From assembly GCA_001761425.1 (NCBI GenBank), contig CP012986.1, positions 660,001 through 692,000 on the forward strand: a DNA stretch of 32,000 bases, in the 5' to 3' direction. The notes beneath the pieces are model-generated. The model did not search any database. It was not told where the DNA came from and was given only the letters and a program-made list of their open reading frames with translations. Made by a program: the position numbers and the translations under genes. Within the stretch, counting starts at the first letter, position 1. Each line of letters opens with the position of its first letter. The stretch is from Candidatus Saccharimonadota bacterium (GTDB taxonomy: Archaea; Nanohalarchaeota; Nanosalinia; Nanosalinales; Nanosalinaceae). Of this stretch, positions 1-32,000 are shown one piece after another.

Positions 1-42
1 CATTCGAGAATTTGATGCTTCTTCGAGCAAATACGATGTGTT

Positions 43-125
<83 letters not shown>

Positions 126-300
126 AAGATTTTGATTGGAAAACTGTGTGTAGCGTGGTGAGTAAGGCCTTATACAGGCTTTCAAAACTCGGGTATGTTT
201 GTTTTTTACAGTAAAGGTTTTTAATGGGCCTGTTTTCGTCTCAGTCTGTAGGTTTTCGGTGTCCGGGAAATGGATTTAAGTTTGGGTTCGAAGGAGTTAT

Positions 301-960
301 TTGTCAGGTGTTATTTTGCTGAATTATCAAGATTTCGAGGTGTTCTGGGATGGTCATGCCTCTGTTAGAGTTGAGGATGAAGATTTTACAGTCGCTGTAG
401 ACCCGTGTAGTAAGGTTGGAACCGGTTTTACGGCGGATATCGTTCTTTTGACTCACGGTGATACAGGTCATTTCGATCCTGAGGCCTTGGAACAGGTTAA
501 GGGGCCTAGGACTGTTCTTGTTGCACCTGATTCTATGAGGGACGAGGATTTCCCTGTTAGAGATGTCGAGTTTATCTCTGAGGGTGAGCATCTGGATATT
601 TACAGTGTTGAGATCGAAGCCGTACCGATGTTCAACGAGGATCATTCTAGAGACAGTGGTGTCGGCTACAGGTTCGTCATGAGAGATAAGGCCTTCTACG
701 TGGCGGGGGACACCGGGCTTCAGGATGAGTTGAGGGAGCTTGAGAACCGTGTGAACGTTGCCTTTCTGCCTGTGGATGGTGTCTATACTATGGATGTTGA
801 GGAGGCGATCAAGGCTGCTGTAAAGATCAAGCCAGATATTGCAGTGCCGTATCACTATGGAGAGCCTTTTTTCGAGGATTTAGAGGTTGATCTCCGGGGT
901 TTTGAGGCTGAACTGGTTGAGAGGAATATCGGCGTTGAAGTCCTTGACCCGGAAAAATGA
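301..960 (+). CDS. MBL-fold metal-dependent hydrolase (UPF0173-like), paralog 1
   Basis: 219-aa ORF with TTG start. Contains LTHGDTGHFD (relaxed HxHxDH motif), AGDTG and VPYHYG blocks, collinear with the next gene. Acidic composition. Confidence 0.75.
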   Translation: MSGVILLNYQDFEVFWDGHASVRVEDEDFTVAVDPCSKVGTGFTADIVLLTHGDTGHFDPEALEQVKGPRTVLVAPDSMRDEDFPVRDVEFISEGEHLDIYSVEIEAVPMFNEDHSRDSGVGYRFVMRDKAFYVAGDTGLQDELRELENRVNVAFLPVDGVYTMDVEEAIKAAVKIKPDIAVPYHYGEPFFEDLEVDLRGFEAELVERNIGVEVLDPEK

Positions 961-988
961 TTAATGCTTCGAGGCCTAAAACTTTGAT

Positions 989-1681
989 GTGATATCTATG
1001 AGAGGTTCTCATGAATTTGAAACTGTAGAGGTCGACTGGATCGACCATGCGACGGTAAAACTTAAAGACAGCGACGGTCTGGTCGTCTACATTGACCCGT
1101 GGAGCGACGTATTTGATGGTGAACAGGAGAAGGCAGATGTCATAGTCTCGACGCACGATCACTTCGACCATTTCGACAGGGAAGCGATAAAGGCCTTGAA
1201 GCAGAAAGATACGGTCCTTATTCTTACAGAGGATTCGGAGGACGATGCACCGGAAGAGATGGAGACAAAAGTTATCAGCCCAGGAAATTCGGTAGAGGCG
1301 CACGGTCACAGCTTCAGAGGTGTAGAGGCCTACAACGTTGACAAGTTCAGGGAGCCTGATACGCCTTTCCACCCTAAAGGCCTGTGTACAGGAGTTATCT
1401 TTGAACTCGACGGCTTAAAGTTCTACCATGCTTCAGATACAGATCCTATCGAAGAGATGGAGAAGTTATCGGAGGAAAAAATCGATGTAGCCTTCATGCC
1501 TGCCGGTGGACACTACACCATGGATCAGGAGGAAGCTATCGAAGCAGTGAAGAAGGTGAGGCCTGGAAAAGTCGTTCCGATACATTACGGCTACGTAGAC
1601 GAGACCACATGTGATACAGAGAAATTTGAAGAAGACATAACAGAGGGGACGGATTCAGAGGCCTTCATACTCGAAAACTGA
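989..1681 (+). CDS. MBL-fold metal-dependent hydrolase (UPF0173-like), paralog 2
   Basis: 230-aa ORF. STHDHFDHFD is a clean HxHxDH zinc motif, with ASDTD and VPIHYG blocks parallel to paralog 1. The track start 989 is GTG; the in-frame ATG at 998 is an alternative. Confidence 0.8.
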   Translation: MISMRGSHEFETVEVDWIDHATVKLKDSDGLVVYIDPWSDVFDGEQEKADVIVSTHDHFDHFDREAIKALKQKDTVLILTEDSEDDAPEEMETKVISPGNSVEAHGHSFRGVEAYNVDKFREPDTPFHPKGLCTGVIFELDGLKFYHASDTDPIEEMEKLSEEKIDVAFMPAGGHYTMDQEEAIEAVKKVRPGKVVPIHYGYVDETTCDTEKFEEDITEGTDSEAFILEN

Positions 1682-1699
1682 AGGCCTCTACTAATTTTT

Positions 1700-3430
1700 T
1701 TATTTTACTGTCACGCTTTTCGCCAGGTTTCTCGGTTTGTCCGGGTTATGCCCCAGCTCTACTGATGTCAGGTAAGCGATCATCTGGAAAGGTGCGACCT
1801 CTACGATCTCTTCAAGGCCTTTATCCGGTATCTCGATGAAGTACTCGAATGAGGAAATTTCATTCTTTCCGACTCCTATAAGATCAGCTCCTCTGGACCT
1901 TGCTTCCGCTGCGTTAGAAACTATCTCGTCGTACCCATTGTCCTTAAGGAAAGCGACTACAGGAGTACCCTCTTCTACGAGCGCGAGAGTACCGTGCTTG
2001 AACTCTCCTCCAGGGAAGGCCTCAGCATGGATGTAGGACAGTTCCTTCAGTTTTAATGCGGCTTCGTCCGCCATCTCGTATCCTTTATCTCTGCCGATAA
2101 AGTAAGCGTGTTCCTTACCTGTGAAGTAATCACTGATTGCCTCAATAGTATCTTTGTTGTTTTCCAGAACTTTTTCAACAGCTTCAGCTGTCTCAAGAAG
2201 TTTTTGTCTGCCTTCCTCAATCTCTCCTTCTGATGCGTACTGCAGGAGCTTCAGAACTCCGAGTTGGGAGGTAAAGGCCTTGGTGGATGCGACTCCGATC
2301 TCTGGTCCTGCGTTGATGTACAGTGTGTGATCTGATTGTCTGGCAAGAGTTGAGCCGACTGCGTTGACAACTGCGAGTGTCGGAGCCGGTGATTTATCAA
2401 GTAGGGATAGTAGATCAGCGGTTTCCCCGCTCTGACTTACTGCGATAACAAGATCGTCTTCGGATATGCTGTCTGCGGAGTATTCCAGTTCGTGGGCTTG
2501 TTCTGTTCTCACGTTGTAACCTGCCTCTTCCAGGTATTTTGCACCTAGTGATGCGGCGAAACTGGCGGTTCCGCAGCCTGTCAGGTAGATCTCGTCGGCT
2601 TTGTCAAGCATCTTGACAGCTTCCTCCAGATCGCTTTTATCCTGGAAGGAGGCTTTTTTCACGGTTTTAGGTTGTTCTTTGATCTCTTTCTGCATGAAGT
2701 GGTCGTGACCTTCTTTTGAGGCCTGTTCTGCGTCCCAGTCTACCTCTTGTATCTCTCTTTCGACAGGTTCTCTCTGGTTGTAGATCTCAAGTTTTCCGTT
2801 GAATTCGACCACGTCTCCGTCTTCCAGGAAGATCGCTTTAGAAGTATGTTCGAGGAACGGTGTTACGTCGGAGGCTAGGAACTTTTCGCTTCCGTTTACT
2901 CCGATTGCGAGAGGCGAGTCCTGTTTGACAGCTACCATTTCACCGGTCTTCAGAACTGCTGCGATAGCGTAAGATCCTTCAAGCCTCTCTTCCACGTCCA
3001 TCAGGGCTTCTTTCAGTGTAAGGCCTTCCTCCATTTTTTCTTCAAGCATGTGGGGGACTACTTCTGTATCTGTCTCCGAGCTGAAACTGTGGCCTCTGTT
3101 CTTCAGTTTTTCTTTGAGGCCTTCGTAATTGTTTATGATCCCGTTGTGGACTACTGCGATCTCTTCCCCGCAGTCTGTGTGTGGGTGTGCGTTCCTGTCG
3201 TTTACTCCGCCGTGTGTCGCCCATCTTGTGTGTCCGATACCTGAGGTCCCGTCTATCTCTGCTTCAGAGACTTCGTCGATCGTTCCCTCTCCTTTCTCTA
3301 CCTTGATAGAGGGGTTTCCAGCTGTTGCTATCCCGGCGGAATCATAGCCTCTGTACTCAAGTCTTTTGAGGCCTCTGTAGATCTTCTCTGCTGCTTCATC
3401 ATTTCCGTAGTATCCGACAATTCCACACAT
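1700..3430 (-). CDS. glmS: glutamine--fructose-6-phosphate aminotransferase (isomerizing)
   Basis: The ORF runs to 3493, but the conserved N-terminus MCGIVGY (catalytic Cys2 of class-II amidotransferases) starts at the ATG at 3430. A TTTAAGTAAA TATA-like box lies about 32 nt upstream of it. SIS-domain blocks (GCGTASFAA, SQSGETADL) and the C-terminal KSVTVK fit GlmS. Confidence 0.95.
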   Translation of the reverse strand: MCGIVGYYGNDEAAEKIYRGLKRLEYRGYDSAGIATAGNPSIKVEKGEGTIDEVSEAEIDGTSGIGHTRWATHGGVNDRNAHPHTDCGEEIAVVHNGIINNYEGLKEKLKNRGHSFSSETDTEVVPHMLEEKMEEGLTLKEALMDVEERLEGSYAIAAVLKTGEMVAVKQDSPLAIGVNGSEKFLASDVTPFLEHTSKAIFLEDGDVVEFNGKLEIYNQREPVEREIQEVDWDAEQASKEGHDHFMQKEIKEQPKTVKKASFQDKSDLEEAVKMLDKADEIYLTGCGTASFAASLGAKYLEEAGYNVRTEQAHELEYSADSISEDDLVIAVSQSGETADLLSLLDKSPAPTLAVVNAVGSTLARQSDHTLYINAGPEIGVASTKAFTSQLGVLKLLQYASEGEIEEGRQKLLETAEAVEKVLENNKDTIEAISDYFTGKEHAYFIGRDKGYEMADEAALKLKELSYIHAEAFPGGEFKHGTLALVEEGTPVVAFLKDNGYDEIVSNAAEARSRGADLIGVGKNEISSFEYFIEIPDKGLEEIVEVAPFQMIAYLTSVELGHNPDKPRNLAKSVTVK

Positions 3431-3575
3431 AACTAACAGTAGTCCAACATCAATGCATTTACTTAAACCCCTGTCTATCAGGCCTGCAACCATACAAAAA
3501 CCTGTTTGAACGGTTTTCTGTTTTATGCTATGAAACCGTATTTTACGCCTTGAAAAACGATCAAGAAGTAAAACA

Positions 3576-3584
3576 TTTATTAAA
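3576..3584 (+). promoter_or_regulatory. TATA-like box (TTTATTAAA) for the 3605 gene
   Basis: A/T box centred about 25 nt upstream of the ATG at 3605. This fits a leaderless or short-leader archaeal transcript. Position only, no experimental support. Confidence 0.4.
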
Positions 3585-3604
3585 CCAGTGTCAAAACTTT
3601 TTGT

Positions 3605-4510
3605 ATGGTTGAGTATTTTAAATCGGATCAGCTGTTCGATGCTGATGAGCTGGACAGTAAGAAGATCAAGGCCTTAGATGATGATACCAGGCTGGAGATC
3701 ATGAAACTTCTTTCCAGGGAGCCGGGCTATCCTTCAGAAGTCGCAGAAAACCTTTCAGTCTCGAAGCAGAAGGCTTACTATCATTTCCAGAAGCTGGAAG
3801 AGGCAGGCCTTCTACAGGAGTTGAGAAGCGAAAACGTTTCTGGAGGACAGGCAACGTATTACTCTCCGACAGCAGATGGTTACATACTTGATCTGGGAAA
3901 CACTGGGAGGCCTTTCCATCTTCCTGAGCGTAAAGGCCCTGTAATCGATTTTTTGCATCCTCTTGTGGAGGAAGGGGAGTTGAACGGGAGTATTGTCGTC
4001 GGTTCACCGGATCAACATGGGCCTGATCAGGTACGCGCTCGTGACGGTCATCTTGCTGGCGAAGCTGCCCTGAAGCTGGGCAAGTATACGGATACGGATG
4101 AAGAGCTAGTGAGGCTTGATACCGAGATCGTCAGAGATGACCATTTCGACCAGAATTTCCTTCTGATCGGCGGCGTCCTTACGAATACCTTGACGAAGAA
4201 GTTCAACGAGGCTTTTCCCGCAAAGTTTTCGGGACAGGAGTTTCCGTACAGGGAGATCTCGACGCCAGAGTCAACCTACACCGAGGATAATATAGGCCTT
4301 GTAGCTAAAGCAAGGCATCCAGACAAGCTGGGTAAGACACTGTTCCTGGTTGCTGGCGTAAGAAATGCTGGAACCCTGGCTGCGGTCAGAGCCTTCAAAA
4401 ACCTGGAAACTCTAATTCAGGGATACGAGGGAGGAGAGTTTTACAAGGTAGTCCGCGGCCTTGACCTCGATGGGGACGGGGAGATAGACGACTTTGAGGT
4501 TGTAGAATGA
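3605..4510 (+). CDS. winged-helix (ArsR/TrmB-style) HTH protein with unrecognised C-terminal domain of about 200 aa
   Basis: N-terminus LDDDTRLEIMKLLSREPGYPSEVAENLSVSKQKAYYHFQKLEEAGLL is a typical wHTH. The stop overlaps the next start (ATGA at 4507-4510). Confidence 0.7.
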   Translation: MVEYFKSDQLFDADELDSKKIKALDDDTRLEIMKLLSREPGYPSEVAENLSVSKQKAYYHFQKLEEAGLLQELRSENVSGGQATYYSPTADGYILDLGNTGRPFHLPERKGPVIDFLHPLVEEGELNGSIVVGSPDQHGPDQVRARDGHLAGEAALKLGKYTDTDEELVRLDTEIVRDDHFDQNFLLIGGVLTNTLTKKFNEAFPAKFSGQEFPYREISTPESTYTEDNIGLVAKARHPDKLGKTLFLVAGVRNAGTLAAVRAFKNLETLIQGYEGGEFYKVVRGLDLDGDGEIDDFEVVE

Positions 4511-5739
4511 CAGAAAAAGACTGGAAGGTTTTCCAGCAGGATGTGCTGGACGTCCTCAGACAGTACGAAGGATACTTCGATTTCTTCGAGAGAGTCGGCA
4601 GTCTAAGCGATGATTCAAGACCTGACAGTTTCGCACGCATTTCCCGGGAGGAAAAAAAGGAGATCTGGGTTCTTGACGCGAAAAACAAAGCTGAGATCAA
4701 CGAGGACGACGAGCAGAGGATGGAGAAATACCTGGAGATGGCGAAGTCCAATCCTATCGATGTAGGCCTCCAGATGAGCGAGCTTTCCGAATACAGGATC
4801 CGCGGAGTCTTTGTCACGCCCCAGGAAAGGCCTGAAACAGATTACGAGGCTGTGAAGTTCTCCGAGCTTCATCAGTTTCTTCAGAAGGAGCTGATCTATA
4901 ACAATATCAGCAAGCTTGTCAGGGATCTGGCGAAGATGGCTGAGAGAAAACAGTTAAGCCAGAACCAGGCCCGCCTCCTGTTCCGGTCTCTGAAACCATT
5001 TGAAGATCGTCTCGATGAAGCTATGGAGAAGCTTGAGGAACTAGAGGATAAGTACGTAGGCCTGAAGCTTAGAAAGCCTCCGTTAAGCAGTTTTGATTTC
5101 AAGGTGCCGGTTGATGCAGTGCTTGTACATGAGGAAAAAGGCAAGGCCTTTCTGATCGATGTTCCCTACAGTGAAAGCGAGTTTGAGAATATAGAAGATA
5201 AAGTAGGTGAAGTGAAGGATCGTATGAGCGGGATAGATAAAGAAGTGTACTATACTGCTCTGGATACGTTTGAAGGCCATGATTCAGAGTTTGTTCATGA
5301 ACTGCGTGATATAGAGGAGGAGATACAGAAGACAGCTGGTATAGTTTCGCCTGAAGAGCTGGCAGAGTTATTTACGCCGAAAGTTTCTACTGAAAAACGT
5401 TATGAGGAGGATTATATCGAGGTTCTTGATACTGAAGGCCTTGGCTTTCGGCTTCGTGTTCAGACGTTTGACGATGTCAGTCATAAAGTTGAAGTTCTAC
5501 TTCCTGAGGATGCTAGCTCCCGTATAAAGGATCGTGTGATGAACTCGAGGAAGGAGTTCGGTACTGTCGATGAAGGCCTTTTACAGCAGCAGGTAAAGGT
5601 TGCGGAAGGCCCTAAGATTAATTTGTCTGGTCAGGAAAAGGAGTTGAGTGAGTACAGGTCGGATGTGAAGAGTCTCTATCATCCTGCGGTGAATCCTGTG
5701 CTGAGTAAAAAAGTCAAGAAAACCGCCAAGAAGAGCTGA
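4507..5739 (+). CDS. PD-(D/E)xK (Mrr/NERD-like) nuclease-fold N-terminal domain protein with long helical C-terminal region
   Basis: 410-aa ORF. N-terminus FQQDVLDVLRQYEGY ... RPDSFARISREEKKEIWVLDAKNK gives helix-E, PD and D-x-K in the canonical order and spacing. The remaining 280 aa or so are not recognised. Translationally coupled to the HTH gene. Confidence 0.55.
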   Translation: MTEKDWKVFQQDVLDVLRQYEGYFDFFERVGSLSDDSRPDSFARISREEKKEIWVLDAKNKAEINEDDEQRMEKYLEMAKSNPIDVGLQMSELSEYRIRGVFVTPQERPETDYEAVKFSELHQFLQKELIYNNISKLVRDLAKMAERKQLSQNQARLLFRSLKPFEDRLDEAMEKLEELEDKYVGLKLRKPPLSSFDFKVPVDAVLVHEEKGKAFLIDVPYSESEFENIEDKVGEVKDRMSGIDKEVYYTALDTFEGHDSEFVHELRDIEEEIQKTAGIVSPEELAELFTPKVSTEKRYEEDYIEVLDTEGLGFRLRVQTFDDVSHKVEVLLPEDASSRIKDRVMNSRKEFGTVDEGLLQQQVKVAEGPKINLSGQEKELSEYRSDVKSLYHPAVNPVLSKKVKKTAKKS

Positions 5740-5776
5740 GGCCTTATGCATACAGTTCTGCTTAAAAAATTTCTGT

Positions 5777-6046
5777 TTGAATTGTTTTTCTGTGAACAAC
5801 AGTAGTTTCAAGAAGCAGGAGTATATCCATCTCCACGGCCTCCTAAGTGAGGTTGCGGACTATGTGGATAGCGAAAAAGTTTACGGCGACATCGAGGAGG
5901 TTGAAGCATATCAGCAGTACCTTGGGAAAGACGTTAAACCTACTTCTATCCATATGAACAGGAGTGATCACAGGGAATCAGTTTTCCTTCTTGTGGAGTC
6001 CATCAACAAGTTTCTTGATGGAGAAGGTCAGAGCATCGAGCAGTAG
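5777..6046 (+). CDS. UPF0058-like small archaeal protein
   Basis: KKQEYIHLHGLLSEV ... KPTSIHMNRSDHRESVFLL resembles the archaeal UPF0058 family as I remember it. The track start is TTG 5777; an in-frame GTG at 5792 is equally plausible. Confidence 0.55.
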   Translation: MNCFSVNNSSFKKQEYIHLHGLLSEVADYVDSEKVYGDIEEVEAYQQYLGKDVKPTSIHMNRSDHRESVFLLVESINKFLDGEGQSIEQ

Positions 6047-6084
6047 GATCAGGCCTTGAGATTTCTTATATAGCTTTCGCCAGT

Positions 6085-6092
6085 TTTTATAC
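6085..6092 (+). promoter_or_regulatory. TATA-like box (TTTTATAC) for the Toprim gene
   Basis: Centred about 28 nt upstream of the ATG at 6117, suggesting a leaderless mRNA. Confidence 0.35.
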
Positions 6093-6116
6093 TTCTCCCT
6101 TCCTATTTTTCTGTTT

Positions 6117-6542
6117 ATGAGGAAGGAAAAATTTATTGAGAAGAAAGAGCTTGAAGAAGTCGTCTCCAGAATTGACAGGGATGTTGATTCGGTAGTTGTA
6201 GAGGGTTACAGTGACAGGATAGTGATGGAGAAACTGGGGTTTAACGGGAAGATATTTCTCTCCGCTGAGAAAACAGTTGAAGGCCTTGTGGAGGATGTCT
6301 CCCGTGGAGCGACCAGGGTAGCGGTTCTTACAGACTTCGACAGCCACGGTAAGAAACAGGCAGAAAAAATCTCACGTATGCTTCAGGAAGAGGTAGATGT
6401 CCTCAGAAGCCACAGGAAAGATTTTGGAAAACAGTTGACCTCTACAGACAGGAGAGCTGTCGAAGATATTTCACCGCTGTTTGTGGATAAGGAACAGAAG
6501 TTTGTGGATGCAGCGCTGGATGACATATTTTTTAGGGATTAA
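6117..6542 (+). CDS. Toprim domain protein (UPF0292 / RNase M5-like)
   Basis: 141 aa. VVVEGYSD (Toprim Glu) and VAVLTDFDSHGKK (DxD) occur in the right order, and the size is typical of stand-alone archaeal Toprim proteins. Confidence 0.8.
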   Translation: MRKEKFIEKKELEEVVSRIDRDVDSVVVEGYSDRIVMEKLGFNGKIFLSAEKTVEGLVEDVSRGATRVAVLTDFDSHGKKQAEKISRMLQEEVDVLRSHRKDFGKQLTSTDRRAVEDISPLFVDKEQKFVDAALDDIFFRD

Positions 6543-7159
6543 GGCCCTGCACCGATCTCTCTCATATATTCGAACACGTTGTTTCCAACCGTCTTTGGTT
6601 CTTTTCCTTCCCTGTATCTCATCCAGTCATCGCTTACCACAAAGATTTCATCCATATTCAGGCTTCCAAGATTATCAACGTCCGTCGAACCTGATTCCTG
6701 AGCCGCTGCCATCTGATCATCAACAATGGTCTTAGGCTCAACAGGATTTGGATAACGCCCAGGTTCCTCAAAATTATCGCCCTCGAACGCTCCATCAGGC
6801 CTTTTATCGGTGTAGCCTCTCTGAATACGGTCCACAAGTACTGCGGCCCTGTAAAACTGCTCGAGATCTGACTCACCCTGTACAAGCTCTCCCGAGACTG
6901 AAAGACTGTCTTCATCCGACATCATACCGTAAACTCCAGCTCTCCGAGCTTTTTCAGCGATTTCATAACCTACAAAACGGGCAGCCTCACTTTGAATATC
7001 ATTCTCAGCTACTGCACGTAAGTCCTCCCTCCAGTCAATGTTATAATCCGATGTGTCGGCAGCGAAAGCCGTCATAGTCGAGGAACTGCGTAAAATGCTG
7101 AGGCCTTCGTCCGGAGCTTCCTCTAGTGCCTTCTTCCTCAAAGCTTCAAAATCGTCCAC
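6539..7159 (-). CDS. hypothetical acidic protein
   Basis: 206-aa ORF lying 43 nt downstream of the beta-CASP gene on the same strand. Coding-like acidic composition, no motif recognised. Its stop shares TTAA with the convergent Toprim gene. Confidence 0.65.
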   Translation of the reverse strand: MDDFEALRKKALEEAPDEGLSILRSSSTMTAFAADTSDYNIDWREDLRAVAENDIQSEAARFVGYEIAEKARRAGVYGMMSDEDSLSVSGELVQGESDLEQFYRAAVLVDRIQRGYTDKRPDGAFEGDNFEEPGRYPNPVEPKTIVDDQMAAAQESGSTDVDNLGSLNMDEIFVVSDDWMRYREGKEPKTVGNNVFEYMREIGAGP

Positions 7160-7201
7160 GTCCAGTTTCTGTTGCCTAAAACTTAAATTAGGATCCAGTA
7201 T

Positions 7202-8191
7202 TCAGAAATCACTTAGAGAGGTCTGGTTCCGTTTTAAGGCCCTGGCATCAACACCATGCTCTTTCTTCAGATAGCTTGCGAAGGCCTCATCGAAACCGTG
7301 GAGTGTATAGACTTTTTCTGGATCGACTTTTTCCACCATCTCGACTAGCTCATCGAAGTCGCAGTGATCGGACAGGACAAATGTTTCATCGTAACCGCCC
7401 CTGTATTTGAAGGAGTCAGAGACAGCCCAGCCCGAAAAACCAGCTTTCAAAGCACCGTACTCATCCACAACTTTTTCAACCCAGTCAGCCTGGGAACTTC
7501 TTGAAGGGGCTATCAAGATACCGTTATCCTCCAGCACCTCCTTGTTCTCACCGTAAGGCCTTGCACTGAATTCAAGGTTTGAAACCTCTTCTACAACATC
7601 GTTCATCTCCTTCACAGAACCATGCGCGATCAAAGGCCTATCCGAAAACTTTTCCACGATATACTGGATCTTCTGGGCCTTGCCCAGAGAATAACCGAAT
7701 AAAATAAGCGGAGAATCCCTGTTTTCCTCTATCCAGGCCCTGATATTTTTCTCGACTTTTTCCTGCGGAGGGAAACGGTAATTCGGAATCCCATAGGTTG
7801 TTTCCATCACTAGAACATCTGCTTCTGGAGGATTGAAGCCTTCAAGATACGCCCTGTCGCGTGTGGAAGCATCGCCGGTGTAAAGAACTGTTTCACCTTT
7901 CATCTCAAATTTCACAGCTGAAGAGCCTAGTATATGACCTGAATCAATGAGTTCAAGGCCTTCTGCTTCTGTACTGTACTTGAATTTTTCTTCAAGCCGG
8001 GCCTGAAACAGTTTTCCGGTTTTCTCCGAGCAAATTACCTCGTTGGACGATTCCTGATGCATATGGTCGAAATGAGCATGTGTCACCACGTTCAGGTCGC
8101 CTGAGGCCTTCCTGCTGTCGGCCACGACCTCTCCCTTGTTGAAATGTATACCGTCCTTTTTCCTTATCACATCTAGGGTTTTGGGCCTCAA
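7202..8191 (-). CDS. MBL-fold / beta-CASP family nuclease (short, COG1236-like)
   Basis: 329 aa with TTG start. THAHFDHM (HxHxDH), DSGHILGSS, YTGD, METTYG and SDHCDFDEL match MBL motifs 1-4 and beta-CASP motifs A-C in order. Confidence 0.8.
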   Translation of the reverse strand: MRPKTLDVIRKKDGIHFNKGEVVADSRKASGDLNVVTHAHFDHMHQESSNEVICSEKTGKLFQARLEEKFKYSTEAEGLELIDSGHILGSSAVKFEMKGETVLYTGDASTRDRAYLEGFNPPEADVLVMETTYGIPNYRFPPQEKVEKNIRAWIEENRDSPLILFGYSLGKAQKIQYIVEKFSDRPLIAHGSVKEMNDVVEEVSNLEFSARPYGENKEVLEDNGILIAPSRSSQADWVEKVVDEYGALKAGFSGWAVSDSFKYRGGYDETFVLSDHCDFDELVEMVEKVDPEKVYTLHGFDEAFASYLKKEHGVDARALKRNQTSLSDF

Positions 8192-8225
8192 AGAATATCA
8201 AAAGAAAACTTCTGTCACCGGTTGT

Positions 8226-8238
8226 ATTTTAAAAAATT
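8226..8238 (+). promoter_or_regulatory. TATA-like box (ATTTTAAAAAATT) upstream of tRNA-Trp
   Basis: Strong A/T box centred about 32 nt upstream of the mature tRNA 5' end at 8263. Confidence 0.45.
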
Positions 8239-8262
8239 GACTTCTTTTTCCTATTTAGACCC

Positions 8263-8602
8263 GGGGGCATGGTGTAACCTGGGATCATATCGGACTCCAG
8301 GAATTGGTTACGCTCGATTCAGACGCAATGAGGCATTTTCAATGCCTCTCGGGAGTTCCACATCCTGAAAGCGATTCCATAAGGAATGGCTTATTGCGTG
8401 CGATTAGCGTCGCAGGCTTCTAAAGGAAGACCTGCTTTAGCACACTTTCCAGATGGAAAGGTGCATTAACAATCGCTGGAGTAATGAGAAGATTGAGGCC
8501 TATCGGAGCCTGGTCTTCGATGATTACAGCCCGGATACGCGCCTATTTATTGGCGGCTATTGGAGATATCCGACGATCAGGGTTCAAATCCCTGTGCCCC
8601 CA
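8263..8602 (+). tRNA. tRNA-Trp (anticodon CCA) interrupted by an intron of about 267 nt at the canonical 37/38 position
   Basis: Exon 1 (8263-8300): GGGGGCA acceptor, D arm, TCGGA-CTCCAG. Exon 2 (8568-8602): A-TCCGA, CGAT, CAGGG-TTCAAAT-CCCTG, TGCCCCC, discriminator A. The anticodon-stem halves TCGGA/TCCGA and the acceptor halves are perfectly complementary. Confidence 0.85.
8301..8567 (+). other. tRNA-Trp intron, highly structured
   Basis: The intron 3' end TGGAG (8561-8565) pairs with CTCCA of the anticodon loop (BHB-style). Perfect local hairpins include GAGGCATT-TTC-AATGCCTC, ATTCC-ATAA-GGAAT, GCAGG..CCTGC and CTTTCC-AGAT-GGAAAG. Weak C/D-like boxes are present. Confidence 0.7.
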
Positions 8603-8936
8603 TCATCCATATTGTATGATAATCTCGTACACAGACCTTCTAAGACAACTAATGGAAGTGGTGGAAACACTACAACAGCTATCCTGATAGTGGGAAAAAG
8701 TTTCTAGATAGAAACGACAAAGAATTTAAGCCCGAAGATCAGAAACAGTTAGGTAACGTGACTGACAACCACGGAAAATCGGTCACTTCAAAACAGGAGA
8801 TATAGATGAAAAATTCTAAGAATTTTCGGCTCAAGAAAACCGGAGGTTTTCGTTGTGAAACAAAGATCTAAACGAAAACATAGAGAACTCTCGGACGAAG
8901 AAATAGATCAGCTTATATCAGACAACCAAGAACTAG

Positions 8937-9080
8937 TTAATTATCTAAAATAACTCGGGAGCTGTCTTCTTTTGTTTCTATAATCAGTTTGGACTTTAAG
9001 TTGAAAATAGCCTCAAGGTTTCTAGGAATACAGAATCTCAGTTGAGCTTCGAATGCTTCGTCTGGCAGTCGGTTCACCAT
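8937..9080 (-). CDS. possible 47-aa micro-protein just downstream of polB
   Basis: The ATG at 9080 lies 4 nt after the polB stop (MVNRLPDEAFEAQLRFCIPRNLEAIF...). No homology recognised, and it competes with a convergent + strand micro-ORF (8855-8953). Confidence 0.2.
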   Translation of the reverse strand: MVNRLPDEAFEAQLRFCIPRNLEAIFNLKSKLIIETKEDSSRVILDN

Positions 9081-9084
9081 CTGC

Positions 9085-11166
9085 TTAGACCAGTTTTTCC
9101 CTGCTGTCCTCCAGTTCGTTTCTGATATCCTCTCGGTCAAGGCCTAGGGGCGACAGAATGCTTTCCGCAGCCCTTACAAGCTCCGTCCTGTAAAAATCTG
9201 TGTCGTAAGTTGAGGCCTCGAAATCCAGTCTTACACGGTCTGGAGGCCTTTTCTCGTCGTCTCTGACAACGTATTTCACTTCCTGGCCGGGTCTTACGTC
9301 TATTCCCTTTTTTCTGTTTCTCTTCAGTGCTGCGACTGTCCTGTTTTCCACGCTGTAGGCCTCAAGGCTCTTTGAAGCAGTTTTCGTGATCACGAGCTTT
9401 TTTATTTTTACTTCTCTGTTTTCAAGTCCGGAGATTTTTTCCCTGAGAACTTTTATAACGTCTTCAGGTTTTTTATCCCGGTCAAAGGCTTTTATCATCT
9501 GCATCTGTGCTTCCTGTACGAATTCTGGTTTGGAGCTTTGTTCTGTCTCGATTCCTGCGGTTTTGAAGCCTCCGTTCTTTTTCTTGCCGAAGTAACGGTT
9601 TAGTGTTCCTATCTTTGCCTGTGAGTTGCTCCTGGGTAGGAATGCGACCCATTCGAAGTTGTGTTCGAACTCTAGGTCGATGCCTATCTCCTCCGAGATT
9701 TTTTCACAGACACTGTGGATCTCTTCCGCTTTCTTCTTTTCCTTGATCCAGAGGCTGTCGACGATACCGTGTTTGATCTCGTAGCCCGAGTTTTCCAGCA
9801 TTTTCTTGGTTTCCAGCATGATCTCCCGGTCGTAGGCGTTGATCGCCTGATGGCATTTTATCGCGCCGTAGGATGCGTGAGAATGGCCCATGTAGCCGAA
9901 GCATGAGACCAGGATCCATTTTATTGCGTCGATCGAACCCTGCAAAAGTTTTTCTCTATCTCCTTCAGCCTCCCGTACAAGGCCTTTGTACCTAGATCTG
10001 TCGTCGACGAGAGGCCTCAAAACCTCTGAGATAAACGCGTTGTCTTTCCGGTCTTCGCATATGGAGAAATCTAGCTCAGGTACCTCGCTGTTGTCACAGC
10101 ATGAGCAGTCAACGGTTTCTGGGCTGATTCTTTTCTCTATCATGATGTTTGGATACAGGGAGGCGAAGTCTACTTCGTAGACGTCTTCGTAGAGGCCTGG
10201 CTCCGGTGAGAAGATGAATCCTCCTCTGTCGGCTTTGTGCATTGTGGAGGCCTTTTTTGGTTTTTCTGGCTCCCAGTTTTTCCATGGTGTCAGGATTTTT
10301 TCGCTGTATGCTTTCTTGATCTCGATGGCTGTCAGGAGGTTTCCGATGCTTCCCCATGCTAACTCCTGCATGGGTTTGTAACTTCTTGATACGAGGTCCC
10401 AGAGGCCTTCCATGGTTGCTTCTTCGAGGAGGAATGAGTTGCTTTTGTCGATCACGACCCGGCCCGGTACGTTGTAGCGCGCGTTTGCGTGGACGGTTTT
10501 TCCGTGGCTGGATACTGTGTTTCCTCCGGCCAGTTCCTGTAGTTTTTTCACTTTGCCGAGGGAGAACTGGAAGCAGTGTTCCTCGAATTTTTCCTCAAGA
10601 AGCGGGAGGATCTGTCCCCTGTCCACGAGAATGATTCCCGGATCCTTCTGTTCAATTTCCTGTTTCAGAACTCTGAGCGCTTGTTTTTCTGTGTCTCCTG
10701 CTTTTTCTTCATCTATCTGGAGGCCTGAAATATCTCTGTTCGCCAGTTTTTTCCTGTGAAGCTTTAACTCTATTTTCTCCAGGTTTTTCTGTGTCGGGTC
10801 TGTGTTTTCCTGTATGCAGTACCGGAACTGCGGTGTCAGATCTATGTTGTAGAATCTGTACATGCTTCTCGGGAATTTTTTCTTCGCCCTGTTGACCGTT
10901 TCCCGGACTTTTCCTTTTTTCGCCACCTCTACCTTCAGGACTCTTTCCCTCTGTTTTGAGGACAGGCTTGTTTTCCATCTTTCGTATTTTGAGGCCTTTA
11001 CACTGTGGAGATTGTGTAGCCAGGGTCTCAGCTCTCTCAAGTTTTTTCTCGTGCCTGAGATGTAGAAGTGAGGCCTGTAACCGGTTTGTGTCTCAGGTAT
11101 TTTCTCTCCGTTTTTCTGTCTCCAGGTGATTGTTTTTCCGTTTACGAAATCGATTTTGTATACCAT
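9085..11166 (-). CDS. polB: family B DNA polymerase with degenerate 3'-5' exonuclease motifs
   Basis: 693 aa. The archaeal PolB N-terminus (YRPHFYISG, YNIDLTPQFRYCIQ), motif A DFASLYPNIM, motif B KWILVSCFGYMG and the KxY-like NRYFG are present. Motif C reads GIVDSL rather than DTDS. The Exo I/II/III acidic residues are not recognisable. Confidence 0.9.
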   Translation of the reverse strand: MVYKIDFVNGKTITWRQKNGEKIPETQTGYRPHFYISGTRKNLRELRPWLHNLHSVKASKYERWKTSLSSKQRERVLKVEVAKKGKVRETVNRAKKKFPRSMYRFYNIDLTPQFRYCIQENTDPTQKNLEKIELKLHRKKLANRDISGLQIDEEKAGDTEKQALRVLKQEIEQKDPGIILVDRGQILPLLEEKFEEHCFQFSLGKVKKLQELAGGNTVSSHGKTVHANARYNVPGRVVIDKSNSFLLEEATMEGLWDLVSRSYKPMQELAWGSIGNLLTAIEIKKAYSEKILTPWKNWEPEKPKKASTMHKADRGGFIFSPEPGLYEDVYEVDFASLYPNIMIEKRISPETVDCSCCDNSEVPELDFSICEDRKDNAFISEVLRPLVDDRSRYKGLVREAEGDREKLLQGSIDAIKWILVSCFGYMGHSHASYGAIKCHQAINAYDREIMLETKKMLENSGYEIKHGIVDSLWIKEKKKAEEIHSVCEKISEEIGIDLEFEHNFEWVAFLPRSNSQAKIGTLNRYFGKKKNGGFKTAGIETEQSSKPEFVQEAQMQMIKAFDRDKKPEDVIKVLREKISGLENREVKIKKLVITKTASKSLEAYSVENRTVAALKRNRKKGIDVRPGQEVKYVVRDDEKRPPDRVRLDFEASTYDTDFYRTELVRAAESILSPLGLDREDIRNELEDSREKLV

Positions 11167-11285
11167 GTTTTTTCTGATGAGGCCTCGGTGTTTTAACGTG
11201 TTTGAGGGTTTGTTCCGTTATTTCCGGGAGGTAGCGGGTTTCTGGTTTTTGGCCGAGGATATATTAATCTGCGTCGGTTGATTAA

Positions 11286-11621
11286 ATGGTGATGGCAGTT
11301 ATTTTGTCGGATGTAGTTTTCAGTCTGAGCATTAATATGCTGGCTGCTATGTTCGGTGTTATCTGTGTTGCTCTCTACAGTGAGATCAGGAGAAGTCCGA
11401 AGACGTTGATGGCGAAGTTCAAGCTTCATCCGGAGAAAACTGAGGAGGATTTCCGTCTTATGATGTACAGTAACGCAGGCCTTACACTTTTCATGTCTGT
11501 TCTCGCGCTTGGAAATGCTTTGAACGCGGAAAATCTTGTCAGCATGGGCTATATCGGCCTTGTTCTTTCAGCTTTGCTGGTGGTTGATGTGGTTGGTTCG
11601 TGGGTGTTCAGGTACACATGA
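11286..11621 (+). CDS. small 3-TM membrane protein (family member A1)
   Basis: 111 aa with three hydrophobic segments. The loop motif F-x-L ... DFRLMMYSN is shared with the 17233 gene. The stop overlaps the next start (ATGA at 11618-11621). Confidence 0.7.
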   Translation: MVMAVILSDVVFSLSINMLAAMFGVICVALYSEIRRSPKTLMAKFKLHPEKTEEDFRLMMYSNAGLTLFMSVLALGNALNAENLVSMGYIGLVLSALLVVDVVGSWVFRYT

Positions 11622-11995
11622 TCAGGACGACTTTTCTTGCTATAATGGGGTCATTAATTTTTGGAGTCACGACCGCTCTAAGCTTCAAAGTTCATAGAAG
11701 GATTGAGGAAGATCTGGAAACCACTCTGGAGATGTTTTTCCTGAGAAGCGAGATCAGGAAATCGCTCAAGGCCTTACTCTTCGCTGTACTGATTTTCGGG
11801 GTATCAGGGATTTTCTCGATAGTTGGAATGAGGTTTGAAATCCCTGTGTTGACCCAGAGCATCTTGCTCGGATCTATAGTGCTTTTCACGGCTTACATGG
11901 GTTTTTTCGTAACTCTTTACCTCTCGACCAACCCTGAAAACGACTTCAGAGAGATAGTGCCGTGGGGAGAAAAAGTCATGGCCAAGATGCAGTGA
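11618..11995 (+). CDS. small 3-TM membrane protein (family member B1)
   Basis: The ATG at 11618 (MIRTTFLAIMG...) overlaps the upstream stop. The track ORF begins at GTG 11600. The loop motif EMFFLRSE parallels ARFFLKRK in the 17557 gene. Confidence 0.7.
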   Translation: MIRTTFLAIMGSLIFGVTTALSFKVHRRIEEDLETTLEMFFLRSEIRKSLKALLFAVLIFGVSGIFSIVGMRFEIPVLTQSILLGSIVLFTAYMGFFVTLYLSTNPENDFREIVPWGEKVMAKMQ

Positions 11996-12265
11996 CTACT
12001 TTTCTTCAAGCCTTTCTACACGCTTTTCAAGCTCGTTAAGCTTCTTCCTGTTGCCCAGTATCATCGAGATTATCGCGGGCATACGAGGATTACTGTAATT
12101 CAGGTAGGAACCAGCGTGCGCAAAACTGTGCGCAGACTCTTTCAACTCATCAAAGCTCTCCCTGTTCTCAGTTCTCAAGGCCTTCCTGAAAGGCCTCAGA
12201 GAGTCAAGGAAGTTATCGAGGTGTTGCCTGTATGTGGAGTTTGTCCTTCCCATTTTCTTTTTCAC
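11996..12265 (-). CDS. hypothetical small helical protein
   Basis: 89 aa (alternative start MGRTNSTYRQ at 12253). YRQHLDNFLDSLRPFRKALR ... ends in a coiled-coil-like tail. It overlaps the 3' end of the upstream gene by 41-53 nt. Confidence 0.6.
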   Translation of the reverse strand: MKKKMGRTNSTYRQHLDNFLDSLRPFRKALRTENRESFDELKESAHSFAHAGSYLNYSNPRMPAIISMILGNRKKLNELEKRVERLEEK

Positions 12266-12956
12266 CTCCTGCTTTTTTCATCCAGAGAGGGATTGTCGTC
12301 TGTAAGACACCGGAGTCTGGATAGACCAGTGTCTCAAAGTCCTGTCCTGAGAATCTGAGGCCTTCACCTGTCTGTTTTACAGAGATAGAGTTCTGGCTGT
12401 AGACTCCTGTCAGGTACTTCAGCTCTCCTTCTGCTTTAGCTGAGTCAGAGATCAGGATCTTAAGATTTTTCTTTTCCGCTAGTTTTTTCACGTGTGTCAG
12501 GGCTTCTTCCAGGAGTTCCTCGCCTTCCCCGGTTTTGATCTGTCCGTTTTCGTAGAGGCCGTTCGCCGAAGGCAGGGCAATCATCTCCGTCGTTTCGTCT
12601 ATGAAATCCTCCAGGTTCGTACAGAGCTGGTGGTGCTGGAAAGGTGTGAAAGCTCTTCCGATAGAGACTTTTTCCAGGATCTGTCTTCCACCGGTATCTG
12701 CCAGTGCGTACGTTGAGGAATGGTTCTCCACGTCGATCCAGACACAGTCGCCGTTCAAGGCCTCTTGAGCTGTGAAAAGCTGGAAAACAGGCCGTTCTCC
12801 TTTGTACTGGAGTTTTGTAATTCCCTGTTCGAGCTGTGGTAGCAGGGAGAATACGTTTCTGAGGCCTTTCTTTTCTCCGGTTTTTTCGAGGCTAGTCTGC
12901 ATAAGTTTTTCTATCGTGAAAGGGTTTTTAACAGGTTGCAGAGGTTCTTCCGCCAT
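12213..12956 (-). CDS. RecA/RadB-superfamily-like protein lacking a Walker A P-loop
   Basis: 247 aa. CVWIDVENHSS ... KVSIGRAFTPFQHHQL ... TTEMIALPSANGLY follows the RadA/RadB core pattern (IDTE ... aRa.t..Q ... hhhhDS). No GxxxxGK(T/S) occurs anywhere in the protein. Confidence 0.5.
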   Translation of the reverse strand: MAEEPLQPVKNPFTIEKLMQTSLEKTGEKKGLRNVFSLLPQLEQGITKLQYKGERPVFQLFTAQEALNGDCVWIDVENHSSTYALADTGGRQILEKVSIGRAFTPFQHHQLCTNLEDFIDETTEMIALPSANGLYENGQIKTGEGEELLEEALTHVKKLAEKKNLKILISDSAKAEGELKYLTGVYSQNSISVKQTGEGLRFSGQDFETLVYPDSGVLQTTIPLWMKKAGGEKENGKDKLHIQATPR

Positions 12957-13019
12957 TTCCGGTAAAAAGAGAGAAAATAGAGGTAAAGTATTAAGGCTGA
13001 GTGAAGAATTTTTCTGTCT

Positions 13020-13568
13020 ATGGGCCTTGAGGTCGACTGCCGGGGCATCGATGAATTAGTGGATGTGGATCAGATTGTTACCGCGAACTATCTTGTTACT
13101 GATCCTGAAGGTCTTTTTCGAACGGCTGGAAATGTTGACAGCGGGCCTACCCGTGATATCATTGAGGGTTTGCAGCAGAGGTTTGAGAGTTTTGAGGTCT
13201 CCCGCAGTGAGGATTATTTCAGTATCCGGAACCGTGGGGTCCTGGAGAGCCTGGTTGAGACCCGTCTGAAGTACGAATGTAGGGAGAACCATGATTTGAT
13301 ACATTTGACAGGCTTCATCATGAAAGTACTGGCGGAGAACCAGGTCTTCGGCGACGGGAACAAGAGAACTGCTTATCTGGCCGGGACTATATTCCTGGTC
13401 AAGTACCAGGTCCAGGTCCTCGGCATGGAAAACGCGGTCATCCCAGAGCTTGATGAAGAGCTTGTGAACATCCTTCAGGACCTGGCGGTTCAGGATACAG
13501 GCCTTGAAGAACTTGAGAGTTTCCTGAGAAGCGTTGAAAGAGATATAGTAAATCTTTCTAGGCCTTGA
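13020..13568 (+). CDS. Fic/Doc family protein (Doc-like) with Gln in place of the motif His
   Basis: 182 aa. ENQVFGDGNKRTAYLAG matches the Doc signature HxFx(D/N)(A/G)NKR except that the first residue is Q. The upstream GVLESL block is also Doc-like. Confidence 0.7.
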   Translation: MGLEVDCRGIDELVDVDQIVTANYLVTDPEGLFRTAGNVDSGPTRDIIEGLQQRFESFEVSRSEDYFSIRNRGVLESLVETRLKYECRENHDLIHLTGFIMKVLAENQVFGDGNKRTAYLAGTIFLVKYQVQVLGMENAVIPELDEELVNILQDLAVQDTGLEELESFLRSVERDIVNLSRP

Positions 13569-13773
13569 TAGTCTGAGTGTTTGCCTCGGACTTTCTGAAG
13601 TATCTGCGGTAGAGAACTTTTAGTTTCTGCATGTATCTGTTGCTGTCTCTTTTTTCCCGGCTTTTCTCTTCTTTTGCCAGTTTTTCAAGGCCTTCATGGT
13701 TTTTCTCGGTTATCTCGCCGATTATCCCGATGTCGTCTTCTTCAGGCCTGAAATCTTTTTCGTCTTCTCTCAT
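13558..13773 (-). CDS. hypothetical charged small protein
   Basis: 71-aa ORF convergent with and overlapping the Doc-like gene by 11 nt. Lys/Glu-rich, no motif. Weak support. Confidence 0.35.
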   Translation of the reverse strand: MREDEKDFRPEEDDIGIIGEITEKNHEGLEKLAKEEKSREKRDSNRYMQKLKVLYRRYFRKSEANTQTIKA

Positions 13774-13908
13774 ACATGTTTTTTTGGACTATGAATTTTT
13801 ATTCTTGGCTACAGTTTTTCCCAGTTAAAGTGTTTTGTTTTTGTGTTCATCCGGTTTTCTAGCCGGAAAATTTTTAGTTTTAAAAGGATTCCAGCCTTAT
13901 TTTCATGT

Positions 13909-14547
13909 ATGCCAAGTTGCGATACCTGTGGAGAAGAGTTTGATACTGAAAGAGGACTCCACATTCACCAGAGTCAGAAGCACGAAGAGGAAACCGGGGA
14001 TGCAGAGACAGAAGAGGAGGAAACCGTTGAAGAAGAATCCTCCGGCGAAGAAGTAAGCGAAGAGCAGGATTCCTCGACAGAAAGTGACGAAGTGGTCGAA
14101 GAGATCGAGCATGAAACTTCTGGAGGCCTTCTAGGAGGTTTTTCCAGGGAATCGGTTTTTGTCGGAGGAGCTTTCGTCGGTATTGCTCTGGGACTTATCG
14201 CAGGCCTTTTCCTGTCTCAGGGAGGAGCTGGTTTCGACCAGGCAAGTCCTGCCGAGGTACAGCAGAGTGTTGAAGGCCTGCCTGGCGTTAACATGAACGT
14301 CAGTTCTGTGACCGAGAAGAACGGAGTTTACCAGGTTAATGCTTCGGTTCAGTCGTTGACAGGTCAGACACAGGAGCAGACTGTTGCTCACGTCAGTCTG
14401 GACAACGAGTTGATCTTCCTGCAGGGTATGAGCTACGAAGATTTGAGAGCTCAGCTTGAAGCTGCACAGCAGCAACAGCCTCCTACAGGAAACCAGACAG
14501 CGACGAACTCGACACAGACACAGCCTTCTGGAAACCAGACGCAGTAA
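13909..14547 (+). CDS. membrane-anchored C2H2 zinc-finger protein
   Basis: Likely start MPSCDTCGEEFDTERGLHIHQSQKH (C-x2-C ... H-x3-H) at ATG 13909; the track ORF starts at 13843. An acidic linker, one TM helix (VFVGGAFVGIALGLIAGLFL), an external domain and a Q/T/N-rich tail with NQT/NST sequons follow. Confidence 0.7.
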   Translation: MPSCDTCGEEFDTERGLHIHQSQKHEEETGDAETEEEETVEEESSGEEVSEEQDSSTESDEVVEEIEHETSGGLLGGFSRESVFVGGAFVGIALGLIAGLFLSQGGAGFDQASPAEVQQSVEGLPGVNMNVSSVTEKNGVYQVNASVQSLTGQTQEQTVAHVSLDNELIFLQGMSYEDLRAQLEAAQQQQPPTGNQTATNSTQTQPSGNQTQ

Positions 14548-14695
14548 AGCCAGAGTCCTCGTCTACACCGTATTTTTTCTTCATCTTTTTTCCCGTATTT
14601 TTTTCACAAAGCTCCATCCGGGTAGGTTACCTGTCGATTACATCAACTCATAAATCCGTCGAGGCCTAATTCCTGGGTAGGTGAATCAAATTTCT

Positions 14696-15298
14696 ATGGC
14701 AGAACACGGCTTGATTGAACTACCGTATGATTACGACGCGCTCGAACCCGCTATATCGGAAAAAGTGATGGAGTGGCACCACGATGTCCACCATCAGGGA
14801 TATGTGAACGGATGGAACTCCGCGGAGGAAGGCCTGGAGGAGCAGAGGGAGAGCGGAGATTTCTCCGACACTGGCTCTCTGCTGAACAGTTTCACCCATA
14901 ATTTCTGTGGGAATATTCTGCACGAGATCTTCTGGAAGAACATGTCTCCGAACGGAGGAGGTAAACCGGAAGGAGAGCTTCTTGAACGGATCGAGGAAGA
15001 GTTCGGTTCCTACGGGAACTGGAAGCAGGAGTTTGTTGCTGCTGCGAAATCTGCTTCTGGCTGGGCCCTGCTGGTATATGTTCCTTACAGCAATGAGCTT
15101 CACAACGTTGCAGTGGATAAACACGATGATGGAGCTGTCTGGGGAGCACATCCGGTGCTTGCGGTCGATGTCTGGGAACACAGCTATTACCATGACTATG
15201 GACCGGAGCGCGGTGATTTCATCAATTCATTCTTCGACGTGGTTGACTGGAATGACGTAGAGGACCGTTACGAAAGCATAGTCCAGAAATTCGAGTAA
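14696..15298 (+). CDS. sod: Fe/Mn superoxide dismutase
   Basis: MAEHGLIELPYDYDALEP, HHDVHHQGYV and AVDVWEHSYYHDYG are the classic Fe/Mn-SOD blocks. The ATG at 14696 is preferred over the upstream GTG at 14681. Confidence 0.95.
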   Translation: MAEHGLIELPYDYDALEPAISEKVMEWHHDVHHQGYVNGWNSAEEGLEEQRESGDFSDTGSLLNSFTHNFCGNILHEIFWKNMSPNGGGKPEGELLERIEEEFGSYGNWKQEFVAAAKSASGWALLVYVPYSNELHNVAVDKHDDGAVWGAHPVLAVDVWEHSYYHDYGPERGDFINSFFDVVDWNDVEDRYESIVQKFE

Positions 15299-15315
15299 AC
15301 AACTTTTCACCTTCC

Positions 15316-15322
15316 TTTTTTT
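15316..15322 (+). terminator. oligo-T run after sod
   Basis: A T7 run lies 18 nt past the sod stop codon, and archaeal termination commonly uses oligo-T tracts. Sequence only. Confidence 0.3.
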
Positions 15323-15370
15323 CTTTTCCATGCGTAAGTTATATGCCGGAGGCCTTAGAATTATTCATGT

Positions 15371-15754
15371 ATGACTGATTACAAGCCAGGAGTCTGTAAC
15401 ATCGGAAGAGCAGAGCAGAGAAAAAGATACGGTCTAGGCCTCATTGGGTCATTTATTACCGTTTTGATAACTGCGCTGATTTTCCTGGAGTACCTGCCTC
15501 GTTCAACGATTCTTGGAGTGTTTGTGGCTTCTTTTCTTGGCTTTGAAGGCCTTTTCCAGGGTTTTTTGAATTTTTGCGCCGGGTTTGCGTTGAAAGGGAT
15601 CTATGATATCTCCAGTTCCGGCGGTCAAAGAGAGGAAGTGGAAAGTGAGGAGGCCAGGAAGAAGGATAAGGTCAAGGCCTTGCAGATTCATCTTTACTCG
15701 TTGACAGGTTCTTTGACTGTGACTGCTTTTGTCTACCTCGGGCTTTTGATTTGA
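15371..15754 (+). CDS. YgaP-like (DUF2892-type) small membrane protein
   Basis: 127 aa. CNIGRAEQRKRYGLGLIG followed by two TM segments and NFCAGFALKG resembles the DUF2892 pattern (N-x-G..ER..R...G, then a G-x-C loop). Confidence 0.5.
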   Translation: MTDYKPGVCNIGRAEQRKRYGLGLIGSFITVLITALIFLEYLPRSTILGVFVASFLGFEGLFQGFLNFCAGFALKGIYDISSSGGQREEVESEEARKKDKVKALQIHLYSLTGSLTVTAFVYLGLLI

Positions 15755-15795
15755 GGCCGGTAGTTATCTAAATCTTTGAGTTCTTTTTCTTTTCT

Positions 15796-16356
15796 ATGAG
15801 AACAGTAACTGTGATCGGAGGAGGTATCGCAGGCCTCCAGGCTGCGGTATTCACGGCAAAAGCAGGGGAAGATACTCTGGTACTTGATAACGGTCAGTCC
15901 CTGGTTGAAAATACTTCAAACATTCAGAACCTGGTCGGCCATGACTCAGTCGCGGGCCACGAACTACTGAATAGTGGAGAAAAAAAGCTGGAAGAATTTG
16001 GAGGAGAAAAGAAGGAAGAAACTGTCGAGAAACTTGAGAGAACCGATGAAGGCCTCAAAGTTACAACAGGCAGTGAAGAATACGTTACTGAATACGTCGT
16101 CATCGCCTCGGCAGGAATCCTCGATTATATCGAGCTTGAAGAAATAGAGTTAGAGGAAGGAGTTGAAGGCCCGAATATGATGGACAAACACATCGTAACA
16201 GATGAATCAAACAGGGCAGCGGAGAACGTCTACGTAGCAGGCCTCGCAAACAGCTGGGAGTACCAGACATCGATCTGCATCGGCGACGGAGCAAAGGCAG
16301 CTATCAATCTTCTGACAGACCTGAGAAACGAGCCTTTCGTCGACCACGACATGTAA
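15796..16356 (+). CDS. short FAD-dependent oxidoreductase (thioredoxin-reductase-like, no NADPH domain)
   Basis: 186 aa. The N-terminal VIGGGIAGLQAA dinucleotide-binding motif and the C-terminal VYVAGLA ... GDGAKAA FAD block are present. It is too short to hold a second nucleotide-binding domain. Confidence 0.7.
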   Translation: MRTVTVIGGGIAGLQAAVFTAKAGEDTLVLDNGQSLVENTSNIQNLVGHDSVAGHELLNSGEKKLEEFGGEKKEETVEKLERTDEGLKVTTGSEEYVTEYVVIASAGILDYIELEEIELEEGVEGPNMMDKHIVTDESNRAAENVYVAGLANSWEYQTSICIGDGAKAAINLLTDLRNEPFVDHDM

Positions 16357-16434
16357 AAAATAGTTTAATATGGGAGAGGCCTGAATCCCCGAGCTAAGGC
16401 CTTTTTTCTCCCAGGCATGTTTCTATCTTTTCTG

Positions 16435-17172
16435 TTATGAGGCCTTGTTAATTTTTTCAGCTATTTTCTCGGCACCTTCGACAAGCCGGGGTCCGGGCCT
16501 GTTCAGCAATGTATCGTCGATAACGTAGACATCTCCGTTCTCTACAGCGGTTATATCCTGCCATTCAGGTCTTTCAAGAATTTTTTCCGGGTCTATGTTC
16601 GTCCTGGCTCCGCACACGTTCAGAAAAATGTACTCTGGATCAAACTGTTTCAGTTTCTCCAGTTCAAACTCTCTACTTCTTTCTCCTTCTTCCAGAAAGT
16701 ATTCTCCATCGATTCTTTCGACAAGGCCTGGTATCCAGTTCCCTGAGGCCATGGGAGGATCTGTCCATTCCTCACAGTAAATTCTCGTAGGTGAATCTGT
16801 TTTAAGGCCTTCAAGGCTTTCTTTCATATCTTTTACTGTTTCTTCGGCTTTTTCCTCTGCATCTAGTTTTTTGCCTATCTCTCTGATGCTTTCAAAGACT
16901 TCTTCAACAGTTTGAGGTGTCAGATGCAGGACTTCAAGGCCTTCAAGTTCCTCTACTGCCTTGTCCTGGAGGGAGTCGCTGGTGAGGACCAGGTCCGGGT
17001 TAATCTCTCTTATCTTTTCAAAGTCGATGCCTGAGGCCCAGCCTCCGACTGAGTTCTTTTCCCTGGCTTCTCTTGGGTGGTCGCAAAGGCTTGTTGTTGC
17101 GACAAGATCTTTTTCAAGGCCTAGTCTGTAGATTATTTCTGTGTTTGATGGCGCGAGTGAGACCAGTTTCAC
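16435..17172 (-). CDS. BtuF/FhuD-like (class III) periplasmic-binding-fold protein without obvious signal peptide
   Basis: KLVSLAPSNTEIIYRLGLEKDLVATT, NPDLVL and NRPGPRLVEGAEKIA are typical of cobalamin/siderophore binding proteins. The track ORF (to 17361) overlaps the divergent 17233 gene, so I prefer GTG 17172 (MKLVSLAPS); TTG 17205 is an alternative. Confidence 0.7.
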   Translation of the reverse strand: MKLVSLAPSNTEIIYRLGLEKDLVATTSLCDHPREAREKNSVGGWASGIDFEKIREINPDLVLTSDSLQDKAVEELEGLEVLHLTPQTVEEVFESIREIGKKLDAEEKAEETVKDMKESLEGLKTDSPTRIYCEEWTDPPMASGNWIPGLVERIDGEYFLEEGERSREFELEKLKQFDPEYIFLNVCGARTNIDPEKILERPEWQDITAVENGDVYVIDDTLLNRPGPRLVEGAEKIAEKINKAS

Positions 17173-17232
17173 TTTATTTGAGTTTCTTACAGGAACGTTT
17201 TTCAAAGTCCAAGTCGGTTTTTCTAGATAGAG

Positions 17233-17556
17233 ATGAGCAGTTTTCTGGTTGCGACCTACAGTATAATCACCGGTTTTATGGCAGTGATCCTTGCTGTTGT
17301 TGCATCGGCTATAATTTTCGAGTTGAACAGGGACAAGGAGACTGCCCTGAGAAGGTTTCATCTTAATCAGGAGGATTCTATCATGGATTTCAGGGTCTTC
17401 ATGTACGCCAACCTGGCTATGGTGGTTGTATTCACCCTGTTCTGGATAGGATCTCTCCTCCAGGTGACAGCGCTGAGAGGCCTCAGCACCTACTCTTTAA
17501 CCCTTTACGCAGTCTTCCTGGTACTGCTGTTTGCGAGATGGTGGAGGCGGTTCTGA
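17233..17556 (+). CDS. small 3-TM membrane protein (family member A2)
   Basis: 107 aa. RRFHLNQEDSIMDFRVFMYAN aligns with AKFKLHPEKTEEDFRLMMYSN of the 11286 gene. The next gene starts immediately (TGAATG). Confidence 0.7.
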   Translation: MSSFLVATYSIITGFMAVILAVVASAIIFELNRDKETALRRFHLNQEDSIMDFRVFMYANLAMVVVFTLFWIGSLLQVTALRGLSTYSLTLYAVFLVLLFARWWRRF

Positions 17557-17979
17557 ATGGAAGCAGTTGATTTCATGGTCCAGAACTATCAGGAGATCCA
17601 GGCCCTGGCAGGTATCATCCTGTTCAGTGCCACCGCTCATTACAGCTACGGGATTGTACAGAACCTGAAGGAGAAACAGGAGTACGCACTGGCACGCTTC
17701 TTCCTGAAGAGAAAGGCAGGAAGCAGCTTCCTCGTTGTATCGATCTCCGCACTGGTCCTATCATTCGGCATGGCACTGAAAAATATCGGAATGATCACGG
17801 GAAACGAGATGTACATCGCCGTAGCCCTGATGAGCCACGTACTGATGCTTTTCGGCATCACATACTTTACATTCAACCTCTATATCATCACCAAGCCAGG
17901 CCTTGACCATGCAACAGGAAAGGAGAAAGAAGAGGCCTCTGAGACAGAAAAGACGGATAAAGAAACTGAAGAATCCTGA
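17557..17979 (+). CDS. small 3-TM membrane protein (family member B2) with acidic tail
   Basis: 140 aa with the same TM1-FFL(K/R)-TM2-TM3 layout as the 11618 gene, plus a C-terminal E/K/T-rich tail. Confidence 0.7.
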   Translation: MEAVDFMVQNYQEIQALAGIILFSATAHYSYGIVQNLKEKQEYALARFFLKRKAGSSFLVVSISALVLSFGMALKNIGMITGNEMYIAVALMSHVLMLFGITYFTFNLYIITKPGLDHATGKEKEEASETEKTDKETEES

Positions 17980-18068
17980 AGGAAGATCTGATCCTCTTTC
18001 CAGGATCTGCGGAAAAAAGTTTTTCTGTGACAGGTAGTTTTTTAGAACTTCAAGGCCTTGTTTTCTTT

Positions 18069-18911
18069 ATGGATCGCAGGATTGGAGCTCACGTTTCTAT
18101 TTCTGGGGGAGTTGAGAAAGCTGTAAATCGTCAGGAGGATGCTGGAGGTAACTGTGGACAGATCTTTGCAGGGTCTCCAAGGACCTGGAAGGTCTCCAGT
18201 TATGAGGAAGAGGAGGGAGAAAAGTTTCATGAACTCCGTGGTGAAGGCGATCAGAACCCGTATGTTATCCATTCGACGTATCTTGTGAACCTGGCGACTC
18301 CAAAAGACGATCTGTTTAGAAAATCTCTGAAATGCCTTCAGGAGGAACTTGAAGCAGCTGGAAAACTGGGTGTAGAATACGTTGTATTCCATCCAGGTTC
18401 TCACACAGGGTCCGGGAGAGAAAACGGGATCGAAAGAATAGCAGAAGGCCTCGACGAACTGGATATACCGGAGAACGTTACACTGCTTCTGGAAAATACT
18501 GCCGGGAAAGGTACTACACTAGGCAAATCCATGGGAGAGCTGAGACAGATGATGGAAGCAACAGATACAGACAACGAAAAAATCGGGGTCTGCATCGATA
18601 CCTGTCACGCACACGCAGCAGGATACGAACTTAGAGAACAGGAAGGATTTGAAGATTTCATCCAGGAGATCAAAGAGGACTTGGGCCTTGAAAATCTCAA
18701 AGTTTTGCACCTGAACGATTCGAAGGATGAGAAAGGAAGCGAGAAAGATAATCACGAGCATATTGGAGAAGGTAATATAGGCCTTGACGGTTTCAGGAAC
18801 GTGGTTAACTCCGAGGCCCTGAAGAAAAAGCCTATGGTGCTGGAGACTCCTGTAGAGGATGATAAAGGTTACAGGGAGAATATCGAGGAGTTGAGAGGCC
18901 TTATCGAGTAG
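18069..18911 (+). CDS. nfo: endonuclease IV (AP endonuclease, deoxyribonuclease IV)
   Basis: MDRRIGAHVSISGG, YVVFHPGSH, LLENTAGKG, CIDTCHAHAAGY, HLNDSK and LETP are the Nfo/TIM-barrel metal-ligand blocks. The ATG at 18069 is preferred to the track start 18027. Confidence 0.93.
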   Translation: MDRRIGAHVSISGGVEKAVNRQEDAGGNCGQIFAGSPRTWKVSSYEEEEGEKFHELRGEGDQNPYVIHSTYLVNLATPKDDLFRKSLKCLQEELEAAGKLGVEYVVFHPGSHTGSGRENGIERIAEGLDELDIPENVTLLLENTAGKGTTLGKSMGELRQMMEATDTDNEKIGVCIDTCHAHAAGYELREQEGFEDFIQEIKEDLGLENLKVLHLNDSKDEKGSEKDNHEHIGEGNIGLDGFRNVVNSEALKKKPMVLETPVEDDKGYRENIEELRGLIE

Positions 18912-18929
18912 AGGCCTTTTATCTACTGG

Positions 18930-18943
18930 TTTTTTTCTTTTTT
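18930..18943 (+). terminator. oligo-T tract after nfo
   Basis: TTTTTTTCTTTTTT begins 19 nt after the nfo TAG stop. Confidence 0.35.
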
Positions 18944-19042
18944 CTGTATTTTCGCCAGTGTGCTTTTAAGGCTCGTGTACTCTTTTTTTGTTGGAAAGTA
19001 AATTTCCGTTTGACGAATTATGATTCTATGAGGTTATAAAGA

Positions 19043-19543
19043 ATGTCTAATATCCACAGAAATCAGAGAGTTGGCGTCTTTGTGGACGTCCAAAATATGT
19101 ACTACAGTGCGAAAAATCTTTACAGTTCGAAAGTTGACTTCGAGAAGCTTCTTGATTCAGCTGTTATGAACAGGGATCTTGTCAGGGCTTCAGCTTATGT
19201 TATTCAGGCTGAGACTCCGGATGAGAACAACTTTTTTGAGGCCTTGAGGAAGATTGGTTACGAGGTCGAGATCAAGCAGTTGAAGGAGTTTTACGGCGGT
19301 GAGAAGAAAGGTGACTGGGATCTTGGTATGACAGTTGATATGATCCAGCAGGCGAAGAAACTGGATACTATTGTCCTGGTTACCGGTGATGGTGACTTTG
19401 CGGTTCTTGTCGATCATTTGAAGTCGATGGGTTGTCGTGTCGAGGTCATGAGTTTCGGAAGAAGTTCAGCTAAAGAACTGCGTGAATCAGCTACAAACTT
19501 CATCGATATGGATGATAAATCCGACAAGTTCCTGGTAGACTAG
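19043..19543 (+). CDS. NYN domain (LabA/DUF88-like) putative RNase
   Basis: 166 aa. VGVFVDVQNMYYSAKN and LVTGDGDFAVLVDHLKSMGCRVEV are the conserved acidic blocks of NYN/LabA proteins. GAGGT lies 8 nt upstream of the ATG. Confidence 0.8.
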   Translation: MSNIHRNQRVGVFVDVQNMYYSAKNLYSSKVDFEKLLDSAVMNRDLVRASAYVIQAETPDENNFFEALRKIGYEVEIKQLKEFYGGEKKGDWDLGMTVDMIQQAKKLDTIVLVTGDGDFAVLVDHLKSMGCRVEVMSFGRSSAKELRESATNFIDMDDKSDKFLVD

Positions 19544-19552
19544 AGAGATAAG

Positions 19553-20722
19553 ATGGCACGTGCACGTGAGATATCGGCGAAAAACATAATGGAGGAAAAC
19601 CCGTTCACAGTCGGAGCCGACCAGAGGATCTCCCAGGTCAGGGACAAGATGGAGAACAGGAACCTGAGAGCTGTCGCAGTTACAGACGAAAAGAACAGGA
19701 TCCAGGGAGCTATCAGCTATAGAGACCTGATCCGTCAGATCCAGTTCAATCCTGAAAAGACCAAGCTCAAGAAAGTTATGCATACACCTCCAACTTTCGA
19801 GGCCTCGGATTCTCTTATTGATCTAGCGGAACTCAGGATTAACTCCGGTAGAAAACTCCTTGTCGCTGAAGAAGGAGAAAAGCTGAAAGGGATAGTCGGC
19901 GATGAACAGTTCAGATCTGCTGTGCTTGAAGCAGACGAGATGGAGAATATCTCGACGAGAGATCTGGCGACCTACGAGGTTATCGAGGCCTTTGAGGATG
20001 ATTCAATTGAGGAGGTCAGGCACAAAATGCTTGATAACAATATTTCCCGTGTCCCGATTCTTGACGGTGACGGGAACCTGGTCGGTGTTCTCAGGAGTAC
20101 AGACGTGCTTGGCACTATGATCAGTAGAGAAGGCCAGAACTCTGGTGGAACGTCAGGAGACTCGCTTAAAGATACCAGGATCGCTGGAGGGAATGAGAAA
20201 AGAGAGATGTCCAGTGTAAAAGTCTCAGAGATAATGAGCAGGACTCCTACGACTTATGAAGGCCATTTCTCAGGTAGGGAAGCTATCCAGCTAATGCAGG
20301 ACAGAGAGAGCCACGAAGTTATTATAGTAGACGATAAGTATCCTGAAGCAGTTATCACTGTCAAGGATTTCATCAGGGAGCTTTCCGACATGGAGATCGG
20401 GAACGCAGTCCTTGTTAATCTTGTAGGCCTTGATGTAGCCGAGGAAAAAGCTGCTGTCCATGATAAAATCAAGACACAGATCCAGGGTTCTCTGGGCAGG
20501 AAGCTTGAAAATCCTCAGGAGATCACTCTCCGTGTCAAGAAATCGGAGAAAGACGGGAAAAAACACAGGTATGAAGTCACCCTGAAGCTTTTCTCGGACC
20601 TGGGCCAGTTTACAGTTAATGAGGAGGCCTGGGACCTGCTTGAGGTAGTTGATTCTTCACTTGAGCAGTTGAACGCCCAGGTCAGGAAGAAAAGAGAGAA
20701 GAGAAAGGATCACAGGTACTAG
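19553..20722 (+). CDS. four-CBS-domain protein with C-terminal HPF/RaiA (S30AE)-like domain
   Basis: Four CBS repeats are readable (res about 5-60, 70-125, 135-190, 225-285). The last 100 aa or so (VNLVGLDVAEEKAAVHDKIKTQI..ITLRVKK..YEVTLKL..FTVNEEAWDLLEVVDSSLEQLNAQVRKKREK) follow the b-a-b-b-b-a pattern and spacing of bacterial HPF/YfiA. Confidence 0.75.
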   Translation: MARAREISAKNIMEENPFTVGADQRISQVRDKMENRNLRAVAVTDEKNRIQGAISYRDLIRQIQFNPEKTKLKKVMHTPPTFEASDSLIDLAELRINSGRKLLVAEEGEKLKGIVGDEQFRSAVLEADEMENISTRDLATYEVIEAFEDDSIEEVRHKMLDNNISRVPILDGDGNLVGVLRSTDVLGTMISREGQNSGGTSGDSLKDTRIAGGNEKREMSSVKVSEIMSRTPTTYEGHFSGREAIQLMQDRESHEVIIVDDKYPEAVITVKDFIRELSDMEIGNAVLVNLVGLDVAEEKAAVHDKIKTQIQGSLGRKLENPQEITLRVKKSEKDGKKHRYEVTLKLFSDLGQFTVNEEAWDLLEVVDSSLEQLNAQVRKKREKRKDHRY

Positions 20723-21078
20723 TTGCCTATCTCCTGTTTTTCCATTTTTTCCATCTTATCTTTTTCTGACATACCGTACTTGTCCGAAAGTTTCTTGAAC
20801 GACATGACACTCCACATCAGGTAGACGAACACGAAGATCAGTGCCAGGTAAAGCGGATACCGTGCTACTGCAACTCCTCTGAAGGCGGCGTTGTATACTC
20901 CCCAGTAACCTATGTATATTACTAGGACACCGATTACAAGAAGCAGTCTCTGCGAGAACTCCCTGAGAACGTTCTGTTCAAGTTTCTTCCGTGCATTCCA
21001 AACGATAAAGAAGCTGATAAGGCCTATGCTTAAAGTAAGTGATGTATTGATTGATAGGAGGGTTAAATTTACCGCCAT
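20719..21078 (-). CDS. small 3-TM membrane protein (related layout to the 11286/17233 families)
   Basis: 119 aa. TM1, a charged loop (ARKKLEQNVLREFSQR), TM2, TM3 and a K/E/M-rich tail. Its stop shares CTAG with the convergent CBS gene. Confidence 0.65.
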   Translation of the reverse strand: MAVNLTLLSINTSLTLSIGLISFFIVWNARKKLEQNVLREFSQRLLLVIGVLVIYIGYWGVYNAAFRGVAVARYPLYLALIFVFVYLMWSVMSFKKLSDKYGMSEKDKMEKMEKQEIGN

Positions 21079-21109
21079 GAACTTGAATTATTTTGCCTCT
21101 CTTAAATAA

Positions 21110-22267
21110 TTACTCAGTCTGGATTTCGATAATTCTCACCTTCATATCCTCCGGTAACGAATTCCTGAACACGGTCTCATTATGATCTCCTACAACCATT
21201 ACTCTTACCTGACTGTCCCTGAACTCGACGGAGACAAGATCATCGCTGAAAAAGGCCTGGGCGTCCTTCCTGATCTCCTGTTCGCTACTGTATCCCTGAT
21301 AGTCCTGGAAAGTAGTATAGCCTATCGGAGCGATAAAAACCAGTAGAATAATCAGGGCGATAGGAACAGTCTTCCTCAACTTATCAGCTTCCTTCTGCTT
21401 GTAATAACTTGTCGGAGAAAGGCCTATCACCTTGAAAGAAGCGTAACCGGAGATTAGCACAGCCAGGATATTGATAGCAGCGATTGAGGAAGCATGAAGT
21501 GCGTAAACCGGATTTTGTATTCTGAGGCCTATACCTGAAGCAGCTAGAGGAGGTACAAGTGCTACAGCAACTGCGACGCCTGCGATCTGGTCTCTGAAAC
21601 CTGTTGCGAATGTGAATGCGGCTGCTGCACCGACAAGGAATGAAAGTATTATTACAGGGAAGCCGAAAGATACTATAGTCTGTAGAGCCGGGTTCATGGT
21701 CACTGGGAACGGTAGTACAGCTATGTATGAGATTGCTATAGCCAGTAAAAAGCTCATAAGGCCTGATACAAGACTTTTCTTCATCAGTTTGCTGTCGCCG
21801 ATCACCATGGAGATCGCTCCTGATACTAGAGGTGAGAGCATCGGAGCAAGCATCATCGCACCTATGACGACTATTAAATTGTTGATTATAAGTCCGTAGG
21901 CTGCTATAGCTGATGAGAGGCCTACTAAAGCCCATTGGGCTTTTGAGAAACCTGAGAATTCCTGGGCCTTGCTGTAGATCTCTTCCTGTGAGAGCAGGGA
22001 TGCTGAGCCTTTGGTTTTCTGTCCTTTTTCTATCAGGCTTTCCTGTTCCAGTACTCTGATATAAAGGTCTCCTGACTCGATATCTGTCTCCTTGAGGTCT
22101 TCAGTAAGCTCGTCTATTTCGTCATCGTCGACTGTAGCTGTGAACTCTATTACTTCTGTTCCCTGTTTTTCCGCTTCGTTAGAAGTTATGTCGTTGGTGT
22201 ACTGGTCGAGTACTTCGTCGACTTCGCCGTCGAATTCCTCGGGAACAGTTATCTGTACCTGTCTCAC
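21110..22267 (-). CDS. DUF389 / TIGR00341-type integral membrane protein
   Basis: 385 aa with GTG start. MRQVQITVPEEF plus an acidic soluble N-domain, followed by about six hydrophobic segments and a C-terminal soluble part. This is the typical DUF389 layout. Confidence 0.65.
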   Translation of the reverse strand: MRQVQITVPEEFDGEVDEVLDQYTNDITSNEAEKQGTEVIEFTATVDDDEIDELTEDLKETDIESGDLYIRVLEQESLIEKGQKTKGSASLLSQEEIYSKAQEFSGFSKAQWALVGLSSAIAAYGLIINNLIVVIGAMMLAPMLSPLVSGAISMVIGDSKLMKKSLVSGLMSFLLAIAISYIAVLPFPVTMNPALQTIVSFGFPVIILSFLVGAAAAFTFATGFRDQIAGVAVAVALVPPLAASGIGLRIQNPVYALHASSIAAINILAVLISGYASFKVIGLSPTSYYKQKEADKLRKTVPIALIILLVFIAPIGYTTFQDYQGYSSEQEIRKDAQAFFSDDLVSVEFRDSQVRVMVVGDHNETVFRNSLPEDMKVRIIEIQTE

Positions 22268-22299
22268 GGCTAAAGAATTGTAAGGCCTTAGTTAATTAC

Positions 22300-24093
22300 C
22301 TATGCCCTGACCTTCAGTCTGCCTGACTCGTTTGCACCGATGACTCTGTTCGCAAGCTCCGATTTCTTCGTCAGCGAGATGTCGCCACTCTTTCCCACAG
22401 TCGCTGTGAAGAGAAATTCGTCTCCTTCATAGATATCGACCTCGGTACCGGATTTTTCCTCTCCGACATCGATGATGACAGAGTTACCTTTCTCACTGAG
22501 TTCAAAGCTGATCTCGCCTTTACTTGTAGGCGTATTCGGCTCAACTGTAATATCAAGGCCTAACTCATCTTCAAGACGGTCTATGTTCTCACCGCCTTTC
22601 CCGATGACATGGGAGATCTCGTCCTCCGAAACCATCAAACGGATATGATTGTCGGAGATGAATTCGATTACAGGATCATCTACACGGGAACCGAGCTGTT
22701 GCTGGAGTTTCTCACGTGCCAGTCTCTGTGCGCCTGTTTCTTCCTCTGAATCAGTAACAGGGACGACAACAGTCTCCTCACCGTAAGTGTAGACCTCGTA
22801 CTGCGGGGCATCGTCCTCAAATCTGGAGATCTGGATGACAGGCCTTGCCAGGTCCTCCTCTGTCATTCCCTGGGGAACCTTGACAACCAGCTCGAGTTTG
22901 TATACTTCTTCGATCTGTGCGTCCTTGATGAAGACAACGGTATCACAGACCTGGGGAATCATACCAAGTTCTACTCTTCCGATTAATCTTTGAACTGCGT
23001 CGACAGCCTCTGAGGCGTGGACAACACCGATCATTCCCACGCCCGCCATACGCATATCCGCAAATACCTCGAAATCATCAGTTTTCCTTACCTCATCGAA
23101 GACAGTGTAATCAGGTCTCGCAAGCAAGAGGAAGTCGCCTGTATCCTCCATCGAATCCTCAAGGCCTTTGTACTGGGTGATATCTGCACCTACATCAAGG
23201 TCTCGCGGGTTCTCCATCGTCTTCACGACCTGCCCGTTGTCGCTGTAATACTCCGCAAGTGCCTGAGAAAAAGTCGACTTACCGTGGCCCGGTGCACCCG
23301 CGACCAGGATTCCTTCCGCTTCTGTCTTCAGACGTGTCAATAACCCATCGCTCATATCATAATCATCAAGGGTAACCTTGGCGACAGGCCTTACAGCCGT
23401 GATCTCCGCTGCTTCGGAGAACGGAGGCCTTGTCATTGCGATCCTGTATTCTCCTAGCTGGATGACTGTTGCACCTTCTTTCTCCATCTCCACCAGGCCT
23501 TTACCGCTCATCTCTGCTTTCTCTACGGTTTCGTCCATCAGGCTGTACATTTTCTCTCTTGTAAGTACGTCTTTTCCGATATCTTCTAGTTCGAACTCTC
23601 CTGGAAGGCCTCTTTTCGCTTTCGGCTTTGAACCTTCTTTCAGGTGGACACTCATCGTTTTGTCGTCAAAATACTGTTCCAGGGAGAAATCTAGGTCGGT
23701 TTCTGTCTTGAACTCTCTGACTTCGATACCTTTAGCTCTTGCAATTTTTCCCTGGACTGCGTCAGCGGTGAAGAGGGTGGCGTCCATCTCCTCTGCCATG
23801 TCTCTGATCAGTGCGTCGATCCTGCCGTTGTGAGAGAGTTCTATCTCCTCTGTCGTGGGTTTGCGTCCCTCAAAGCTCAGGTTGAGGCCTTCTCTTTCTG
23901 CGAGCATCCTTATTTTTTTGATCTCCTCGATGCCTCTGTAACCTGTCTCTTTTCCTTCGTTGGCCTGGTTCTCTAACTCGTCTACGACGAACTCCGGGAT
24001 TACTATATCTGTCTTGGTTTCTCCTCTCTCAATAAGTTCTGAGAGTTTGCCGTCTATGATGATGGATGTATCAGGGACGATTTTTTCTGTCAT
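22300..24093 (-). CDS. PIN domain - PilT-like ATPase - KH domain protein (COG1855-type)
   Basis: 597 aa. N-terminal PIN (VPDTSIIIDG ... FTADAVQ), Walker A GAPGHGKST, Walker B-like DYTVFDEVR and C-terminal KH (VIGKGGENIDRLEDELG). Confidence 0.85.
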   Translation of the reverse strand: MTEKIVPDTSIIIDGKLSELIERGETKTDIVIPEFVVDELENQANEGKETGYRGIEEIKKIRMLAEREGLNLSFEGRKPTTEEIELSHNGRIDALIRDMAEEMDATLFTADAVQGKIARAKGIEVREFKTETDLDFSLEQYFDDKTMSVHLKEGSKPKAKRGLPGEFELEDIGKDVLTREKMYSLMDETVEKAEMSGKGLVEMEKEGATVIQLGEYRIAMTRPPFSEAAEITAVRPVAKVTLDDYDMSDGLLTRLKTEAEGILVAGAPGHGKSTFSQALAEYYSDNGQVVKTMENPRDLDVGADITQYKGLEDSMEDTGDFLLLARPDYTVFDEVRKTDDFEVFADMRMAGVGMIGVVHASEAVDAVQRLIGRVELGMIPQVCDTVVFIKDAQIEEVYKLELVVKVPQGMTEEDLARPVIQISRFEDDAPQYEVYTYGEETVVVPVTDSEEETGAQRLAREKLQQQLGSRVDDPVIEFISDNHIRLMVSEDEISHVIGKGGENIDRLEDELGLDITVEPNTPTSKGEISFELSEKGNSVIIDVGEEKSGTEVDIYEGDEFLFTATVGKSGDISLTKKSELANRVIGANESGRLKVRA

Positions 24094-24151
24094 ATTAAAC
24101 AGGTTTGATGTAAAGATTCAAAAATCAGGATGCCAAGTCTTACACTCAAGT

Positions 24152-25033
24152 TCAGAGGTCAAGCATCCCGTCATCACCGAAAAACTCATCCTCATCCTGT
24201 CCAAGCTCTGTCTCCACAGCACCGCCTTCAAACTCCTCAGGCCTTACCGCCTCCAGCTGGCGAAGAATCTCATCAGCAAGGCCTCTACCCTCAGGACTAA
24301 ACATGTAATCCTCGGTAAAGACTCCGGCCTCAGCAAGGTAATCTGCCATATCACGTACAGTGGTCTCCGGGAATTCAAGTTCATCAGCTACCTCGCTGTG
24401 CCCCATACCCGAACCGTACAGGAAAAAGGCCTGGATCTTCTTACCGCTGTGACCTTTCCTATCACCGTAACCCTGCGTGAACATCTTCCTGTAGAAATCA
24501 CCGGTCTCAACGTCAAGGCCTGAAAATACTCTGTCACCAAGGATTTCAGTACTCTCTAGAACTGCTTCACCTCTCTCAGTCAATTTACCGTGGTCCTGAG
24601 GCCTTCTATCGGTTTTGTCCACGGATATGTCTATGAGGCCTGCGTTCCTGTAGCCCTTGACCCAGTTGCTTCTGGTCCTTCTGTTATCTGTCGGCATCTC
24701 AGCATCATGATTATCCGAAAAAGCTTTCAGGCCTTCAAGTTTGTCATAGGACGTTCCTCCGCTGTCAGTAGTCTTCAAAGCATCGTAGGCCTCATCAAGG
24801 TTCCTGAACGTATCCAATGCGATTTCCTCGGTCTCCTCATCAAGTTCCTGTTCGTTTTCGAACTCTCTGAGGTTGCCGTCGTCAAAGACAGAGCCTATAC
24901 TCCACTCTGCATCGCCGTCATACGAGTCTTCAGGGTCAAAAACCGGAGAATAAGAATCATCAAAGTTCCTGCTCTGTGCTATCTGCAGAATATATCTCTG
25001 GGCTTCGTCGGCGCACTTAGGGCCTGTCGCCAT
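24152..25033 (-). CDS. hypothetical very acidic protein with two HTH-like segments
   Basis: The track ORF starts at 25051 (MYLCRV...); the ATG at 25033 (MATGPK...) is more plausible. RSNWVKGYRNAGLIDIS..KLTERGEAVL and MGHSEVADELEFPETTVRDMADYLAEAGVF look like wHTH/HTH units. It lies 58 nt upstream of the PIN-ATPase gene on the same strand. Confidence 0.6.
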   Translation of the reverse strand: MATGPKCADEAQRYILQIAQSRNFDDSYSPVFDPEDSYDGDAEWSIGSVFDDGNLREFENEQELDEETEEIALDTFRNLDEAYDALKTTDSGGTSYDKLEGLKAFSDNHDAEMPTDNRRTRSNWVKGYRNAGLIDISVDKTDRRPQDHGKLTERGEAVLESTEILGDRVFSGLDVETGDFYRKMFTQGYGDRKGHSGKKIQAFFLYGSGMGHSEVADELEFPETTVRDMADYLAEAGVFTEDYMFSPEGRGLADEILRQLEAVRPEEFEGGAVETELGQDEDEFFGDDGMLDL

Positions 25034-25155
25034 AACTCTACAAAGGTACACAACATTATAACTGTTACGTTATTTGTTACCAGTTGATGACTATTCAAGA
25101 GATGTTAACATGGATAGGTATTTAAGGAAAAGGCCTCTAATTTGAGGATACGAAA

Positions 25156-25202
25156 ACACGATATGTGTGGGGGAGGGGAAAGGTTCTCCACAACATATGT
25201 GT
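25156..25202 (+). promoter_or_regulatory. two copies of a 13-nt imperfect palindrome (candidate NrdR boxes)
   Basis: ACACGATATGTGT (25156-25168) and ACAACATATGTGT (25190-25202) lie 34 bp apart, 50-95 bp upstream of nrdR. They resemble the bacterial NrdR box acaCwAtATaTwGtgt but with a shorter centre. A 15-nt palindrome AGCTTAAGTTAAGCT (25218-25232) sits at the expected TATA position. Confidence 0.5.
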
Positions 25203-25250
25203 AACTGAAGACATCGAAGCTTAAGTTAAGCTAGAGGTAACGTTGCCAAT

Positions 25251-25694
25251 ATGAAATGTATATACTGTGACGAGGGCACCACGAAAGTGGTCGATACCCG
25301 TGAATCTTCCGACAAGATCCGCAGACGCAGAGAATGCAAGAACTGTAGAAGAAGATTCACAACCTACGAGACCGCAGAAGACCTCGAGATCACAGTAACC
25401 AAGAGAGAAGGCGAATCCGAACAGTTCAGCGAGGAAAAGATCAGGAACGGCGTCGGACGTGCAGCAAAGAAGACCTCTATAGACGAAGACCAGATAGAAG
25501 AAGTCGTCGAAGCAGTAAAAGACGAAGTTAGAGGCAAAAAACAGATCAAGGCCTCTGAGATAGGAGAGGTCGTCAAGAGCGAGTTGAAGAAACGCGACAA
25601 GGTCGCATACATAAGGTTCGCTTCCGTCTACGACTCTTTCGAGGATGTAGAGTCGTTTGAGGAGGAAGTGAAAGAACTGCAAAATAATAACTAG
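25251..25694 (+). CDS. nrdR: transcriptional repressor NrdR (zinc ribbon + ATP-cone)
   Basis: MKCIYCDEGTTKVVDTRES ... RRRRECKNCRRRFTTYE is the NrdR C4 zinc ribbon. The ATP-cone blocks (VTKREGESEQFSEEKI, AYIRFASVY) follow. Confidence 0.93.
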   Translation: MKCIYCDEGTTKVVDTRESSDKIRRRRECKNCRRRFTTYETAEDLEITVTKREGESEQFSEEKIRNGVGRAAKKTSIDEDQIEEVVEAVKDEVRGKKQIKASEIGEVVKSELKKRDKVAYIRFASVYDSFEDVESFEEEVKELQNNN

Positions 25695-25715
25695 AACTTA
25701 TATTATGGTGAAACC

Positions 25716-28661
25716 ATGGCTAACAAGTTAGAACAGAAGTCAGAATTCAAGTTACCCGTAAAAAGGGTCACCGGCGAAACCGTCAAAGAACGCTTGACAG
25801 AGAACGCATACGAAAGGATTTTACCTGCGCGTTACCTTGTCAAAGACGGAGACGGTAACACAGTCGAGACCCCAGAAGAGATGTTTGAGCGTGTCGCAAA
25901 AAACGTTGCTCAGCCAGATAAAGAGTACGACGACATCGATTTCGAGGAATCCTGGAAAGAGTTCAAGGACCTCATGTCTCATCAGGCCTTCATGCCTAAC
26001 TCTCCTACACTCATGAATGCTGGAGACAATCTACAGCAGCTTTCAGCATGTTTCGTTGTCCATCCTGAAGACGATATGGACTCGATTTTCTCTACTGTTC
26101 ACGATGCTGCAAAGATCTTCCAGTCAGGTGGAGGAATGGGTTACCCATTCCACCTTATGAGACCTAAAGGAGACATCGTATCATCTACTGGAGGAGTATC
26201 TTCAGGCCCAATGAGCTTCCAGCAAGTCTTCGACACCATGTGTGGGACAATCAAGCAGGGAGGAAAGCGAAGAGGAGCACAGATGGGCATCATGAAAGTC
26301 GACCACCCGGACATCCTCCGCTTCGTAACATCAAAGAGGAAAGAAGGAAACCTTTCCAACTTCAACATCTCCGTAGGCCTTACAGAAGGCTTCATGGACG
26401 CAGTCAAGAACGACGAAGAATACACACTGATCAATCCAAGAACAGAAGAACCATTCGAAGTCTCGGAGATGACAGCACAGTTCTACAACAGTGATGAAGA
26501 ATGGTATCCTGAAGCAGCAGGTTCAGATCAGGGTAAGGACGACAACTTCTGGAGAGACCACGCATCAAGCTTCGGCGATGAGATCGAGGAATACGACATA
26601 GATCTCGAACCGGGAGAAGAAATGGCACTGCCAGCAAGATTTATCTGGGAAACACTTATCGACGGCGCATGGAGAAACGGCGAACCAGGCCTGTTCATGT
26701 ACGATGAAACAAACGACATGCATTCGTTTGATGTCGAAAAACATCCAGAGCACAAGATCCAGGCAACAAACCCGTGTGGAGAACAGCCTCTTGAAAACTA
26801 CGAGGCCTGTAACCTGGGGCACATCAACCTGAGTCTTCTCGTAGACGACGCGACAGGGAACGGAGAAGCACTTTCCTTCCCGGAATGGAGAAAAAAACAC
26901 GAATCAGACTACGAGTTCAAGACACAGGAAGGCCTTGAGAAAGCGGCTCAGGACTACATCCCTGAAGCACTTGACATGGAACGTTTCGAGTACGTCGCAA
27001 AGACAGGAACGCGTTTCCTTGACAACGTCGTTACCATGTCCGACTTCCCACTGGAAGAGATCGAAGACACGGTAAGCAGCCAGAGAAAGATCGGCCTAGG
27101 CCTGATGGGATACGCACAGATGCTTATCCAGCTTGGCGTACGGTACGGAAGCGATGAAGCAGTAGCGATCGCCAAAGAAATCCAGAGACTGATCACAAGA
27201 TTCTCCATAGAAGAAAGTCATAGACTCGCAGAGGCACGTGGAGAATTCAGTGAATGGGAGAAATCCAAATGGGCAGACCCGACCGAATACGAAGAATGGT
27301 TCAGACAGTACACAGGAGGCCTCGACCCAGAAGACTACGAGGACGGCCTCAAATTGAGGAACCACAACACGACGACTATCGCACCGACTGGAACAACCTC
27401 CATGATCGGAAACACTTCCGGAGGATGTGAACCGATCTACAGCCTGGCCTACTTCAAGAATGTCGCGAAGGACATCCAGGGAGAGGATATGCTCGTCGAG
27501 TTCGACGATTACTTCATCAAGGCCTTGGAAGCGAATGATGTAGATGTTGAAGAGGTCAAGAGAGCAGCTCAGGAGAAGATGGAGAACAACGAATGGGAAG
27601 GAGTAGAATCCATTCCAGACGAACAGCTTCCACCTGCTGTCAAGGAGATGTTCGCAACAGCAGACCAGGTCTCGCCTGAGGAGCACATCGATACACAGGC
27701 AGCATTCCAGTACTACAACCACTCTGGAATCTCCAAGACCTGTAACTTCCCTAACTCAGCGACAAAAGAAGATGTCAGAGAGGCCTACATGCGTGCCTAC
27801 GACAAAGGCGTCAAAGGCATGACAGTCTACAGAGACGGAACAAGAGAAACACAGGTCATGCAGACCAACAAAGACAACGAACTCACCGACATGGACAAAG
27901 TCGACATGCTCTCCGAGATCATCGAGGAATTCGGCGGAGCAGAAAGCCTGTTAACAAGCAACGAGTTCGAAGAGGTCACGGCACAGACGGGCCTCGAACT
28001 ACAGGAAGAAAACACGGAAGGCCTCGACCAGGAAGTCACACAGGAAGGGATCGAAGCCGACACCAAGCCACAGGAACACACGGAGATGAGCAAATCCCAT
28101 GGAATCGAAGAAAGGCCTAACGTAGTCCAGGGAACCACACAGGAGATAGAGACAGCGTACGGAGACCTCTTCGTCACGATCAACGACGCAGAGCACAACG
28201 GGCCTTTCGAAGTCTTCGCTCGTGTAGGAAAGTCTGGAGGTTACACACAGTCCTTCACAGAGGCCCTGGGACGCGTCTCCAGCCTCGCCCTGAGAAGCGG
28301 TGCAGACGCAGAAGAACTGATCAACCAGTTAGACGACATCCGCTCACCACAGATCAGCTGGGACAACGGACAGCAAATCCACAGCATCCCAGACGCCATC
28401 GCAGAAGCCATGAAACGGCATCTCAAAGGCGGAGACGGAAGCCAGCAAACAGTCGACCAGTTCGACACAGACAAAACCACACCAGACAACGCCTCAGGAC
28501 ACACACAGCCAAAAACAGAAACAGAACAAAAGGCAGACCAAACAGACTCAGCAGCAATCGTCGAAGACGGAGAAAACCCAGAATGCCCAGAATGCGGAGG
28601 AATGCTAATCCTCCAGGAAGGCTGCAACAAATGCCCAGACTGCGGCTACTCCAAGTGCTGA
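25716..28661 (+). CDS. nrdJ: adenosylcobalamin-dependent (class II) ribonucleotide reductase
   Basis: 981 aa. [28 protein letters not shown] (active-site Cys-Glu), [17 protein letters not shown] and KTCNFP are RNR class I/II core blocks. The C-terminal [14 protein letters not shown] zinc ribbon is typical of archaeal NrdJ. The gene follows nrdR after 21 nt. Confidence 0.93.
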
Positions 28662-28673
28662 GGTGAAAACAAC

Positions 28674-28943
28674 TTGGAACAAAGCTACGGTCTATTCGCC
28701 TACGAAGAAGAAATCAGAGATCCGGAAGAAATAGAGAACCCGGAAACCAGAATCCTCGGTGAGGAAAACGACCTGCCAACCACATGGCAGGTCCAACTCC
28801 ACCTCACACCAGGCCTCACACAGGAAGAAAGACAATACCTCACAGAGACAGAAACAGAAAACGAGGCCTATACACAGGACACACTCAACACAGGAGTAAG
28901 GCCTGAACAGCGAAAAGTAGGAGACTACGCAGCAGCCGACTAA
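28674..28943 (+). CDS. hypothetical acidic small protein
   Basis: 89-aa ORF with TTG start, 12 nt after nrdJ. It has the same T-poor sense-strand composition as the nrdJ 3' part. No motif recognised. Confidence 0.4.
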   Translation: MEQSYGLFAYEEEIRDPEEIENPETRILGEENDLPTTWQVQLHLTPGLTQEERQYLTETETENEAYTQDTLNTGVRPEQRKVGDYAAAD

Positions 28944-29055
28944 CAGCTGAGAGGAGAGATACCTCAAGGCCTTGTTTTTCTTTGTTTACTAAATAGGTTC
29001 AAATTTGAAAGAGTTCTTACATCCCGCCTAAATAAGAGAGTCTTGTCTGACAGTT

Positions 29056-29211
29056 TCAGGTTTCTATCTGTTTCAGCTTGAGTCTTTCGTTTTCGACTGC
29101 TAGGAAGAAGATATTTTTCTTTCCGATTGTAAGTCTGTCTATCCTCTGGTAAGGACCGTATTTCTTCCCTTCATTGTTCAGGTATTCGCTGGAGCCTTCC
29201 TCTGTGATCAC
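29056..29211 (-). CDS. possible 51-aa ORF in frame with, and downstream of, the amzA stop
   Basis: GTG at 29211 (MITEEGSSEYLNNEGKKYGPYQRIDRLTIGKKNIFFLAVENERLKLKQIET). The frame is open all the way from the amzA TAA (29254-29256). No recognised family. Confidence 0.25.
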   Translation of the reverse strand: MITEEGSSEYLNNEGKKYGPYQRIDRLTIGKKNIFFLAVENERLKLKQIET

Positions 29212-29253
29212 TGTTATCTCATTGTTTGACTCTTGGTTGAAAAAGATAGCAGT

Positions 29254-29919
29254 TTAATTCTTAAGGCCTTCTCTTATTTCTTCTGTACAGGCCTGGCAGT
29301 AGAGCTGGTTCTCCAGTCTGTTGTACGTATCTGACCAGATGTCTTCTCCGTTCATCACGTCATCGCCTGGACAGTGTCCTCCTCCGAACTGGTCCTTGTC
29401 CCTGTATTCTCTGTCTCCATCTTCACTTAACAGGTGGCCTCCTTCATGGTATGCGAGAGTTTCCATCATTAAATCATGTCTCTCTGGATTCATCTCCTGG
29501 AATGTGAAGTTTGAGAGAACTGCGGAAGGCCTGTGATAAGATGGCTGGGTTGCTCCGTAGACGTGGCTTGCTTCTCCTGTTTTCCTGTCCTCCACGAATA
29601 TCGGTCTGTCTGTTACGTGCATAACCGGTGTGTTTCGGAACTGCTCTGCGTAAGGCTGGAGTATCAGGACACTTGTCATATTTCTTCCTGCGAGTCCTCC
29701 TTCATTTCTTTCAAACGGTGACTCAAAGTCTCTGGAGTCCTCTATATCATGGTAGACGTCATTGAAGTCGTCCCTCTGTTCGAAGTCGGAGGCCTTAACC
29801 TGCCTGGCTGTTACTTCTTCTTCTCCAACAGTCCTTCCTATGTTTTCGACAGTCTGTTCTACCAGGTCTTTGTCTTCGGCGAGTTCTTCAGGGCCTCTGA
29901 TAAGAACTTCCTGACTCAT
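29254..29919 (-). CDS. amzA: archaemetzincin-like zinc metallopeptidase (M54)
   Basis: 221 aa. AYHEGGHLL (HExxH) ... GGGHCPGDDVM ... YCQAC approximates the archaemetzincin signature HExxHxxGx3Cx4CxMx17CxxC, with an insertion and one Cys missing. Confidence 0.6.
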   Translation of the reverse strand: MSQEVLIRGPEELAEDKDLVEQTVENIGRTVGEEEVTARQVKASDFEQRDDFNDVYHDIEDSRDFESPFERNEGGLAGRNMTSVLILQPYAEQFRNTPVMHVTDRPIFVEDRKTGEASHVYGATQPSYHRPSAVLSNFTFQEMNPERHDLMMETLAYHEGGHLLSEDGDREYRDKDQFGGGHCPGDDVMNGEDIWSDTYNRLENQLYCQACTEEIREGLKN

Positions 29920-29962
29920 CGATTTTTATCTCCTTCTGTAAGTTACCTTGGAGTCACAAATA

Positions 29963-30931
29963 CTATGTATGTTTGTCGACCTTTTCCCTGCATCGGACAA
30001 GTTCCTTTTTCAGTTCTTCTCTGTAGAATTCTTTTTCATCTTCATTCATCTCATCTAGATCTATAACTGACGCTACAAGCCTTGCGATTGTCTCGATCCT
30101 GAAAAAGGCCTCCAGCTCCTCAAAGTTTTCCGGGAGATCTCTAACTTTTTGATAGCCTCTGTAAAATTCTTCTCTTACACTCCATTCCGCTGCAGGATCG
30201 TGCATCCAGAAGCTGTTCGCTGACTTCACGAGATCCCTTACATCAAGGCCTGCGTACATGTAATCGAAGTCTATCACGCCTGAAATCTCTTTACCTCTGT
30301 ATATGACGTTGTCTGGTGAGAAATCAAGATGACAGGGAACTGCTGTGAAGTTCTCTGGGAAAAGGCCTTCGTTCTTCCTAAGAAATTCTTCAACGCTGTC
30401 AGCCACGCCGAAACCGTTTTCCCTGAGTACTGGAATCTTCTCATTGTACATATTGTCTATCTTTCTCCGTTTCAGGGAACCTTTCTCGAAGCTGTGTAGT
30501 TGAAGGCCTTCCAGCAGTTCTTCCGGTGTTTGATCTTCTTTCTTCATCTCCATCCATCCTTCATGTGGGAAGGAGGCCTTGCTGTGGATCCTCGCGAGCG
30601 TTTTACCTGCGTTCCTGGTTCTTTCCGGGTTTACGTTTTTCTCTGCGGATTCTCCCTGTACTTTTTCGACTGTTGTGAACTTTTGGCCGTTGACTTCCTG
30701 GACTTCTCTGGTTACTGTTTCGGGGACAGGTACCGTGTCTTGGAAGAGTTCGTAGCATTTCAGGTTGTGCTTCAGGGAGTCATCTTCTCTACCTGAGAAC
30801 TGGACTATGTATTTTTCTCCGTCTACGGTGACTGAGTAAGTTTCGTGCATAAGGCCTTCCTCCATCTCGTTTATTTTTTCAGGTTTTCTTTTGAGAACTT
30901 TTCTGGTTGCTTTCCTGATTTTTTCTTTCAT
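29963..30931 (-). CDS. aminoglycoside/choline-kinase-type phosphotransferase (protein-kinase-like fold)
   Basis: 322 aa. PCHLDFSPDNVIY (HxDxxxxN catalytic loop) and GVIDFDYMYAG (DFD metal loop) are present. Confidence 0.8.
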   Translation of the reverse strand: MKEKIRKATRKVLKRKPEKINEMEEGLMHETYSVTVDGEKYIVQFSGREDDSLKHNLKCYELFQDTVPVPETVTREVQEVNGQKFTTVEKVQGESAEKNVNPERTRNAGKTLARIHSKASFPHEGWMEMKKEDQTPEELLEGLQLHSFEKGSLKRRKIDNMYNEKIPVLRENGFGVADSVEEFLRKNEGLFPENFTAVPCHLDFSPDNVIYRGKEISGVIDFDYMYAGLDVRDLVKSANSFWMHDPAAEWSVREEFYRGYQKVRDLPENFEELEAFFRIETIARLVASVIDLDEMNEDEKEFYREELKKELVRCREKVDKHT

Positions 30932-30984
30932 GGGAGAGGATTTGTGTAAAAGCTGATTTAAACCTGATTTTAGTTATAGAGGTT

Positions 30985-31551
30985 ATGTCTGATGATGCTT
31001 TGAGCAGGATAGATTTTCCGGACAGAAAGTATACTTTGAAGCAGAAAGCTGTGAGGAATGCGTATAAACTGTATGATTCTGAAGAAAATGAGGTTCTCAG
31101 TGCCAAACAGAAACTTTTCAAGGTGAAGGAGGAGTTCCCGTTCACTGATCCTGAAGGTAATGAGGTGTTCAGTGTACAGGCCGAACAGGTACTTGATATA
31201 GCAGGGGATTACGCGATCATCGATTCAGGTACTGATGAGAAACTGGCTGTACTGAAGAAGGAGTTCACTTTTCTTGTGCAAAAATGGAAAATACAGGATT
31301 CTGAAGGGAATTTTCTCGCAAAGATAGAATCTCGTGGAAAGCTCATGGGCCTTTTCAGGGCGTTTTCGGATCTGGCTGATATATTCCCTCATAGATATAC
31401 TATCGAAGATTCGAATGGAGATCAGATAGGAATTATACAGGGCAAGTTCAGCCTGAGAGACAGGTATGTCATCGAACTTGATGAAAACGCTGAAAACCGT
31501 GAGGCCATCATGGCTGCTGCGGTGACAATCGACGCTCTTGAAGGCAACTAG
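30985..31551 (+). CDS. LURP-one-related / YxjI (tubby C-terminal-like) family protein
   Basis: 188 aa. Repeated beta-hairpin-like pattern: YTLKQKAV.. YKLYDSEENEVLSAKQKLF.. FPFTDPEGNEVFSV.. WKIQDSEGNFLAKIE.. YTIEDSNGDQIGII. Typical of LOR/DUF567 proteins. Confidence 0.6.
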   Translation: MSDDALSRIDFPDRKYTLKQKAVRNAYKLYDSEENEVLSAKQKLFKVKEEFPFTDPEGNEVFSVQAEQVLDIAGDYAIIDSGTDEKLAVLKKEFTFLVQKWKIQDSEGNFLAKIESRGKLMGLFRAFSDLADIFPHRYTIEDSNGDQIGIIQGKFSLRDRYVIELDENAENREAIMAAAVTIDALEGN

Positions 31552-31556
31552 AGGCC

Positions 31557-31700
31557 TTAATCTAGCTCTTCTATCTCCTCTCCTTTTTCCGGATTATCTA
31601 CTGTCGGATGTTCGCCAGTTCTGTCGTAACGCCAGTGGTTCTCCGCAGTTTTCCGGTCCGGGAATATGTATCCGCATTCAGTGCATCTGAACTAGCTCAT
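31557..31700 (-). pseudogene. small C2H2-type zinc-finger ORF interrupted by TAG at codon 3
   Basis: ATG-AGC-TAG is followed by 44 sense codons (FRCTECGYIFPDRKTAENHWRYDRTGEHPTVDNPEKGEEIEELD) and TAA. No other start codon precedes the first Cys. Confidence 0.3.
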
Positions 31701-31741
31701 AATGGAATCTTTCCTGACTTTAGGCCTGGTTTAACACTTTT

Positions 31742-31999
31742 TTACTGAGTTCTTTTTTCTGCCTGCATTTTTTCTATCATTTCGACTCTGGCGTTGTAAT
31801 CTAGATCGGAGTATTCGAAGGTCTTTTTCAGTGTTTCCAGGGAAGGTAGGTGTACATTTACTGGTCCACGGGCTATTGGCTCATTTCTGTCTGTCTCCTG
31901 TTCAAGAAGTCTGTGAACTTCTTTTGCATCGTCGTTTCTCCAGTTAAAGGCCTTTCTGTAGTCTGTTATAACGTCTACGAAGGCCTCTGGTGCTTCCAC
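31742..31999 (-). CDS. hypothetical protein, probably 5'-truncated by the window edge
   Basis: 85 codons are open to the window end; the apparent GTG start at 31999 may be internal. No motif recognised. Confidence 0.5.
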   Translation of the reverse strand: MEAPEAFVDVITDYRKAFNWRNDDAKEVHRLLEQETDRNEPIARGPVNVHLPSLETLKKTFEYSDLDYNARVEMIEKMQAEKRTQ

Positions 32000-32000
32000 T

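Follow-up and report, generated by a model that had tools for sequence, protein, structure and literature searches.

The window, i.e., the 32,000-nucleotide stretch of contig CP012986.1 that was analysed, carries two forward-strand genes in close succession (Table 1). The first codes for a NYN domain protein of the LabA type and the second for a 389-residue protein that combines a tetrad of CBS domains with a C-terminal tail related to HPF/RaiA. This arrangement, including the short spacer, had been proposed from a sequence-only reading of the DNA and was borne out in every detail by the ORF calls, profile matches and models. The second gene is very probably the nanohaloarchaeal ortholog of the archaeal ribosome hibernation factor HibA/AHA, standing as the second cistron behind the NYN gene. 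No Rfam family was detected between positions 18500 and 21500.

Table 1. Features of the NYN–HibA locus (positions in the window).
Feature	Positions	Strand	Basis
TATA-box-like element CTTTTAAG, ~75 nt 5' of the NYN start	18963-18970	+	Upstream-region alignment
Gene for NYN/LabA-like (COG1432-type) putative endoribonuclease, 166 aa	19043-19543	+	ORF call, PF01936
Intergenic spacer AGAGATAAG, 9 nt, NYN stop to HibA start	19544-19552	+	Read off the sequence
Gene for HibA/AHA-family ribosome hibernation factor, 389 aa plus stop	19553-20722	+	Full-length homology
N-terminal CBS tetrad (two Bateman modules), aa 1-283	19553-20401	+	PF00571, AF2, Foldseek
Extended Gly-rich loop in the CBS3 region (aa 192-222), counterpart of the HibA 'PTC loop'/AHA 'loop 3'	20126-20218	+	Alignment
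C-terminal HPF/RaiA-like tail	20405-20719	+	PF02482, tail-only AF2, Foldseek

The four CBS domains proposed ahead of the tail were recovered as four stretches matching the Pfam model PF00571 (E 1.7e-36), and the full-length AlphaFold2 (AF2) model arranges them as two Bateman pairs, with a pLDDT mostly of 84–95. The tail was suggested by eye to resemble HPF/YfiA (S30AE), and a profile and Foldseek check of this likeness, set beforehand, returned significant similarity. PF02482 (Ribosomal_S30AE) matched residues 300–385 of the full protein with 28.1 bits; the score rose to 31.8 bits when only the tail was searched, and both values exceed the gathering cut-off (23.7 bits). The HPF/YfiA equivalog model TIGR00741, with a cut-off of 40.9 bits, was missed by both the full protein (22.1 bits) and the tail (25.7 bits); the tail is a homologous domain and not a member of this bacterial equivalog. 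The AF2 models place the previously named strands and helices where they had been expected, in the order β1 287–291 (VNLVG), α1 296–317, β2 323–333, β3 337–348, β4 351–359 and α2 362–388. When the tail-only model (pLDDT 80.5) was searched against the PDB, the top 36 matches were all HPF/RaiA/YfiA/pY chains (best E 2.3e-6), with query TM-scores up to 0.75 and target TM-scores up to 0.81; this likeness of the predicted fold is far beyond chance. The tail-only model was needed because matches to CBS-tetrad proteins (E 1e-18 to 1e-15) dominated the full-length Foldseek search: its top matches were the ribosome-bound SriA (9znf_4, E 1.4e-18), SriD and Dri, together with AMPK-gamma, and it recovered neither the HPF relationship nor the structures 9sr9 and 9l96.

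Sequence profile comparisons place the entire protein in a single family that was described in 2025–2026 under two names, HibA and AHA (PMC13324472, PMC12934967). The P. abyssi HibA chain 9sr9_H, which is also present in the reference HibA–PTC structure 9sre, matches collinearly over query residues 28–389 (chain residues 25–380, E 3.9e-21), and the 406-residue haloarchaeal-type chain 9l96_a over query residues 25–383 (E 8.8e-15). Identity to these two structurally characterised homologs is only 21–26%. In all, 228 homologs were found at E<=1e-5, several of which carry the JGI label 'CBS domain-containing protein/ribosome-associated translation inhibitor RaiA', and a profile that includes the 389-residue protein recovers the haloarchaeal homologs. 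The protein displays four features of HibA/AHA, namely the CBS tetrad, the HPF/RaiA-like tail, collinear full-length homology and the extended CBS3 loop.

Members of this family have been seen on the ribosome by cryo-EM, where they occupy the A, P and E sites along with the mRNA channel; they inhibit translation, and deletion mutants recover late (PMC13324472, PMC12934967). Of these proteins, those of P. abyssi and H. volcanii are the only ones demonstrated to bind the 30S/70S and to block the mRNA and tRNA sites (PMC13324472, PMC12934967). These experiments agree with the idea, reached earlier from the DNA alone, that a CBS adenine-nucleotide-sensing module joined to an HPF/RaiA domain constitutes an archaeal hibernation factor. 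The accompanying view of HPF domains as mainly a bacterial and plastid feature is outdated, with HibA/AHA now reported in about 40–47% of archaeal genomes (PMC13324472, PMC12934967). Roughly 2,700–3,000 archaeal species carry the factor. As the 389-residue protein is a clear full-length homolog of a published family, its CBS–HPF fusion is not new. An important discovery in itself, the CBS–HPF silencing factor has already been reported, with structures and genetics, by two or more groups working separately, and a further group has recognised it. The present locus adds an ortholog in a clade that the HibA/AHA surveys already cover; the Ca. Nanohalobium homolog A0A5Q0UFT2 was itself one of the search queries of the AHA paper. 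A literature search on Nanohaloarchaeota and hibernation returned no papers.

Despite the shared architecture, the nanohaloarchaeal version differs from its relatives in several respects. Compared with HibA (P. abyssi PAB0961/T. barophilus TERMP_00697; PDB 9SR9-9SRF, 9T7H; Madru et al., Nat Commun 2026, PMC13324472), it is collinear over residues 28–389 at about 24–26% identity to the P. abyssi protein, with a loop ~11 residues longer. Against the haloarchaeal AHA proteins, identity is about 17–25%, and it is the haloarchaeal loop 3 that is the longer. A 7-residue segment before β2, present in both the P. abyssi and haloarchaeal proteins, is missing from the nanohaloarchaeal tail, and ribosome contacts may differ for this reason. 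The nanohaloarchaeal tail is also nearer to the bacterial profile: it passes the Pfam S30AE threshold, whereas CBS domains are all that is seen in L097, a Thermococcales-type homolog that shares 85% identity with P. abyssi HibA. The genomic settings differ as well, with a methionine aminopeptidase gene, not NYN, lying 5' of HibA at the L097 locus and the haloarchaeal AHA genes lying among Usp genes without a NYN neighbour.

Two further groups of ribosome-silencing proteins each resemble one half of the protein. The bacterial and plastid HPF/RaiA proteins (YfiA, pY; PF02482, TIGR00741) share the fold of the tail (query TM-score about 0.66–0.75) and, by homology through HibA/AHA, the tail would be expected to bind the small subunit where they do. 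Bacterial HPF, however, is standalone or carries the long-HPF dimerisation domain, while the tail here is fused to a CBS tetrad and has a longer C-terminal helix. The N-terminal module is alike in the CBS-tetrad-only factors SriA-D (M. acetivorans), Dri (Pyrobaculum) and ARC-A/ARC-P (Methanolobus), its closest structural neighbours being the ribosome-bound SriA, SriD (9zng_7) and Dri (9e7f_3). A CBS tetrad tied to ribosome silencing is thus common to SriA-D, Dri, ARC and HibA; in contrast to HibA, the first three lack the HPF domain, and some of them work as pairs from CBS-only operons. ATP-triggered release has been reported for ARC but not for HibA.

The Gly-rich loop aligns with residues about 190–207 of P. 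abyssi HibA, a segment that inserts into the peptidyl-transferase centre (PMC13324472). It is poorly ordered in the AF2 model (pLDDT <50 at residues 192–217), and the alignment shows G199 and G213 to be invariant among the nanohaloarchaeal and haloarchaeal homologs. In the last pair of CBS domains, the h-h-[T/S]-x-x-D motif is conserved (VLRSTD184 and VITVKD272), which is consistent with adenine-nucleotide binding there. P. abyssi HibA binds AMP, ADP and ATP with Kd values of 12, 65 and 113 uM, respectively, at the CBS3/CBS4 interface (PMC13324472), and two AMP molecules are visible in AHA (PMC13324472, PMC12934967). The sequence-only reading had the fusion couple ATP/AMP levels directly to translation shutdown. 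The fusion itself stands. P. abyssi HibA binds AMP the most tightly, but nucleotides have no clear effect on its ribosome binding in vitro (PMC13324472); hence, a step in which an energy sensor switches the ribosome off would go beyond what the characterised proteins show.

By homology to the family, we infer that the 389-residue protein binds ribosomes and senses nucleotides. Based on the cryo-EM structures of its relatives, the HPF/RaiA-like tail would lie in the small-subunit channel for mRNA and tRNA, while the CBS tetrad would bind the large subunit, spanning the A/P (or P/E) tRNA sites, and the Gly-rich loop would reach into the peptidyl-transferase centre. Together, the tail and the tetrad could hold the idle 70S together and block translation, and the bound factor may shield rRNA from nucleases when cells starve or are in stationary phase. 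Adenine nucleotides are the most likely ligands of the tetrad, and among these AMP would be favoured.

The product of the first gene is a NYN domain protein of the LabA type, as had been suggested. It matches PF01936 over the full length of the profile (positions 1–145 of 145, E 1.9e-39), and the LabA-like structure 2qip_A (Vibrio parahaemolyticus VPA0982) along its whole length (E 1.1e-30). In comparison to other LabA-like NYN proteins (COG1432/PF01936), it retains all the conserved acidic motifs and is a single-domain form without the OST-HTH domain. The acidic residues are invariant in our alignment (A5): D15 in VDVQN, D91/D93 in GDWD and D116/D118 in GDGDF. It falls well short of the cut-off of the archaeal NYN family TIGR00288 (18.7 bits vs 178.45) and belongs to a subfamily common to DPANN archaea and CPR bacteria at 50–60% identity. 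Bacterial orthologs, mostly from the ultra-small CPR bacteria, lie directly 3' of rpsO in 29 of 42 loci; in 16 of these 29, pnp also follows on the same strand, within 1.5 kb in 13 cases. Because of this placement after rpsO, often with pnp downstream, gene context points to a role in RNA turnover. In other archaea, NYN has varied neighbours (thioredoxin, a malic-enzyme-like protein, a methyltransferase with uL15, zinc ribbons), and no recurrent ribosome or hibernation theme was found among them. According to PMC5499597, nuclease activity has been demonstrated for no member of the NYN family, nor has the group been assigned a function by experiment.

We examined the upstream and junction regions by comparative alignment, replacing a sigma-70/terminator scan, a type of scan that is not applicable to archaea and that had found no intrinsic terminators. 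Across eight nanohaloarchaeal loci, the sole conserved block upstream of NYN is a TATA-like TTTTAA or TTATAA, within which T18967 and A18969 are invariant; it is preceded by a T-rich run (18930–18945) lying 3' of the AP-endonuclease stop. We take this element to be the candidate promoter of the pair. The alignment of junctions revealed no conserved internal TATA-like element between NYN and HibA. By our own ORF calls, the spacer ranges from −4 to +12 nt in nine nanohaloarchaeal loci. At three further core loci, the called gap is 6 nt in two cases and 42 nt in the third, where the start is probably mis-called. An SD-like GGTG(A) lies inside the junction in four loci (L001, L002, L007, L009), and the NYN stop overlaps the HibA start in two (L008, L010). 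The spacing suggests that the two genes are co-transcribed, and the shortness of the spacers argues that at least their co-expression is maintained. In the core Nanohaloarchaea, the locus would then be a two-gene operon, with a strongly conserved LabA-type NYN nuclease as the first cistron and HibA as the second, probably transcribed from the TATA-like element and coupled in translation.

We used NYN as the query in a genome scan and P. abyssi HibA in a metagenome scan. A NYN gene lies directly 5' of HibA in all 12 core Nanohaloarchaea, with genes gained or lost on both flanks of the pair while the junction stays constant. The pairing ends with this clade: it is found in neither of the two basal Nanohaloarchaeota, whose genes run HibA-DUF389-NYN, nor at any of 3 haloarchaeal or 23 Thermococcales-type HibA loci. 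Conversely, none of the 73 non-nanohaloarchaeal loci with NYN orthologs (31 archaeal, 42 bacterial) has an HPF or CBS-HPF gene nearby, as judged with HMMs built from HibA, with the HPF and RaiA sequences of E. coli, and with jackhmmer. Because the adjacency is confined to the core Nanohaloarchaea, gene order identifies NYN–HibA as a lineage-specific operon rather than a general module. The earlier proposal of a two-component dormancy module made up of NYN and the CBS–HPF protein thus stands as an adjacency within one clade but does not extend beyond it. With the CBS–HPF factor already known, this pairing is the only new element at the locus, and the papers on HibA, AHA and Sri do not mention NYN.

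What maintains the pairing is best considered against the background of the neighbourhood. The entire nanohaloarchaeal segment (AP endonuclease, NYN, HibA, DUF389, PIN-ATPase-KH, NrdR) is syntenic, and the genomes are small and gene-dense. Further, the two genes evolve at strongly different rates: the NYN protein is 82–92% identical to its nanohaloarchaeal orthologs, the highest value among the neighbourhood genes, versus about 45–60% for HibA. These observations, together with the restriction to one clade and the mixed company kept by NYN in other archaea, favour an inherited gene order with no specific functional link, with NYN as a housekeeping RNA-processing enzyme whose transcript HibA shares by chance in one compact-genome clade. 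We consider this account somewhat better than an even bet. What it explains less well is that the flanks rearrange and the junction never does, across 12 genomes whose HibA proteins have diverged to the above extent from the 389-residue protein.

That same constancy of the junction amid changing flanks suggests, instead, a functionally coupled pair. Here, NYN might degrade mRNA or unprotected rRNA on entry into dormancy, or trim and clear RNA on exit, while HibA, expressed alongside, protects assembled ribosomes against it; alternatively, NYN could be the nucleotide-regulated sequestering partner that the authors of HibA postulate (PMC13324472). The SD-like and overlapping junctions suggest coupled translation, and PMC10666635 describes such pairs as often encoding subunits of complexes. 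In addition, the catalytic acidic residues of NYN are intact, its bacterial orthologs occur in an RNA-decay/ribosome context, and hibernation factors are known to protect ribosomes against endogenous RNases (PMC13454478). On the other hand, the adjacency is missing from basal Nanohaloarchaeota, haloarchaea and Thermococcales-type loci, no HPF-type gene accompanies NYN at the 73 other loci, and PMC5499597 lists no NYN family member with a demonstrated nuclease activity. Functional coupling of NYN and HibA is plausible, though we regard it as rather unlikely.

A third reading, in which NYN is the effector and the CBS protein the sensor of an anti-phage defence or toxin–antitoxin-like module, draws on a domain-only match of NYN to a generic model in PADLOC, 'LabA-like protein, NYN family nuclease' (E 1.9e-15), and on a weak, partial match of the CBS region to the NCBIfam model DS11_antiphage (45.8 bits vs a cut-off of 260). 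HibA, however, has no PADLOC match and is a full-length homolog of a hibernation factor, both genes hold a fixed chromosomal position among housekeeping genes across the clade, and the degree of NYN conservation is unlike that of defence genes. We consider this reading effectively refuted and its residual probability negligible.

The remaining value of the locus is small but concrete: in one lineage of ultra-small, host-dependent archaea, HibA is fixed in an operon with NYN, itself extremely conserved. Our tentative proposal is that, in the core Nanohaloarchaea, HibA joined the near-invariant NYN in an operon with coupled translation, the two forming either a nuclease/ribosome-protector couple or a nucleotide-regulated complex that would control how RNA is cleared and ribosomes are preserved during host-dependent dormancy. 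If the two proteins do work together, ribosome hibernation would be linked to a specific RNase in archaea, and the uncharacterised LabA-type NYN proteins, a large nuclease family, would gain their first functional handle.

The window carries two same-strand ORFs with a 9-nt spacer, exactly as the sequence-only reading had placed them, and no structured RNA families were found in the region. The first codes for a LabA-like putative RNase with a full-length NYN domain (PF01936, E = 1.9e-39), which aligns along its entire length with 2qip_A, a LabA-like structure (E = 1.1e-30), and, in our alignment, retains all the conserved acidic motifs. The second codes for a protein with CBS domains (PF00571) in four stretches (E = 1.7e-36) and, at residues 300-385, a Ribosomal_S30AE domain scoring 28.1 bits against the Pfam gathering score of 23.7. 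The tail alone scored 31.8 bits against the same profile; the stricter NCBIfam equivalog cut-off for bacterial HPF/YfiA (40.9) was not reached by the 389-aa protein (22-26 bits). AlphaFold2 models were obtained for the full-length protein (mean pLDDT 81, with 31 homologs as input) and for the tail (pLDDT 80.5). In a Foldseek comparison of the tail with the PDB, as that reading had proposed, every one of the top 36 matches was an HPF, RaiA/YfiA or plastid pY chain (best E = 2.3e-6; query TM-score ≤0.75). The best matches of the full-length model were AMPK-gamma and the ribosome-bound CBS-tetrad hibernation factors SriA, SriD and Dri. Together, the CBS and S30AE matches and the tail-only structural result fully confirm the four CBS domains and HPF/RaiA-like tail first recognized by eye.

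Coordinates of the features of the NYN-HibA neighborhood and of the bacterial NYN loci
Feature	Position	Strand	Remarks
NYN gene	19043-19543	+	166 aa
NYN/HibA spacer			9 nt; AGAGATAAG
HibA-type CBS-HPF gene	19553-20722	+	389 aa
119-aa ORF	20719-21078	-	apparent membrane protein; no Pfam match
PIN + PilT/T2SSE-type ATPase + KH-domain protein	22300-24093	-	597 aa
rpsO-NYN loci (L021, L042, L044, L053, L061, L066, L075, L077, L078 and others)	NYN ~4001-4500		bacterial orthologs, 53-57% identical

In sequence searches of the PDB, the 389-aa protein aligned collinearly over its full length with chain H of 9SR9-9SRF/9T7H (392 aa; E = 3.9e-21) and, at E = 8.8e-15, with the 406-aa chain a of 9L96 and related entries. 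The first set includes 9SRE, the reference structure for ribosome-bound Pyrococcus abyssi HibA (PMC13324472). The P. abyssi loop that enters the peptidyl-transferase center (190-207) is aligned with residues 192-222 of the window protein, a stretch predicted to be disordered in the AlphaFold2 model and containing glycines conserved without exception in the nanohaloarchaeal and haloarchaeal members. Given the full-length homology and this family loop, we assign the protein, by sequence, to the HibA/AHA family. Thus, the sequence-only reading was correct in seeing a hibernation factor; this interpretation is, however, already known, the CBS-HPF architecture having been independently described as HibA (Madru et al., Nat Commun 2026, PMC13324472; preprint October 2025) and as AHA (Souza et al., bioRxiv February 2026, PMC12934967, with a Ca. 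Nanohalobium protein as one search query), and likewise noted in the Sri paper (PMC13454478). In these factors, which are present in ~40-47% of archaeal genomes, the small subunit is bound by the HPF/RaiA-like domain, which occupies its mRNA/tRNA channel, and the large subunit by the CBS tetrad, which covers the tRNA sites and extends a long loop from its third CBS domain into the peptidyl-transferase center; strains deleted for the gene are depleted of 70S ribosomes or ribosomal proteins and show poor recovery from stationary phase (PMC13324472, PMC12934967). By homology, the window HibA would bind both ribosomes and nucleotides.

The closest named homologs are from Ca. Nanohalobium sp. (80% identity) and N. 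constans (59-60%), identifying the organism as a nanohaloarchaeon; several homologs carry the JGI label [quoted passage not shown]. Whereas the window protein and many nanohaloarchaeal homologs reach the Pfam S30AE profile, only CBS matches were seen in the haloarchaeal and Thermococcales-type homologs that were examined. The nanohaloarchaeal tails (window 20405-20719) also lack a 7-residue segment before β2 (columns 342-348 of the homolog alignment A1) that the P. abyssi and haloarchaeal proteins possess.

The further suggestion, that translation is shut down in response to energy charge by way of the fusion, coincides with the published authors' proposal, which is not established. At the CBS3/CBS4 interface, P. 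abyssi HibA binds AMP with a Kd of 12 uM, tighter than ADP or ATP, but its ribosome binding shows no clear change with AMP or ATP (PMC13324472). AHA was observed with two AMP molecules bound (PMC12934967), and release triggered by ATP has been reported for the CBS-only ARC system alone.

The residual value lies in the NYN lead and in the rpsO-NYN-pnp arrangement of CPR bacteria. NYN or gene context is not mentioned in the HibA, AHA and Sri hibernation papers (PMC13324472, PMC12934967, PMC13454478). NYN lies immediately 5' of HibA in 12/12 core Nanohaloarchaea genomes or contigs examined (the window, L001-L003, L007-L011 and L134-L136), with gaps of -4 to +12 nt in nine loci by our own ORF calls and called gaps of 6, 6 and 42 nt in L134-L136, the last probably reflecting a HibA start called too far downstream. 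The flanks of these loci vary: HhH-GPD, an SBF transporter with another ORF, or a 108-aa ORF may intervene between the AP endonuclease and NYN, insertions between DUF389 and the PIN-ATPase-KH gene also differ (Exo_endo_phos), and the small membrane ORF or DUF389 is missing in some. The sole conserved block in the aligned upstream regions is a TATA-like CTTTTAAG ~75 nt 5' of the NYN start; at the junction, conservation is confined to the coding level, accompanied by SD-like GGTG(A) or stop/start overlaps, and its alignment revealed no conserved internal promoter-like element. This combination supports a maintained bicistronic unit, which is probably translationally coupled.

About 20 nt past the AP-endonuclease stop, and 5' of the TATA-like element, is a T-rich run (tttttttcttttttct, 18909-18945) that fits a candidate archaeal oligo-T terminator separating that gene from the NYN-HibA unit. 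On the other side, the convergent 119-aa ORF has a 4-nt overlap with the HibA stop codon; L007, L008, L010, L011, L134 and L136 have this ORF, and L001, L002 and L135 lack it. The PIN-ATPase-KH protein, predicted to act on RNA, is found nearby in most nanohaloarchaeal loci reaching that far.

Judged by the sequence-only reading's own criterion for its two-component module, the NYN-HibA adjacency holds in close relatives but breaks down in the wider family. In two divergent Nanohaloarchaeota, L012 (290-4495) and L014 (841-4507), the order is HibA(+)-DUF389(-)-NYN(+), indicating that the convergent HibA/DUF389 adjacency is deeper in the clade than the NYN-HibA operon. NYN was found at 0/3 haloarchaeal AHA loci (L004, L005, L006) and within 4 kb of 0/23 Thermococcales-type HibA genes in metagenome loci; in one of the latter type, L097, Pfam identifies the genes immediately next to HibA as those of a methionine aminopeptidase and of a DUF835 protein. 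Conversely, among the best 80 NYN loci of species-representative genomes, no HPF or CBS-HPF gene was detected near NYN in 31 archaeal loci outside Nanohaloarchaeota or in 42 bacterial loci, with E. coli HPF and RaiA as added queries. NYN-HibA is, therefore, no general module but a real, lineage-specific and previously unreported operon, whose function we infer. The haloarchaeal AHA genes (5001-6218 in all three loci) sit among universal stress protein (Usp) genes—seven within 11 kb in L005 (Natronorubrum aibiense) and one each in L004 and L006.

As NYN neighbors in other archaea are heterogeneous and the LabA-type group is without demonstrated biochemical activity (PMC5499597), the idea that NYN acts with HibA as a nuclease/protector couple or as its partner protein is attractive but unproven, and we consider it rather unlikely; we lean slightly toward co-expression without a specific mechanistic link. 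A defense-system reading was rejected. In the comparison with L001, L002 and L007-L011, NYN far exceeds every other gene of the neighborhood in conservation (82-92% identity to the window, versus 71-75% for the AP endonuclease, 66-77% for PIN-ATPase-KH, 45-60% for HibA and 47-56% for DUF389), which is suggestive of an essential housekeeping role. NYN orthologs with 50-60% identity are found among other DPANN archaea, Thermoplasmatota and many Patescibacteria, and also in a few haloarchaea; that DPANN archaea and CPR bacteria share a subfamily at this level points to strong constraint and possibly to transfer between domains. In 29 of the 42 bacterial loci (mostly Patescibacteria/CPR), NYN is directly 3' of rpsO (uS15), and in 16 of these 29 pnp (PNPase) follows on the same strand, in 13 cases no more than 1.5 kb away. 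In these 16 loci, NYN is thus inserted within the classical rpsO-pnp operon. The setting is a classical one for RNA decay and the ribosome.
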